Below are positions 1 to 64,000 of a stretch of DNA of 64,000 bases, piece by piece; position 1 is the stretch's first letter, and every line of letters starts with the position of its first letter. Source of the DNA: Patescibacteria group bacterium (lineage in GTDB: Bacteria; Patescibacteriota; Minisyncoccia; Moranbacterales; GWC2-37-73); NCBI GenBank assembly GCA_022709565.1, contig JAKLIO010000001.1, positions 73,927 to 137,926 on the forward strand, written 5' to 3'. The position numbers were made by a program, and so were the translations under genes. The notes beneath the pieces were generated by a model, which had not been told where the DNA came from, made no database searches, and was given only the letters and a program-made list of their open reading frames with translations.

Positions 1-1786
1 ATTTCTTTCTATTCGCCCTGATTCTGTCCAATTCTGAAAGAAATTGTTTTCGAAGGCGCACGCTTTTCGGCGTCACTTCCAAAAACTCATCCTCATTCAT
101 AATTTCGAGTCCTCTTTCGATGGAAATTTCCCAATGTGGAGTCAGGCAGATTGCTTCATCAGCTCCAGATGAACGCATATTTGAAAGTTGTTTGCCCTTG
201 ATCGGATTGACCGACATATCTTCACCTTTAGCCACATTGCCAATAACCATGCCTTCATAAACCTCAGTTGCTGGTCCGATATAAAGCACGCCGCGCGTCT
301 GCAAATTGGCCAATGAAAATCCCAAGGCCTTTCCACCTATCATAGAAACCATTGATCCAACTTCTTTTCTTTTTATTTCTCCAACATATGGTTTAAATCC
401 AACCACGCGCGAAGAAAGAATACCAACCCCCCTGGTATCAACTACAAATTGTCCGCGATAACCCAAAAGACCGCGGGTTGGTGCTTCAAACAAAAGTCTA
501 GTTTGCGAACCATGCACTTGCATATCAGTCATAATACCTTTTCTTTTGCCCATATTTTCAATGACTGTTCCTGAAAGTTCGCTCGGCACATCCACCGTCA
601 CTTCTTCGAACGGTTCCGATTTAACACCGTCTATGTCTTTGATAATAACTTGCGGCTGGGAAACTTGAATTTCATATCCTTCCCTGCGCATATTTTCCAG
701 AAGGATTGCAACATGCAATTCTCCCCGTCCAAAAACCGTGCAATATTCTGCCGAAGATGAAAAATCTATTTTGAGTCCGACATTGACTTCCAGTTCTTTA
801 TGTAATCTTTCCAAAATTTGCTTGTTGGTTACAAATTTTCCTTCACGGCCGGCAAATGGAGAATCATTTACCATAAATCGCAAGGATATGGTCGGTTCAT
901 CAATCGTAATGGCTGGCAAAGATTCTTGTTTTTCGTTTTCACAAATTGTTTCCCCGATATCGATTTTCGGAAAACCCGCCACCATCACAATGTCACCGGC
1001 ATAAGCTTCCGGCACTTCATCTCGCGCTACGCCCTTGAAACTATAAAGTTTTGTCACGCGTGATTTTTCAATCGTGCCATCATTCTTTTTGAGAACATAA
1101 GTTGAACCAGCTTTAATTGTTCCTTCATGGATGCGTCCAATGGCCAAGCGTCCCAAAAAATTATCGTAGGCCAGATTGAAAGGTTGCATTCGAAGCTCAG
1201 CATCTTTGTCAGCTTTAGCTGGTTTTACTTTCAGCAAAATCATATCGAGCAAAGGTTCAATAGTTGTCGATTCATCAGCCATATGTTCTTTGGCAATTCC
1301 GGCGCGACCATTGGCATATATCGTTGTGAAATCAAGCTGCTCATCACTCGCACCCAGATCCATAAATAATTCGTACACCTGTTCCTGCGCCAAATCAGGA
1401 TTGGCGGCTGGTTTGTCAATTTTATTAATAACTACAATAGGTCTCAAGCCCAGTTCCAAAGATTTTTTCAGCACGAATCTGGTTTGTGGCATCGGTCCTT
1501 CTTGCGCATCCACCACTAAAAGCACGCTGTCAATTGATCGCAAAACCCGTTCTACTTCCGATCCAAAATCTGCGTGTCCGGGCGTGTCCACAATATTTAT
1601 TTTCGTTCCGCGATAAAAAACCGAAGTATTTTTGGAATAAATCGTTATGCCGCGTTCCTGTTCCAGCGCGTTGTTGTCCATGCTCACGCCTTCTTCGACC
1701 ATGCCGGTTTGGCGCATGATAACATCGGTCAAGGTAGTCTTGCCGTGATCCACATGAGCGATAATTGCTATATTTCGAATTTCCAT
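1..1786 (-). CDS. typA: Translational GTPase TypA/BipA. The gene starts at 1786 and continues past the window start, so the 3' end is missing here.
   Basis: The minus-strand reading frame begins MEIRNIAIIAHVDHGKTTL (the classic BipA N-terminus and G1 motif), continues ...DTPGHADF..., and has an EF-G-like domain order. It is open all the way to base 2 and ends ...RLRKQFLSELDRIRANRKK at the window edge. The ORF track did not list it because there is no stop codon inside the window. Confidence 0.9.
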   Translation of the reverse strand, partial: MEIRNIAIIAHVDHGKTTLTDVIMRQTGMVEEGVSMDNNALEQERGITIYSKNTSVFYRGTKINIVDTPGHADFGSEVERVLRSIDSVLLVVDAQEGPMPQTRFVLKKSLELGLRPIVVINKIDKPAANPDLAQEQVYELFMDLGASDEQLDFTTIYANGRAGIAKEHMADESTTIEPLLDMILLKVKPAKADKDAELRMQPFNLAYDNFLGRLAIGRIHEGTIKAGSTYVLKKNDGTIEKSRVTKLYSFKGVARDEVPEAYAGDIVMVAGFPKIDIGETICENEKQESLPAITIDEPTISLRFMVNDSPFAGREGKFVTNKQILERLHKELEVNVGLKIDFSSSAEYCTVFGRGELHVAILLENMRREGYEIQVSQPQVIIKDIDGVKSEPFEEVTVDVPSELSGTVIENMGKRKGIMTDMQVHGSQTRLLFEAPTRGLLGYRGQFVVDTRGVGILSSRVVGFKPYVGEIKRKEVGSMVSMIGGKALGFSLANLQTRGVLYIGPATEVYEGMVIGNVAKGEDMSVNPIKGKQLSNMRSSGADEAICLTPHWEISIERGLEIMNEDEFLEVTPKSVRLRKQFLSELDRIRANRKK

Positions 1787-1907
1787 GATGTTCTCTACGA
1801 ATTACGAATTTTTTACGAATATACGAATTGCAAACAAAACGCTGCCATTCAGGCAGCTAATGAGTTCCCTTAAACTTTATATAAATATAACAGAAATCGA
1901 AGAGAGT

Positions 1908-1953
1908 GTCAATAAAAATAAAACGGCGGGAAAATTAACTTCATTTTCCCGCC
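1908..1953 (-). terminator. Rho-independent terminator
   Basis: Perfect hairpin GGCGGGAAAA-ttaacttca-TTTTCCCGCC at 1925-1953. On the minus strand it is followed by GTTTTATTTTTATT. It lies 17 nt downstream of the 1970..2224 ORF. Confidence 0.6.
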
Positions 1954-1969
1954 ATATAAAGGCCTTTTT

Positions 1970-2224
1970 TTAATAAAACCATCTTTTGGCGGTATTTGAA
2001 TAAAACCATCTTTTAGTAACAACGCCCTGATCCATTGCTTGCCCCGCCGCTTTTTTTTGTGAAATCTGTTTTTCGGGCATAGGCACCCCAATACAGTCCA
2101 AACCTACGATTTTTTCAGCAAATTTGGAAGAACCATCTGCTGCTTTCTTGGTAGGTAAAACCTTTCTACAAAACCTTTGCCTACCGACCATCTCAAGATC
2201 ACTAAAGAAAGTATATTCGACCAT
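1970..2224 (-). CDS. Small hypothetical protein (84 aa)
   Basis: A strong Shine-Dalgarno sequence (AGAGGAGGGCGT, then ATG) precedes the start codon. The stop is 17 nt before the terminator hairpin. The C-terminus contains a duplicated KRWFY motif encoded by a direct nucleotide repeat (aaaaccatctttt, twice). Confidence 0.45.
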   Translation of the reverse strand: MVEYTFFSDLEMVGRQRFCRKVLPTKKAADGSSKFAEKIVGLDCIGVPMPEKQISQKKAAGQAMDQGVVTKRWFYSNTAKRWFY

Positions 2225-2318
2225 ACGCCCTCCTCTATTTTTAATATACTGTTTATTAATATCAAATTAAGACAATATAACACACCAACATATGCTAGTC
2301 AACACTAAAAACATTTTG

Positions 2319-2885
2319 CTATAAAATCTTTTCCAACAATTCATCTTTTCCCTTTTTCGTCTTTGAAGAGAAATAGATGATGTTTTCCGTATCCAATTTT
2401 TGAGTAATCTCCTTCTTTTTGCGGTCCAGTTCGCTTTTTTTGATTTTGTCCATCTTATTCGCCACCACGATCACATCATAGGCATTTTCTTGCAGCAGTT
2501 CTATCATCTCCAAATCGAATTTTGTCGGTCCGACATTGCCGTCAATGATCAGCACGACTTTCTGCGGACGGTTTTCATTCTGTTCCAAATACCACATAAT
2601 CATCTTGCGCATTTTTTCCGCGAATTTGAGTGACTGTTTAGAATAGCCATAGCCAGGCAAATCGACAAAATATAAATTTTCATTGATAAGAAAAAAATTG
2701 AGCTGCAGCGTCCGACCAGGAGTTGAACTCGAAATCGCCAAGTCTTTCATGCCGACCAGTGTGTTGATGACACTGGATTTGCCCACGTTCGAACGTCCGA
2801 CAAATGCGATTTGCGGAAAATTTTCTATCGGCAAACCTTCCCCGCCGATTGCCCCCTTCAAAAATTGTGCTGATTTGATTTCCAT
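2319..2885 (-). CDS. engB: Ribosome biogenesis GTP-binding protein EngB/YsxC/YihA
   Basis: G1 motif GRSNVGKSS, plus DLPGYG and NKMDK motifs. The 188 aa length fits the family. Confidence 0.85.
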   Translation of the reverse strand: MEIKSAQFLKGAIGGEGLPIENFPQIAFVGRSNVGKSSVINTLVGMKDLAISSSTPGRTLQLNFFLINENLYFVDLPGYGYSKQSLKFAEKMRKMIMWYLEQNENRPQKVVLIIDGNVGPTKFDLEMIELLQENAYDVIVVANKMDKIKKSELDRKKKEITQKLDTENIIYFSSKTKKGKDELLEKIL

Positions 2886-2924
2886 AATTTAAATTTTAAA
2901 AAATAATATTAATAGTTATTAATA

Positions 2925-5432
2925 TTAAAGATTAACTACGTCATTATTATCAAGTTTAAGAGTTCCATCATTATTGAGTTTTGAATTAACAAATTTATAT
3001 CTTTCAACACTTCCGGAAATCTTCAAGGCAACGCTTTTCCATTTTTCTGCCTCAGTTGCGTCATTATCATTTTCACACATTTCTACCATGGCAAATGCGT
3101 AAGCTGAAGATTTACTTCGCGTCTCATCGGTTACATATTTTGCGTTAAATATTTCATTTTCCAATTCGTCTTGACCTATTATTAATCCTTTATTATTTCC
3201 ATATTCTATAGAACCAAACAGCGGTCTGAAATTAGTTTGCATATCCAATCTATGATCAAAGTTTCGCCTAACTTTTTCGTTATTATCTAATTCCATTTCT
3301 TCTTCGACACTACTACCGTAAGCAGTTTTTCTTCGTTCATTACCATCCCTGTCTATTGATTTAGAAATAATATTCGTTTGTTCAGATGATTGCTGAAAAA
3401 TTTTTCCGCTAGGAAATTTTACTACATAAAGATGGCGCCTAATTTCAGTTTGGAAATTTGACAATTCACCTATACCAACAATATTATCGGCAACCGCTGG
3501 TGGTTCAACAATCGTCTCTACATAATCCCAATATTCAGTTATTACTTCTTTTGTTTCTACTTTTGCATCATCTGGTATTGGATCAAAGCCTACATATTCC
3601 TCCCCATTTACATAAGTATATTCGTTTTTTTCGGTCCAGTATTTTCCGAGTTGATTATTTTTATTGAAATATTCAGTTAGGCGCTTAGTCAATTGACCTT
3701 CTGTTTCTAACTCTTTTGCTAACATTTGTTCATGATCTGCATTTTTTTTAATTTCTTTATCTAAAATATAAGCGTTTTTTGTTTTAACTGTAGATTCAAG
3801 TTCAGCTGCCCAATCAAAGTGTGGTTTTAATTCGTAATTCTCAACATATTTATCAAATCTCTGCTTTTCATTGTCCTTCAATTCATCATCTTCCATAGTT
3901 GAAATAGACTTACGAATATCCTCGCGTGATACCTCTCGCGAATCAAATAAATATTCATCAACACTTACAGCATTTGATTCACTATCTTGTGATAATTTTT
4001 CGAGCTCCTCTCTCGGTATTTGATAAAATCGCCCCTTGCGTTCAAACAAAAGCGGATACCCAAATTGTTCATTTTCCTGCAGGAGCTTATTTAAACATTC
4101 TTTTTCAACTGGTTTATCAGTGGTAGCAAACAAAGCTCCTATCCTTGGCTCAGAAACAATAAATTCATTATAGCCACTTTGGGAATATTTTCTTTCTTCT
4201 GAGGAAAGCATTTTATTGATACCTTCTACCGTAGCAACTTCTCCCCACCCTTTTCTACTTTTGGGAGATGCGGATCTAGAATTTGCATCATCCGTTGATA
4301 TTTCCGTGCATTCACCATCTCGAAGAATAACTCCTATTGGCTGACCAGCATCTCTGCACCATGTACTGTCGAAATTGTGTGAATCTGCAAAGACAGAAGT
4401 AGAAATCGAAGGACTAAGCCCAGCAAGGGTGTTCAGCTGCTTAAGGGCTTCTTTGGATCTTTTTGAAAATGTATCACCGCTTGACACTTCAATGCCTGAG
4501 GTGCCAGTCTTATTGTTTGCATTTGAAAATCCAGTTAAAAAATGGACACATAAAGCTTTTTTGTCTTTAACTATTGAAGAGATAGAGTTAAAAGGCTTCT
4601 CCTTTTCTGATCTGCTATCGACACGTTCACTGTTGTTTTTATCGATTATACCTTTCAGTCTCTTCGCTTGATGATATGCGGGAATTGCATAATCATTTTC
4701 GTATTTTTCAGCCATTTCAACACTAGGTGTTCCCCTTTTTAATGTCTCAAAAAAATCACCTGCTCTTTTTTCAAAACCTTCAAGAACAACACCCTCTTGA
4801 ATTTCTTTTCTAGCAAAGTCAATGTCTCTTTCTTGTAACAAAGTATTCTCGTATTTTTCAAGGACTCCTGTTTTTCCAAGCTCGACAAAATCTGATTCAT
4901 GAAGCTGATATACAGGACCAATGGAACCATCCTTCATATATCCTATTCTATTCCCCTCTAAATCCCCCTGACTATTTTTTCTAATAGCATACCCGCTAAT
5001 CCTGTCTTCTGCATCTTTAGTTTTAATAATTATCGAACCTTCGAAATTATCATCTTTTGCAATTCCTACAATATTAGCTTTTTCAAAAACTTCTGATTGA
5101 TCTTTTACAGGAATTTTTTCTTTCGATTCATCTTTATTACTAATTCCCGCAACCAATTTATCTTTTGCTCCATCCGCTTCTTGATCTAATCCTTTCAGTT
5201 CTGTTTTATCATTTTCATCAATAGCCAAACCATCTTTTAAAGTTTTTTCAATGTTTACAATTCCTTCTTTCCCCGCGGCCTGAAAATCAGTCACTTCCTT
5301 TTGGGATTGAACTGTCATTTGCTCCGCCATTTTCCGTGCTAATTCTTCGGGAGATTCTTTAGTGGCAGAATCTTCTTTACTTCCCAGCGGCGCTTCAATT
5401 TCTTTTTCATTTTTTATTGTCTCATGGCTCAT
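2925..5432 (-). CDS. Large acidic hypothetical protein (835 aa). I recognise no domain.
   Basis: Long uninterrupted ORF, rich in Lys/Glu/Asp, with no signal peptide or transmembrane segment. Its start codon overlaps the stop of the upstream micro-ORF (ATGA overlap). Confidence 0.6.
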   Translation of the reverse strand: MSHETIKNEKEIEAPLGSKEDSATKESPEELARKMAEQMTVQSQKEVTDFQAAGKEGIVNIEKTLKDGLAIDENDKTELKGLDQEADGAKDKLVAGISNKDESKEKIPVKDQSEVFEKANIVGIAKDDNFEGSIIIKTKDAEDRISGYAIRKNSQGDLEGNRIGYMKDGSIGPVYQLHESDFVELGKTGVLEKYENTLLQERDIDFARKEIQEGVVLEGFEKRAGDFFETLKRGTPSVEMAEKYENDYAIPAYHQAKRLKGIIDKNNSERVDSRSEKEKPFNSISSIVKDKKALCVHFLTGFSNANNKTGTSGIEVSSGDTFSKRSKEALKQLNTLAGLSPSISTSVFADSHNFDSTWCRDAGQPIGVILRDGECTEISTDDANSRSASPKSRKGWGEVATVEGINKMLSSEERKYSQSGYNEFIVSEPRIGALFATTDKPVEKECLNKLLQENEQFGYPLLFERKGRFYQIPREELEKLSQDSESNAVSVDEYLFDSREVSREDIRKSISTMEDDELKDNEKQRFDKYVENYELKPHFDWAAELESTVKTKNAYILDKEIKKNADHEQMLAKELETEGQLTKRLTEYFNKNNQLGKYWTEKNEYTYVNGEEYVGFDPIPDDAKVETKEVITEYWDYVETIVEPPAVADNIVGIGELSNFQTEIRRHLYVVKFPSGKIFQQSSEQTNIISKSIDRDGNERRKTAYGSSVEEEMELDNNEKVRRNFDHRLDMQTNFRPLFGSIEYGNNKGLIIGQDELENEIFNAKYVTDETRSKSSAYAFAMVEMCENDNDATEAEKWKSVALKISGSVERYKFVNSKLNNDGTLKLDNNDVVNL

Positions 5433-5593
5433 TGGTTTTTTAATTTATCCCGCAACTTATCTATTTTCTGCTTATCTAATTTTTCAACAATGCTCGCCAA
5501 AATCTCCCGCTGTTCTTTTCTTAAAGAGGCCATTTTTGTTTCAAACTTTTCCCAAGCTTTCTTATATTTTTCTATTATTTCTGAATCTGGCAT
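5429..5593 (-). CDS. Small hypothetical coiled-coil protein (54 aa), translationally coupled to the 835 aa gene. It is below the ORF-track size cutoff.
   Basis: Encodes MPDSEIIEKYKKAWEKFETKMASLRKEQREILASIVEKLDKQKIDKLRDKLKNQ. Its TGA stop overlaps the ATG of the downstream gene (ccaATGAgccatgag). Confidence 0.45.
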   Translation of the reverse strand: MPDSEIIEKYKKAWEKFETKMASLRKEQREILASIVEKLDKQKIDKLRDKLKNQ

Positions 5594-5707
5594 ATTTTTA
5601 TTTCTTTAGCTCTTACGCTTTTAGCTTTAGTATATCGGTCATCAGGAAAAATATCAATAAAAAAACAACCCTATTTAGTCTGGATTGTTTTTAAGATTTT
5701 CAAATAA

Positions 5708-6214
5708 TTAATGTCTGGTTCCGGCGACTCCTGCCAGTCCAAGATTACTGCCACCTCTTTTAAAAAATTGCTGATTAAATTGGGACGTTGTCATAGCCGC
5801 ACCTGGCTGGCCAAGACGCGGCGGCGCAGACGGCGCACTTGAAGAAAGTCTGCCAGAGGCAGAAGGAAATTGTCCAGCAGGATTACCATTCGGCGTTCTC
5901 CTTTTAGCCATAATTTCCTGCATGACTTTATTCATATCAACTTTCGGTTTTGCATCACTAATTTTTCCTGCAATGCTAACATTACCCTTGCTAAATTCTT
6001 TCACAATATTTCTGGCCTTAAAATCACTAAGGCCAGATTTTTTAGCAGCTGCCATTAAATCTTCTCTCTTAACAAAGCTCTTTGAGCCAAGTTCTTTCAC
6101 TAGATTATTAACCACTTCTCTGCCCTTATATGCACCAACACCACCAACTCCTGCTAATTTACCAGACATGGCTTTTCTATTTATCGCTTCACTTCTTTTA
6201 ATTAAAATACCCAT
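5708..6214 (-). CDS. Hypothetical Lys-rich protein with a Gly/Pro/Ser-rich C-terminus. The start is uncertain: the ORF is open up to 6307.
   Basis: ORF-track frame 5708..6307. The first 31 codons read like AT-rich promoter sequence, so I prefer the internal start MGILIKRS at 6214. Confidence 0.45.
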   Translation of the reverse strand: MGILIKRSEAINRKAMSGKLAGVGGVGAYKGREVVNNLVKELGSKSFVKREDLMAAAKKSGLSDFKARNIVKEFSKGNVSIAGKISDAKPKVDMNKVMQEIMAKRRTPNGNPAGQFPSASGRLSSSAPSAPPRLGQPGAAMTTSQFNQQFFKRGGSNLGLAGVAGTRH

Positions 6215-6361
6215 AATTTTTTTATTGCTTTTTAAAAAGAAATTTTGGCTTAAATAAAGAAAAAACGGGGTTTCCACACCCGCCTTCACTTCGTTTCTGC
6301 GAGGCATAGCCCGCTTCTATTACACTACTCTTTAATTATAGCACAAAATTTTAATTTTGTC

Positions 6362-6389
6362 CAACAAAAAACCCCGACCTAAATCGGGG
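6362..6389 (-). terminator. Rho-independent terminator
   Basis: On the minus strand: CCCCGAtttagGTCGGGG followed by TTTTTTGTT, immediately downstream of the RRM gene stop. Confidence 0.7.
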
Positions 6390-6405
6390 TTTCTGTTGAT
6401 TCAGC

Positions 6406-6717
6406 TTAGTAGCTGTTTCTGTTGCCGTAACCGCCTTGTCCGTTGAAATCACGTCTTGGAGGACGAGCTTCCATTGGGCGAGCTTCGTTTACAGTCAAAG
6501 TACGTCCTTCGTACTCCTTTTTGTCAAGCAGTTCGATTGCTTTAGATGCTTCTTCATCAGAAGACATTTCAACAAATCCGAAACCTTTTGAACGACCGGT
6601 CATTTTATCCATGATGATCGTTGCTGAGGTAACGCTTCCAGCTTGAGCAAACAGGTCTCGTAGTGCATCTTCCGTAGTTGCATATGGAAGTCCACCAACA
6701 TAGAGCTTTGTTGCCAT
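6406..6717 (-). CDS. RNA-binding protein with a single RRM domain and a glycine-rich tail
   Basis: RNP-2 motif LYVGGL and RNP-1 motif KGFGFVEM. The C-terminus ends RDFNGQGGYGNRNSY. Confidence 0.9.
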   Translation of the reverse strand: MATKLYVGGLPYATTEDALRDLFAQAGSVTSATIIMDKMTGRSKGFGFVEMSSDEEASKAIELLDKKEYEGRTLTVNEARPMEARPPRRDFNGQGGYGNRNSY

Positions 6718-6985
6718 AGTTTTCGCTTTTTGTGAACTAATTACTTTGTAAGGCGACCTCTTCTCTTAATTTTTGCCACAAAGGCGAAACCAAGTAAGAC
6801 ACTTACAATTAGATTCAGTATACATTATTAGGAGCCAATTGTCAAGTTTACGCTGAAATAGGCAAAAATATTTGTTATTCTCTAATTTTTCTAAATTTTT
6901 AATTTTTAAGAAATTAAAATATTAGAATTTGATTAAACTTTGTTGCCACCATGCAAGCAAAGTGTCAGCTATTGAGGAAAAATAA

Positions 6986-7016
6986 AAGGGGCATGTTGCA
7001 AGTTGCAATCATGCTC
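6986..7016 (-). terminator. Probable terminator hairpin
   Basis: GGGGCATG-ttgcaagttgcaat-CATGCTCC, followed on the minus strand by TTTTTATTTTTCC. It is downstream of the 7042..7833 gene. Confidence 0.4.
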
Positions 7017-7041
7017 CTCTCAAAGAAGACCCTGCGTGAAT

Positions 7042-7833
7042 TTATTTGAATCTCATACACGTAAATTGGCAAATGCTGTAATCATTTCCGATAGGCGCCC
7101 CATATTCCCATTTTCCGCTCTTAAGCCTAATTTGACATTGAAGAACATTGTCACCATAGGCAGCGCAAACTTGGGCCTGGCTTTGTGGTAGGTTTTGTTC
7201 GTGGTCCTTTCCACTCAGTGCACAGAAACTCTCCGTTCCTAGTTGTGTGCCTGTCCCATTCCACTTAACCTGATACCAGGTACAATCAATATTTTGCCCT
7301 CCGCCTCCATGATCGCTTCCTGATGCCCGAAATGTGTAAAATTCCATCTGCGGTACGCTTGCCGCCACCGCTACCTGCACAGCTCTTACTGTGTCTTTAT
7401 ATGTTCCGACTGATTTTATACTCTGTATCTGATCTATCGTTGCGCTACAGCCAATCGGCGTGTTTCCCTCTTCATCGGAAAAAAAAGAAAGTTTGTAATC
7501 CGCACCAGCAAATATGCTTCCATCTGCAGAATTGGGATCTACGCAATTGGCGAACACGGAACCAATAGAAGTGCTAGAACTGTTGCCTGTTGATATTATT
7601 CTATTGATTTCTTTAATTGCCATCTGCACCCCGCTGTCGGCAGTTTGGTAGGCTTGGACCGATGCGTCTGTGGAAACAGCCCCTTTCTTTTCTATAACCG
7701 TGACAACTGAGATTGAAGTCGCAATAACAATCATGACCGAAACGACTATGAGAGAATAGGCCAAGATTGAAGCTTTCTTGTTTTTTAAAAAATAACTCTT
7801 GATGGATTTAATTTTGTTTTTCATTTTTGACAT
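7042..7833 (-). CDS. Membrane-anchored extracytoplasmic Cys-rich hypothetical protein
   Basis: Basic N-terminus, then one hydrophobic helix (ASILAYSLIVVSVMIVIATSI). The mature part has 8 Cys and is rich in Ser/Thr/Gly. There is no type IV pilin G-F-T-L-I-E motif, so I do not call it a pilin. Confidence 0.55.
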   Translation of the reverse strand: MSKMKNKIKSIKSYFLKNKKASILAYSLIVVSVMIVIATSISVVTVIEKKGAVSTDASVQAYQTADSGVQMAIKEINRIISTGNSSSTSIGSVFANCVDPNSADGSIFAGADYKLSFFSDEEGNTPIGCSATIDQIQSIKSVGTYKDTVRAVQVAVAASVPQMEFYTFRASGSDHGGGGQNIDCTWYQVKWNGTGTQLGTESFCALSGKDHEQNLPQSQAQVCAAYGDNVLQCQIRLKSGKWEYGAPIGNDYSICQFTCMRFK

Positions 7834-7882
7834 AGATTAATTTGTTATTTGGTTACGGTTGAATTATAGCACAAATTTATTA

Positions 7883-7912
7883 TAAAAAAAATAGGCTTCC
7901 CGGAAGGAGCCT
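7883..7912 (-). terminator. Rho-independent terminator. It belongs to a related hairpin family (see findings).
   Basis: AGGCTTCCcggaaGGAGCCT, with an A-run before it and a T-run after it. Downstream of rplY. Confidence 0.6.
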
Positions 7913-7935
7913 ACTTTTTTATTATTTCAAGTTTT

Positions 7936-8598
7936 TTACTTTTTCTCTTCTGTTTCCGGAGCCGGAGTTTCTTTGACTACGCCTTCGACTTTTGTCACAT
8001 CTTCCTCAACTTTCTGCTCGAGATTTTCCAATTCTTCCTGCGAACGCGGTTCCTGAACGGAAGCGATAATTGTTTCTCCGTCAATTAATATTTCAATCTT
8101 ATCGGAAACTATCAAATCTTTGACCGCAATCACGTCTTCAAAAGTTGCCAGTTTACTGATATCGATTTCATATTTTTCCGGCAAATCAGCTGGCAAACAT
8201 TTAACCGAAATTTCATCCAAGCTTTTAATCAAAACTCCTCCCAATTCTTTGACAGCTGGAGCTTCGCCCACGAATTCCAAAGGAATTTCAGTTTCAACTT
8301 CTTCTTTCATGTTAACTTGGAAAAAATCGATATGTGAAAATCGGCCGCTCATCGGCTCATGTTGCAGATCATGCACCAAAACATTAGCTTTTTTTCCTGC
8401 TACTTCCAGTTCAATCAGAGCGCTTTCCCCAGCTTTTTCATACACGCGGCTGAAATCCAAATAATTCACGGCCAAATTCTGCGGTTTGACATCATGGCCA
8501 TACATAATAGCCGGAATCAAATCTTCCTTGCGCAATTGATCCACTTTTTTACCCGTAATTTCGCGTATTTTGGCTTTCAAAACAATTGTTTTGTTCAT
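7936..8598 (-). CDS. rplY: 50S ribosomal protein L25 / general stress protein Ctc (bL25)
   Basis: MNKTIVLKAKIREITGKK...LIPAIMYG...NVLVHDLQHEP fits the L25/Ctc N-domain, and there is an acidic C-terminal extension. The ORF-track start at 8634 is probably 12 codons too long. Confidence 0.85.
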   Translation of the reverse strand: MNKTIVLKAKIREITGKKVDQLRKEDLIPAIMYGHDVKPQNLAVNYLDFSRVYEKAGESALIELEVAGKKANVLVHDLQHEPMSGRFSHIDFFQVNMKEEVETEIPLEFVGEAPAVKELGGVLIKSLDEISVKCLPADLPEKYEIDISKLATFEDVIAVKDLIVSDKIEILIDGETIIASVQEPRSQEELENLEQKVEEDVTKVEGVVKETPAPETEEKK

Positions 8599-8772
8599 AT
8601 ATTCATGGAACACGAAACATGGAACATATAGCATGAAATTGCCTTCTATTCTATGCTTTTTGAAATTTGTTCTAAGTTTTATGCTTTATGTTTTATGATT
8701 ATTGACTTTGGTTAGAATAGCATTATTAAACTAAAATGTAAAGAGCCTCTCGGAAGTTCACCGAAAGGCCCT

Positions 8773-9096
8773 TCAAAATGATGCGAGGATGCAGCGCAGA
8801 CCGTTTTTAATCTCATGGACATCGTCAAAAAGAATCCACTGTTTGCGCTTAATCTCTGAACGCGTGCTTTCAATTTCCAGCAGTATGCACTTTTCGCCAT
8901 CTTCATCGTCTACAAATGGCATCCCGTGCCCTTCTTTTTTGGCGAAATTAATGATTTCCGAAATTGCGTCATTAATCTCTTTTTCATCGCCAGTTGTTAA
9001 AATTTTTTTGATATTTTTGATATCAATTTCTTCCAGTTTAACAGCAGCCATAAACTGTTCTTCTTGATACTTTTGCTCCGCACTGACAATTTGCAT
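8773..9096 (-). CDS. Small hypothetical protein, paralogue A (107 aa)
   Basis: Strong Shine-Dalgarno AGAGGGGG upstream. Shares the motif ...KKEGHGMPFVDDEDGEK... with the neighbouring ORF (KKGKGEPFIDGGK). Followed by a hairpin at 8745-8769. Confidence 0.55.
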   Translation of the reverse strand: MQIVSAEQKYQEEQFMAAVKLEEIDIKNIKKILTTGDEKEINDAISEIINFAKKEGHGMPFVDDEDGEKCILLEIESTRSEIKRKQWILFDDVHEIKNGLRCILASF

Positions 9097-9278
9097 AGCT
9101 GCCCCCTCTCTTTTTTTATCGTTATTGTTAAATTTTCATAATATTATTAAGCCAAAGAACCGTATAAACCCTAGCATTTTATGGATAAATGTCAATGGAT
9201 ATCTGTATTTAATATAAAAAATAGGCTTCCGGAAAATTCCCGAAAGCCTCTGTTAAATTGCTGCGTATAGAACGCTAT

Positions 9279-9554
9279 CTATAAAATTCTATCTAGCGCC
9301 TTACGCAAATTTGCGACTGGAAGTGAATATTGTAAATTTTCACTGTCTCCAGTTTGGATAAAGATAATTTTACCGCCATCTATAAATGGCTCTCCCTTTC
9401 CTTTTTTGTGAGCCCATGCAACGATGTCCGCAATTGGTTTAGAGTCGCCATAATATATGGCTTCTCCGAGTTTCTCAATATCAGCATCGTCTAGTATAAC
9501 AACGCTGCTACCGCCCATTTTTTTAGTTTCCTCGTTTGCACGACCAATAACCAT
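9279..9554 (-). CDS. Small hypothetical protein, paralogue B (91 aa)
   Basis: Shine-Dalgarno GAAGGGGG upstream. Similar to 8773..9096. Followed by hairpin AGGCTTCCGGaaaattCCCGAAAGCCT at 9223-9249 with a T-run. Confidence 0.55.
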   Translation of the reverse strand: MVIGRANEETKKMGGSSVVILDDADIEKLGEAIYYGDSKPIADIVAWAHKKGKGEPFIDGGKIIFIQTGDSENLQYSLPVANLRKALDRIL

Positions 9555-9617
9555 GGTAACCCCCTTCTTTTTTTAGTTTATTCCAAAGAACTTCAAAAAA
9601 ATATAGCATTTTTTGAG

Positions 9618-10511
9618 TTAAACGTCAATAGCCTCTTTTTTTCTGTTTACAGCACGTAGCAAGCGGGTGACCGGCGCGAAGCTTTGGCGATGAATCTCGC
9701 AAGGTCCATATTTGGAAAGCGCGTCCATATGCATTTTAGTTCCATAACCTTTATGTTTGTCAAAACCATACTGCGGATATTTAGCATGCATTTCCATCAT
9801 TATTCGGTCCCGCGTCACTTTAGCAATGATGGAAGCCGCGGAAATTGATTTCACGATTTTGTCACCGCCCACCACCGCCTTTTGTTCCATGGAAAAATTT
9901 GGAATTATCTTGTTTCCATCAACTAGAATTATGTATCTCGTATCTTGTATTTGGTATTTAGTATTTTTAAATTCTTTGTCATTTTGATTTTGGAATTTAT
10001 TTGTCATTGGCAATTTGTCATTTGTCATTTCTCTTTTTAGGGAGACTACCGCTTTTTTCATCGCCAAGAAACTTGCTTCCAGAATATTGATTCGATCGAC
10101 TGTTTCATGATTGCAGAGTCCCACTCCGACATGAAAATTTTCATGAATAAAATCAAAAACCTTTTCCCGCTGTTTTTCGGAAAGTTTTTTGGAGTCTCGG
10201 ACCAACTCCCACATATTAGTATCTGGTATTTGGTATCTAGTGTTTGGTGTATTTTCTTCGGTTTGATTATTTGAACCTTGGTCATTGGTTATTGTTTGTA
10301 TCTTGTTGCTTGGTGATTGGTTATTGCGAAGGAGCACTGCTGCTGCCACTACTGGTCCGCAAAGCGGTCCGCGCCCGGCTTCATCCACTCCGATCACAGC
10401 ATCGAAGCCCTGTTCCAAGAGCTCTTTTTCTAAGTTAAATGTCGACCCCGCACTAACTTTGCGGTTTTTTGGCTTGTTTTCTTTATTGGTTGTTATTTCT
10501 TGTTTCTGCAT
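9618..10511 (-). CDS. rnhB: Ribonuclease HII, with two low-complexity insertions
   Basis: VIGVDEAGRGPLCGPVVAAAV and GGDKIVKSISAASIIAKVTRDRIM are the RNase HII hallmarks. There are Asn/Gln/Thr-rich insertions encoded by tandem nucleotide repeats at about 9975-10030 and 10205-10325. Confidence 0.85.
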   Translation of the reverse strand: MQKQEITTNKENKPKNRKVSAGSTFNLEKELLEQGFDAVIGVDEAGRGPLCGPVVAAAVLLRNNQSPSNKIQTITNDQGSNNQTEENTPNTRYQIPDTNMWELVRDSKKLSEKQREKVFDFIHENFHVGVGLCNHETVDRINILEASFLAMKKAVVSLKREMTNDKLPMTNKFQNQNDKEFKNTKYQIQDTRYIILVDGNKIIPNFSMEQKAVVGGDKIVKSISAASIIAKVTRDRIMMEMHAKYPQYGFDKHKGYGTKMHMDALSKYGPCEIHRQSFAPVTRLLRAVNRKKEAIDV

Positions 10512-10709
10512 CTTAATTTTATTAAATTTGTTAAAAATTTTGGCTCATAGGGCCTCCACAAAGTTAGTGCGGGGTAAATTTTTCCATATGTTTACAGTAT
10601 ATAGCAGATAACCTTTTATACACAACATAAAAAACCACCGCCTGTAAAAGGCAGCGATTTTAAAAAATTCTAAGATTTTTTAGTTTGTGAATTTGAAAGA
10701 GAAAAAATT

Positions 10710-11837
10710 TTATTTTTTGCCATATATTTCCGGCTTAGTAATTGTAATTGAGGAAATAATATCTTTTAATTCTTGCTCATAATCTTCGCTTTTAACATAA
10801 GAAAACCACACCAAAATTCCATTACCCGAAGTTGCTGAATATTTAGAGTCATACATGTTGCCCGAGGGACCATATAAATGACCAATTTCAAATTCTATAT
10901 AAGTTTTGTCATCTTTGGTATGTGTATCGCCTTCACCAAGATAAGGAATCACTTTTCTGTTTTTAATTACAATCTTTCCCTTTTCAATTTCCGTATCATA
11001 AAGTATATCAGCAGGACCAAAAGGACCCCTCCCATCCGGTACCACAAATTCAATCGTTGGGTTTCCTGGTCTAGCTGTATCAAATAATTTCAGCGTTCTT
11101 ATTGTACCTGCTTTAAGATTGCTTACTGGATCCATTGTATATGTTTTAGGATATTTAAAAGATAATCCGTAAGAATCATTTACATATGTCTTCCAATCCG
11201 CAGTTTCGTCTGTTACTGTGTTAGTGAATTTGAAAGTGGAAAGGATTTTATTGAATTCACTAAGCCGAGGTGATTCATTCGCAATAGAAAAAATATAAGT
11301 AAAACTATCTTTTTCTATAAATACCTTATATTGTGGCACTGGAGCGTTTTCAATAATTTGTAAACCCTTTATTCCACTTACTAAATATTCACTTGGCTCA
11401 CTCAAGGCAAGCCCATCTTTTTTTATTTGCTGAATTAGAGAATTTATAGAAGGTAGTTCTGATGCTTTGTACTGATTAAGAGCTATCTGATCATTTTTCA
11501 TTCCATTTTTATCGGAAAAAGAAACACCGAAAACAGTACCTGATAAATCCTCTTTTGTTATGAGATCAGCAGGATATTTAAATTCAAATCCATATTTTGT
11601 GTTAGTATATGTCTTCCAATCCGCATTTTCATCCGCTGGTTGGGCCAATGGAGTTTGTGTAACTGGCTGAGTAACAGCTGGCGCAGTTGCTGGCGCTTGG
11701 GTTTTTTTAGCAAGCAGAAAACCGATGACTCCCGCTGTGATAGCCACAATTGCAACAATAATCACAATCAGCACTATATTATTTTTCTTCGGCTCCAAAA
11801 TCGGTTGTTCATTTGGAGTAAAATTTTCTTCATTCAT
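10710..11837 (-). CDS. Membrane-anchored hypothetical protein with an internal duplicated module
   Basis: N-terminal transmembrane helix (IVLIVIIVAIVAITAGVIGFLLA). The module ADWKTYTNTKYGFEFKYPADL is repeated as ADWKTYVNDSYGLSFKYPKTY. Confidence 0.55.
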   Translation of the reverse strand: MNEENFTPNEQPILEPKKNNIVLIVIIVAIVAITAGVIGFLLAKKTQAPATAPAVTQPVTQTPLAQPADENADWKTYTNTKYGFEFKYPADLITKEDLSGTVFGVSFSDKNGMKNDQIALNQYKASELPSINSLIQQIKKDGLALSEPSEYLVSGIKGLQIIENAPVPQYKVFIEKDSFTYIFSIANESPRLSEFNKILSTFKFTNTVTDETADWKTYVNDSYGLSFKYPKTYTMDPVSNLKAGTIRTLKLFDTARPGNPTIEFVVPDGRGPFGPADILYDTEIEKGKIVIKNRKVIPYLGEGDTHTKDDKTYIEFEIGHLYGPSGNMYDSKYSATSGNGILVWFSYVKSEDYEQELKDIISSITITKPEIYGKK

Positions 11838-11924
11838 ATTTTCTTGTCCTGTTAAATTCTGAAAGACAATTTAATCAGGATGTTTTTAAAAATTAAATCA
11901 AAATCATTAATATCATACCACAAA

Positions 11925-12689
11925 TTACTTATGTATAACCACTGGTGTGCCGATTTCCGCCCAATCATAAACTTCCTTGGCTGAACCTATCCCCAGTCTT
12001 ATGCATCCATGCGAAGCCGGCGTGCCCAAATGATTAGCGCCCTCTTTATATCCGCCGGGCCATTCTGGGAGTTCATGAATGCCCATTTCTCCCGACGGCA
12101 AAAATGCCATCCAATACGGCATCCACAGGCCATAATTTTTTGACCAGGCTCGCGGATGCTTGTTTTCAATCTTAAATGTTCCTATTGGGGTATATAAACC
12201 TTTTATGCCGGAAGAAACCAGAAAAGCTTTCAGAGGTTTTCCATCTTGAAAAATAACAATATTTTGATAGGTCAGGCTGACATCAATATATTTTCCTGTC
12301 AAAATTTGCGGTGTTGCATATAGCATCGCTTCGTTGAGGCGGGTTTCGGGATTTTTGTTGCGTTCTCTGGCCGGCAACGGCACCTCGACTTTTTCTACAA
12401 TTTTTTCCTCAGTTTTTTCCTGGACTTTTTCCTCCTGATTTATTGGTGATGCTGGAACAATAGCAGCTGGAACATCCGTTTTTTCCGCTTCACTCGCTTG
12501 TCCTTCCTGATCCAAAGACTCGCGTTCTTTTGTTATCTGCCGGACATTCTCTTTTGCATCAATTTCCAACACCAGCAACTTTTTTTGAGCCAAATAGGCT
12601 ATGCCCAGAGAAATCAAGATTACCAATAAAAAAAGCAGCTTAATCCGCCAGCTATGTTGTTTTTGTTTAGTAAAAATATTGGAGGTCAT
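11925..12689 (-). CDS. L,D-transpeptidase (YkuD family) with an N-terminal membrane anchor
   Basis: C-terminal catalytic signature HGCIRL, preceded by ...SGIKGLYTPIGTFKI... An N-terminal transmembrane segment is present. Confidence 0.8.
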   Translation of the reverse strand: MTSNIFTKQKQHSWRIKLLFLLVILISLGIAYLAQKKLLVLEIDAKENVRQITKERESLDQEGQASEAEKTDVPAAIVPASPINQEEKVQEKTEEKIVEKVEVPLPARERNKNPETRLNEAMLYATPQILTGKYIDVSLTYQNIVIFQDGKPLKAFLVSSGIKGLYTPIGTFKIENKHPRAWSKNYGLWMPYWMAFLPSGEMGIHELPEWPGGYKEGANHLGTPASHGCIRLGIGSAKEVYDWAEIGTPVVIHK

Positions 12690-12698
12690 TTTTTTAAT

Positions 12699-13895
12699 TT
12701 ATTTTTTCGTAATATTATAAGGAAACGCATCAACAAGTTCCCCTGAATAATAAAACTCGTATGCCAGCGAACCGAAAGTATATTCTGACCCATAAATATT
12801 GATTTTGCTTCCACCAACTTTTGGATTTGGATTCGGCTTTGATTGGGGAAATCCTACATTAAAAAGCGTGCCGGCTATTTCTGGACGATATTTGATATCA
12901 TAGTCAGCCTTTTTCCATTGTGTTTCAAATTGTTTCAAATAAAGCGCGCCATACAGATAGGAATAGTAATGGCTATCTTCAGTCAGCCGGGCATATCTTT
13001 TGTCGCCATCGCTCCCGTCCGTATAATCCAAAACTTTTTCCAGCTCCGGCCCTAAATAATAGGGAGAACTCTGGTCTTTCAAATTATTTTCTATCTGAAT
13101 AGCCGTGTTTTCCTTGACGCCCATAATGCCCAATGAAATTTTGTTGGCATTGCCAAGAATTTTGAGCGGCTGGAAAAATTGCTTGAAAAGTTCACGGCTT
13201 GAATTAAAAAGCCGGACCTGTTCAACAATCGCGCAGGACACCAAAAGGCGCGGTTCAATTCCGGCAGTAGCAGCAGCTTTTTCAATCAGGTCTTTGTCTT
13301 TCATAATTGCTTGCCTGATTGTTTCCCATTCTTCATTATCCATCCAGGGAAACAAAGTTTTTCCCTGCGCTTCGGCATATTTTTTATTAATCTCAGCATC
13401 ATTTGTTTGAGCATTCTCATAATCGCAGTTTGCAAATACACTGCTACCTCCATTTTTTTCTTCAATTCTGATTCTCGCCGCTAAAATCATCTTGGAGATA
13501 AGCGCGTCAGAATCGGTCTGATTATATATTTCAATTATTTTTGCTGAAGTTTGGGGGGAATACTGCCCAATCACATCAATTAAGCAATAATTTTTGGATT
13601 TTAATTCTTTCTTTTCGGAAAGTTTTTTAATTTGAAAATTCAATTCGTCCAAGGATGTCGAACTCTCGGAATTATCTTGAGTTTCGACTCCTAAAACCTT
13701 TTCGCCAGCGTTTGCATTTTTGTCGGTCAATGATTCTTGAAAACGATTATTATTGACGTCGATAGATCCTTGCGCATCCGTCCAGTGCCAACGCACAGCA
13801 AAAAATCCGCCTACCAAAACAAAACCAACTAGGGCAAAGACATGCAGACCTATTTTATAGGCTAAATATAAAAATAATCGCGTACGTTCATTCAT
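12699..13895 (-). CDS. Membrane-anchored hypothetical protein, probably in the same operon as the L,D-transpeptidase
   Basis: One N-terminal transmembrane helix. There is a 9 nt gap to the downstream gene. I recognise no catalytic motif. Confidence 0.5.
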   Translation of the reverse strand: MNERTRLFLYLAYKIGLHVFALVGFVLVGGFFAVRWHWTDAQGSIDVNNNRFQESLTDKNANAGEKVLGVETQDNSESSTSLDELNFQIKKLSEKKELKSKNYCLIDVIGQYSPQTSAKIIEIYNQTDSDALISKMILAARIRIEEKNGGSSVFANCDYENAQTNDAEINKKYAEAQGKTLFPWMDNEEWETIRQAIMKDKDLIEKAAATAGIEPRLLVSCAIVEQVRLFNSSRELFKQFFQPLKILGNANKISLGIMGVKENTAIQIENNLKDQSSPYYLGPELEKVLDYTDGSDGDKRYARLTEDSHYYSYLYGALYLKQFETQWKKADYDIKYRPEIAGTLFNVGFPQSKPNPNPKVGGSKINIYGSEYTFGSLAYEFYYSGELVDAFPYNITKK

Positions 13896-14233
13896 ATTGA
13901 TTTATTATACCACAAAAACTGGCTCTTTTATTTTTTTCCAAACCATGCTAGCATTGAGTATAATAACTTATCTTGCAAAACCCAGCGGCCAGTCCCCGGG
14001 AGATGAAGATAACACAAGAATATGCAAAAAATTTATTCCTATAATTATATTTTCTGAACTACTTTGACAGTGGTTTTTATTTTTGTTTAAAATGTCAAAA
14101 TCCCAATTTCCAATAACAAATAAATTTCAAAATCCAAAGTTCAAATTTTTGATATTTAGTCATTTGGTTTTGATTGGAAATTTGTCATTTGATATTTGTC
14201 ATTAAAACCAATATTTATTTCCCAAAACTTTCT

Positions 14234-17200
14234 ATGTCATCAAAATACACTCACTTGCATGTTCATAGCCACTACAGCTTATTGGATGGTCTCGGCAAGA
14301 TCGATGACCTGCTTAATCGCGCCAAGGAACTGGGCATGGATTCAATCGCGCTTACCGATCACGGCGTAATGTACGGCGCAGTGGAACTTTTCATCAAAGC
14401 CAAGGAAAAAGGAATCAAGCCCATCATTGGCTGCGAAATGTATGTTGCCAGCGGAGACTATAAATCGAAAGATCCGACAGCCGAAAACCGCAAACGCTAC
14501 CACCTGATATTGCTGGTCAAGAATGATGCGGGCTACCACAATCTTATGAAGCTGGTTTCCATCGCCCATCTCGACGGATTCTATTACAAGCCGCGCATCA
14601 ACCGCGAACTGCTCCGGCAATATTCAAAAGGTCTCATCGGACTTTCAGCTTGCGCTGAAGGAGAAATTCCGGCGCACATAATTATGGGAAAATATGACAA
14701 AGCCAAAGAACTGGCCTTGGATTATAAAGATATTTTTGAACCCGATTCTTTTTTTTTGGAAGTGCAAAATCACCCCAGATTTGAAAGTCAAAGAATAGCT
14801 AATGACGGAATCTTCAAATTATCCAAGGAACTTGGCATTCCCGTTGTCGCCACTTGCGATGTGCACTATGTCAACAAGGCTGACGCGGATGCGCAAGACA
14901 TTCTGCTGTGCGTACAGACCAACCGTAAAGTGCAGGAAAAGGATCGCATGAATCTTTTGGATTTTGATTTATCACTTCGTTCGCCGGAAGAAGTGGCCGC
15001 GGCTTTTCCGGAAAATCCGGAAGTTGTTTCCAACACTCAATTGGTAGTTGACCAGTGCAACTTTCAACTGAAGCTTGGGGAAACGCAATTGCCGCACTTT
15101 GATGTGCCGGAAGGTTACACGGACATGAGCTATCTTCGCCACCTTTGCGAAGAAGGACTCAAAAAAAGACTTGGTGAAAATATCGAGCCAAAACATCGCG
15201 AACGCATGGAATATGAACTTTCTGTTATTGAAAAAACGGGCTATGCTTCGTACTTTTTGATTGTGCAAGATTTCGTCAATTGGGCCAAAGAAAACGGCAT
15301 AGTGGTCGGCCCCGGCAGAGGCAGCGCCGCCGGCAGTTTCGTTTCCTATCTGACCGGCATAACCAATATTGATCCGATCGAATACAATTTGCTTTTCGAA
15401 AGATTTCTAAATCCAGACCGCATTTCCATGCCCGATGTCGACATGGATTTTGCCGATGACAAACGCGACAAAGTTCTGGATTATGTCCGCCAGAAATATG
15501 GCGACGATCATGTTTCCCAAATCATAACTTTCGGAACAATGGCTGCGCGCGCTGCTATCCGCGACACCGGACGCGCGCTGGGTTTTCCTTATGAATTTTG
15601 CGACAAAACTTCCAAAATGATTCCCATGTTCACTTCTATCAAAAAAGCTTTGGAAGATGTGCCGGAATTTAAGGAGCATTACGCTTCCGGCGCAGACGCC
15701 AAGAAATTGATTGATAACGCCATGCGCTTGGAAGGCGTGGTGCGGCATGCCGGCATGCATGCTTGCGGAGTCGTTATCACTAAAAAACCGGTCACTGAAT
15801 ATTCTCCGATCCAAAATGTTACTGGTACGCATGCAGGAACAGTGACCCAATATTCATCCTCGACCAAATCCAGCTATGTGGAAAAAATCGGACTTTTGAA
15901 AATGGACTTTTTGGGACTCAAAAACCTCACTATTATCCAAAACACTTTGCGCATCGTCCGCAAAACCAGAAAATTGGAAATTGATATAGACAAGATTCCG
16001 CTGGATGATAGGGAAACTTTTGAACTTTTGCAGCAAGCCCGCACAACCGGTGTTTTTCAATTGGAAAGCAGCGGCATGAAAAGATATTTGAAAATGTTGA
16101 AGCCCACGGTTTTGGAAGACATCATCGCCATGGTCGCGCTCTATCGTCCGGGACCGATGGACTGGATTCCGGATTTTATTTCCGGCAAACACGGCCGAAA
16201 AATCAGTTACGTCCATCCGAAACTGGAACCGATTCTCAAAAATACCTACGGCGTCGCCGTCTATCAGGAACAAGTTATGCAGATTGCCAGAGATTTGGCC
16301 GGTTTTTCCATGGGTGAAGCCGATGTGCTCAGAAAAGCCATGGGCAAAAAAATATTTGAACTTATTAAGGAGCAAAAAATAAAATTTATTGAAGGTTGCG
16401 TTGCTAATAATATCAGCAGCGAAATTGGCGAAAGAGTTTTTTCTTTTATTGAACCGTTTGCGGGATACGGATTTAATCGTTCGCATGCCGCTTGTTATGC
16501 GCTTATTGGCTATCAGACTGCCTATCTCAAAGCGCATTTTCCGGCCGAATTCATGGCCGCTCTTCTAACCTCGGACCAAGACAACATTGACCGCATTGCC
16601 ATTGAAGCCGGCGAATGCCGTGACATGGGCATTGAAGTTTTAGCGCCGAATGTCAATGAAAGTTTTGAAGATTTTGCCGTGATCATTGGCGAAGATGATG
16701 TTGAGAGAATTCGCTTCGGATTTAATGCAATCAAAAATGTCGGCCATGTTGTTGCCCATGAAATCGTAGAAGAGAGAAAAAAGAACGGCAAATTCAAAAC
16801 GCTTGGCGAATTTTTAGAACGCGTTGAAACTAAGGATCTTAACAAAAAATCAATTGATGCCTTGGCTAAAGTCGGCGCGCTGGATGAACTGGGCGAAAGA
16901 AATCAGATTTTAGAAAGCATGGAAAACATTCTAACCTTCACAAAAAATATTCAGAAGAATAAAAATTCCAATCAGGTCAGTTTGTTCAGCGAAACAATTA
17001 TGGAAGCGCCTGAAGTTTCATTGGCTGAAGCAGCTCCTGCCAGCAAAAAACAAAAATTAAAATGGGAAAAAGAACTTCTCGGACTCTATGTCAGCGGTCA
17101 TCCCGCTCTCGAATATCAATCCTACATCGACAAAGTCGCTGTTTCTTTAGACAAACTTTCGTCTGATTTGGTCGGACAAAAAATAACTGTCGGCGGCGTG

Positions 17201-17701
17201 ATTCAAAAAGTCCAAAAAATTCTGACCAAGAATCAACAGACTATGTATTTCGTCGTCATTGAAGATTTGAAAGGCAAGATTGAACTTCTGGTTTTTCCAA
17301 AAGTTTTGGAACGCATTGCCAGCCTCTGGGAAGAAGAAAAAGCAATTTTAGCGGACGGACGCCTTTCGGATAAAGATGGGGTTTATAAAATCATCGTGGA
17401 TAACGCCAAAGAAATCAATCAGGCCGAAATCGAAAATCATCTGCGAATTGAAGCGACAAAAAAAATTCGCGGAAATCAGCAAAATGGAAATAAATTAATT
17501 ATCACACTGCCATCAGACGCTAAGCCAGAAATAATCCAGAAGTTGTCTGAGCTTTTCAAATCTTGTCCAAGCGGAGAATGCAAGATTTTTCTTCATCATC
17601 AGGCCAATAAGCTGGAAACTCCTTTTTCTGTCGAAAATGATTCCGGATTATTGGAAAAAATAAAAGAAATTATTCAAGATGGAAAAGTAGACCTATATTA
17701 A
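14234..17701 (+). CDS. dnaE: DNA polymerase III alpha subunit
   Basis: PHP domain HLHVHSHYSLLDG, then the polymerase core and an OB-fold region, about 1155 aa. I prefer the start MSSKYTH at 14234 over the ORF-track start at 14174. Confidence 0.9.
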   Translation: MSSKYTHLHVHSHYSLLDGLGKIDDLLNRAKELGMDSIALTDHGVMYGAVELFIKAKEKGIKPIIGCEMYVASGDYKSKDPTAENRKRYHLILLVKNDAGYHNLMKLVSIAHLDGFYYKPRINRELLRQYSKGLIGLSACAEGEIPAHIIMGKYDKAKELALDYKDIFEPDSFFLEVQNHPRFESQRIANDGIFKLSKELGIPVVATCDVHYVNKADADAQDILLCVQTNRKVQEKDRMNLLDFDLSLRSPEEVAAAFPENPEVVSNTQLVVDQCNFQLKLGETQLPHFDVPEGYTDMSYLRHLCEEGLKKRLGENIEPKHRERMEYELSVIEKTGYASYFLIVQDFVNWAKENGIVVGPGRGSAAGSFVSYLTGITNIDPIEYNLLFERFLNPDRISMPDVDMDFADDKRDKVLDYVRQKYGDDHVSQIITFGTMAARAAIRDTGRALGFPYEFCDKTSKMIPMFTSIKKALEDVPEFKEHYASGADAKKLIDNAMRLEGVVRHAGMHACGVVITKKPVTEYSPIQNVTGTHAGTVTQYSSSTKSSYVEKIGLLKMDFLGLKNLTIIQNTLRIVRKTRKLEIDIDKIPLDDRETFELLQQARTTGVFQLESSGMKRYLKMLKPTVLEDIIAMVALYRPGPMDWIPDFISGKHGRKISYVHPKLEPILKNTYGVAVYQEQVMQIARDLAGFSMGEADVLRKAMGKKIFELIKEQKIKFIEGCVANNISSEIGERVFSFIEPFAGYGFNRSHAACYALIGYQTAYLKAHFPAEFMAALLTSDQDNIDRIAIEAGECRDMGIEVLAPNVNESFEDFAVIIGEDDVERIRFGFNAIKNVGHVVAHEIVEERKKNGKFKTLGEFLERVETKDLNKKSIDALAKVGALDELGERNQILESMENILTFTKNIQKNKNSNQVSLFSETIMEAPEVSLAEAAPASKKQKLKWEKELLGLYVSGHPALEYQSYIDKVAVSLDKLSSDLVGQKITVGGVIQKVQKILTKNQQTMYFVVIEDLKGKIELLVFPKVLERIASLWEEEKAILADGRLSDKDGVYKIIVDNAKEINQAEIENHLRIEATKKIRGNQQNGNKLIITLPSDAKPEIIQKLSELFKSCPSGECKIFLHHQANKLETPFSVENDSGLLEKIKEIIQDGKVDLY

Positions 17702-17847
17702 CGCCACCAAAGACTTTAACGATTAATTTGGAATATTTTGTGTTCATTTTAAGTATCAATATTTTCAGGAAACATATAATTATTTGCCAGGCTACTCCTT
17801 CTTGCATATACTGAGAGTACCCTCATGCCTTTGATTATAGCAAATAT

Positions 17848-19350
17848 ATGACCCAACAATTATCTCTAAAAGACATTTTAAAAGAGCTCAAAACTCCCAC
17901 TAGCGAGCGGGCCAAATTAATTACCGAGGCGTATAATTTTGCAGTGAAAGCCCACGCCGGACAAAAACGCGACAGTGGAGATGATTATGTCCAGCATCCT
18001 ATCGCGGTAGCCAAGATACTTGCTCAAATGGGCATGCGCTCAAAAACCATTTCCGCCGGACTGCTTCATGATGTGGCAGAAGACACGCCGACATCCTTGG
18101 AAGAAATTGAAAAAAAATTCGGCAAAGAAATTGCCTGCATGGTTGATGGCGTGACTAAATTGGGAAGAATCAAGCTGCGCGGGTCGCATGAAGAATATTT
18201 TTTGGAAAATTTGCGTAAAATGTTCATGGCTATGGCCGCTGACATCCGCGTCATAATAATCAAATTGGCCGATCGTTTGCACAACATGCAGACATTGGAA
18301 TATAAGCCGCCAGAAAAACAAATCCGAATAGCCCGCGAGGCCATGGAAATTTTTGCCCCTATCGCCAATCGACTTGGAATGGGAGAAATCAAAAGCCAGC
18401 TGCAAGATATCGCCTTTAAATATTTAGATAAAGAAAATTTTGATAAAGTAAAAGAACTGGAAGAAATAAATTATAAAAATAAAGAAGTCTACGTAAAACA
18501 AGCAATAAAAGAACTCAGCGAAGAAATAAAAAAGGAAGGCATATCCGTAATTCAAATCGATGGCCGGGCTAAGAGCCTCTACAGCCTTTATCTGAAACTC
18601 AAGGAATACGATATGAATATCAGCAGAATTCATGACTTGGCGGCCGTCCGCATCATTGTTCCAGAAGTAGCCGACTGTTATGAAGTCCTGGGCATTGTTC
18701 ATAAAAAATACCGCCCCATGATCGGTAGAATCAAAGATTATATTTCCCTGCCTAAACCTAACGGATACCAGTCAATTCACACCACCGTTTTCGGTCCGGA
18801 TGGAAAAATAATTGAAATTCAGGTTCGCACCCAAAAAATGCATAACGAAGCCGAGTTCGGAATAGCTGCTCATTGGATATACAGCGAAAACAAAAGCAAA
18901 AAAAATTGGAAGGATTATATTTTTAAGAAAAAACAAACCATCCCAGAAAACGACATTGTTTGGGTCAAACAGCTGCGCCAATGGCAAAGCGAAATTGGAT
19001 TAGACAATGAAGAGTTTATTCAAGGTCTCAAGATTGATTTTTTCAAAAATCATATTTTTGCTTTTACGCCCATGGGTGATATTATCGACTTGCCGGAAGA
19101 TGCGACTCCAGTTGATTTTGCTTATGCTATTCACGGAGAAATTGGCAACCATGCGACTGGAGCCAAAGTCGGCGGCAACATGGTTCCTCTGGATTATCGC
19201 ATTAAAAATGGAGACGTTTTGGAAATTCTGACATCCAAAGATAGAAAAGGTCCAAATCCGGATTGGCTGAAATTTGTCAAAACTTCCATTGCTAAATCGC
19301 ATATCCGCAGAGAAACACGAAAAGATAATGAAAGTATCGGCACAAAATAA
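17848..19350 (+). CDS. rel: (p)ppGpp synthetase/hydrolase of the RelA/SpoT family (short form: HD + synthetase + TGS)
   Basis: HD motif HDVAEDT, synthetase region GYQSIHTTV...EIQVRT, and a TGS-like C-terminus (GDVLEILTS). At 500 aa it lacks the long C-terminal regulatory region of full-length Rel. Confidence 0.8.
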   Translation: MTQQLSLKDILKELKTPTSERAKLITEAYNFAVKAHAGQKRDSGDDYVQHPIAVAKILAQMGMRSKTISAGLLHDVAEDTPTSLEEIEKKFGKEIACMVDGVTKLGRIKLRGSHEEYFLENLRKMFMAMAADIRVIIIKLADRLHNMQTLEYKPPEKQIRIAREAMEIFAPIANRLGMGEIKSQLQDIAFKYLDKENFDKVKELEEINYKNKEVYVKQAIKELSEEIKKEGISVIQIDGRAKSLYSLYLKLKEYDMNISRIHDLAAVRIIVPEVADCYEVLGIVHKKYRPMIGRIKDYISLPKPNGYQSIHTTVFGPDGKIIEIQVRTQKMHNEAEFGIAAHWIYSENKSKKNWKDYIFKKKQTIPENDIVWVKQLRQWQSEIGLDNEEFIQGLKIDFFKNHIFAFTPMGDIIDLPEDATPVDFAYAIHGEIGNHATGAKVGGNMVPLDYRIKNGDVLEILTSKDRKGPNPDWLKFVKTSIAKSHIRRETRKDNESIGTK

Positions 19351-19372
19351 ATTATTTTCCGTCTTGGCAAAT

Positions 19373-19405
19373 AAAAAAACAATCTGCAAAAGATTGTTTT
19401 TCTTG
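19373..19405. terminator. Bidirectional Rho-independent terminator between rel (+) and parB (-)
   Basis: AAACAATCTgcaaaAGATTGTTT, flanked by A-runs and T-runs on both sides. Confidence 0.65.
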
Positions 19406-19430
19406 TTAAACAAGCTATAAGATTTATTAT

Positions 19431-20333
19431 CTATTTTCCTTGAGCCAGCTTTTCAAGCAGCGCTTCCAGATCTTCTTTGGAATAATATTCAATCACGATT
19501 TTGCCGCCATCACCGGCTTTAGAAATTTTTACTTTGGTACCCAGAATTTCAACAAGAGCATTCTCCAACGCTTTCATTTGCGGATCAACAGTAACCTGAC
19601 GCTGATGCGACCTGACAGAAACTTCCTTAGTCTTATCTTCAATCTGCCTGACTGTCAGGTTGCTTTTTAAAATTAATTCATAAAGCGCTCTTTGTTTTTC
19701 CGGATTATCAACAGAAAGAATGGCCTTGGCATGGCCTTCGGTAATTTTTCCGCCAATAAGTCCGCTTTGAATTTCAACCGGTAAGCTTAGCAGGCGGATC
19801 TTGTTGGCAACCAGACTTCGACTCTTTCCCATTTTTAAAGCGATTTCTTCTTGGTTCATTTGAAATTCATCGGTGAGTTTCTGATAGGCTTTGCCCTCTT
19901 CGATTGGATTAAGATCATGCCTTTGCACATTTTCCACAATCGCCAATTCCAGTTTTTGCAGTTCATCCGCTTCACGCACAATAGCGGGAACCTTCTTGAG
20001 CCCTGCGCGCTTGGCTGCTTGAAAACGGCGTTCGCCAGCTATCAATTCATATTGATTTCCATTTTTGCTGACAATCAGAGGCTGGATTATGCCATGCATC
20101 TTTATGGACTGCGCCAGGCTTTCCAATCTTTCATCATCAAATTGCGTTCGCGGCTGATGCGGATTGGCTATAATCTGATTCACGTCAACTTCAATGACAT
20201 ATTTATCACCGCGAATTGCTTCGTCAGCGCCGCCTACCACGCGCTTGGAAAATTCGTCCGCACTTTTTTGTGCCGGCTGTTTATTAGGAATAAGAGATGA
20301 CAGTCCCCTGCCAAGACCGAATTGTTGCGCCAT
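19431..20333 (-). CDS. parB: Chromosome partitioning protein ParB/Spo0J
   Basis: GLGRGLSSLI..., the ParB box IIQPLIVSKNGNQYELIAGERRFQAAKRAGL, and an HTH region. Confidence 0.9.
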   Translation of the reverse strand: MAQQFGLGRGLSSLIPNKQPAQKSADEFSKRVVGGADEAIRGDKYVIEVDVNQIIANPHQPRTQFDDERLESLAQSIKMHGIIQPLIVSKNGNQYELIAGERRFQAAKRAGLKKVPAIVREADELQKLELAIVENVQRHDLNPIEEGKAYQKLTDEFQMNQEEIALKMGKSRSLVANKIRLLSLPVEIQSGLIGGKITEGHAKAILSVDNPEKQRALYELILKSNLTVRQIEDKTKEVSVRSHQRQVTVDPQMKALENALVEILGTKVKISKAGDGGKIVIEYYSKEDLEALLEKLAQGK

Positions 20334-20450
20334 ATTTTTATATTTATCTAAAAAAGTAAATTAATTCCCTACAAATGTGCAAATCTGTTACAAATATACA
20401 AATAAAATTCCCATTTGTGGATTTGTAGTTTATTTGTAGATTTGTGGGGT

Positions 20451-21236
20451 TTACACACTAAATTTTTTCTTTTCACTTTCATGCTTTTCCAAAATCTCCC
20501 TGACTAAGTTTTTGTATGCCCGGGCACCTTTGGAAAGACTGTCGAAATTTAAAATTGATTTTCCAAAACTCGGCGCTTCCGCCAGCCTGACACTTCTCGG
20601 AATCACGCTTTCAAAAACATGCCCCGGAAAATGATTGCGCATTTCCCTGACAACCTGCCTGGCCAGACGATTACGCTTGTCATACATGGTCAGAACCGCA
20701 CCCATAATTTTCAGGTTTGGTTGCAGATGCTTTTGCACCAATTCAATTGTTTGGAGCAGTTGGCTGAGTCCTTCCAGAGCATAATATTCAGTCTGCACAG
20801 GAATCAAAACCTCATCACTTGCCACCAAACCATTGATTGTCAGAAGGCCTAAGCTTGGAGGACTATCAATTATAATATAGTCATAATCGGTCCTGATTTG
20901 CCGAAGCACGTCGTATAATTTGAATTCCCGATTATCAAAATGCACCATTTCCACGCCTGCGCCCGCCAAATCCTGCGAAGAAGGCAAAAGATCATGCCCT
21001 GAATCTTCCATGCGCATAATCACATTGCGCGGATGTTCGCTGCCAATCAGCGCGTGATATATCCCTTTTTCCAGATTGCGGACATCAATGCCCAGCCCGG
21101 AAGAAGCGTTACCCTGAGGATCCAAATCAACCAACAGCACCAGCTTTCCGGCATCAGCCAAATATGTCGCGATGTTTATTGCGGTTGTAGTCTTGCCGAC
21201 TCCTCCTTTTTGGTTTATAAGCGAAATTATTTTAGC
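20451..21236 (-). CDS. parA: Chromosome partitioning ATPase ParA/Soj
   Basis: The deviant Walker A motif KGGVGKTTT follows MAKIISLINQ. I prefer the start at 21236 over the ORF-track start at 21293. Confidence 0.9.
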   Translation of the reverse strand, partial: AKIISLINQKGGVGKTTTAINIATYLADAGKLVLLVDLDPQGNASSGLGIDVRNLEKGIYHALIGSEHPRNVIMRMEDSGHDLLPSSQDLAGAGVEMVHFDNREFKLYDVLRQIRTDYDYIIIDSPPSLGLLTINGLVASDEVLIPVQTEYYALEGLSQLLQTIELVQKHLQPNLKIMGAVLTMYDKRNRLARQVVREMRNHFPGHVFESVIPRSVRLAEAPSFGKSILNFDSLSKGARAYKNLVREILEKHESEKKKFSV

Positions 21237-21338
21237 CATATAATCTTTTAATGTTTTAATCTTAGCACATTGACAAACTAGTTTCAAATACATATTATAA
21301 AGAAGTTACCATGCCTTAAATAAGCCAACAGACACAAG

Positions 21339-21420
21339 CCCGAGTGGTGAAATTGGTATACACGCACGACTCAAAATCGTGTGGCGCAAGCCATGAGAGT
21401 TCGAGTCTCTCTTCGGGCAC
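21339..21420 (+). tRNA. tRNA-Leu (anticodon CAA), type II with a long variable arm
   Basis: GCCCGAG...CTCGGGC acceptor stem, anticodon arm CACGA-CUCAAAA-UCGUG, variable hairpin TGGCgcaaGCCA, and T-arm GAGAG-TTCGAGT-CTCTC. Confidence 0.8.
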
Positions 21421-21440
21421 AAAGTTAAGCACGCTTGTCC

Positions 21441-21500
21441 GCCTTGGGCGGAACTCAAAATCGTGTGACGCAAGTCTTGTGGGTTTTTATCCCGCACCGA
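21441..21500 (+). other. Partial tRNA-Leu-like duplicate (anticodon loop and variable arm segment only). Possible remnant or small RNA.
   Basis: aactcaaaatcgtgtgacgcaagtc matches 25 of 27 nt from the middle of the adjacent tRNA-Leu. It is not foldable into a cloverleaf, having neither a T-loop nor an acceptor stem. It is preceded by the hairpin TCCGCCttgGGCGGA. Confidence 0.4.
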
Positions 21501-21564
21501 GCTTCTTGTCCCGTAGTCAACTTGCTGTACTACTGGGATGCTCTGGTGCCGGGACAACTCCCAC

Positions 21565-21597
21565 CATCGGCACACAAAAAATCCCGCCATTATTAGC
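21565..21597. terminator. Bidirectional Rho-independent terminator
   Basis: AATCCCGCcattattaGCGGGATT, with AAAAAA before it and TTTTTT after it. Confidence 0.7.
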
Positions 21598-21618
21598 GGG
21601 ATTTTTTAATTCAAGTTG

Positions 21619-22128
21619 CTATTTTCTTTTTGCTTTCTTTATCGCTCTTGGCCTGATTTTTACAGCCTGCTTTACTACATGGACAGAGGGCTTATTTTTT
21701 TTATTGCGCAAATTTTTGATTACCCTTTTGACAATGACAAACAGGATGGCCAGTAAAGTTATCAAGAAAATCGATTTGATTGCTAAAATTAGCCAAATAT
21801 TATCCCGCAAGTCCTGTCCGCCATAACTATTTGTGCTGAAAATATTTCCGAACCTGAAAAATCTTTTTCCATCTTTTTTATGATTAGTGGTGGCTGCAGC
21901 TCCCGAGGCAGAAACTTCATTCGAATTAGGCCGATTTAGATTCTGTCCACTGCCGCACGCAGTTATGTTCGTATTTGCATAAATAACTCTTTCCATTTTT
22001 TCTATCTTCCAATACGCCACTAAAATCCCGATTGCTAATATTGCAATTAAAACAACGGCCGTGCCGATTGCAATTGCCATTTTATTGCTAATTTTTCCGG
22101 CAAGAAAATTTATTTTTGTTTTTAACAT
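21619..22128 (-). CDS. Hypothetical membrane protein (2 transmembrane helices) with a basic C-terminus
   Basis: Hydrophobic segments AIAIGTAVVLIAILAIGILVAY and IWLILAIKSIFLITLLAILFVIV. Confidence 0.5.
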   Translation of the reverse strand: MLKTKINFLAGKISNKMAIAIGTAVVLIAILAIGILVAYWKIEKMERVIYANTNITACGSGQNLNRPNSNEVSASGAAATTNHKKDGKRFFRFGNIFSTNSYGGQDLRDNIWLILAIKSIFLITLLAILFVIVKRVIKNLRNKKNKPSVHVVKQAVKIRPRAIKKAKRK

Positions 22129-22276
22129 TTTTTCTTTTAGCTAAGCTTGAACCTCTTGCGAAGAAACAAACCTGCTCTTTTTATTTTTTATATTTAAAAT
22201 TATAACACACTTTGCAAAAAAAGAAAAAACATCCCGCCAATTTGGAGATGCTTTTCTGGCAATAAATTGCAAAAAA

Positions 22277-22720
22277 TTAGACAATTCGGACAAAATTAAT
22301 ATCATTCTGATCGTTTTCCAACTTTGCGTAAACTAAAATAATTTCTTTATCCGGATACTTGGCTGATAATTTTTCTTTGGCTTTTTGAAGTTCTTCCGTA
22401 TGAAATTTTTGTTCAGCCTCGCCATCACCACTCCATTTTGCTGATCCGCCATAAGCGCCGCAGTCCTGATGATTTACAATGACAATTTTTTTGGCATGAT
22501 GCAGATTGACAGGAACGTCTATGCAGCCAAAAACAAATGTTTCATCTTGACTTTCGTTGATAGCCTTAGCGGCACCGGGCAGTGACGGAAAATCAAAACT
22601 TTTTATCACCAATTCTTTTTCCACAAATTCCACAGTTTCTTTCCAAAAACGGAAATCGATGCAAGCGAGAACTACAGCCTCACAAGCATGCATATTTTTA
22701 AATTTGAATGACGTTTTCAT
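22277..22720 (-). CDS. Minimal beta-class carbonic anhydrase-like protein
   Basis: The zinc-ligand motifs sit at the expected spacing: CxDxR (VLACIDFRF) and HxxCG (VNHQDCGAYGG). At 147 aa it would be at the short extreme for this family. Confidence 0.5.
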   Translation of the reverse strand: MKTSFKFKNMHACEAVVLACIDFRFWKETVEFVEKELVIKSFDFPSLPGAAKAINESQDETFVFGCIDVPVNLHHAKKIVIVNHQDCGAYGGSAKWSGDGEAEQKFHTEELQKAKEKLSAKYPDKEIILVYAKLENDQNDINFVRIV

Positions 22721-22726
22721 ATTTTT

Positions 22727-23167
22727 TTAATCAATTTTTATTCCATGTTTGTTGTGATGCTTCTTGGCCACTCTGACACGCGCCCATTCTTTTTCAATTG
22801 CGGCGGCTACTTTTGCATATTCCATTTCACTCATAGTAACTTTTTCATTTTTTAGTTCTTCTGCCCTTCTTCTGGCTGTTTCTTCAGCACGTTTTACGTC
22901 AATTTCTGAAGCATGTTCCGCCGTGTCCGCCAGCACAATAAGAATGTCGTCCTTGAATTCGATAAAACCCCCTGATGTTACCATTAGTATCTCTTTTCCG
23001 TCATTCTTCAGGATTATTTCTCCCGGCTTAAGGGCTGCAATATAGTTGTAGTGTTTAGGAAGTATCGTAACATATCCATTAGCAACCGGCAGCGTCGCTT
23101 GGTCAACCTCCGCATCATATGCAGTGCGTTCAGGAGTAACGATCTTGAAACTAATTTTTTGAGACAT
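22727..23167 (-). CDS. atpC: F1 ATP synthase epsilon subunit
   Basis: IVTPERTAYDAEV...PGEIIL...GGFIEF fits the epsilon N-domain. It is the last gene of the atp operon. Confidence 0.85.
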   Translation of the reverse strand: MSQKISFKIVTPERTAYDAEVDQATLPVANGYVTILPKHYNYIAALKPGEIILKNDGKEILMVTSGGFIEFKDDILIVLADTAEHASEIDVKRAEETARRRAEELKNEKVTMSEMEYAKVAAAIEKEWARVRVAKKHHNKHGIKID

Positions 23168-23320
23168 AAACTATTCCTAATTTTCAATTTTCAATTTTCA
23201 ATTTTCAAACAATTATTTAATTTTTCAATTTATAAATTGCTTAAAAAATTTAGTCATTTAATCATTGGAAATTTTTTAGAAATTAGAAATTACGACTTAG
23301 AAATTACGAAATTAAAAAAT

Positions 23321-24724
<1,404 letters not shown>

Positions 24725-24746
24725 TTAAATTATTTACAATAAAAAA

Positions 24747-25706
24747 TTATTCCAGAGCAGCGCGGCCTGCGCTGATCTCTGCGATTTCCTGCGTAATCTT
24801 TCCCTGCCTGATCTGATTATATGCCAATGTCAAATCGTCCGACATTTCTCCCGCCGCGTCTGTCGCATTTCTCATTGCCATCATGCGCGCGCTCTGCTCC
24901 GATGCCTGCGATTCCAGAATCGCGTGAAAAAGTTGCATCTTAATGATACGCGGCACAATAAAATCCAAAACTTCCCGAGGACTTGGCTCTACTTTATATT
25001 CTACTTTTGTCTCTTCCAAACCATATTCTTTGGCAATTACATCCATTTCCGCAATTTGTTTTTCCATATCAATCTTAGAAATCGGCAGGATCTGGCGGAT
25101 TCGCGTCTGTTGGACAACCGTTGAAATATAATCCGTATACACCACCACCACTTTGTCATATTTTTTCGCCAAATAATCATCAATAACAATTTTAGACAGC
25201 GGTCTAACATCAACAGATGAAATAAACTGCCCGCCATCCGCGAAAGAAGCTATAATTTCTTTCTCTAATCTGCGCACTATATTCTCACCCTTTTTTCCGA
25301 TTGTTATAAAATCTATCTTCAAATCCTCATTTTTTACTTTTGAATCAATCTTTTTTCCGGCAATCCTGTTGATTTTCAATTTTTCCGGATGCGCGATTTC
25401 ATCTCTTAGTTTTTTGGAAATTTGAGTGTTGAACGATCCACAAAGACCACGATTAGAGGAAACAACCACGACTAGTACGCTTTTCACTTCTCTTATCTCC
25501 AAAAGTCCGTTTTCTTGATATTTTTCAAAAGCCCTGGCCATATTAGTCAGCACGCTCCAGGCTGCATGCGCGTATGGACGGATGCTAAGCACGCTAGACA
25601 CAGCGCGGCGCATTTTGGCAGCGCTAACCATCTCCATGGCCTTGGTGATTTTTTTGGTGCTATTGATAGATTTTATTCGACGTCTGATGTCTTTGCTTGA
25701 TGCCAT
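24747..25706 (-). CDS. atpG: F1 ATP synthase gamma subunit
   Basis: MASSKDIRRRIKSINSTKKITKAMEMVSAAKMRRA. Operon position. Confidence 0.9.
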   Translation of the reverse strand: MASSKDIRRRIKSINSTKKITKAMEMVSAAKMRRAVSSVLSIRPYAHAAWSVLTNMARAFEKYQENGLLEIREVKSVLVVVVSSNRGLCGSFNTQISKKLRDEIAHPEKLKINRIAGKKIDSKVKNEDLKIDFITIGKKGENIVRRLEKEIIASFADGGQFISSVDVRPLSKIVIDDYLAKKYDKVVVVYTDYISTVVQQTRIRQILPISKIDMEKQIAEMDVIAKEYGLEETKVEYKVEPSPREVLDFIVPRIIKMQLFHAILESQASEQSARMMAMRNATDAAGEMSDDLTLAYNQIRQGKITQEIAEISAGRAALE

Positions 25707-25718
25707 AAGCTTTACTTA

Positions 25719-27230
25719 TTATTGATATGTTTCTTTAAACTCTTTAATTGCTTTTTCTAAAACTTTTATCACATCGTCGCTCAATTCTTTCTTTTCACTG
25801 ATCAATTTGACAACATCTTTTGCCTGCGCATCTAAAAATTTATGAAAATCATTTTCCCATTGTTTGATTTCTTCCACTGGCACATCATCCACAAAACCAT
25901 TTGCCAAAGCATAGAGAATTGCGACTTGATGTTCCACTGTCATCGGTTCGTATTGCCCTTGTTTCAAAATTTCTACCGTTCGGCGCCCGCGTTCAATTTG
26001 AGCCTTGGTTTTTTCATCCAAATCTGATCCGAATTGAGCAAATGCTTCGAGTTCTCTAAACTGCGCCAAATCCAATTTCAGTTTGCCGGCTACTTTTTTC
26101 ATGGCTTTAATCTGCGCGCTGGATCCCACTCGGGAAACTGAAATTCCCACATTCAATGCCGGTCTGACTCCTTTGTAGAATAAATCTGATTCCAAAAATA
26201 TCTGTCCGTCAGTGATAGAAATAACATTAGTCGGAATGTAGGCCGAAACATCTCCGGCTTGCGTTTCAATAATTGGAAGTGCTGTCATCGAGCCACCACC
26301 AAAATCTTCATTCAGTTTCGCACTCCTCTCCAGAAGGCGTGAGTGCAGATAGAAAACATCTCCAGGATAAGCTTCGCGTCCAGGTGGACGTTTCAAAATT
26401 AAAGAAATTTGTCGGTACGCCCAAGCATGACGAGAAAGATCATCAAAAACAATCAGCACGTCTTCACCTTTGTCCATGAAATATTCTCCCAACGCGCAAC
26501 CAGAATAGGGCGCAATATATGAGAGCGCCGCACTGTCTGATGCGCCGGCAATGATGATGGTTGTATATTCCATAGCGCCAGCTTTTTCCAATTCACCCAA
26601 GATGCGCGCAATTTTTGATTCTTTCTGTCCGACAGCCACATAGATGCATTTCATATTCTGTCCTTTCTGATTGATAATTGTGTCAATCGCAATCGCAGTT
26701 TTACCGGTTTGGCGGTCACCGATTATGAGTTCTCTTTGTCCGCGCCCGATTGGAATCAAAGCATCAATGGCCTTAATACCTGTTTGTACTGGCTGATTCA
26801 CGGATTTTCTAGTAATGACCCCCGGCGCAATTTTTTCCACTGGATAATATTTGTCCGTTTTAATATCTCCTTTAGCATCAACTGGAATTCCCAACGGATT
26901 AATAACTCGCCCCATCATTGCTTCAGAAACAGGAATAGAAAGAATTTTCCCGGTCGCTTTCACTTCGTCGCCTTCTTTGATGCCGATAAAATTTCCCAGC
27001 ACCATCACGCCGACTCGATCTTCTTCGAGATTAAGCGCTACTCCGATTTCGCCACCGGGAAATTCCACCATTTCCGAAGCCATGATGTCAGAAAGTCCGC
27101 TGATGCGAGCCACGCCATCACCCACTTCCACAACCTTGCCGACTTTTTCCGTCGTCACTTCGGTTTTGAAGTTTTCAATCTGTTTTTTAAGCTGTTCGAC
27201 AATAAAATCTTTGTTCATAATTTTCAGCAT
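25719..27230 (-). CDS. atpA: F1 ATP synthase alpha subunit
   Basis: [20 protein letters not shown] Walker A. 503 aa. Confidence 0.95.
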
Positions 27231-27322
27231 TCAGTATTCAGAATTCAGTATTCAGCATTTCGCTGCATATTGTACACTGTATACTGTTTCTATAAAATAA
27301 ACTTATAAAAAATTTAAACTTT

Positions 27323-27724
27323 TTAGCTTACTAAATTTTTTCTCAATCTTTTCAATTGACCCCCTACTGATCCATCCAAAACTTCATCCCCGACTTTAAT
27401 GATTATTCCGCCTTTGATTTTTTCATCCACAATATTTTTCACTATAACTTCCTTGGCAGAATATTTCTCCTTAATAAAATTTTCAACTTGCTGAATCTTG
27501 TCACGTGATAGCTCACGTGAGGAAATTACGTTCGCTTCCACAATTCCATGCTTCGCATTATAAATTTCGGAAAATTTTTCCATGATTTTTCCGGCATTCT
27601 TGATCTGCCCGTCTTTTTTGAGAACTTCAGCAAATTTTTTCACCACATCAGAAACAGCCTGTTCAGTTTTCCTGTCAGTTAGCTCTAGAAGTGTTTTTGC
27701 GTATTGCTGAACTGTAATTTTCAT
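27323..27724 (-). CDS. atpH: F1 ATP synthase delta (OSCP) subunit
   Basis: Delta-like sequence ...YAKTLLEL...GGIIIKVGDEVLDGSV... Operon position. Confidence 0.8.
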   Translation of the reverse strand: MKITVQQYAKTLLELTDRKTEQAVSDVVKKFAEVLKKDGQIKNAGKIMEKFSEIYNAKHGIVEANVISSRELSRDKIQQVENFIKEKYSAKEVIVKNIVDEKIKGGIIIKVGDEVLDGSVGGQLKRLRKNLVS

Positions 27725-28213
27725 CTATTTTATGGCTTTTTCAATAATTTCCTTATCTTTTTGATTGTCCATTTTTTCATCAATAACTTTTCCGGTGGCT
27801 GCGATAACCAATTCCGCCACTTGCGTTTTCACTTCGGCAAACATTTTGTTTTTTTCAATTTCAATCGTTTTTCCCGCATCGGCTAGAATTTTCTCTGATT
27901 GCTGCTTAGCTGAAACAACAATTTCTTCTTTGCTTTTAACAGCAACTTCTTCCGCTCTGGCAATAATTTCTTGTGCTTGTTTTCTGGCTCTTACTAGAAT
28001 AACTTTTTCTTTTTCTGTGATTTCAATTATCTTTTTATGCGCGCTTTCCGCGTCCTTGATGCCTTTTTCAATTTTCTCCGATCTGTCTGACATGAGTTTT
28101 ATCATCGGACCATAGGCGAATTTTTTCAGCACGAAAAAAATAATCGCAAAATTCACCAGCTGCGCCAGAATAAGTTTCCAATCAATATGAAATGTTTTTA
28201 TGATTTCTTCCAT
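27725..28213 (-). CDS. atpF: Fo ATP synthase subunit b
   Basis: Single N-terminal transmembrane helix followed by a long charged helix. Abuts atpH. Confidence 0.8.
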   Translation of the reverse strand: MEEIIKTFHIDWKLILAQLVNFAIIFFVLKKFAYGPMIKLMSDRSEKIEKGIKDAESAHKKIIEITEKEKVILVRARKQAQEIIARAEEVAVKSKEEIVVSAKQQSEKILADAGKTIEIEKNKMFAEVKTQVAELVIAATGKVIDEKMDNQKDKEIIEKAIK

Positions 28214-28354
28214 GTGTCAGTAATCAGTAACCAGTAATCAGTAACCAGTAAAAACTGTACGCTGAATGCTGTATACTGCATGTTTATGTTTTATATTAAA
28301 ATATTTTCTTTTTGGCACCCCACTTAATAAAAATGAGGAGCCATAACAAAACAT

Positions 28355-28594
<240 letters not shown>

Positions 28595-28764
28595 TCAGCT
28601 ATATTTTCTCCTCTTTGGGGAAGATAGATGATGCATGCATTAAATTAATAATAATTTCTAATTTTCAATTTCTAATTTCTAAACAATTTCTAATGATTCA
28701 ATTTGTAAATTTGAAAATTTAAAGCATTGTTTGAAAATTGAAAATTGAGAATTGAAAATTATTT

Positions 28765-29628
28765 CTAATGCTCTTCGGCAGTAGTAGCTATACTCATAAA
28801 CACCAACGCCAGAATCGCAAAAACCAAGGCCTGAACTATTCCAACAATAATTTCCAAAAACATAAACGGCAGTGGCAACATAAAAGCGAAAATAGCCATC
28901 ATTGATCCCAGCAAAACTTCTCCGGCAAAAATATTGCCGAAAAGCCGAAGACTAAGCGATGCCACCTTGGCAATTTCCCCAATAAATTCAATAACGCTGA
29001 CAAAAGCCTTGATTGGATTAACTATCAAAACCATCGGATCTTTACGAACATGACCAGCTATCTGCAAAAATGCTTTAAAATTGATAAATTTATTCAAATG
29101 ATTCCAAACTCCGATCCAGACAACCCCCAAAATATGCGACAATATGACGGCGAACAATGAGAGAGCCAGTGTTGTGTTGAGATCAGCTGTTCCGCCTCTA
29201 AGGTATGGCACGAAAGCGCTGTGGCCATTGGCTGTTTCCACAAATCCGATTGTGCCCACTCCCGGCAATAGCCCCAGCCAATTATTGACTAAAATGAAAA
29301 GGAACAACGCCAGCACTACCGGCAAAAATTTTACGGTTTTCTTGCGATCCCCTGTTGCACTGTCAGCCATGTCCAAAGCTTGCTCCAAAATAATTTCAAA
29401 AAAATTCTGAATGCCTTTGGGCGCCTTTCTGACTTTTCCTTTTTTGACTATTTTTTTTCCAACCAATATGAAAAATGTCACCAAAATAATCACTGTCAGC
29501 CAACTCATGATCAGGGAGTTTGTAATAGTAAAATTTCCAATATGTGCAATTGGTTCAGAAAACAGAGTAATCTCATGACTTACTTCCTGCGGGACTTGCG
29601 TATTTTCTTGTACATTTTCTGCAGACAT
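28765..29628 (-). CDS. atpB: Fo ATP synthase subunit a
   Basis: Conserved LSLRLFGNIFAGEVLL helix with the essential Arg. Polytopic membrane protein. Confidence 0.9.
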   Translation of the reverse strand: MSAENVQENTQVPQEVSHEITLFSEPIAHIGNFTITNSLIMSWLTVIILVTFFILVGKKIVKKGKVRKAPKGIQNFFEIILEQALDMADSATGDRKKTVKFLPVVLALFLFILVNNWLGLLPGVGTIGFVETANGHSAFVPYLRGGTADLNTTLALSLFAVILSHILGVVWIGVWNHLNKFINFKAFLQIAGHVRKDPMVLIVNPIKAFVSVIEFIGEIAKVASLSLRLFGNIFAGEVLLGSMMAIFAFMLPLPFMFLEIIVGIVQALVFAILALVFMSIATTAEEH

Positions 29629-29793
29629 ATTTTTGATAGCTAAAGCACAAGAAAAAAATTACCGGTTTTATGAGAGACAAGCAATTTTCAACAATCGAGT
29701 TTGAAAATTCAAACTTTTGTTTATTGGCTATTGCATTTTTCGCTAACCGGCGAATTTTTATATTTATGCAAGCTTGTTTTTAGCCCTTCTTTA

Positions 29794-30027
29794 CTAGAGA
29801 TTTTCCATTTCTTTCATCCCGATTATAATGATCTCAACTATCGATAATACGAATGAAAAACCGATACAAAATAAGAACAACCATGGCTCAGAGTGAAATT
29901 TTCTATCTAAAAATTTTCCGATAAAAGCTCCAGCAACCGCCGGAAAACAGATCCAGCAACTCATCTTGAAAAAGAGAGCCAGCTCTCGATGCCATCCGGG
30001 AACATTTTTTTTCTGTTGCTCTTCCAT
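29794..30027 (-). CDS. Small membrane protein, AtpI/AtpZ-like, upstream of atpB
   Basis: 77 aa with 2 transmembrane helices. It occupies the position held by atpI/atpZ in many operons. The assignment is by synteny only. Confidence 0.4.
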   Translation of the reverse strand: MEEQQKKNVPGWHRELALFFKMSCWICFPAVAGAFIGKFLDRKFHSEPWLFLFCIGFSFVLSIVEIIIIGMKEMENL

Positions 30028-30201
30028 CTCGAATAAATTTTAAATATCAATGGTTCCCATTATCTCTCAAAATTCGAGTTAAGTCAAGAGTCGATTTTTC
30101 AAAAAACTATCATTTCCAGACCAAAATAGCGATATGAATATCAAGGCGAGCAACAAGGAAAAAAGCCAGCTATTGGCTCTTTGGCTGGCATATTTTCAAT
30201 T

Positions 30202-31116
30202 TTATAAAATATCTAGCGATAATTTGGCATTCTGTGTTGTTTTTTCAGCCACTTCTGCCAGGGGAATATTTTTCACCGTCGCGATTTTTTCCGCCACCAG
30301 TTTCACGAAAATCGGTTCATTGCGCTCGCCTTTATGCGGGACGGGTGTCAAATATGGGCAGTCAGTTTCAATAACGATATTTGCAAGATCAATTTCCTTG
30401 ATCAAGCGATCATAACTTTCACTATAAGTAATGATGCCATTAATCCCAATTTTGTAGCCCATTTCAATGAATTTATTGGCAGTTTTATGACTCCCGACGA
30501 AGCTATGCACAATTCCTTTCCTTGCAACTGAATATTTCTGCAAAATTTCCAAAAGATCGTCATACGCATCCGTTCGGGTGTGAACGAGCTCCTTGCGAGA
30601 CTTTACGCCCCAGCAGTGCAATACTATCGGCTTGTTCACTTCATTAGCCATTTTAATAAATTTTATCAAAACTTCTTTTTGCTGTTTTTTTAACTCTTCA
30701 ATGTTATCGCCTTCATCAAAGTGATGGTAGTCCAACCCAACCTCCCCAATCGCCACCACTTTTTCATCCCGAGCCAGTTCCAGATATTTTTCATATTCAA
30801 ATTCTTCGCCTTTGGTTTTTATTTCCCCGCCTCGCGTCGACAAGCGGTCTCCGCGAGTCGAGGCGGGCACTTCATCCAACTCTCCCGGATCATTATATTT
30901 AAAAGCTCCCGCTTTGAGATGCACTGGATGAATTCCGATTGCAGCAAAAATGCCAGTTTCAAATTTGTGCGCATATTCAACCGCCCGCTGGCTGGTCGAA
31001 TATTGCGAACCGACATTCACAACAAAAACGCCCTCGGCGAGGCATTTTTTGAGAACTTCTTCTCCGTCTTCCTTGAAAGCGGAAAAATTCACGTGAGCAT
31101 GAGAATCGAAAAACAT
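30202..31116 (-). CDS. tatD: TatD-family metal-dependent hydrolase/DNase carrying an in-frame insertion
   Basis: MFFDSHAHVNF start, ...IGIHPVH... and AIGEVGLDYHH motifs. The insertion of about 25-30 aa (PASTRGDRLSTRGGEIKTKGEEFEYEKY) is partly encoded by a GC-rich palindrome at 30826-30872. Confidence 0.85.
   Translation of the reverse strand: MFFDSHAHVNFSAFKEDGEEVLKKCLAEGVFVVNVGSQYSTSQRAVEYAHKFETGIFAAIGIHPVHLKAGAFKYNDPGELDEVPASTRGDRLSTRGGEIKTKGEEFEYEKYLELARDEKVVAIGEVGLDYHHFDEGDNIEELKKQQKEVLIKFIKMANEVNKPIVLHCWGVKSRKELVHTRTDAYDDLLEILQKYSVARKGIVHSFVGSHKTANKFIEMGYKIGINGIITYSESYDRLIKEIDLANIVIETDCPYLTPVPHKGERNEPIFVKLVAEKIATVKNIPLAEVAEKTTQNAKLSLDIL
30826..30872. repeat. GC-rich palindromic element, copy 1. 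It lies inside the tatD coding sequence, in frame.
   Basis: CCCGCCTCGcgtcgacaagcggtctccgcgagtCGAGGCGGG. It is about 90% identical to the copy at 55918-55965, and its GC content is far above the local about 35%. Confidence 0.6.
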
Positions 31117-31129
31117 TTTTATTTAAAAA

Positions 31130-31516
31130 CTATTTAATTTTATTAAGATTACCGCTAAGAATAACGGGTTTCATCGCCAAAATTTCATCCTTAAAGGAAA
31201 CTTCTGGAACTCCCTGCAAGATAAACAATTTTTTGCCTAAAGCGTGAGCAAATCCCATTTCCAGAAAAGAGCTTCCGCTGATGTAGTTTTTCCGACCATC
31301 TTTTTCATAGGTATTAACTATAAGCAAGGCATCGCTTTTTTTAAGCTTTTCAAAAAAAGACAGTCTGTATTTTTCTTTCTTTTTTTCATTTTTCTCCTCC
31401 AGCTGATCAAGATACTTAAAAACCGGAGTTACCTCGTGTTCCTGGGCTTCTAATTTCTCTTGAACCTCCATAATGTCCGGGAGTATATAAGCGTTGCCGC
31501 TAACTACAATTTTCAT
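31130..31516 (-). CDS. Nucleoside 2-deoxyribosyltransferase-like (Rossmann-like) protein
   Basis: LLIVN...ISGSSFLEMGFAHALGKKLFIL resembles the N-deoxyribosyltransferase family motif D-x-G-T-x-F-E-x-G. The assignment is weak. Confidence 0.3.
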   Translation of the reverse strand: MKIVVSGNAYILPDIMEVQEKLEAQEHEVTPVFKYLDQLEEKNEKKKEKYRLSFFEKLKKSDALLIVNTYEKDGRKNYISGSSFLEMGFAHALGKKLFILQGVPEVSFKDEILAMKPVILSGNLNKIK

Positions 31517-31583
31517 AAATCTGTAAAATTATTGTTTATTATGCATTCTACAGTTATATACAAACAAAAATAGGATTTATTCT

Positions 31584-33005
31584 CTATTTTATCCGCTGGA
31601 AAAGCGGCTCGACTTGCTTTGTTTCCAGAGCTTTTTTGATCTTTTCAGAAGTATCAGGCAAAAACGGCAGCAGCAACTGAGAAATTAGGTCTAAATCATC
31701 CAGTAATTTTTGCATTACTTCTTTAAATTTCTTTTCATTTGATTTAGCAAGTTCCCAGGGTTTATTATCTTCTATATATTTATTATCTTCCTTAATAATA
31801 TTCCATATATATTCTAATGCCTTATCTATTTGAAATTTATCCAAAAATTTTGAAATTTGGTCATTGGTCATTGAAAATTCATTGGAAATTGGAAATTGGT
31901 CATTGGTCATTGAACTTAATTTCACGGTACGTGAAATTAAGTTGCCTATTCCATTTGCCAGATCCGCATTGTATTTCTCTGTCATCCACTCCCAGCTAAT
32001 ATCCGCATCATCTCCAAAACTGTTAAGACTTAGCAAAATGTAGCGCGTTCCATCAATGCCAAATTTTTCTACCATTTCATAGGGCGAAATTACATTACCC
32101 AAAGACTTCGACATCTTTTGCCCATTGCTAGTCAAAAAACTATTGATAAAAATTTGTTTTGAAGCTGGCAAATTGACTGCCATAAGCATAGCCTGCCACA
32201 TTGCCGATTGCGGACGCAAGTTGTCCTTGCCGGCCACTTGAATCCCTGGCCACCAAGAATTAAATTTTTTCATATCATCCGGCCATCCGATTGCTGAAAT
32301 ATAATTGACCAAAGCATCAAACCAGACATACATTACTTGTTCTTCGTCGTCAGGAACCGGCACGCCCCAGGGCATTTTTTCTTTCACGCGTGAAATTGAA
32401 AAATCTTCTAAGCCCATACTAACAAAACTTTTTATTTCATTAAATCGATGCGCTGGAACGACAAAGTTAGGATTTTTTTCATATAATTCTAGCAATTTTT
32501 GCTGGAAAGCGGAAAATTTAAAAAAATAATTTTCTTCTTCCCTGATTTCAATTTCTCTGTTGGGATGCAAAGGACAGCAATTGTCAACCAATTCCGAATC
32601 TGTTTTTTCCATTTCGCAACCGACGCAATATTTTGTTTTATAATTTTTCTTATAAATATAGCCGTTATTTTTGGTTTGTCGCCAAAATTCCTGCGCTGCC
32701 TTCACGTGATGTTCATCAGTCGTGCGAATAAAATTATCAAAACTTAAATTCAGAACATTTTTCAGTTCCCTGAATTTTTCTACTTGTTGATCACAATAGA
32801 CTTGCGTATCCAATCCAAGTTCATTGGCTCGTTCAAATATTTTTGATCCGTGTTCATCCGTGCCAATATTAAAAAAAATATCGTTACCGGATAGTCTTTG
32901 AAATCTCGCCCAAGCATCTGCCCTGACGACTTCCCATGCATAACCAACATGCGGATCAGCGTTTATGTATGGCAGTGTTGTTGTAATGTAAAATTTATTT
33001 TGCAT
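31584..33005 (-). CDS. metG: Methionyl-tRNA synthetase with a low-complexity in-frame insertion
   Basis: KMSKSLGNVISP (the KMSKS motif), a Zn-knuckle CVGCEME, and an N-terminus TTTLPYINADPHVGYAWE. The tandem-repeat-encoded insertion SSMTNDQFPISNEFSMTNDQISKF is at about 31845-31915. Confidence 0.9.
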   Translation of the reverse strand: MQNKFYITTTLPYINADPHVGYAWEVVRADAWARFQRLSGNDIFFNIGTDEHGSKIFERANELGLDTQVYCDQQVEKFRELKNVLNLSFDNFIRTTDEHHVKAAQEFWRQTKNNGYIYKKNYKTKYCVGCEMEKTDSELVDNCCPLHPNREIEIREEENYFFKFSAFQQKLLELYEKNPNFVVPAHRFNEIKSFVSMGLEDFSISRVKEKMPWGVPVPDDEEQVMYVWFDALVNYISAIGWPDDMKKFNSWWPGIQVAGKDNLRPQSAMWQAMLMAVNLPASKQIFINSFLTSNGQKMSKSLGNVISPYEMVEKFGIDGTRYILLSLNSFGDDADISWEWMTEKYNADLANGIGNLISRTVKLSSMTNDQFPISNEFSMTNDQISKFLDKFQIDKALEYIWNIIKEDNKYIEDNKPWELAKSNEKKFKEVMQKLLDDLDLISQLLLPFLPDTSEKIKKALETKQVEPLFQRIK

Positions 33006-33046
33006 AATTTAAAGTGTAATCTAAAAAATATCATGACAGAGACATG

Positions 33047-33349
33047 TTAAACCTTGAAGATAGAAGGAAATAGCCATACCAGCAGAATCGGAATAAAAAT
33101 TAAACATAGCGTCATGACTGCATATATAAAATAGGCCAACCATTTTTTATACCATTCTTTTTTAAAACCGACAACAATAAAAAGTAAGCCTAAAAAAAGA
33201 GCAAAAAAAGAACTAGTGAGTCTTGAAATATTGAGATAATCTGACAGTCCGCATGTGCACCGGTATGTCTCTGCAATATTAATTAGGTGTGGTAATGTCC
33301 AAAATAAACCGAAAACAAAAAAGGTGATTTTGATAATATTTCTCTTCAT
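33047..33349 (-). CDS. Small hypothetical membrane protein (3 transmembrane helices)
   Basis: 100 aa, hydrophobic, with an LLVWLFPSIF C-terminus. Confidence 0.45.
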   Translation of the reverse strand: MKRNIIKITFFVFGLFWTLPHLINIAETYRCTCGLSDYLNISRLTSSFFALFLGLLFIVVGFKKEWYKKWLAYFIYAVMTLCLIFIPILLVWLFPSIFKV

Positions 33350-33370
33350 ATTTTATATATTAAAAACGAA

Positions 33371-34657
33371 TCAATCAAACAATCTCTTGTAATTCTTCGA
33401 CCAATAAACAATTCCATTATAATAATTAGCATAGAAAGTTCCCAAATAATTTATAGAAGCTTTTTTGATGGCCGAAGCGCTGTCGGAAGTGGCGCCGGCT
33501 TTTTTCAATTTGAGCGCCATCGCCATCACGCCGTCGGTCAAATCCCATGGATCAGGCGTCTTGTGTCCGGTATTGGCGGCTATGCTTGATTTATATCCTT
33601 GCCATGTGTCAGACATGAATTGCGGCACGCCCATAGCTCCTCCTTGACCGACATACCCACTCGGAGAACAGGAAACTTTTTTATTTTTGCTGTATCCCAA
33701 ATCATCCACCAAATCATAGAAAAGTTCCTGTCTTTTATAAAGCAGCGCAATTGAAGCTTTATATTTCGAACCATATTTTTTATATCTTGCCACTGCCACT
33801 TTTTCAACTTCTTTATAGGTACACTGGCCGGTATTAGCGCCCAGATTTGTTTCCATTTTCAAAAATCCATATAAAACTCCCTTGGGAACTCCGGTTTTAT
33901 CGCTAGCATATTCTACTGCTTCCTTAATATCCTTAGCATTGAATGATTTTCCGGTCAAAACATTCAAGTCGCTTTCGAGTTCGGCCAGTTTATCGCGCAG
34001 TTCTTCAATAGTAGCTTCTTTTTCAGCCACCACGCTGGCTGCTTCAGCTTTATCAACCAAGAGATCCTGTTTTTCATCTATTTTTTTCTCCAAAACATCT
34101 TCGTGCTGCTCTTTAATATCAGCCAATTCGGCTTTATCCTGTTCAATCTGAGTTTTTGTTCTGGCCAGTTCTTTTAAAATATTCATCATCTTCTCCTCCA
34201 ACGTCAGCAAATGATCAACGCTTGAGAACATATCAGTGAAATTGCTTTCAGAAAGAACCACGCTCACTGTTGACTGGCTTTTGATATAATATATTTCCCG
34301 CAAAAAATTCTTAAGCATTTCTTCTTTTAGTCTTATTTGATCTTCCAAATTGACTATTTCAAGTTCTTTACGAGTAATAGTTTGTTTAACTTCATTTAAG
34401 GTTGATTGGGTTTTGTTTATTTCAGATTGCGTCGAATATACAGCTGAATTGATTTGAGTCAGTTCTTGTACTGATTTTACATACCCTTTTTCTGCTTTTT
34501 TTAGTTCATCTTTCGTTTCTTCAACCTCATCCTCTATTTCAGAAATGTTTTCAGCCGCATAGGCTGATTTATAAAAATTCAGTTGCGACCACACAAAAAC
34601 AGGCACAGCCAGCGCCCATACAACAAACCATACGATTTTTTTTCTTTTCGTACTCAT
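33371..34657 (-). CDS. Membrane-anchored coiled-coil protein with a C-terminal lytic transglycosylase (MltB-like) domain
   Basis: N-terminal transmembrane helix, then a long coiled coil. The C-terminal GGAMGVPQFMSDTW matches the MltB/SLT_2 signature G-x-M-G-x-x-Q-F-x-P-S-T-W. Confidence 0.65.
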   Translation of the reverse strand: MSTKRKKIVWFVVWALAVPVFVWSQLNFYKSAYAAENISEIEDEVEETKDELKKAEKGYVKSVQELTQINSAVYSTQSEINKTQSTLNEVKQTITRKELEIVNLEDQIRLKEEMLKNFLREIYYIKSQSTVSVVLSESNFTDMFSSVDHLLTLEEKMMNILKELARTKTQIEQDKAELADIKEQHEDVLEKKIDEKQDLLVDKAEAASVVAEKEATIEELRDKLAELESDLNVLTGKSFNAKDIKEAVEYASDKTGVPKGVLYGFLKMETNLGANTGQCTYKEVEKVAVARYKKYGSKYKASIALLYKRQELFYDLVDDLGYSKNKKVSCSPSGYVGQGGAMGVPQFMSDTWQGYKSSIAANTGHKTPDPWDLTDGVMAMALKLKKAGATSDSASAIKKASINYLGTFYANYYNGIVYWSKNYKRLFD

Positions 34658-34912
34658 CAGCTATATTTTATCATGGCTAGCAATAAAAACAACTGCGACA
34701 ATTTTAATCCTTTACATTCCCTTTGTTTTATATTATAATCATTCAGTTATCTTTATTACTGGCTTATTATGGGAAACTTATGCCCAGTAGTGAAAATTCG
34801 AAAAAATATTTTCGCTTTTTCTATGGTTTAAACTAAACACAAATAAATCGCTATAATTAAAATTTACTAAACTTCTTTTGGCCAAGGGCCATTCGAATTT
34901 CTACTACTGGGT

Positions 34913-35875
34913 ATGTTAATCGATGATGTTAAAATTGAAATAACAGCCGGACATGGCGGCAAAGGCTGCGCGAGTTTCAACAAGAACCTCATGAGTCTTG
35001 GCCCGGCTGGAGGCAGTGGCGGACATGGCGGCAATATCATTTTTCAAGGCGTCTCCGATCTGAATGCTCTGGGGCAATTCCGCTACAAGAAACAAATATC
35101 CGCTCCCAATGGCCGCGATGGCAAAGGCCAGTTTTGCGATGGACCGGACGGAAAGGATTTACTAGTAAAAATTCCTGTCGGCACTGTCATTCACAATCTC
35201 GATACCGAAAAAGACTCAGAAATCACCAAGGTTGGACAAGAAATTGTTATTGCTAAAGGCGGACAAGGTGGTCGGGGTAATTTCCATTTCCGTTCAGCCA
35301 AAAACACGTCTCCAACTGAATTTGAAGAAGGCAAAGCAGGCGAGTATTTTAATTTACGCTTGGAACTCAAGCTGATCGCCGATGTCGGTTTTGTTGGTCT
35401 TCCCAATGTCGGCAAATCCAGCTTGCTCAATGAAATTACCAACGCCAGCGCCAAAGTGGCCAACTATCAATTCACTACGCTGGAACCCAATCTGGGTGTT
35501 CACTATGGCTTGATCTTAGCTGACATTCCGGGACTGATTGAAGGCGCATCCACTGGCAAAGGCTTGGGCATAAAATTTTTGAAACACGTGGAACGCACAA
35601 AAATTTTTTTTCATTTTCTTTCCGTCGAATCGGAAGATCTCGTGAAAGATTATGATATTATCAGAAAAGAACTTCAAGCTTATAATCCGATTCTGCTTGA
35701 AAAACCGGAATATATTTTCATCAGCAAAACTGACATGGTGTCCCCTGCCGAACTCGAGAAAAAAATCAAATCGCTCAAAAAACTTTCTTCTCACATAATC
35801 CCAATTTCCATCCACGACTGGGACAGTCTGCAAAAAGTTAAAGATTTGCTGAATGAAATTGAAAAGGAAAAATAA
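34913..35875 (+). CDS. obg: GTPase Obg/CgtA
   Basis: Obg-fold Gly-rich N-domain (GHGGKGCASF...GGSGGHGGNIIF), then G-domain motifs GLPNVGKSS, DIPGLIEGA and SKTD. Confidence 0.9.
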   Translation: MLIDDVKIEITAGHGGKGCASFNKNLMSLGPAGGSGGHGGNIIFQGVSDLNALGQFRYKKQISAPNGRDGKGQFCDGPDGKDLLVKIPVGTVIHNLDTEKDSEITKVGQEIVIAKGGQGGRGNFHFRSAKNTSPTEFEEGKAGEYFNLRLELKLIADVGFVGLPNVGKSSLLNEITNASAKVANYQFTTLEPNLGVHYGLILADIPGLIEGASTGKGLGIKFLKHVERTKIFFHFLSVESEDLVKDYDIIRKELQAYNPILLEKPEYIFISKTDMVSPAELEKKIKSLKKLSSHIIPISIHDWDSLQKVKDLLNEIEKEK

Positions 35876-35908
35876 AAAAGCACTCTTTTCAAAAGGTGCT
35901 TTTTATTA

Positions 35909-36718
35909 TTATTTTTCCATTTTCTCTTTCATCAGTTTCCTAATCTCCGGTAAAATTTTTCGCGCGGCTTCTTCGCCGGCTAAAATTGATTTTTTTCCAT
36001 TCATGAATTTATTCCAATATACCCGTCCGGTTTGAGGATTAATCACAATATCAGCATTTTTTATATTCCAAGCTGAAAGATGATGGCGAAGTAGCCAAAT
36101 GGATCTTTGGACGGCTTTGAAAAATACTACTCCCATTTTCCTAATATCAGTGCTCTGATAACTGTCCAAATTGACTGCGATAACAATATCCGCCCCCATT
36201 TCCCTGACAACATCAACCGGCACCGGCATTGAGAAGCCGCCATCGCCCAAGGATCTTGATTCTATTTCCACGGGTCGAAAAACCGGAGGACACGCAATGC
36301 TAGCATGAATAGCATGAGATAATTTGCCTTTTCTTATGACAACAGACTCGCCATTATTAAGGTCTGTCGCCACTGCCAAAAATGGAATCCGGCAATCTTT
36401 AATTTCTATTCCGTTAACAAATTGCTCAAAAAATTTTTTGATCTTTTCTCCGCGTACCAAACCGCCCCGCCGTAAAGCCGGGTCGATAAAAGAGAACATC
36501 TGACGCGAATTAGTTTTGAGCGCTATTTTTTCAATTTCATTAATATCCCTGAGCGCCGCGTAGCATCCACCAATTATGGCGCCGACGCTTGATCCGGCGA
36601 TAAAATCTATCGGAATATTGTTTTCTTCCAGAACTTTGATAATGCCGATATGCGCCAAGCCCTTGGCTCCCCCGCTGCCTAATGCTAATCCGATTTTCGG
36701 TCTTTTTTCCTGCTGCAT
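35909..36718 (-). CDS. Patatin-like phospholipase
   Basis: The oxyanion-hole motif GSGGAKG, the GxSxG nucleophile motif GSSVG, and a catalytic DGG. Confidence 0.85.
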   Translation of the reverse strand: MQQEKRPKIGLALGSGGAKGLAHIGIIKVLEENNIPIDFIAGSSVGAIIGGCYAALRDINEIEKIALKTNSRQMFSFIDPALRRGGLVRGEKIKKFFEQFVNGIEIKDCRIPFLAVATDLNNGESVVIRKGKLSHAIHASIACPPVFRPVEIESRSLGDGGFSMPVPVDVVREMGADIVIAVNLDSYQSTDIRKMGVVFFKAVQRSIWLLRHHLSAWNIKNADIVINPQTGRVYWNKFMNGKKSILAGEEAARKILPEIRKLMKEKMEK

Positions 36719-36914
36719 AAAATAAAATTTTTTATATTATAGGATTTATATGTTTATTTTTTTGCGGAACTCTTCGCAGGCGCTAGCAAAAGACAAGGTT
36801 AATAAAAAGTTTGCTAGATTGCCGTTATAATATATAAGTGAAAGCTTACAGCGCCGAGCAGTGAAGCAAAAAAATAAATATATAAGTCCTTCTGATTTAT
36901 ATAATTTATACCCG

Positions 36915-37283
36915 CTATTCTGTTCCGTGATGATGTTTTTTGCTGGGTTCAAATAAATGCAAAACTCCGCTAATTAGCGAAAGCACCAAACTGAAAACGA
37001 GCGCCCACCAAAAACTTTTCACATGAAAACCCGCCACAATATTGCTGGTCAAAAGCACTAGGCCCGCGTTAATCACGAAAGTGAAAAGTCCCAATGTCAT
37101 AATTTCCAGCGGCAGAGTCAAAATAATCAAGATCGGCCTAATGACAGAATTGAGCAGCCCTAAAACAACCGCCACCACCAATGCCACAAAAAAACTTTTA
37201 ACATAAATAGCTTCCGTAGGCAACAAATAAGCCGTAATTATAATGGCTAGCGCTGACAAAAACCAATGAATGATAATACGCAT
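36915..37283 (-). CDS. Membrane protein of the phage_holin_4 / YvlD (DUF360)-like family
   Basis: 4 transmembrane helices. LGLLNSVIRPILIILTLPLEIMTLGLFTFVINAGLVLL matches the conserved core of that family. Confidence 0.5.
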   Translation of the reverse strand: MRIIIHWFLSALAIIITAYLLPTEAIYVKSFFVALVVAVVLGLLNSVIRPILIILTLPLEIMTLGLFTFVINAGLVLLTSNIVAGFHVKSFWWALVFSLVLSLISGVLHLFEPSKKHHHGTE

Positions 37284-37338
37284 ATAAGTAGTTTGTAAAG
37301 TTATTAAAGTTTATAAAGCAAGCAAATTGCTAATGTAA

Positions 37339-38313
37339 TTATACCATTTTCTTTAGAAAATCTCGAACAATTTTTTCCGCCTCTTTTGTGCTCCTGGCTT
37401 CCATAAGTTTTGCCCTAAGTTCCTTAGCTCCGTCAAATCCTCTGGCATAAGTAGCGTAGTGTTTTTTAATCACATCGCGGTGCTTTACGCCTTTTAATTC
37501 CTTGGAAAATATTTTGGCATGTTCGAGCATGGCTTCCAATCTGTCTTGGAGCGGAACTTTTTCAATTTTTATTTTGCGATTGAAAAACCAGGGATTTCCC
37601 AAGACTCCGCGTCCAACCATGATGCCCTGAACTTTGGCTTTTCTGGCTTTTAAAATTCCATCTTTGATATTTTTAACATCACCATTGCCAATAATAACTA
37701 CGCCGCTGCCTTTGGCAATTTCCGCGGCTCTTGCAATCGCATCCCAATCAGCAGTGCCGACAAAGGCTTGCTTTTTAGTGCGTCCATGAATTGTGATTGC
37801 CGCCGGTTTTTCGGCTAAAATTTCCGGGAGCCATGTTTCGATTTCATTTTGGCTAAAACCGATGCGCGTTTTGATTGAAACCGGCAAATCGCCAGCGCCC
37901 TCTTTGGTCGCTCGGATAATTTCTCTGGCCCGTTTCGGATTTTTAATGAGCGCCGCTCCGGCACCCTGATCAACAACGCTTTTGTCCGGACAACCCATAT
38001 TGATGTCAATTCCGTCAAAACCCAAATCATTTGCGATTTTGGCGCATTCCCGAAAATTTTCCGGCTTAGCCCCGAAAAACTGGGCCACAATCGGATGTTC
38101 GTTTTCAAAAAAACGCAAAGTTTTCAGAAGAACTTGCCGGCCTTTCTTGTCCATGAGGCCATCTGCAGCCACAAACTCGGTAAACAAAACATCCGGCCGG
38201 CCATATTTAACCAGCATCTGCCGAGTAGCAATGTCGGTGACGTCGTGCATCGGCGCCAAAACAAAAAAAGGCTTTTTCTTCTTGGCTAATTCTCGCCAGA
38301 AATTTTTATCCAT
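37339..38313 (-). CDS. dus: tRNA-dihydrouridine synthase
   Basis: VLAPMHDVTD start, the FMN-binding TIM-barrel, and DINMGCP (catalytic Cys). Confidence 0.85.
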   Translation of the reverse strand: MDKNFWRELAKKKKPFFVLAPMHDVTDIATRQMLVKYGRPDVLFTEFVAADGLMDKKGRQVLLKTLRFFENEHPIVAQFFGAKPENFRECAKIANDLGFDGIDINMGCPDKSVVDQGAGAALIKNPKRAREIIRATKEGAGDLPVSIKTRIGFSQNEIETWLPEILAEKPAAITIHGRTKKQAFVGTADWDAIARAAEIAKGSGVVIIGNGDVKNIKDGILKARKAKVQGIMVGRGVLGNPWFFNRKIKIEKVPLQDRLEAMLEHAKIFSKELKGVKHRDVIKKHYATYARGFDGAKELRAKLMEARSTKEAEKIVRDFLKKMV

Positions 38314-38460
38314 ACCTGAATATTGTAGGCTTAATGCGTACTTTTTTCAAGAGTAATATATATTGTTAACTTTTCTTTCTAGAAAATAGCTTCTCTATTA
38401 ATTTTTCTTTCCACAATTTCAAGCATTAACTTTTCTTTCTAGGATAAGAAAAGTTAAAAA

Positions 38461-38910
38461 CCCCAGAAGCAGAGCAAAGCTCGCTACGGGGCGAGGAAAG
38501 TCGCGCCGGATGAAGATACTGATGGCAAGCGCTTCGTTCTTCACTAAAATTTGCACTTCGCTACGCTCCGTTTTAAAATTTTTTAACGCTCATCACTCGC
38601 GCTTTGCCTACGTACTTCATATAGCGCCTAAGGAATTCAAAATGCATTTCGCATTTCCCGCACCCTATGAATTTCGTAAGAAAATTCAAGCGAGTGAGCG
38701 TTAAAAATTTTCTCTGAGCCCAAAATAGAAAATTTAGCGAGCGAGCTTAGAATTTGCCACAGAAATTCATCTGGGTGCAAGTTTCTTTTCTGTCCGCTTT
38801 TCTTTTGAAAGAAAAGCGGGCGAAGATCTAAATGCGTGCACCGAAAAACATAATTTTGAATTATTTGAAATTATAAAGCAAAAAACTGCCTAAAAGGCAG
38901 CTTTTCGTAT
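38461..38910 (+). ncRNA. Candidate structured non-coding RNA in a GC-enriched intergenic island. Possibly a divergent RNase P RNA. The class is unconfirmed.
   Basis: About 450 nt with no credible ORF, clearly higher GC than the flanks, and many compensatory inverted repeats (for example AACGCTCATCACTCGCGC pairing with GCGAGTGAGCGTT). It contains GAGGAAAGUC (like RNase P CR-I) at 38493 and ACAGAAA (like CR-V) at 38759. Adjacent to these, the strands CCGGAUGAA and UUCAUCUGG could form P4. It ends in the hairpin CTGCCTAAAAGGCAG followed by TTTT. Confidence 0.3.
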
Positions 38911-38945
38911 TTTAATCCATGATACATTATACAAAATACATAATA

Positions 38946-39320
38946 TTACTCTCCTGTCGTCTGTTCCAAATTAGTCTTTTTGAAATTAACTTTCCAAATT
39001 GGTTCATAGGCATTGTCAAATTCATCTTTAACCATAACCGTTTCGCCTTTCATAAGAGTTGAAATCGCCACATCATTCATCATTTCCCTGTGCGTTTCCA
39101 CTTCCAGTTTTAAATCCTCCAGTTTTTCCCAGCTGCGTCCCAACTGCGCCTGGATGCGAGCTTCGATTTCTTTTTTCTTTTCCCGCAAGACTTTGATTTC
39201 TTCCACGATTTCTTCATATTTATCCGCCTGCACCAAAGCGTCTTTATACATATCCCTCAAATCCTTCTGCTCTTTTTTCATTTCTCTAATTTTGTTGAAA
39301 ACCTCTTGTACATTTTGCAT
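38946..39320 (-). CDS. Hypothetical coiled-coil protein
   Basis: 124 aa, highly charged with heptad character. I recognise no motif. Confidence 0.45.
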   Translation of the reverse strand: MQNVQEVFNKIREMKKEQKDLRDMYKDALVQADKYEEIVEEIKVLREKKKEIEARIQAQLGRSWEKLEDLKLEVETHREMMNDVAISTLMKGETVMVKDEFDNAYEPIWKVNFKKTNLEQTTGE

Positions 39321-39513
39321 ACTTTTTTGGGTAAATTAATTTTTTATAAAACAACGTTTTCAATCATAGCATATCATGACAAACTAAAAAAGGACGCCAG
39401 GTCCTTTTTTGTTTTTTGTTTTTGTTTTTGGGGAACTTATCTCAAAATATTTCCTGCCGCTTCTGCGACAAGGCCTGCTAAAAATTGCAAGCTAATATAT
39501 TTTTAAGATTTAT

Positions 39514-40335
39514 TTATAAATATCTCTCTACTTCATTGTAATAGTAGCCCACATCCTTAATCCACTTGAGCTCACTTTTATCTTTTTCTGCATCCTGGCA
39601 GCCATAACCGCATTTCCAAACCACCATTTCGTTTGGAGAGTTTATTTTTTCTTCTTGAATAAGTTCGTCCAATCTGTTAGCTACTGCATCGACTGCTTCC
39701 TTTGGAGAATCAAAACAAGTGTGCCCGCCACTGCCCATCCTTTCAGCTTTTAAACGGAAACCCCAATAATTATAGCAATCTTCGCCATTAAGTACCGGCC
39801 TTCTTTTGCCCCAATTGCTTTCCTTTTTGGCAATCGCCACCAAAAAAGCGGCTGTTTGTGGGTCCTTTTTGGCAATATAAGGAGCCATTTTTTCAATCGG
39901 ATAGCCTTTAACCATTTTTTTGATTCCTTTTTCAAGTTTGCTTTCTATTTTCACTTCAGTCGATGCTCCGGCTACCTTGCCTGATTGATCATTAATTATA
40001 TTGAAAACGCTTGTAAAAACCATTCCAGTTGTCATGAAAATAATAGAAATAATGAGCGCCAAAATTCTTCCGCGGGACGGCTGGATATTCCCAAGACTCA
40101 GGATTGTCACGCGCTTCTTTTTGGATTTTATTTTTTTGCGCCGCTTGATTTTCACTTTAACCTTCTTTTTCTGTTTGACTGATATTTTTTTTCCGCCAAG
40201 GGCAGATCCGCCTCTAGCAGAAATTTTTAAAACAACACTTTTGTGTTTTTTATTTTTCGCCTTTCTTTTCAGAACTTTTTTTTGGATCTTTTTGGCGTGT
40301 TTTGTTTTTTTGTTTTTATGTTTATTTTTGACCAT
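39514..40335 (-). CDS. Membrane-anchored peptidoglycan hydrolase with a glucosaminidase-like (FlgJ-type) domain
   Basis: Extremely Lys-rich N-terminus, one transmembrane helix, then FLVAIAKKESNWGKRRP, which resembles the muramidase/glucosaminidase signature E-S-G-W-G. Confidence 0.5.
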   Translation of the reverse strand: MVKNKHKNKKTKHAKKIQKKVLKRKAKNKKHKSVVLKISARGGSALGGKKISVKQKKKVKVKIKRRKKIKSKKKRVTILSLGNIQPSRGRILALIISIIFMTTGMVFTSVFNIINDQSGKVAGASTEVKIESKLEKGIKKMVKGYPIEKMAPYIAKKDPQTAAFLVAIAKKESNWGKRRPVLNGEDCYNYWGFRLKAERMGSGGHTCFDSPKEAVDAVANRLDELIQEEKINSPNEMVVWKCGYGCQDAEKDKSELKWIKDVGYYYNEVERYL

Positions 40336-40591
40336 ATTGGAAGATGTTATTACCTAAATAAAGCAAAAACGGGCGTTCACCCGTTTCAACTCTATCTATT
40401 GTAATATATCCATTATACACCCATTTAAAGGAAAAAGCAAGACCTGTCGCTCGCGAGCGACAGGTCGAGACCTCTCCCTATTATTTTTACACAAGCGCGA
40501 AGCGCTAATCGGCAAAGCCAGTGTAAAGTTAGTGCGAAGCAATACCTGCCATTAGTAAGTGTTGGTCCATACCACAATTAAATGTATTTTT

Positions 40592-41464
40592 TTATTTAGC
40601 CTGAGGAAAATAACGAAAAACTTTATAGTAATTTGAAACATGCTCTTCAGTAATCACAATATCTTTTGGCTGATTAATCAGTCTCCCCTCAATCTGAACA
40701 AGTTTTGTACCATCTTTTATTGATTCTGATATGTCTACTTTTTTTATTTGATTCTGCCATGTATTGCTGTACCCTTTTTTATCAACTATAAAGAATGCGT
40801 TGGGTCCTAATTCTGGCAGTAAAGAGATTATCTCCGGATATTCTTTTTCGGCAAAAACAAATACGCTGGGATTATTAGAAATAAACTCCTTTAACCTCGG
40901 GGTGTAGTCCGGATCACTTGATGTCGCAGTTACGTATGCAACTCCCAGATCTTTTGGCGCTTTTAAAAACCAAAAGTCCTGACCCAAGCGAATATTCTTA
41001 AAGTCTTTTTTTGTGATAAGCAAAACTAATTGCTCCTTTTTAAAAGAAATTTTATTGTTCTTATTTCCTAATTCAATATTTATATCAAATGTCTGAGGAA
41101 GTTTGCTGAGATCAATTTCTATATCTTTGTTTACTGAACCAACACTCATCGGACACGTTGTCCCGCTACATTTGCCACAATCTTTATGACCCAAAATCTC
41201 AATGTCTATGGAATCCTTTTTTAATTTATCCTTAGTGAATAAATTTTTATCTGAACAATGGATACCTGAATGAGACTCAATAGACAGAATCATTTTGGGT
41301 AAAATTTGTTCTGATAATGTTTTGTTTGTTTCTAAAAGAGATACTCCAACATTAACCTCTTCTGGCATTACTAATTTTTCAAAAAATATTAAATAGGTTC
41401 CTACACCAAAAAGCATTAGAATTAAAAAAATTAAGACCATCTTTATAAAGATACTTTTATTCAT
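40592..41464 (-). CDS. Membrane-anchored hypothetical protein with a CGKCSGTTC cysteine cluster
   Basis: N-terminal transmembrane helix. The extracytoplasmic domain has a CxxC pair. I cannot assign a fold. Confidence 0.45.
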   Translation of the reverse strand: MNKSIFIKMVLIFLILMLFGVGTYLIFFEKLVMPEEVNVGVSLLETNKTLSEQILPKMILSIESHSGIHCSDKNLFTKDKLKKDSIDIEILGHKDCGKCSGTTCPMSVGSVNKDIEIDLSKLPQTFDINIELGNKNNKISFKKEQLVLLITKKDFKNIRLGQDFWFLKAPKDLGVAYVTATSSDPDYTPRLKEFISNNPSVFVFAEKEYPEIISLLPELGPNAFFIVDKKGYSNTWQNQIKKVDISESIKDGTKLVQIEGRLINQPKDIVITEEHVSNYYKVFRYFPQAK

Positions 41465-41559
41465 ATATAATAATTTAAAAAAATATAAACATTATCTATA
41501 TTTTAGCATGTTTTTAGCATAAAGAAAAAATGTACTTTTACAATGTTGCTTTTAAAAAA

Positions 41560-42801
41560 TTAGATATATTTTTTGTTTTTTAATTCATCCGGTAAATATT
41601 GTTGCCCAGTGCTATCTTCCAGCGGCGTGTATTTGTAGCCTTTACCATAGCCCAGTTTTTCCATCAGCTTTGTTGGCGCATTTCTGATGTGCATCGGCAC
41701 CGGCAAGTTGCCAAATTCTTCAACGTCTTTCTTGGCTTTGCCATAAGCCAGATAGGCGCTGACGCTTTTTGGCGCTTTGGAAAGATAAACTACCAACTGA
41801 GAAAGATGCACGCTGCATTCCGGCATGCCCAATTTGTGGCAAGCGTCAAAAACACTATTGGCGAGAACTAGCGCAAAATTGTCCGCCAGCCCAACATCCT
41901 CCGAAGCAAAGCGCAAAAGCCTCCTGGCGACATATCTGGGCTCCTCACCGCCTTCCAGCATCCTCGCCAGCCAATACAGGGCGGCATTGGCATCACCGCC
42001 ACGCATGGATTTATGGAGAGCTGAAATAATATTGTAGTGCTCCTCCCCGGATTTATCATAATAGAGATGGGATTTCTGCAAAACTTTTTTGATGAGCTCT
42101 GGTGTTATGCTCGTGCTTTGCTCCGCCGTCGCTGTGCTTTGGCGTGACAAGTGCGTCGCCGCTTCCAAAGTATTTAGCGCCATACGCGCGTCGCCGTTGG
42201 CCAGTTTGGCAATGAGTGCGATCATTTCTGGAGATATTTTTATTTTCTGATTGCCAAGTCCAGTTTCTTTATCATTAAGTGCGTGCTCCAGAATTTTTTC
42301 AATATCTTTCGGTTCCAGTTTGTTCAAGACAAAAACCCGCGAGCGCGAAATGAGCGCCGAGATTATTTCAAAACTTGGGTTTTCCGTCGTCGCGCCGATT
42401 AGCGTCACCGTGCCATGCTCAACATAAGGCAAAAGCGCGTCTTGCTGCGCTTTGTTCCAACGATGGATTTCGTCGATGAATAAAATAGTTTTAATTCCTT
42501 TTTCTTTTTTTTCTTTGGCGTTTTTAACGACTGCCATCAAATCTTTTTTGCCGCTAGCCACGCCGCTCAGAACTACAAACTCCGAATGTGTTTCGTTGGC
42601 AATAATTGACGCTAATGTTGTCTTGCCGCTGCCCGGCGGTCCCCAAAAAATGAGCGAGGGCACATTGTCTTTTTCAATAGCTTGGCGCAAAAATGAATTT
42701 TGGCCGACCAATTCTTCCTGCCCGAAAAAATCGGCCAGTTTCTGAGGCCGCATCCTGTCTGCCAATGGCGCATATTGAAGATTATTTGATTCATTAATCA
42801 T
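41560..42801 (-). CDS. rarA: Replication-associated recombination protein A (AAA+ ATPase)
   Basis: Walker A GPPGSGKTTLA, Walker B ILFIDEIHR, and the MgsA C-terminal domain. Confidence 0.9.
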   Translation of the reverse strand: MINESNNLQYAPLADRMRPQKLADFFGQEELVGQNSFLRQAIEKDNVPSLIFWGPPGSGKTTLASIIANETHSEFVVLSGVASGKKDLMAVVKNAKEKKEKGIKTILFIDEIHRWNKAQQDALLPYVEHGTVTLIGATTENPSFEIISALISRSRVFVLNKLEPKDIEKILEHALNDKETGLGNQKIKISPEMIALIAKLANGDARMALNTLEAATHLSRQSTATAEQSTSITPELIKKVLQKSHLYYDKSGEEHYNIISALHKSMRGGDANAALYWLARMLEGGEEPRYVARRLLRFASEDVGLADNFALVLANSVFDACHKLGMPECSVHLSQLVVYLSKAPKSVSAYLAYGKAKKDVEEFGNLPVPMHIRNAPTKLMEKLGYGKGYKYTPLEDSTGQQYLPDELKNKKYI

Positions 42802-42852
42802 AGGAAGTCCTTATACATTATAATACTCCCCGCAAAAGTCAAAGTTTTTCAG

Positions 42853-44070
42853 TTATTCATATCTTAATGCCTCAATTGGACTGAGATTGGCCGCACGGCG
42901 AGCCGGATAGAAACCAAAAACGATTCCGACTCCGGCTGAAACGCCGAAAGCCAGAAAAATTGAAGATAAAGAGATGCTGGTTGTCAGACTGCTGATAAAA
43001 CGAGTAACTAAAAGAGACATTATCCACCCCAAGACAATCCCCAACGCGCCGCCCAAAAAAGTCAAAATCACGGCTTCAGCTAAAAATTGTAGGTTGATAT
43101 ACAGTTTTCTTATGCCAACAGCTTTGCGAAGACCGATTTCCCGCGTTCTTTCCGTGACTGTTGTCAGCATCATATTCATAATTCCGATTCCCCCAACTAA
43201 AAGTGAGATGCCGGCAATAGAGGAAAGAAGGATTGTGAATGTGCCGGTTATGCTCGTGGCCGTGGCAATGATATCATTTTGATTCATCATGCTAAAATCA
43301 GCGTCTGCCGGATCTGAAATTTTATGACGAGCTAAGAGCAAAGTGGAAATTTGTTCCTGCACTGCCGTCATGGAATTTTGGTCAGATGCTGCCACGCTAA
43401 TGCTATTCACGTATTCATCTCCGGATAAATAGTGTTGAGCTGTGGTCAAAGGAACATAAACCACATCATCTTGATTATTAAAACCGCTGCCACCCTTGGT
43501 TATAGTCATGCCAATCACGGTAAAGTCCATTTTATTGATACGAATTATTTTTCCTACTGGATCAATCTCCGCCCCAAAAAGATCATCCCTTGTTGTCGGA
43601 CCGATCACCGCCACTTTGGCTGAACCTTTCATCTGTTGCTGGCTGAAAAATGAGCCTGAATCTATTGCAACATTGCGTACAATCAAATAGTCTTCGGTTG
43701 TTCCTATAACTTGAGTATTGGTATTGTTGCCCTTGGCTGTAATTTGGCTTCTTTTTGTTACCGTTGGCGCTACCGCTTTGACATTTTCAATTTCGTTTTT
43801 TATTGCCTCCGCATCTTCTACGGTTAGGGACTGTGCGCTGCCTCCGCCCTGATTTATCCCTCCGATCCTTTGCGCGCCGGGACTGATCATTATCAGATTA
43901 GAACCGATGGCTTCAATATTTTTTTCGATTGAATTCTGCGCGCCTTGACCAATCGCAACAAGCGCAATCACTGAAGCAATGCCGATGACAATACCCAAAA
44001 TTGTCAGACCGGATCTGACCTTGTTAGCGGAAAGCGACCAAATTGTTTCTTTTAATAAATCTTTCAACAT
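42853..44070 (-). CDS. ABC transporter permease (FtsX/MacB-like)
   Basis: N-terminal transmembrane helix, a large periplasmic domain, then 3 C-terminal transmembrane helices (the FtsX fold). MacB-type. Confidence 0.85.
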   Translation of the reverse strand: MLKDLLKETIWSLSANKVRSGLTILGIVIGIASVIALVAIGQGAQNSIEKNIEAIGSNLIMISPGAQRIGGINQGGGSAQSLTVEDAEAIKNEIENVKAVAPTVTKRSQITAKGNNTNTQVIGTTEDYLIVRNVAIDSGSFFSQQQMKGSAKVAVIGPTTRDDLFGAEIDPVGKIIRINKMDFTVIGMTITKGGSGFNNQDDVVYVPLTTAQHYLSGDEYVNSISVAASDQNSMTAVQEQISTLLLARHKISDPADADFSMMNQNDIIATATSITGTFTILLSSIAGISLLVGGIGIMNMMLTTVTERTREIGLRKAVGIRKLYINLQFLAEAVILTFLGGALGIVLGWIMSLLVTRFISSLTTSISLSSIFLAFGVSAGVGIVFGFYPARRAANLSPIEALRYE

Positions 44071-44081
44071 AATATTTTTAT

Positions 44082-44780
44082 TTATATCTTGTGGTCGTTA
44101 GGAATATTTATTTCATCCTTCTCAATCATTCCGTCTCGGATATGAATTATCCTGTTGGCATAATCAGCCACATCCATTTCGTGGGTAATCAAAATTATCG
44201 TATGGCCTTTTTTATTCAGTTCCTGCAGCGCGCTCATGACCAAATGGCTGGTTTTCGTATCCAGATTGCCCGTTGGTTCATCGGCCAGAATAATCGCCGG
44301 ATTGTTAATCAGCGCTCTGGCAATGGCCACCCGCTGCATTTGTCCACCGGAAAGCTGATTAGAAAGATTCATAAATTTATCTTTTTCCATTCCAGCGTAT
44401 TGCAACGACTGCTCGGCTCTCTCTTCCCGTTCTTTTTTGGTTGTATTTGTATATAAAAGCGGCAACATTACGTTTCTAAGCACTGTTGTCCTAGGTAGCA
44501 GGTTGAAAGACTGAAAAACGAAACCGATTTTATCCCGACGCAAATCTGAAAGCTCATCATCACTGAGTTTGGAAACTTCTTTGCCATCTAAAGAATATTC
44601 CCCGCTGGTTGGAGTATCCAGCGCGCCAATAATATGCATAAGGGTTGATTTCCCCGATCCAGATGGCCCGATAATAGAAACGAATTCGCCTTTTTCAATG
44701 CTAAAAGAAACATTCGCCAAAGCGTTTGTTGTCACGTCTCCGTTTATATAAGTTTTTGTCAGATTTTTACAAACAATCAT
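44082..44780 (-). CDS. ABC transporter ATP-binding protein (MacB/LolD-like)
   Basis: Walker [10 protein letters not shown], signature [15 protein letters not shown], and Walker [12 protein letters not shown]. Confidence 0.9.
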
Positions 44781-44786
44781 AAAAGT

Positions 44787-45956
44787 TTAGTCAATGTGCC
44801 CTCCACCCATGCCAGGAATTCTCACGCTGTTTTTTGAATTTGATGTCGAAGAAGCAGTTGAAGCGCTGGAAGAATTTATGGTTTGAGTGACAACACTATC
44901 ACCAACCTTAATACCGCTAACAATTTCTGTCTGCGTGTCATTTGATAAGCCAACTTCCACCGTTATATTTTCCGGAGTTTGACCCTTAAGAATTTGCACG
45001 TAGGATTTGCCATTCTGCGACTTCACTGCGCTATTAGGAACAATAATCGCATCCTGCTTTGTTCCGATAATTATAGCTGCTGAAACGCTCATTTCCGGCC
45101 TAACTCTAGAATCAAGTGAATCAAAACCAATCGTCACATTATAGGTCACAACACCCGAAGTCAGCGTTCCGAGTGAATCCATTTTTTCCACTTTTCCGGT
45201 TACTATCAGACCATCAATTGCGCTGAAAGTGAGCGAAACTTTTTGCCCAATGTTAACATTGGCAATGTCAACTTCATTGACTTCCACTTGCGCCTTGAGC
45301 GTGCTAAGATCACCGATAATAATCGGAGCAGATGAATTGCTATTGGAAGAAAGCCGGCTTAAGTCATCTCCGTTTTTTATATTTACGGCATTAACCGTCC
45401 CATCAATCGGAGAAACCACTTTTCTTTTAGAAGCATCTGACAAAGAATTTTGGTATGAACTCCAACTGGTTTCCACATTTTTTTCTGCCGCTTCTAAAGA
45501 AATTTCCGCCGCTTCCAATTTTTTCTTCATCGCATATTCTTCGCTGTCATTGGCATCTTCATAATTATTTTTGGCTTCATTTTTGTTAGCTTTGGCTGTT
45601 TCCAGAGAAGCTTTGGATTGAAGATAAGATGAATAAGCTTTATTGGCATCAATTCCCAACTGATTGTTTTCAATCAAAAAAAGCAGCTGGCCCTTTTTTA
45701 CCTTGTCGCCAACACTCACTGCCAAGCCATAGACGGTTCCGGTTATTGTCGGATCAACAGTGGCGTCATCGTCCACAATAACATTCCCGCTGGCAGAAAT
45801 TGACGACATCAATGTTCCTTTTTCCGCCACTGCTGTTTTATATTGAACAGCTGTTGAAGTTAATTTTGATTGGCTGTACCAATAATATCCCCCGATTATC
45901 AGCACAGCAATAACAGCTCCGAAGATATACTTCTTCTTTTTGATTAATTGCAGCAT
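44787..45956 (-). CDS. Efflux transporter periplasmic adaptor subunit (HlyD/MacA family)
   Basis: Membrane anchor, a coiled-coil hairpin, a biotinyl-like domain (GQLLFLIEN) and beta-barrel domains. It lies immediately upstream of the ABC pair. Confidence 0.8.
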   Translation of the reverse strand: MLQLIKKKKYIFGAVIAVLIIGGYYWYSQSKLTSTAVQYKTAVAEKGTLMSSISASGNVIVDDDATVDPTITGTVYGLAVSVGDKVKKGQLLFLIENNQLGIDANKAYSSYLQSKASLETAKANKNEAKNNYEDANDSEEYAMKKKLEAAEISLEAAEKNVETSWSSYQNSLSDASKRKVVSPIDGTVNAVNIKNGDDLSRLSSNSNSSAPIIIGDLSTLKAQVEVNEVDIANVNIGQKVSLTFSAIDGLIVTGKVEKMDSLGTLTSGVVTYNVTIGFDSLDSRVRPEMSVSAAIIIGTKQDAIIVPNSAVKSQNGKSYVQILKGQTPENITVEVGLSNDTQTEIVSGIKVGDSVVTQTINSSSASTASSTSNSKNSVRIPGMGGGHID

Positions 45957-46094
45957 CTTATTTTGTGATTATATTTTATATATAAGTGATGACTTATAAC
46001 GTTTTCATTATATGCCTTGTTCCGCTATTGCACTAATACGCATGGATTTATAGATTACTTTCAGTATTTTTTAGGACTTACGCGTTCGTAAGCC

Positions 46095-47291
46095 CTATTT
46101 CAATTTGCCCATTATTTTATTGATGACATCTTCGTCCTGGCAGGAATACTCGTTGCCGGGAGAATAGAATTTCTTTTTCGGACCGCGACATCCTTCGTTA
46201 TCATTAGCCAAAACTCCCATAAAAGGCATTAGAAATCCCATATTTTGAGAAGTAAACTTGGTGTAAAGATTTTTGAGAGTTTCAGCTCTTTTTTCTTTAC
46301 TCATCCGCGCAAAAATATCCAGATCGTCGTCCGGAATTCCAGACCAGTCCAGATGCAGAAAAACATTTTTAGCTTTGCCGGCAAAATTTTCATGCCACAG
46401 CAGTGCCCAGCAGCTGCCTCTGCTTGAAAGACATGGTCCGTTTTCCACATTGCCCGCACTGTTAATTCCGACTCCGCCTTCAATATAGTCGAAAAGCGCC
46501 AAATATTCAGGATCAGTTATGCTGCCGGTTTGCGCCCCAACAACCACATCCACGCCTTCTTTTTTAGCATAATCACGAATATCATTAACAATTCTCGGCG
46601 CATAATCTTTCTGCGCGCTTTCCTGCATATAGATCTGGCCGAAAGTGAAGCTTTGCACGCCCAAATCAATCGCTTTGCGGGTTATGTATTTTATGTAATC
46701 GCGATATTCGCTGCTGGCAAAATTCGGTTTGCAAGAATGCTCGCCCCAGACATTTTCACTGCCATCCCGGCACATTTTTTTGAAATCAAATTTTTCATAA
46801 GTATCTACATTGTAATAATCAGCTCTAGTGTCAATTGCTTCCGCAATAAACATTCCGTACATGATGTCTTTTTTGCTGACTTGCTCCATGACAAAATTCA
46901 TCGTTGCGAAATCCGGAGGCATCAGCCAGGTTTCGGAAGCCCGGTGCAGATAATAACAATTAGAACGATTGATTAGCGCGATGAAACTATCATTTTCCGG
47001 ATTATATTCCGAAAGCAGACCATCTGCCACACAGCCATGCGTTTTCATTTTTTGCATAGAAACCGGAGCCGGCTTGGGGCGCGGAATGATCCGCGGAATT
47101 TCCGGCATTTTGTTTTCTTCCGCCAACCTTTTTTGCTCAGCCAGTGCCTCTTGCCTGGCCTTTTCCGCTTCTATTCTTTCCCGCTCCAAAGTTTGTTTAT
47201 TTTCATAAACGCGATAAACCAAGCCCGCGAAAATAATCGCCAGCATTAAAAGCAACCCGAACGTTAAAATGAATTTTGTCCTTTTTTGCAA
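46095..47291 (-). CDS. Membrane-anchored hypothetical protein
   Basis: N-terminal transmembrane helix, then a charged coiled segment and a 300 aa Cys-containing domain. Function unknown. Confidence 0.5.
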   Translation of the reverse strand: MQKRTKFILTFGLLLMLAIIFAGLVYRVYENKQTLERERIEAEKARQEALAEQKRLAEENKMPEIPRIIPRPKPAPVSMQKMKTHGCVADGLLSEYNPENDSFIALINRSNCYYLHRASETWLMPPDFATMNFVMEQVSKKDIMYGMFIAEAIDTRADYYNVDTYEKFDFKKMCRDGSENVWGEHSCKPNFASSEYRDYIKYITRKAIDLGVQSFTFGQIYMQESAQKDYAPRIVNDIRDYAKKEGVDVVVGAQTGSITDPEYLALFDYIEGGVGINSAGNVENGPCLSSRGSCWALLWHENFAGKAKNVFLHLDWSGIPDDDLDIFARMSKEKRAETLKNLYTKFTSQNMGFLMPFMGVLANDNEGCRGPKKKFYSPGNEYSCQDEDVINKIMGKLK

Positions 47292-47481
47292 AATATTTTT
47301 ATAAAAGCTTCTTTAATATTATTACGCTTCAACTCCCATTATATTACTAAAAAGGATATTAAAAAAGAGAGGCACCCACACCCTCTCTGTTTTTATGATG
47401 TAACAACAAAAATTCGAACTATTGTTTTTTATTTAAGAGAATTATAAGTTTGTATATGCTAAAAATTTAAAGAGCAACAAG

Positions 47482-48033
47482 TTATTTTTTCTTACTTAGG
47501 TATTTTTGAATAATTTTTCCGTATTTTTCCGGGGGATAATAGCAATGTGCATTTGGAGTCTCATCAAGATCAAGACAGCATTCGGCATCAATATGTCCTT
47601 TTTTATTATTTTTACTTTTGCTTGGATCGTCTTTTTTCATGTCCTTGCAAGTCCTTTTTCCATTTCTTATTTCAGTCTTGGCCGCAATTGGACCAGGCTT
47701 GCCTATTGTTATAATAACAGGAGCTTTCTTCGCAATCGGCTGCTGTGCGGGTTTTTCTGGAGCATTTTTAACAGTATTTTCTAAAGTCTCAGCCCCCAAA
47801 ATATTCCCCGGGAGTGCTTCATCGGCTTGAGTCTTGTTATCAGCAATATTAAAATCATCCAATTTTTGCCTAGGAATAAGGTTATCAAAAGTGTTTTGAT
47901 AAAAAATATTCTTTTGATAGAAAGTTTCTTCTGCTGAAGCCTCAGCTGATTTACCTAGCCCAGCGACAATAAACACGACAAAAAACGGGATTTGGAATGC
48001 AAAAAAGGCATGTTTTAATGTTAATTTTTGCAT
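47482..48033 (-). CDS. Secreted hypothetical protein
   Basis: Signal-peptide-like N-terminus. The C-terminus is Lys-rich with Cys pairs (AECCLD...AHCYYPP). Confidence 0.45.
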   Translation of the reverse strand: MQKLTLKHAFFAFQIPFFVVFIVAGLGKSAEASAEETFYQKNIFYQNTFDNLIPRQKLDDFNIADNKTQADEALPGNILGAETLENTVKNAPEKPAQQPIAKKAPVIITIGKPGPIAAKTEIRNGKRTCKDMKKDDPSKSKNNKKGHIDAECCLDLDETPNAHCYYPPEKYGKIIQKYLSKKK

Positions 48034-48206
48034 AAACTTTAGGTCTTAATTTTTTAAATACTAACCATTATTATTACAACTCACCAAGAAAAACTTTTCA
48101 GACTTTAGCATGATTCTCAAAAGACCGCCAGTAGGTGCATTTCGAGACCACTTTTGGATACGCAAAAAAACCTGGGTAAGGTTTTCGCATAATAAGCCTG
48201 GCCGGT

Positions 48207-48235
48207 CCTAGTTGATATCAAACTGATATCAACTA
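48207..48235. promoter_or_regulatory. 13 bp perfect inverted repeat (candidate operator), 110 nt upstream of the alternative sigma-factor gene
   Basis: CTAGTTGATATCA-aac-TGATATCAACTAG. Confidence 0.4.
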
Positions 48236-48346
48236 GAGTTGCCATTGACTAAGTCTGGCTTTTATGGTAGGGTTGTCTCATTCCAACTGAATTTGGATAT
48301 TTAAGCTACTTAAAAATAAAATAGCCCAAAAGAAAGGAGAAAGGCC

Positions 48347-49477
48347 GTGAAAAATGACAACTTAGCATACTCAACACACAATCTGCTTAATTTGCTCCCT
48401 GAACCCACCAAAGAAGATCTCGCATCAGAAGAAGATCAAGATTTTGAACCAGAAAAAGAACCGACAGATGTATCAGCCAATCAAAAATTAGATAATGATC
48501 ACATTACCGACCCTTTTCTCCTTTACATCAGAAGCATAAATAGATATCCGCGTTTAACAAAGGAGAAAGAACAAGAATTGTTAAGATTTGGCGAGCTCGG
48601 CCGTAAAAAGGTACTCGTTCATAACTTGCACCTTGTGGTCAAAATAGCCAAAAAATACGCCACAGGGAATGATTTGCTTCTGGATTTGATTCAGGATGGA
48701 AATATCGGGCTTCTTCACGCAATGGACAAGTTTGATCGCAAGAGAGGCTTCAGATTTTCGACCTATGCAACTTGGTGGATTCGTCAGGCTTGCGCAATTA
48801 CATTGTCAAAGCAATTAAGGACAATTAGAGTCCCTTCAAATGTCTTGGAAGAAATGCGCAAAATGAAAAGGGCTGAAACAAAGCTGAGAAGCGAGCTGGG
48901 AAGAAAAGCTAGCAGCATTGAAGTGGCTAAGCAAATGGGCCTAAAAGCGAAAGCTATCGATAACATAAAAAAAACAGGGACCCAAAAAACCATTTCACTG
49001 TCTCTGCCGGTAGGAGAAAACGACGATAGTCAACTTCAAGACTTTATTGCTGATGATTATTATGATTCGCCGGAAGATCTAGCTTTGAAAAAGGAATACC
49101 ACGAGTTTCAGGATAAAATAATCTTGAAAGCTGTCGGCAATTGTGACAGCGGGAAAGTCTTCGAAATAATACGAAGACAAAATATTTTATCTAACCCCTT
49201 CCCCACTGAAAGGCAGAAAAAGAAACGCCCAAGAAAGCTGGCTAATGTCCTCAAAAATATGGGTATTTCCAAGCTAAATGAAAACGAAAGACGTTTCTAT
49301 ATCTTGACCTTGAGAAGAAAAGATTTTTCTCTTGAATACATTGGAAAAGAACTTGGCGTTACGCGTGAAAGGATAAGAAAAATCGAGGAGAACACCATTA
49401 AAAAAATTGCCATGGTGTTTAGATCAGAAACAATGAATGAAGCAATCAGAAAAGAGGCCTTGCTGTTAGGAAGTTAA
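48347..49477 (+). CDS. Sigma-70-family RNA polymerase sigma factor (alternative; GTG start)
   Basis: Region 2 ([36 protein letters not shown]), region 3, and region 4 ([20 protein letters not shown]). The Shine-Dalgarno AAAGGAG is 8 nt before the GTG. This is distinct from the housekeeping rpoD at 55979. Confidence 0.8.
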   Translation: MKNDNLAYSTHNLLNLLPEPTKEDLASEEDQDFEPEKEPTDVSANQKLDNDHITDPFLLYIRSINRYPRLTKEKEQELLRFGELGRKKVLVHNLHLVVKIAKKYATGNDLLLDLIQDGNIGLLHAMDKFDRKRGFRFSTYATWWIRQACAITLSKQLRTIRVPSNVLEEMRKMKRAETKLRSELGRKASSIEVAKQMGLKAKAIDNIKKTGTQKTISLSLPVGENDDSQLQDFIADDYYDSPEDLALKKEYHEFQDKIILKAVGNCDSGKVFEIIRRQNILSNPFPTERQKKKRPRKLANVLKNMGISKLNENERRFYILTLRRKDFSLEYIGKELGVTRERIRKIEENTIKKIAMVFRSETMNEAIRKEALLLGS

Positions 49478-49482
49478 CAGCC

Positions 49483-49521
49483 AGCTAGTAGCTATCTAAC
49501 GATAGCTACTAGCTTTTTTTA
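49483..49521 (+). terminator. Rho-independent terminator
   Basis: AGCTAGTAGCTATCtaacGATAGCTACTAGCT followed by TTTTTTT. Confidence 0.8.
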
Positions 49522-49543
49522 TAATTTATATTTGCAAGAAAAA

Positions 49544-49568
49544 AGCATCCGCAAGCGGATGCTTTTAA
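49544..49568 (+). terminator. Second tandem terminator
   Basis: AGCATCCGCaaGCGGATGCT followed by TTTT. Confidence 0.6.
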
Positions 49569-49710
49569 AAAATTTAAGACTATGAATTATTGCAATCGAG
49601 GGCTAAACTCTTAAAAATCTAGAAAAATTGCCAAAAGTTGCAGGATGAATTACATTAGATGCATCAAAAATGTCCTTTCAAAACTTGAAAAATAAGGAGG
49701 TAAACATAGC

Positions 49711-51279
49711 ATGAATAATGAAGACCTGGAAAGAATATGGAGCAAGCTAAATTTTCACGGCTTTAAGCAAGAAGAATACGCCAAAAAATATCCTTCATGG
49801 AAAGCCGGAGCAAAAAAACTGGTGGAATTCTTGGAACAATGGAGAAGTGTGGGCTTAATCGCGGATACGGCGGCCGGCAAAACGATTATCACAATCTTGG
49901 CTGTATTCGCATTGGGCAAGCGGACTCTTTTTTTAACTCCTCAACGCCTATTAACTGGTCAACATAGCGATCTGGTAGCATTGATGGATACAAACAAAGA
50001 ATATCTGCATTCTCGGTTCATCAATGGAGAGGTCAGCAAGCAGAAAAGAATCTGGAATGATCCTGCTGATCAGATAGTTTTTGCCACGCCGCATGTAGTT
50101 ATGGCAGAAATTAAAAATGGATCTTTTAACATGAATGATTTCAATCTGGTAATATTCGACGAAATGCACAAAGCTACTGGTAATTATCCCTATGTGCCAT
50201 TGGCAAAAATTGCCTACACTAGCGGACTTTTGTCAGTTGGGCTTAGCGCTTCTCCTGGCGGAACAATTGAAAAAATTTCCATTGTTAAGGAAAATTTATT
50301 CTTGAAAGATTTGTTCCGGGTAAAAGTTGAAACGCCTAAGAAAAATGAGGACATTGTGGTTGTAGAGTTTGATGAAAATATTATCCAAATTGAAAGTCTT
50401 TTCACAGAGTTGTTGCTGCGTGTTGCTGGCAATATTGCTGATTTGGGAATTGAAATGGATCGAAATATAATCACCAATATGCGAGTCTTTGAAGATATCG
50501 CAAAAGAGCTGTTGACTAAATATAAATATCAGGGGGGAGGTCTTCTTGCAGCTAAATATAGGAAGATTTATCATGCCTATTTCATTGCCATTACTGAAAG
50601 CTACGGAACACTGCTCGAATATTTAGACAGAATGGAGCAAAAAGACGGATCAAAAAGCGGACGGCAAATTGTCTTGAGTGAAAACACTCAAAAAATTACC
50701 AATATTGCCAGGACAAGTTCGCATCCGAAAGTCGAGAAGTTTTTTGAATTGCTTTCGTCCTTGAAGCAAGCTGGCAAGAACGCACTGGTGTTTTTTTCCC
50801 AAAAAAGTACTGCTCTAGCTTTGAAAAAATATTTTTCAAATGGTGATTTCAACATTGAAATCCTTTTTGGAGGCGCTGACAAAAACATCAAGCATCAGAC
50901 AGAGGTTCTCCAAAAAATGGCCGCGCGTGAAGTTGATTTTATTTTTGCCACATCAGTAGCCGAGGAAGGTTTGTCCGTACCGGAAATAGACACGGTAATT
51001 CATTATTCAATGCCTCAGACCGAAACTGCATTGCTTCAAAGAAGCGGCCGAACCGGCAGAATGAAGACTGGCCATGTTGTTTTTTTAACAATCAATCATT
51101 CCCTGGATAAAGTCTTCTACTATGTGGCCAAAGCTAAGACCAAAAAAATGAGAAAAATAATCGGGGAAGAAATGTTCTCAGCAAATGAAGAACCGGCCGA
51201 ACCTCCGTCGCCACCCAGAAAAGGCAAGAGGAAAAAATGGAAAGATGATTCCACCGTTCCCCTATTTCCCGACCTTTAA
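49711..51279 (+). CDS. SF2 helicase of the Hef/FANCM/MPH1-like (DExH) type, without a nuclease domain
   Basis: Motif I ADTAAGKT, motif II FDEMHKATGNYPY (compare the DEAH-RA-x-GNYAY of Hef/FANCM), motif VI QRSGRTGR. Strong Shine-Dalgarno AAGGAGG. The family assignment is inference from motif II. Confidence 0.6.
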   Translation: MNNEDLERIWSKLNFHGFKQEEYAKKYPSWKAGAKKLVEFLEQWRSVGLIADTAAGKTIITILAVFALGKRTLFLTPQRLLTGQHSDLVALMDTNKEYLHSRFINGEVSKQKRIWNDPADQIVFATPHVVMAEIKNGSFNMNDFNLVIFDEMHKATGNYPYVPLAKIAYTSGLLSVGLSASPGGTIEKISIVKENLFLKDLFRVKVETPKKNEDIVVVEFDENIIQIESLFTELLLRVAGNIADLGIEMDRNIITNMRVFEDIAKELLTKYKYQGGGLLAAKYRKIYHAYFIAITESYGTLLEYLDRMEQKDGSKSGRQIVLSENTQKITNIARTSSHPKVEKFFELLSSLKQAGKNALVFFSQKSTALALKKYFSNGDFNIEILFGGADKNIKHQTEVLQKMAAREVDFIFATSVAEEGLSVPEIDTVIHYSMPQTETALLQRSGRTGRMKTGHVVFLTINHSLDKVFYYVAKAKTKKMRKIIGEEMFSANEEPAEPPSPPRKGKRKKWKDDSTVPLFPDL

Positions 51280-51286
51280 AGAATGG

Positions 51287-51316
51287 CCCTGCATAAAAAA
51301 TGCAGGGTTTCTTTTT
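51287..51316 (+). terminator. Rho-independent terminator
   Basis: CCCTGCATaaaaaATGCAGGG followed by TTTCTTTTT. Confidence 0.7.
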
Positions 51317-51356
51317 GTCTTAAGAGCCTTTTTAAATTCATGATTGAAAAAGTTTT

Positions 51357-51527
51357 TTATTTTTTGCTGCGGAAATCTTGAATGAAAATTCCGCCCTTGG
51401 CTCTTTTGACAATAAGCTTCTGGCGTTCTCTCCAGTCCAAGTCTTTGATAAATTCCTTGGGCAAAATCACATACAGACTGCCTCGCCCAGATTTGGAAAG
51501 TTTTCTGATAAATTTTTCTGCTGCCAT
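51357..51527 (-). CDS. AbrB/MazE (SpoVT-AbrB)-like small DNA-binding protein (56 aa), below the ORF-track cutoff
   Basis: MAAEKFIRKLSKSGRGSLYVILPKEFIKDLDWRERQKLIVKRAKGGIFIQDFRSKK resembles the swapped-hairpin motif (...k.g.s..vtiPkel...l....gd.l.v...). There is no obvious Shine-Dalgarno sequence. Confidence 0.4.
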   Translation of the reverse strand: MAAEKFIRKLSKSGRGSLYVILPKEFIKDLDWRERQKLIVKRAKGGIFIQDFRSKK

Positions 51528-51589
51528 ATTTTTTATTTTAATTCTATATATTTTAATTACAGCATCAAATAAATATTTTTTCTTGAATA

Positions 51590-51982
51590 TTATTCCTTAG
51601 TGATTATGAGCTTTACCTTGCCTTGGCTGGAACCTGGCAAAACAGAAGGGTTATAAGCTTTTTCCACCGCCTCAACTTCCACATTGTAGCCGTTTACTTC
51701 AAATTTATCGCCAGCGATGACTTTTTTCATACTGGAGACATCGGTTCCGTCTGAATTAAAATATAGATTGGCAGTGTTATTTTGAATATCGCCTAAGCCC
51801 ACTGACAAATTTTCAAAGCGCCCTTGTGTTCCCGTGCTAATTGTAATTAAATTCGGATCATTTGAGTCAATATCAGGACTGGGGGAATTATAATAAAAAT
51901 TCTGCCAAATCAAAAAGACGGCTATTAAAATCAAGATAATTGCCACCGAAATTCCAATAATTATTTTTAGAGAATTTTTCAT
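51590..51982 (-). CDS. Membrane-anchored hypothetical protein
   Basis: N-terminal transmembrane helix (IIIGISVAIILILIAVFLI). 130 aa. Confidence 0.5.
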   Translation of the reverse strand: MKNSLKIIIGISVAIILILIAVFLIWQNFYYNSPSPDIDSNDPNLITISTGTQGRFENLSVGLGDIQNNTANLYFNSDGTDVSSMKKVIAGDKFEVNGYNVEVEAVEKAYNPSVLPGSSQGKVKLIITKE

Positions 51983-52034
51983 TAACTTAATTTGATTACT
52001 TTTGGCAGCTCAAAAAACAGAAATTTTAATAAAA

Positions 52035-52916
52035 TTATTTAAACCAATTTCTCGCAGCAGGATATTCCTTGGCATCAAACTTTTCGTGCTTAGCATCAAG
52101 GCGATCGTAATAAGGTTGGATTCCGCGATCGATTGAGTAGTATGGAACATCAGAGAGAGAATTTAGATACTTTAGAATATCCTTAGCAGTATCCAAGACA
52201 TATTCAACATGAACATTCTCATGTTTTTCTACAAGTTTATAATAAGCCTTCCATCTATCATCCAGCCCCGCTTCAGCATCTTTTGTCGATTCCCATTTTG
52301 GATAATATAAATCAATTTGAACTCCAACTGTCGCATTTTCAACGCTACAGCCCGATTTGGTAGGACTTGTCTCATAAGCAAAATTAATTTGATATCTGGT
52401 AAAAGCGGCATAAGTATTACCATTTTCGCCCGGGCCACATTTTTGAATTCCTGCTATTATATCACTTTTCGTATTACCATAAATTTTATAGTAATGCGTA
52501 TTGATATCTTTTTTAAGCCCAGGCTTATCAGTATTTATCTTTAATGCGACTGACTTTGGAGGAACAAAATTTCCGTCACAATTAGTCGTTACTCTGGGTG
52601 GAGATTTGACAGTTGGTTGTTTTGTTTTTGCTGAAGGTTGAGCAGTTGATTGTTTTTTTTCTGTTGCAGATTGGGTATGGATAGGTTCAGAGGCAGTATC
52701 CTTTTTACTGGAATTAGGTTCAGATGGACTGGCGAATATCCATACAAAAAAAGCTATAGTCAACATCAGCGGGATACCACAACCAATTGAAAAACAAGTA
52801 GCATATTTTTTCTTTTGATTGACTTTTTTATCTATTTGACCATCTTTTCCATCCACAGAAACTTTTGAGGATAATAATTCGGTTGTTTCGGTCTCATTTT
52901 TTTTAGAAGATTTCAT
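52035..52916 (-). CDS. Membrane-anchored extracytoplasmic protein with an HExxH motif (putative Zn-metallopeptidase-like)
   Basis: Transmembrane helix (ATCFSIGCGIPLMLTIAFFVWIF), a Ser/Thr/Lys-rich linker, and a C-terminal VEKHENVHVEY (HExxH). Confidence 0.4.
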   Translation of the reverse strand: MKSSKKNETETTELLSSKVSVDGKDGQIDKKVNQKKKYATCFSIGCGIPLMLTIAFFVWIFASPSEPNSSKKDTASEPIHTQSATEKKQSTAQPSAKTKQPTVKSPPRVTTNCDGNFVPPKSVALKINTDKPGLKKDINTHYYKIYGNTKSDIIAGIQKCGPGENGNTYAAFTRYQINFAYETSPTKSGCSVENATVGVQIDLYYPKWESTKDAEAGLDDRWKAYYKLVEKHENVHVEYVLDTAKDILKYLNSLSDVPYYSIDRGIQPYYDRLDAKHEKFDAKEYPAARNWFK

Positions 52917-53042
52917 AGAATATTCTTTTTGAAAATTTTTATAATCTAAAATAATTATATCATAAAAATATTAGCGATCATGTTTGACTTCACTAATACT
53001 AGCAAATCAATGCGGCTGAAACTGAACTGTATAATTTGTTTT

Positions 53043-53084
53043 ATTAGCTATTCACGTGACCCATCACGTGAGGCCTCACGTTAC
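53043..53084. promoter_or_regulatory. 42 nt repeat, copy 1, with three TCACGTGA-type palindromes. It lies upstream of gene 52035..52916.
   Basis: attagctatTCACGTGAcccaTCACGTGAggccTCACGTtac. It is nearly identical to 54963-55004. Confidence 0.5.
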
Positions 53085-53108
53085 TTTAAAAATATTAAGA
53101 AATGGCCA

Positions 53109-54950
53109 TTAATAACGAGGCATAATGAACACAATCCAGAGAATAACGCTAATAATATTTAAAGTTATCATAGAAGCAGACAAGATTTTTTCTGACATTT
53201 TCGCTTCTAATATCCCTAGCATTAATCCCGCGAGACCAAAAATAGGAAAGACCGGAGAAATAATAATATCCACTATCGACTGCTGGAGAGACTTGGGATT
53301 TAAATAAAAAATTAACATTAAGAGCATAGTGCCTGCTCCAATAATTAACGAAAAGACAGCCCTTATTTTGTGCTCTGTTGCGTCTACTCTTTTTTCTTCT
53401 TCTGTTATAATTTTTCTTTTCCAAAACTTTTTTGTTATAGCTATTATCAGAAAAATAAGAGCAATAATACCTAGCATTACCAGCGTGGACTTGTCATCTT
53501 CCTCATCGCTTAGCTCAACTTCTTCTTTCCACCAGCGATTAAGCTGATCTGGTTCAAAAGACTGGGGTTCTTCCAATAAGCTTCCGTCTTTCAGGAAAGC
53601 AAACTGTCCCTCATTAATTTCAATTTCTTTCTTGTTTTTCGCGTCAGACACCAGCACTGTTCCCTCAATAACCGCAATGCTTGTGCCAGAGCTATCGTTT
53701 TCCACCGCGAATTCCGTTCCTTTTATTCTGATAGTTCCGTTGGGAGTATTGACTTGGCGGCACGACTCAGAAAGAAGAGCTCCGAAAGCGCAAAAGCTGT
53801 TAGGACCGAGGAATTTCTCATAATTAAATTTAAACTTACCAATATTAGTCGTTAGCTCAAACTCAGAATTAGGAGTTAATGAAGAATATTGATCCATTTC
53901 TACAGTTGAACCGTCTTTCATTAGAATTGTAATCCTATCAAGGATTTTGGATTTTATCTGTCCCTTCTCTCCATATATCAAATCCTGATAATTTATTTCT
54001 GTGGATTTAGCAGGTGCAAAAGCAGATTTAATAGAATCTATTAGGCCAAGTTCCGGCTTATCCGATTTATTTTTTTCCAATTTAATATTAATCACTTTGC
54101 AAACTTTTCTTCCGGAACCGTTTTTTACGCAAGCTTCAAAATGGTCGTCTTTGCCCACCGGCGTACCTTTCAAAACTCCATTTGGCCATAGTGTAAGTCC
54201 CATTGGAGGAAATCCGCCCATTGTGTTATAAGAAAAAGTATAAGGTCCTGATTGATCTCTTGGGTCTAGCAATTGAATCAATTCGAAGGAAAAATCGCGT
54301 TCATAGGGTTCGCCTTTTTTTATTATTATAGGCTCGGGCAAATCAGCTTCCTCTGACCAGCCACCTGAAGAAGGGATGGTTCCCATTTTTGTTAGGTCCC
54401 CTTCCCAGTAAGGAAAACATAAAGGATTAGGATCATCAGTATTTGGTGACTCCCATACTTTCTGGCAAATTTCTTTTTCGTCACCGATATATTTAAAGTA
54501 ATGTTCGGTATAGAAGATTCCGGTCACCTTCCAACCCTTGTAATTTCCGTAATTGTCGTAATGTGGAATTGAGTTAACCTTTTTTAACAAACAGCGATCT
54601 TCCGTGTCGACTTCAATAAAATATTCTTCCTTGTAGTCGGTTCGTATAAAATCTTTTTTTTCTTTGGCATATTGCTCACATTCTCCTCTGGGTGACATAT
54701 CTTTTAACTGCTCTTCTAACATATTTTGCGTACCACTTAGAGCTTCTTTTGCCTGCTTTTCTAGGTCCGCAGGGTTTGTTGCACTATTATTAGCATTTTT
54801 AATTAGATCATAAGCTTGATCTATTTGCTTTTTGACTTGATCTTCAGTGTCCTTGGAAGTGCCTTGGGCATTATAATAATTAGGCAGCAACAAAAAGGCG
54901 GCGCAAACTGCAAAAGCGAAAATAAGTAGCGATGATTTTTTTGTAGGCAT
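53109..54950 (-). CDS. Secreted/membrane hypothetical protein (613 aa) with HeP-Ig-like and FecR-like segments and C-terminal transmembrane helices
   Basis: Signal peptide MPTKKSSLLIFAFAVCAAFLLL. YTFSYNTMGGFPPMGLTLWPNGVLKGTP resembles the putative-Ig (He_PIG) motif. GTIRIKGTEFAVEN...IEGTVLV is FecR-like. There are 3 C-terminal transmembrane helices. Confidence 0.55.
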   Translation of the reverse strand: MPTKKSSLLIFAFAVCAAFLLLPNYYNAQGTSKDTEDQVKKQIDQAYDLIKNANNSATNPADLEKQAKEALSGTQNMLEEQLKDMSPRGECEQYAKEKKDFIRTDYKEEYFIEVDTEDRCLLKKVNSIPHYDNYGNYKGWKVTGIFYTEHYFKYIGDEKEICQKVWESPNTDDPNPLCFPYWEGDLTKMGTIPSSGGWSEEADLPEPIIIKKGEPYERDFSFELIQLLDPRDQSGPYTFSYNTMGGFPPMGLTLWPNGVLKGTPVGKDDHFEACVKNGSGRKVCKVINIKLEKNKSDKPELGLIDSIKSAFAPAKSTEINYQDLIYGEKGQIKSKILDRITILMKDGSTVEMDQYSSLTPNSEFELTTNIGKFKFNYEKFLGPNSFCAFGALLSESCRQVNTPNGTIRIKGTEFAVENDSSGTSIAVIEGTVLVSDAKNKKEIEINEGQFAFLKDGSLLEEPQSFEPDQLNRWWKEEVELSDEEDDKSTLVMLGIIALIFLIIAITKKFWKRKIITEEEKRVDATEHKIRAVFSLIIGAGTMLLMLIFYLNPKSLQQSIVDIIISPVFPIFGLAGLMLGILEAKMSEKILSASMITLNIISVILWIVFIMPRY

Positions 54951-54962
54951 ATTTTTTATTTT

Positions 54963-55004
54963 ATTAGTTATTCACGTGACCCCTCACGTGAGGCCTCACG
55001 TTAC
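54963..55004. promoter_or_regulatory. 42 nt repeat, copy 2 (TCACGTGA palindromes), ending 13 nt upstream of the start codon of gene 53109..54950
   Basis: attagttatTCACGTGAccccTCACGTGAggccTCACGTtac. Confidence 0.5.
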
Positions 55005-55056
55005 CTTGATTATACGCCAAATCCAGAAACATCTCCAGGTGTTTCCTAATTTTAAA

Positions 55057-55087
55057 AAATAACAAAAAAGCACCCAAGAATGGATGC
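55057..55087 (-). terminator. Probable terminator after the tRNA-Asn 3' exon
   Basis: On the minus strand: AAAAGCATCCattcttGGGTGCTTTTTTGTTATTTTTT. Confidence 0.45.
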
Positions 55088-55137
55088 TTTTGATTTATGC
55101 TCCGCGACCAGGACTCGAACCTGGAACCAATTGATTA

Positions 55138-55741
55138 CACATTATCTCTTTGTTTCCAAAAAGGGTGGACTATATCATTCCCACTCTTTTATAAAAGGGC
55201 GGGATGAGGCGCTTCCTGGGATTAAAAATCCAAGTACTCTCTTGCGAGATAGTCTCTGAACCTTCCCTAAAAGGGTTTGGCTGCTGATTACCATAATTTC
55301 TGCTGAGAAATTTTAGGCTTCCAGTCCCGATATTATCAATTTTGTAATTGAATAAAACCGAGATCCCATTTTATTGGGACAATTCACCTCATTCTTCACT
55401 TCCAAATTTCTTTGGAAGGCTGCGAATATTGTTGTGCAATTCCCTATGGCAATTCGCGCACACAAGAATACATTTGTCAATTTCATTTTTTATTCTTTCC
55501 CAACTGCGAGTTAAACCATCTTGGGAAATTGCAAAATCCTTTTTTGAAGAATCATTATGATGAAATTCTAATGCATCACTGCAACGATCATAACCACAAA
55601 GTGCACATCTACCACCTCCGTATTGAACTGCCATTTCTCGAAGTTTTCTTCGTCTTTTCGAAACAGCTTTGATCATATACTCTCGGCGGTCAGCATATTT
55701 TCGGGTTTCCTTCATATTTTTTTAAATAAAGGATGTGTACC
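55138..55741 (-). mobile_element. Group I self-splicing intron carrying an HNH homing endonuclease gene
   Basis: The intron 3' region carries the catalytic-core consensus elements R (GGTTCAGAGACTATC) and S (AATGATATAGTCC), giving P7 pairing GACUA/UAGUC, and a Q-like AATCAGCAGCCAAACCC. The intron ends in G and the 5' exon ends in U. The first 330 nt hold an HNH ORF. Confidence 0.7.
55389..55715 (-). CDS. HNH homing endonuclease (intron-encoded)
   Basis: CALCGY...LEFHHNDSSKK...N...CILVCANCHRELHN is the HNH/His-Me finger with two CxxC zinc knuckles. 108 aa. Confidence 0.85.
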   Translation of the reverse strand: MKETRKYADRREYMIKAVSKRRRKLREMAVQYGGGRCALCGYDRCSDALEFHHNDSSKKDFAISQDGLTRSWERIKNEIDKCILVCANCHRELHNNIRSLPKKFGSEE

Positions 55742-55815
55742 ACAGTCAACTGCTCTACCATTGAGCTATCGCGGAATATTAAGTTGTAAAAAATTGCTTT
55801 TTAAGGCAACAAGGG

Positions 55816-55844
55816 CATTATAACAGGACATTTTTCATCTGGCA
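55816..55844 (-). promoter_or_regulatory. Sigma-70-type promoter for tRNA-Asn
   Basis: On the minus strand: TTGCCA, a 17 nt spacer, then TATAAT, about 40 nt upstream of tRNA position 1. Confidence 0.5.
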
Positions 55845-55861
55845 AGAGTAGCGAGTAAGCA

Positions 55862-55885
55862 TATATAAAAGCGCCCCGGGAGGGG
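55862..55885 (-). terminator. Rho-independent terminator downstream of rpoD
   Basis: On the minus strand: GCGCCCCTCCCGGGGCGC followed by TTTTATATAT. Confidence 0.6.
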
Positions 55886-55917
55886 CGCATTATTGGAAAT
55901 TAGAAATTTGTCATTGC

Positions 55918-55965
55918 CCGCCTCGCATCGACGAGCAATCGTCTCTGCGAGTCGAGGCGGGGAAA
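55918..55965. repeat. GC-rich palindromic element, copy 2 (intergenic, just downstream of the rpoD stop)
   Basis: CCCGCCTCGcatcgacgagcaatcgtctctgcgagtCGAGGCGGGG. It is a paralogue of the copy at 30826-30872 and is preceded by a TTTGTCATT-family repeat. Confidence 0.6.
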
Positions 55966-55978
55966 TTGCGCGAAGCGC

Positions 55979-57421
55979 TTAGTAGTCTTTCAGCTTGCCA
56001 ATTGTCCTGTTCTGTCTGATCTTTTCCAAGGCCTTGGCTTCAATTTGGCGGATACGTTCGCGGGTAACGCCGAATTCTTTGCCCACCTCTTCCAAAGTAT
56101 GCGTGACGCCGTCTTCCAAACCGAAACGGATCTTGAGAATTTTCTGTTCACGCGGAGTCAGCTCCCGCAAAACTTCACCAACATGATTTTTAAGCAATTT
56201 CCTGGAAGCCACTTGATGCGGCATAACTGTTTCCGTATCTTCAATAAAATCTCCCAACACGCTGTCATCATCGCTATCGCCGACAGAAGTTTCAAGCGAT
56301 ACTGTCTCCTGCGAAATTTTTTGGATGTGTCTTATCTTATCGACATCCAAATCCATTTCAGAAGCTATTTCTTCCGCTAGCGGTTCGCGTCCCAATTCCT
56401 GCACTAATCTTCTGGTTATCTGCGTATACTTGTTGATTGTTTCCACCATGTGCACTGGAATCCTGATCGTTCTGGATTGATCCGCCAAGGCGCGCGTAAT
56501 GGCCTGGCGAATCCACCAAGTCGCATAAGTTGAAAATTTGAAACCTTTTCGGTAATCGAATTTTTCCACGGCGCGAAAAAGTCCTATGTTGCCTTCCTGA
56601 ATCAAATCCAAAAGCGAGAGATTATGGGAACGGCCCACATATTTCTTGGCAATGCTGACAACCAGACGAAGATTGGCTTCAGTTAATTTCTGTTTTGCCA
56701 TGAGATCTCCTTTTTCGCTGGCTTTGGCCAGTTTGACTTCTTCTTCAGTTTTAAGCAGCGCCACCCGTCCAATTTCCCGAAAATACATCTGAACCAAATC
56801 GGAAGAACTGTCTTCTATTCCTTCGCCCAAAAGCGCATCGGCAGTCTTGTCTTTTTTGCTCTTTTCATATATTTCAACTTCTTTGTCCGTGTCAATTTTG
56901 AGCATATCGTCAGAAACGACAATTTTCACTCCGGCAGTTTCCAGCTGTTCATACAGATTTTCCAGTTCAGCAATCTCTTCTTCAACATCAGGAATAAGAT
57001 TAATTATTTCATCCTCCGTCACAAAGCCGCGCTGCTTGCCACGCGCAATGAGTTCCGCGATTATATCAATCTTTTCCGGAAATTCTCCCTGGATTTCTTT
57101 GGCTATTTTTTTCTTGCGGACAACTGGTTGTTTTTTAGAAGATACTTTTTTAGGTGCTGTTTTTTTCTTCACGCTGGCAGTTTTCTTCTTGGCGATTTTT
57201 TTAGCTTTCTTAGGGAAAGGCTTTCTTGCTTTTGTCGGTTTAGCGATCTTCTTTTTTTTCATTTTTTTCACAAGGTTATTTTTTTTATGATTTTTATTTT
57301 TTCCTGCGCCAACGGAAAACTTTCGGACAGCTTTCTTTCCGACTTTTTTAAGCGGCTTCTTTTGCTTTTTTTTCATTTTTTTAGAATAAAGAGTGAAGAT
57401 TTTATTATAAACAAACACCAA
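55979..57421 (-). CDS. rpoD: RNA polymerase primary sigma factor (sigma-70) with a Lys-rich N-terminal extension
   Basis: Region 1.2/2 ([60 protein letters not shown]), region 4 ([26 protein letters not shown]), and the classic dnaG-rpoD gene order. Confidence 0.9.
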
Positions 57422-57442
57422 AAACCGGGCTTCCGGCTTTTG

Positions 57443-59257
57443 TTAGTCTCTTGTTTCTTGGGAAAGCTTTGTGAACTCGCTCATCAGGTTGGCGAGGGTT
57501 TCTTTATCCCCTTTTTGTTCAGCTTTCTCGATTTCTCTTATGATACTATGAAGTCTTTCTTTTTGCAATTCTTTCACGTATTGGGCTTTATAGCTGCCCG
57601 CCATCTTTCGCAAATCATCTTGCGACTGCTCTGTAATTTCTTCGGCGGTAAAACGATACTTTGTATCAAAATAAATCTTCCTTAATTTTTCTATTGCGCG
57701 TTCATCGTCAATTTTTAACATTAATCCGTCAAAGGAAAAATTAGCTGCTGGTCCACTTTCCAGAACAAAAGATATCAATGAATCATTTTTTACCCATTCG
57801 CTTTCTTTTTCTTTGTCAAAAGTTTCTTTCCAGATATTTCCATCACTCATAATGACCCCTAGCAGACAATCCCGGATAACATCTGCGCGTTTCTGAAAGG
57901 CTGCCGGCTGGTCTTCCGCCTGGTCCTGCTTTTTCACCGAAGAAACAACGGAAGATTCAACAGTTTTTAATACGCTATTTATTACGTTTTCTTCCACATC
58001 CAACTCATGGGCTATTTTTTTAATCCAAGATGATTTCTCAATCTTATTTTCAATATGCGCGACATGTTCCAAAATATCCTTGGCAATATTGTTTTTCCCC
58101 TCTGCCGACTTGCTGTCATACTTTCCCAAAATATTTTTGAAGAAATATTCCATCGCGCTGGTTGATTCTTTCACGGATTTTATCAATAAAGATGGATCTT
58201 TTTGCACCACATCTGCTGCGTCCTTGCCATCGCTCAGCGCCACGACTTTGACATTCATTTCTTTTTCAAAACAAAGATTGGCGCTTTTCTCGGCTGCTTG
58301 CTGTCCGGCACTGTCCATATCAAAAAGCATCGCAATATTATCCGTATATCTTTTGAGCATTAATATCTGATCCGGAGTCAGCGCCGTTCCCGAAACTGCC
58401 ACCACATTGCCAAGTCCGGCTTGCGAAGAAGCGATCACGTCCATATTGCCCTCCACTAAGAGAACATAATTTTTATTTTTTATATCCTGTTTGGCGTGGT
58501 TAAGGCCATAGAGCACTTTGCTTTTGTGATAGACAACTGTTTCCGGCGTGTTAACATATTTTGCCTGCGATTCATCGCCGCCGGGTGCCACTCGCGCGCT
58601 ATAGCCGATCACATTGCCCATATTATCGGAAATGGGAAACATTATGCGATCCCGAAATCTGTCATAAAAATTTTTGTTACTGTTTGCTGTATTTTGATTA
58701 CTGTCTGCTGTCTTTTCCACTAATAGTCCTGTTTGCGCAATTTCTTGGATAGTGAATCCGCGCCCAGTCAGAAATTTTATAATATTATCCCAGCCGTTGG
58801 GCGCATAGCCTAAGCGGAATTTTTGGATGCTTTTATCCGTCAGTCCACGCTCGTGCAGATATTGCATTATTTTATCTTTGCCCATTCCTTTCCAAAGTTG
58901 TGTTTCATAAAATTTGGTCGCCAATTCCAGCGCGGCCAGAATTCTTTTCTTGTTGCCCGTATCTTCGGATTTATATTGTTCAAGCTGTACTCCAGCTTTG
59001 TCCGCCAGCATTTTTAGAACTTCCCGAAATTCCAAACTTTCCATTTCCTGAACAAAAGTAAAAACATCCCCACCTTTAGCGCAGCCGAAACAATGAAAAA
59101 TCTGCTTGTCTTCGTTGACCATAAAAGACGGACTTTTTTCATGATGAAAAGGACACAAACCTTTCCAGTTTGCCCCAGCTTTGGTCAGCCGCACATATTC
59201 GCTGACAATATCCACGATATTGAGCCGCGCTTTTACTTCTTCGACGTTATTATTCAT
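57443..59257 (-). CDS. dnaG: DNA primase
   Basis: Zinc finger CPFHHEKSPSFMV...FHCFGCAKGGDVFTFV, and the TOPRIM domain LVEGNMDVIA...DMDSAGQ. Confidence 0.9.
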   Translation of the reverse strand: MNNNVEEVKARLNIVDIVSEYVRLTKAGANWKGLCPFHHEKSPSFMVNEDKQIFHCFGCAKGGDVFTFVQEMESLEFREVLKMLADKAGVQLEQYKSEDTGNKKRILAALELATKFYETQLWKGMGKDKIMQYLHERGLTDKSIQKFRLGYAPNGWDNIIKFLTGRGFTIQEIAQTGLLVEKTADSNQNTANSNKNFYDRFRDRIMFPISDNMGNVIGYSARVAPGGDESQAKYVNTPETVVYHKSKVLYGLNHAKQDIKNKNYVLLVEGNMDVIASSQAGLGNVVAVSGTALTPDQILMLKRYTDNIAMLFDMDSAGQQAAEKSANLCFEKEMNVKVVALSDGKDAADVVQKDPSLLIKSVKESTSAMEYFFKNILGKYDSKSAEGKNNIAKDILEHVAHIENKIEKSSWIKKIAHELDVEENVINSVLKTVESSVVSSVKKQDQAEDQPAAFQKRADVIRDCLLGVIMSDGNIWKETFDKEKESEWVKNDSLISFVLESGPAANFSFDGLMLKIDDERAIEKLRKIYFDTKYRFTAEEITEQSQDDLRKMAGSYKAQYVKELQKERLHSIIREIEKAEQKGDKETLANLMSEFTKLSQETRD

Positions 59258-59371
59258 AACTAAAGTCCTTTTATATTCAGATTAGATAACTTTAGCAAAA
59301 AAGGCAAATTGCTTATATCTTTAGATAAAAAACGCCCCCACGAGGAGGCGCCATGATTTATTTTTTATCAT

Positions 59372-59647
59372 TTAAGCGGCTAGTTTTTGATCATCGTTTT
59401 CTGAATACATTTTTCCAATTTTTTTACTAGCCCTCTCTAATTCTGATTCTACGGCCATTTTGGCAGTTTCTCTAGTAATTTTCACGTTTTGATTTTCCGG
59501 CCGTTTTAAGAAATCATCTATCTTTTTTTCCATTTCAGTCTCCGAAAGTTTAATTTTAGAAACATTATAATCAATTCCGGATTTATCTGTTCCCATTTCA
59601 GGCTTCCCCCCTCCTTCTTTATTTCCGCTTTCAAAAAATTCAAACAT
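59372..59647 (-). CDS. Small hypothetical acidic protein
   Basis: 91 aa, open frame between hairpins. No motif. Confidence 0.4.
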   Translation of the reverse strand: MFEFFESGNKEGGGKPEMGTDKSGIDYNVSKIKLSETEMEKKIDDFLKRPENQNVKITRETAKMAVESELERASKKIGKMYSENDDQKLAA

Positions 59648-59759
59648 ATTTTTTTTCTTAAATTATTACACTTACATTATACACCTTTTCTGGCTTTTGC
59701 CACTTATGAATTTTGTGTAAAGGAATAAGGGCCTTTGCGCTAAGCGCAAAGGCCCTATG

Positions 59760-59948
59760 TTAAAACAGACCAAAGGTCTGTTTTAACCCCTTAAACCCCT
59801 CATTAATCGCCCAGCCACAAGCAATGAGCGAAGAAAATCCGGCCAATCCAAACAAAAAGACAAGAGGCCATTTAAAGAACGATTTCCTTATTTTTGCCAC
59901 CATATTTGCCGCCCCTTTTTCCATTTCTCCTACTTCTAACATAACCAT
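59760..59948 (-). CDS. Small hydrophobic hypothetical protein (62 aa)
   Basis: One transmembrane-like helix (WPLVFLFGLAGFSSLIACGWAI). The stop codon abuts a palindrome. Low confidence. Confidence 0.3.
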   Translation of the reverse strand: MVMLEVGEMEKGAANMVAKIRKSFFKWPLVFLFGLAGFSSLIACGWAINEGFKGLKQTFGLF

Positions 59949-60010
59949 CCCTCCTTTTTCTTTTTTATGATTTGATTTGTTTTTATTTATAAAAAAGAAC
60001 TGTTATTTCT

Positions 60011-60031
60011 CCCGCCCAAAGCGGAAAGGGG
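60011..60031 (-). other. Duplicate of the 3' terminal about 20 nt of tRNA-Ser (att-like direct repeat), 217 bp from the intact gene
   Basis: gcggaaagggggagattcg at 60012-60030 is identical to 60229-60247 (the tRNA-Ser T-stem and acceptor 3' strand). The intervening 200 bp are GC-rich with three tandem palindromes. Confidence 0.5.
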
Positions 60032-60228
60032 GAGATTCGGCTTCGACTAAGTTTTTGCCGTCGCAAAAACTTGTCTAGCCACCGCCTCGCGGTTTTGTCT
60101 ACTGACAAAACATCGCTCCGGCGTTCTCATCCCCACGCGACGCAAGCAGTTGCGTCGCTCTTTTCCTAATTTCATTTTGTTTTGTTAAGAACTAACTGTG
60201 TCATTCAAACATCTGCTCCTGCTCAGGG

Positions 60229-60315
60229 CGGAAAGGGGGAGATTCGAACTCCCGATACCGTTTCCAGTATGCCACCTTTCCAAGGTGGTGCACTCGACCA
60301 CTATGCGACCTTTCC
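60229..60315 (-). tRNA. tRNA-Ser (anticodon GGA), type II
   Basis: GGAAAGG...CCTTTCC acceptor stem, U8, anticodon arm CCACC-UUGGAAA-GGUGG, variable hairpin ATACtggaaacgGTAT, T-arm GGGAG-TTCGAAT-CTCCC, and G73. Confidence 0.8.
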
Positions 60316-60368
60316 GCCTTGAGCAGGATATTTTGGAACTTATGCTTAAGTCCTAGTTGTTCCTAATA

Positions 60369-61832
60369 CTAAATTTTCTTTGTTTTTGCCGAATGCGTTT
60401 TCTCTTCCGCGCCTTCTTTTCCAAGTACTATAGCCACCAAATCGCCGGCAATTAATTGCCCTGCAGCTTTCTGATTTTCTATCATTTCATTGGCCACTTT
60501 TGCCAGTTCTTTTTCCTGAAAAAAGAACCCTTCCGCTCCCCAGATTAAGGACATTTGATTATACGTCTTTTCTTTATTTGTTGCAACCAGCAAGGGTTTC
60601 TCCATGCGAAAATGAGAAACCAGCCGCGCTGTAAATCCGGAAGCGCTGGCTACCGCAATAGCTTTGACATTTTTGTCTTTGGCCAGTTCGTAGGCGCTCT
60701 TAACAAAATTTTTGAAATCTTCATCATCTTTTAATTTGAGCAAATGGGTTACGTTATCATAAGGCGAGCTTTCTGTGTTCTCAATAATATCTTTCATAAT
60801 GCGCACACTTTCAACCGGATATTTTCCATTAGCCGCTTCACCGCTAAGCATGACGGCATCGACATGATCGATAACTGCGTTGGTCACATCACTGACCTCG
60901 GCGCGTGTCGGACGCGGATTTTTAATCATCGAATCTAGCATTTGCGTTGCCATGATTACTGGCTTCATTTTTTGGAGACTTTTTTCCACGATTTCTTTTT
61001 GAAAAACTCCCACCTTGCTTTCATCCATTTCAATTCCCAGATCTCCGCGCGCCACCATAACCACATCAGTGTGCTCAACAATATCATCCAGATTTTTGAT
61101 CGCTTCTTTGCGTTCGATTTTCGCCACAATTTGGGGCAAATCATTCTCGCGCTTTAGAATTTTCTTAATTTTGTCTCGTAGATTTTCAATATTCTCGCCA
61201 CTGGACACAAACGACATGGCCACAAAATCAACTTCATTTTGGAGGGAAAATTCCAAATCTTTTTCATCCTTTTCTGTAATCGGATCAATACTAAGTTTTG
61301 CATCCGGAATATTAATGCCTTTGTGATTTTTAATTGTTCCGCCGTCAATAACTTCGGCTAACAATACGCCGTCATTTTTTTCCCTGACTACAACCTTCAT
61401 TAATCCATCTTCGATCAAGATTTCATTGCCAACTTCAATGTCATCAACAATTTTATTTACATCCAGACTAAATTTTTTATCATTTGAAATTTGATCATTG
61501 GAAATTGTTTGGAAATTGGAAATTGGAAATTGGAAATTGGGGGCATAAAATATATCACTGACCAACACAAAATCGCCGGACTTAATTTCCACCTCTGACT
61601 GCACTAAAGTTCGTATCCTAGGTCCTTGCAAGTCCGCCATAATACCAATCGGCTTTTTCATTTCAGCGGAAAGTTCGCGGATGATTTTAATCACGTTGCC
61701 ATGCCATTCATAAGAGCCATGGGAAAAATTAAGCCGAGCCACGTTCATGCCCGCCTCAATCATTTCGCGGATAACCTCCCTGCTGTCCGAAACCAATCCT
61801 AGTGTTGCTACAATTTTTGTATGTTTCGCCAT
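60369..61832 (-). CDS. pyk: Pyruvate kinase with a low-complexity in-frame insertion
   Basis: MAKHTKIVATLGLVS...NVARLNFSHGS...IMADLQGPRIRT, and MVARGDLGIE. The tandem-repeat-encoded insert FQFPISNFQTISNDQISNDKKFS is at about 61478-61543. Confidence 0.9.
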   Translation of the reverse strand: MAKHTKIVATLGLVSDSREVIREMIEAGMNVARLNFSHGSYEWHGNVIKIIRELSAEMKKPIGIMADLQGPRIRTLVQSEVEIKSGDFVLVSDIFYAPNFQFPISNFQTISNDQISNDKKFSLDVNKIVDDIEVGNEILIEDGLMKVVVREKNDGVLLAEVIDGGTIKNHKGINIPDAKLSIDPITEKDEKDLEFSLQNEVDFVAMSFVSSGENIENLRDKIKKILKRENDLPQIVAKIERKEAIKNLDDIVEHTDVVMVARGDLGIEMDESKVGVFQKEIVEKSLQKMKPVIMATQMLDSMIKNPRPTRAEVSDVTNAVIDHVDAVMLSGEAANGKYPVESVRIMKDIIENTESSPYDNVTHLLKLKDDEDFKNFVKSAYELAKDKNVKAIAVASASGFTARLVSHFRMEKPLLVATNKEKTYNQMSLIWGAEGFFFQEKELAKVANEMIENQKAAGQLIAGDLVAIVLGKEGAEEKTHSAKTKKI

Positions 61833-61936
61833 AATTTTATGTTATTTATGAATTATAAAATAAAGATAACCTTATTCCCATATTATAACAAAACAAGCAA
61901 CCCGCAAAGGCTGCTTGTTGTTTAAAAACAAGACAC

Positions 61937-62464
61937 TTAGTTCTTATACAAATCCTTTACTTGGAATAAAATGTACCAGCCAATGATTGCTCCAATAATA
62001 CCGCTTACTATTCCATTAATAGAAATAATGCTGCTAATCAGACTAACTATTGTTGCATAAAAAACTAATCTCCAAGCACCCTTTGTGCGCTTGAATAATC
62101 CCGGCAATGCGATAACATACATAACAATCACGATAATAGAAACGACTAGTGAAATGATTGCCCCAAATCCCCATCCATGTCCATACATGTAACCGTATCC
62201 GCCCATCATTGCAAATGGAGTTAAAAAAGCAGAAAGACCAAGCAATGTAAAAATAGTAGATAACGCCAAGAGAGCCATAATTATAACTAGGTAGGGCGAC
62301 ACTTTGACAATAAATTCTTTGGCTCCAGTCGGCAATGCAAATGGAGCTTTTTTTACCATGTACTCATAAAGAAAAGCTTCAAGCTGAGATAAGGCGCCCT
62401 TTGTGTCTTTTTGCTCAACTTTCGGCTCTTCTTGCGGACCTTGTTGATTAATGTTTTCTTCCAT
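61937..62464 (-). CDS. Hypothetical integral membrane protein (4 transmembrane helices)
   Basis: Hydrophobic helices, with MGGYGYMYGHGWGFG in a loop. Confidence 0.5.
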   Translation of the reverse strand: MEENINQQGPQEEPKVEQKDTKGALSQLEAFLYEYMVKKAPFALPTGAKEFIVKVSPYLVIIMALLALSTIFTLLGLSAFLTPFAMMGGYGYMYGHGWGFGAIISLVVSIIVIVMYVIALPGLFKRTKGAWRLVFYATIVSLISSIISINGIVSGIIGAIIGWYILFQVKDLYKN

Positions 62465-62620
62465 AGATTTAATATTCTTTGATCTGGTTGCAAAATTTAT
62501 TGCAGGCCAAAATCAATTTAAGTAATTTAATTTTTTATTCATTAGCTTTATATACTACAACTAAAATACACATATATTATATCACATAATTCAATATTCA
62601 GCCACAGCACCAGATAATGC

Positions 62621-63130
62621 CTATTTTAAGCCAATTTCCTCAATTTCCCTTAATATTTCTGTTGGAATTGGATTATTTTTCGGGCTGACTCCTGGATACC
62701 GCCAAGCCGAAATTATTGTTATTTTTTTATTTAAATTTATTTTATCTTGCAGATCTTTTAATTTTAAATTTTGCGTGGTTACTTTGTTTTTTGATTTTTG
62801 ATTTTTTGTTTGATACATCACCCAAATTTCCTGCGACCATTTTTCTTGCTCGCCGTCATCATTAAAAGAACGATTCCACATTGAAGGTTTTTTGTTTTTC
62901 TTAATATTCCCAACAGGAATCATAACCGCCACGGTGTTTTCCGCAATGCCGGTTTCAATTCTTTGCGGACGGCGAATCACGCCCAAGACTTTCTGCTCGG
63001 AAAGACCGTAATAATGCATCTTTTCAGCTACATGCGCCGTCCAATAATATTTACTCGTGTTTTTTGGATTTTTCCAATTCACCCTGTTAAATAATTTTGC
63101 CCTGCAAAATTCCTGCGAAGCAGGATTCAA
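62621..63130 (-). CDS. Hypothetical protein
   Basis: 169 aa, basic, no motif. An inverted-repeat terminator lies upstream at about 63095-63140. Confidence 0.45.
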   Translation of the reverse strand: MNPASQEFCRAKLFNRVNWKNPKNTSKYYWTAHVAEKMHYYGLSEQKVLGVIRRPQRIETGIAENTVAVMIPVGNIKKNKKPSMWNRSFNDDGEQEKWSQEIWVMYQTKNQKSKNKVTTQNLKLKDLQDKINLNKKITIISAWRYPGVSPKNNPIPTEILREIEEIGLK

Positions 63131-63144
63131 CAGGGTAAATAAAG

Positions 63145-64000
63145 TTAAATAGACATTCCCCTGAGAGCTTTCACTCTATCTTCCATCGGTGGGTGGGTCA
63201 TAAACAATTTAGAAACTTTTTTTCCCTTGAAAGGATTAGCGATATAAAGATGCGCCGTGGCGCGGTTGGCTGCTTCGAGCGGTTCTTGGTCAGCTGAAAT
63301 TTTTTCAAGCGCCCTGGCTAAGGCCTCCGGATGACGAGTCAGAAGCGCTCCGTCGGCATCCGCCAAAAACTCTCGCTTGCGGGAAATTGCCAGTTGCATC
63401 AGCAAGGCTGCGATCGGCGCTAAAATTGAAAGAACAATCGCCACAATCATTAAGATAATTCCCAATTGCCCCCTGTCTCTGTCATCGCTTTTGCCTCCCC
63501 AAAAAGCCCAGTGCCGAAACCAATCTGTCAAGAGTGTCACAAAACCCACCAAAACAACGACAACTGTGGAAAGCAAAATATCGCGATTGCCAATATGTGA
63601 AAGCTCATGAGCAATCACGCCTTCCAACTCCGCTTTTTCCAGTTTTTGAATAATACCGGTAGTGAGACAAATGACTCCGTGCTTAGCATCGCGACCGGTC
63701 GCAAAAGCATTAGGCGCGCTGTCTTCAATGATATATATTTTCGGCATTGGCAGTCCGGCGGTGATGCAGAGATTTTCGACAATATGATAAATTTCCCGTC
63801 CTTGATCATGCGTAATTTCCTTGGCTTTGCTCATCGCCAAAACAATCTTGTCGCTCCACCAATAAGAACCAAAACTCATGATAATAGAAAAAATCACACA
63901 GCCATAAAGAATCGCGCTGTTTTGCATCGCGCCGGCAAAGACATAGCCGACCCCGATTACAAAAACCAAAAAGCCGGTGATGTACACCCAGGTTAAGCGG
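63145..64000 (-). CDS. htpX: Zinc metalloprotease HtpX (M48). The N-terminus probably lies beyond the window end.
   Basis: HELSHIGNRD (HExxH), the downstream E...FLADA, and transmembrane helices. The frame is still open at base 64000. Confidence 0.85.
   Translation of the reverse strand, partial: RLTWVYITGFLVFVIGVGYVFAGAMQNSAILYGCVIFSIIMSFGSYWWSDKIVLAMSKAKEITHDQGREIYHIVENLCITAGLPMPKIYIIEDSAPNAFATGRDAKHGVICLTTGIIQKLEKAELEGVIAHELSHIGNRDILLSTVVVVLVGFVTLLTDWFRHWAFWGGKSDDRDRGQLGIILMIVAIVLSILAPIAALLMQLAISRKREFLADADGALLTRHPEALARALEKISADQEPLEAANRATAHLYIANPFKGKKVSKLFMTHPPMEDRVKALRGMSI

Follow-up and report, generated by a model that had tools for sequence, protein, structure and literature searches.

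A conserved three-way junction carrying both strands of a tRNA 3' end, downstream of tRNA genes in candidate-phyla-radiation bacteria

Introduction

What does it mean when an intact tRNA gene is followed, on the same strand, by a second and exact copy of its own 3' end? The question is raised by a tRNA-Ser(GGA) locus in the window, by which we denote the whole stretch of 64,000 nucleotides analyzed here. Passages of PMC9897764 describe that after integration of an island into a tRNA gene, the element is typically bounded by a complete tRNA copy at one end and a partial one at the other, and they refer to Williams 2002 for the sublocation of attL/attR repeats in the T-loop. The sequence-only reading of the locus named two candidates for the segment between the repeats: what is left of an integrative element after excision or decay, and a small structured RNA co-transcribed with tRNA-Ser.

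Results

The tRNA-Ser(GGA) gene and its repeated 3' end

The tRNA-Ser(GGA) gene is intact and maps to 60229..60315 on the minus strand, with C74 at 60228 (Rfam tRNA model, 56.1 bits; ARAGORN gives 60226-60316). The 19-mer GCGGAAAGGGGGAGATTCG, given for the plus strand, has two exact copies in the window, at 60021-60039 and 60228-60246. The exact 19/19 repeat claimed from the sequence is thereby confirmed, and so is its non-random nature: no third site was found in the 64-kb window with up to three mismatches allowed, and 100 dinucleotide-preserving shuffles gave 0 matches. The geometry had to be corrected, as the distal copy had been placed 9 nt too low (60012-60030), and the spacing is not 217 but 207 nt from start to start, with 188 nt between the copies.

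Read on the minus strand, the 19-mer is CGAATCTCCCCCTTTCCGC, which spans the tRNA from C56 of the T-loop through the 3' strands of T-stem and acceptor stem to G73 and C74. The proximal repeat (DR-L, 60228..60246, minus strand) is an exact match to C56 to C74, its register being set by the T-loop TTCGAAT. On the 5' side of the gene, a leader strand CCTGCTCA (60320..60327, minus strand), read from the sequence, pairs with the trailer strand TGAGCAGG (60218-60225). This helix lengthens the acceptor stem of the pre-tRNA and is also part of the MFE structure of the complete unit; in the related locus L004, the equivalent pair AGTTTCAAA/TTTGAAACT occurs in the same place.

The description of the segment as GC-rich and hairpin-dense holds. 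GC content is 0.53-0.55 across 60000-60149 compared to 0.30-0.43 in the surroundings, the minus strand of the segment folds with -86.5 kcal/mol (z = -4.9), and the three palindromes were found at 60053-60070, 60093-60112, and 60137-60158.

All local genes lie on the minus strand, in the order pyk, tRNA-Ser, segment, a 62-aa ORF, a 91-aa ORF, dnaG, and rpoD. Among the genes called from 3 kb upstream to about 4 kb downstream, none has an integrase domain; they carry DUF212, LemA, peptidase M48, PK, DnaG, and sigma-70 domains, or none.

In related genomes, tRNA-Ser(GGA) follows pyk in 9/9 loci, and the sequence past the tRNA varies. Nothing comparable was found past the tRNA in the orthologous pyk/tRNA-Ser loci L005-L009. 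L001 and L002 have a degenerate, module-free tRNA-Ser 3' half. In L003 and L004, the T-loop of a tRNA-Ser 3' half is occupied by an AT-rich hairpin together with a module. The latter 3' half is recognizable by the 3' strand of the anticodon stem, the variable arm, and the T-stem; its module is homologous to the two distal hairpins of the window and differs from them by compensatory changes.

Anatomy of the window copy

Following the minus strand away from the tRNA, the segment starts with a variable spacer (60162..60227), which includes the trailer strand at 60218-60225. A weak antisense-acceptor segment, GGAAAAG (60160-60166, minus strand), marks the 3' edge of the spacer. Then comes hairpin H0, GCGACGCAA-CTGC-TTGCGTCGC (60137..60158, minus strand), which lies inside a nearly invariant block described below, followed by the left strand of the closing helix P1, GGGGATGAGAA (60124..60134, minus strand). 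This strand, assigned from the family alignment and pair counts, is antisense to the T-loop and the T-stem 3' strand. In the window it is a 'GAGAA' variant, for which tandem G.A pairs are predicted at the inner end of P1.

Two hairpins are enclosed by P1, both on the minus strand. The first, hp1 (60083..60123), has the form CGCC|GGA|GC ... GC|GA|GGCG around a variable arm GTTTTGTC-AGTA-GACAAAAC and is backed by covariation and by the covariance model match; its base helix is invariant, and the next helix covaries. The second, hp2 (60039..60080), reads GGCT|A|GAC ... GTC|GA|AGCC with the variable arm TTTTTGC-GACG-GCAAAAA. It shares C60039 with the tail (DR-R, 60021..60039, minus strand), the exact copy of tRNA-Ser C56 to C74, whose first ~11 nt form the right strand of P1.

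Beyond the tail, the minus strand continues with a conserved 3' extension TTTGGGCGGGAGAA (60007..60020), where MFE folds pair GGCGGGAG to the acceptor portion of the tail, and with a T-run at 59991-59999; the relative L090 is identical down to 60007 and diverged beyond. Our covariance model R1 matches the window at 60021..60136 on the minus strand with 110.4 bits (E-value 1.2e-31) and finds there its sole copy in the window.

A family of tRNA-linked elements

The motif GAGGCGGTGGCNAGAC…AGTCGA, common to the window, L003, and L004, was used to scan metagenome contigs. The scan revealed at least 118 loci. About 11 of the matches listed are chance hits in GC-rich coding DNA; in the other listed matches, the likeness reaches far past the search pattern. 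We refer to the underlying element as E. With ARAGORN, at least 78 distinct loci were found in which E lies just downstream of a tRNA gene on the same strand; among the matches listed, these tRNAs represent 28 anticodons and 13 amino-acid identities, and a case of tRNA-Ala with E was added via the covariance model. Wherever the upstream sequence suffices, an intact tRNA on the same strand is present, ending 67-240 nt (median 99) before the motif. A single-locus sequence could not reveal this family: the window segment is one copy among elements located at 28 or more tRNA species.

The sequence past AGTCGA+RGC is a copy of the upstream tRNA from C56 on. When the tails of 80 loci were compared to C56 to C74 of the local tRNA, 30/80 agreed at 19/19 positions, 12 at 18/19, and nine at 17/19, such that 51/80 reach an identity of at least 17/19. 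Since the copied tRNA 3' end recurs across the family, the 19-nt repeat in the window is a family-defining feature and not a local accident. The exact repeat has a mode of 19 nt and a range of 18-23 nt, with a few repeats at 28-79 nt; given lengths of up to 79 nt, a target-site duplication of fixed length was rejected.

Extra, diverged copies were detected elsewhere with R1, namely at 3/11 tRNAs in L196 and two each in L154, L128, and L201; in sampled loci, the share of tRNAs with E is 3/11, 2/5, and 2/5. Two further ideas were tried and discarded. Intragenomic homogenization does not describe the copies, as tandem copies alone are identical and dispersed copies differ. A link of E to CCA-less tRNA genes was not found either (13/78 genes with E, 13/77 without).

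The family is widespread in bacteria of the candidate phyla radiation (CPR) and uncatalogued in Rfam 15. In a scan of the window, only tRNA and a group I intron reached the Rfam threshold; at E-values up to 10, nothing relevant was reported for the window region, and none for nine other members and L004. Several known RNAs were considered and rejected. A tmRNA or two-piece tmRNA, suggested by a GGC-TTCGAC likeness on the opposite strand, was negative in ARAGORN and Rfam, and Rfam gives no support for a 5S rRNA-like three-way junction or loop-E-like motifs. Self-cleaving ribozymes have no Rfam match (hammerhead, twister, pistol, hatchet, HDV); moreover, the junction and the GGA/GA and A/GA loops are off the consensus of hammerhead, hairpin, and other self-cleaving cores and of canonical k-turns. 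Full-text searches of the literature gave no description of an E-like element.

Structure of the family

The structural analysis is based on alignment A1, which comprises 69 non-redundant cores on the tRNA strand. The parts, in order, are spacer, H0, P1-left, hp1, a GU dinucleotide, hp2, and tail. The consensus is CGCC|GGA|GC…GC|GA|GGCG for hp1 and GGCY|A|GAC…GUC|GA|RGCC for hp2, and the invariant core reads AACGCCGGAGC … GCGAGGCGGUGGCYAGAC … GAGUCGARGCC. In the H0 loop, aaCUGCuu is recurrent in one major subfamily. Together, these parts form a three-way junction closed by P1, i.e., by an antisense arm and the sense tail, with hp1 and hp2 inside.

The antisense arm is dictated by the locus. 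With its AA, the arm (consensus GGGGAATCGAA) is an exact reverse complement of the local tRNA from T54 to N65, and it follows the T-loop type, be it AATCGAA, ATTCGAA, ACTTGAA, ACTCGAA, or ATTTGAA. Each E holds the tRNA 3' end twice, once in antisense and once in sense. P1-left agrees with the tRNA at 90% of positions versus 82% for the tail, and at 19 sites where tail and tRNA mismatch, it pairs with the tRNA base only in 16 cases, with both in three, and with the tail base only in 0. Variation in P1 is therefore templated by the local tRNA, not compensatory, and is no proof of selection for pairing. The variation in hp1 and hp2 is independent of the local tRNA.

Standard pairs occupy 91.2% of cells over 22 pairs of P1 and the hp1/hp2 bases, versus 27-45% in slid controls. 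The covariation score is 0.289 versus 0.124 in shuffles, and 0/500 shuffles scored as high. The hp2 pair 72-109 illustrates this: it is C-G in 38 members, U-A in 24, and U-G in seven, with 0 unpaired and 0 C.A combinations. The fold is also strand-specific, as seen from U.G without C.A at this pair and from the sense strand being more stable than its complement in 64/69 members (-51.0 vs -44.7 kcal/mol, p = 1e-12). We conclude that E is a conserved, strand-specific three-way junction, physically coupled to tRNA genes.

Two further interactions were inspected. The acceptor part of the tail has a partner of -10 kcal/mol or better just 5' of H0 in 35% of members versus 18% of permuted controls (p = 0.0014); a universal acceptor-like 5' strand was rejected, as a first crude test was negative and the refined tests find a partner in about one third. 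Kissing of the H0 loop (CUGC) with the hp1 loop (CAGCAG) was rejected as well, since some members have the pair and many lack it.

Selection on the core

The closest comparison is given by L090. The tRNA-Ser(GGA) shows 0/89 substitutions between the two loci, and the core from H0 to the tail 1/141 (0.7%). The post-tRNA spacer differs at 12/66 positions (18%), which indicates little constraint, and the DNA past the tail at 19/70 (27%); coding divergence is 6.5% in pyk and 12% in the small ORF. Over 22 related pairs with the same tRNA type, divergence amounts to 6.5% in the tRNA, 20.9% in the spacer, 6.2% in the core, and 43% downstream, where the core rate is biased downwards because the pairs were picked by core identity. 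In nine near-identical strain contigs from different samples, all with an identical pyk protein, the intergenic region is identical.

Purifying selection thus acts on the core as strongly as on the tRNA, and something maintains the window copy intact, including its locus-specific hairpin arms. Since the core is nearly unchanged while its flanks diverge, a decaying scar is excluded.

Discussion

A proposed structured RNA in the tRNA trailer

The reading we favor, unproven and in our judgment just short of an even chance, is that the segment is a copy of a conserved, single-stranded structured element E in the tRNA 3' trailer, most likely an RNA of the tRNA strand. That the folding strand acts as RNA is suggested by the layout of the loci, as E always lies next to a tRNA gene and in its orientation. 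Regarding the small structured RNA offered by the sequence-only reading, the structured part stands and fits the evidence from covariation, strand bias, and selection. Co-transcription with the tRNA appears not to be obligatory, given a terminator-like hairpin plus T-run between tRNA and core in 33/78 loci among the matches listed.

A possible course of events is as follows. E would be transcribed together with the tRNA or just after it, and cleavage by RNase Z at N73 would release it. The freed RNA would remain stable as a three-way junction, and its invariant internal loops may bind a conserved partner. The antisense arm could pair either with the real tRNA 3' strand or with the decoy tail. 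It matches the tRNA a little more closely than it does the tail and could compete for the tRNA 3' strand; through the choice of partner, E could control in cis whether its own tRNA folds or matures. Each copy of E may have arisen when the tRNA 3' end was locally duplicated, forward and inverted, around a common module.

Noncoding RNAs derived from tRNA flanks and freed by tRNA-processing enzymes include the mascRNA-type and t-element-type mimics. Along this line, passages of PMC12045711 cite dicistronic tRNA-snoRNA genes of plants, where noncoding RNAs from tRNA flanks are released by tRNA-processing enzymes. Like these RNAs, E is structured and located directly downstream of a tRNA on the same strand, and by analogy its tRNA-like acceptor/T-stem helix could recruit RNase P or RNase Z. 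Unlike them, its mimic is copied from the neighboring tRNA and fully paired to an antisense arm, and unlike in snoRNAs, its core is an unrelated conserved junction. Box C/D-like RNAs are used by CPR bacteria in TIGR-Tas (PMC12045711), a system different from E.

The patchy presence of E at the orthologous pyk/tRNA-Ser locus counts against the structured RNA. The same holds for tandem arrays and multi-kb islands, which look like mobile DNA and lead to the first alternative.

A possible mobile or recombination module

E could instead belong to a mobile system that targets tRNA genes, as its cis-acting end or its recombination site; this main rival we consider rather unlikely. Such a system could be a mini-element that is not autonomous, or a single-stranded site folded in the manner of attC. 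Insertion would take place at T55/C56 and duplicate the tRNA 3' end, a recombinase, nuclease, or reverse transcriptase acting in trans would recognize the fold, and the short ~190-nt units would be cargo-less versions.

Much of the family layout fits such a system. The right junction is fixed at C56 and the left repeat end is variable, the same module occurs at 28 tRNA species among the matches listed with a locally matching repeat each, other module types share the same P1/tail frame (L183, L186, L115), and the distribution over genera is patchy. Tandem arrays of E exist in L141, L178, and L186, with two units in L178 where L124 has one. A defence island of 5 kb with a methylase and AIPR lies between two copies in L105, and islands of 2.6 kb in L191 and 3.9 kb in L194 lie between copies or between tRNA and copy; however, the islands are equally explicable as later insertions into a permissive spacer or tail copy.

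Homing-endonuclease-type ORFs are found near some copies: Pfam scans gave GIY-YIG in five loci and one LAGLIDADG (L132), besides one large serine recombinase (L106). Yet no recombinase, reverse transcriptase, or transposase recurs near the copies. About 100 loci contained no recurrent recombinase, and clustering of 736 ORFs beside copies of E yielded only syntenic housekeeping clusters and no recurrent protein family. The specific E pattern had no match in 2.9 million viral contigs. A phage attP was also sought with a short pattern, which gave chance matches only, in GC-rich viral coding DNA.

The pattern of variation argues against mobility as well. The nine strain contigs show no polymorphism, and copies at different tRNAs of one contig are quite different, hence without sign of a recent burst. 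Within one repeat-bounded unit, the spacer has diverged by 18% and the core by 0.7%. Such a contrast requires that selection act on the copy where it resides, and a selfish resident site would not be subject to it.

Comparison with known DNA sites points both ways. Like att sites of islands in tRNA genes, E has a direct repeat of the tRNA 3' end starting in the T-loop, with the intact tRNA at one end and a partial copy at the opposite end; it also forms arrays and now and then has islands next to it. Unlike them, it comes without an integrase, encloses 188 nt that are mostly under strong purifying selection, carries a conserved three-way junction by the distal repeat, shows no strain polymorphism, and uses one module for 28 tRNA species among the matches listed. 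With integron attC sites, E shares conserved structure with variable arms, short invariant positions and unpaired bases, one strand that folds better, and, in a few loci, tandem units with cargo between. The attC site, in contrast, is a single imperfect hairpin, and E is a three-way junction with a closing helix of tRNA sequence, without a nearby IntI-type integrase or R'/R'' core motifs, and cargo-less in most copies.

The omega-RNAs of TnpB/IscB have a conserved scaffold followed by a guide read from the flanking DNA. In E, too, a scaffold is directly followed by ~19 nt dictated by the locus. Unlike omega-RNA loci, the surroundings of E hold no TnpB/IscB gene, Rfam families of the omega-RNA type do not match, the tail is largely paired internally, and an intact 'target' copy lies 200 nt upstream.

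A possible disrupted tRNA duplicate

Alternatively, E might be a disrupted tRNA duplicate, i.e., a pseudo-tRNA that hosts a T-loop-specific insertion. The module would then be a small selfish insert, surviving only in non-essential copies, with acceptor and T-stem as relics. We consider this improbable, more so than a mobile module. The idea draws on L003 and L004, where the module sits inside a tRNA-Ser 3' half, and on L001 and L002, where the same half is module-free; in addition, 5' halves with D-loop insertions occur in L001, L002, L004, and L006.

A related arrangement exists in the window itself, where tRNA-Leu(CAA) is followed by a 3' half with a T-stem-like helix around a different insert (21453..21577, plus strand; R1 does not match). 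The sequence-only reading had noticed a copy there, and rightly so; it is, however, not a 25/27 match at 21445-21470 but a 22/24 match of 21453-21476 to 21369-21392. The copy runs from the anticodon loop to the variable arm. It is followed by the T-stem-like helix GTGGG/CCCAC, which encloses a structured insert of ~77 nt, and then by CATCGGCAC.

Non-canonical introns in the T-loop or D-loop of tRNAs and split tRNAs are known from Archaea (PMC4090602, PMC4390854). As in these introns, the insert lies inside the T-arm of a tRNA-like sequence in L003, L004, and the tRNA-Leu of the window, and the nested 5' and 3' halves that flank an intact tRNA in L004 may be compared to split tRNAs. Unlike in the archaeal cases, the host is bacterial (DnaG, sigma-70), an intact tRNA is present alongside, and typical copies have no D and anticodon arms.

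Three observations speak against a disrupted duplicate. In typical copies, the left arm reads as the reverse complement of T54 to N65, loop bases included, and because these loop bases are unpaired in any tRNA, it is not a tRNA 5' strand. The sequence of H0 is conserved across different tRNA contexts. Finally, purifying selection covers the whole core and extends beyond the module.

Scar and terminator as improbable readings

A neutral att scar, i.e., attL/attR left after an integrase-borne island decayed, has very little probability: a direct repeat of the tRNA 3' end from the T-loop is a known integration signature according to passages of PMC9897764, but a core conserved like the tRNA between decaying flanks contradicts it, the conserved structure covaries, the same module occurs at more than 100 loci, and an integrase was not found. 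An integrative element reduced by excision or decay is not supported either, as the core evolves as slowly as the tRNA, the nine strain contigs are identical, and the genes called within about 3-4 kb have no integrase domain.

Hardly more credible is a simple tRNA-derived intrinsic terminator for read-through transcripts. The pairing of the window tail with the downstream GGCGGGAG, followed by a T-run, looks the part, and a terminating hairpin plus T-run had been proposed for the distal copy. However, a terminator scan of the minus strand did not call it, because the T-run begins ~9 nt past the stem. Within the family, no downstream partner of the tails is enriched (p = 0.59), in 33/78 loci among the matches listed a canonical terminator already precedes the core, and a 116-nt junction with invariant loops goes far beyond what a terminator needs. 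The sequence-only reading had held that a conserved arrangement free of polymorphism would imply such a terminator; conservation and absence of polymorphism were indeed found, the terminator was not.

Conclusions

E might also be viewed more broadly as the nucleic-acid part of an undescribed tRNA-coupled system. It would act either as a cis switch, with the conserved three-way junction as a sensor that sets whether the antisense arm pairs with the real tRNA 3' strand or with the built-in decoy and thereby gates the maturation of individual tRNAs, or as a folded module, guide or attachment site, for a recombination machinery encoded in trans that targets the T-loop of any tRNA gene and regenerates the gene. 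We regard this as a doubtful, if conceivable, proposition.

Whether E is a structured RNA or a mobile module, pipelines that take repeats of tRNA 3' ends for integration scars would mislabel E loci. If the mobile module were true, E would constitute a new tRNA-targeting mobile or recombination module without a linked recombinase. If the favored structured RNA is true, a sizeable fraction of CPR tRNA genes would carry a dedicated, strongly selected structured RNA that holds both a mimic and an anti-mimic of the 3' end of its own tRNA. It would represent a new tRNA-linked RNA class in organisms with minimal genomes and would provide a handle on the processing and control of their tRNAs.

Structured modules at other tRNA genes

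The element, a conserved hairpin-rich segment that lies 3' of tRNA genes and ends in a copy of the 3' end of the respective tRNA, is not the only structured insert found in such a position. In the window, tRNA-Leu(CAA) is followed by a copy of its 3' half that carries an insert (21338-21577, plus strand). The stretch 21453-21476 (+) copies the anticodon loop, the 3' strand of the anticodon stem and the variable arm of tRNA-Leu(CAA) at 22 of 24 positions. It is followed by a T-stem-like helix, GTGGG…CCCAC, which encloses a structured insert of about 77 nt unlike the element, and 3' of this helix come CATCGGCAC and a terminator. A search with R1, the covariance model of the element family, left the insert unmatched. 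The locus is a second case, unrelated to the element, in which the 3' half of a tRNA hosts an insert in its T-loop.

Further structured modules without relationship to the element occupy the spacers between tRNA and element in three loci of the element family (L183, L186, and L115). There, modules and element share a common frame, an antisense T-loop/T-stem arm, the module, and a copy of the tRNA 3' end, and the other-type modules form tandem series after a single tRNA. In L186, for example, a single unit of another type precedes two copies from the element family.

Within the element itself, GA-type internal loops are common throughout, as seen in the family alignment A1 (69 non-redundant cores). 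The same alignment reveals a symmetric motif, GGCGAGC…GCGAGCC, recurring in subtype arms of both hairpins of the three-way junction, hp1 and hp2, for which tandem sheared G.A pairs are predicted.

Neighbouring coding regions and a group I intron locus

Two small ORFs on the minus strand separate the window's element from dnaG, one of 62 aa (59760-59948), predicted to be membrane-like and preceded by a strong GGAGG ribosome-binding site, and one of 91 aa (59372-59647). Both are annotated as genes in the near-identical strain contigs; neither has a match in Pfam.

In L105, two element copies with related tails flank a 5-kb segment (3546-8922) that, besides unknown ORFs, codes for an N6/N4 DNA methylase and an AIPR abortive-infection protein; the distal copy is directly preceded by a duplicated terminator and the truncated 3' end of a tRNA. 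Small GIY-YIG ORFs adjoin tRNA genes in L007, in the spacer between pyk and tRNA-Ser, and in L008, L167 and other loci. The dnaG gene of L007 appears to carry an intein-like insertion 3' of its zinc-ribbon region, and in L132 a distance of 233 nt separates the element from a LAGLIDADG ORF.

A locus at about 55098-55560 (-) of the window contains a group I intron matched by Rfam at 55146-55423 (-; 55.8 bits). A tRNA 3' exon (…GGTTCCAGGTTCGAGTCCTGGTCGCGGAGCA) follows directly, and the end of an ORF with an HNH-like CxxCH…H motif precedes the intron. ARAGORN called no tRNA at this locus; with the exon located on the 3' side only, it is apparently an intron-containing tRNA gene missed by the program.

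Nested arrangement of tRNA-Ser

A leader/trailer helix brackets the intact tRNA-Ser and lengthens its acceptor stem both in the window (CCTGCTCA/TGAGCAGG, 60320-60327 and 60218-60225, minus strand) and in L004 (AGTTTCAAA/TTTGAAACT, about 5657-5665 and 5756-5764), identical in position but different in sequence.

In L001, L002, and L004, related loci with tRNA-Ser(GGA) after pyk, a tRNA-Ser 5' half (GGAGGGGTCGCA…GAGTGCACC) is located approximately 160 nt 5' of the intact gene, its D-loop interrupted by a multi-hairpin insertion of about 125 nt; L006 likewise has a 5' half upstream, with an interruption of 31 nt. The acceptor strand that the 5' half of L004 (GGAGGGG) complements is not the one in the inner tRNA but the one in the 3' half farther downstream (CCCCTCC), which indicates that the intact tRNA is nested in an older, disrupted tRNA-like gene.
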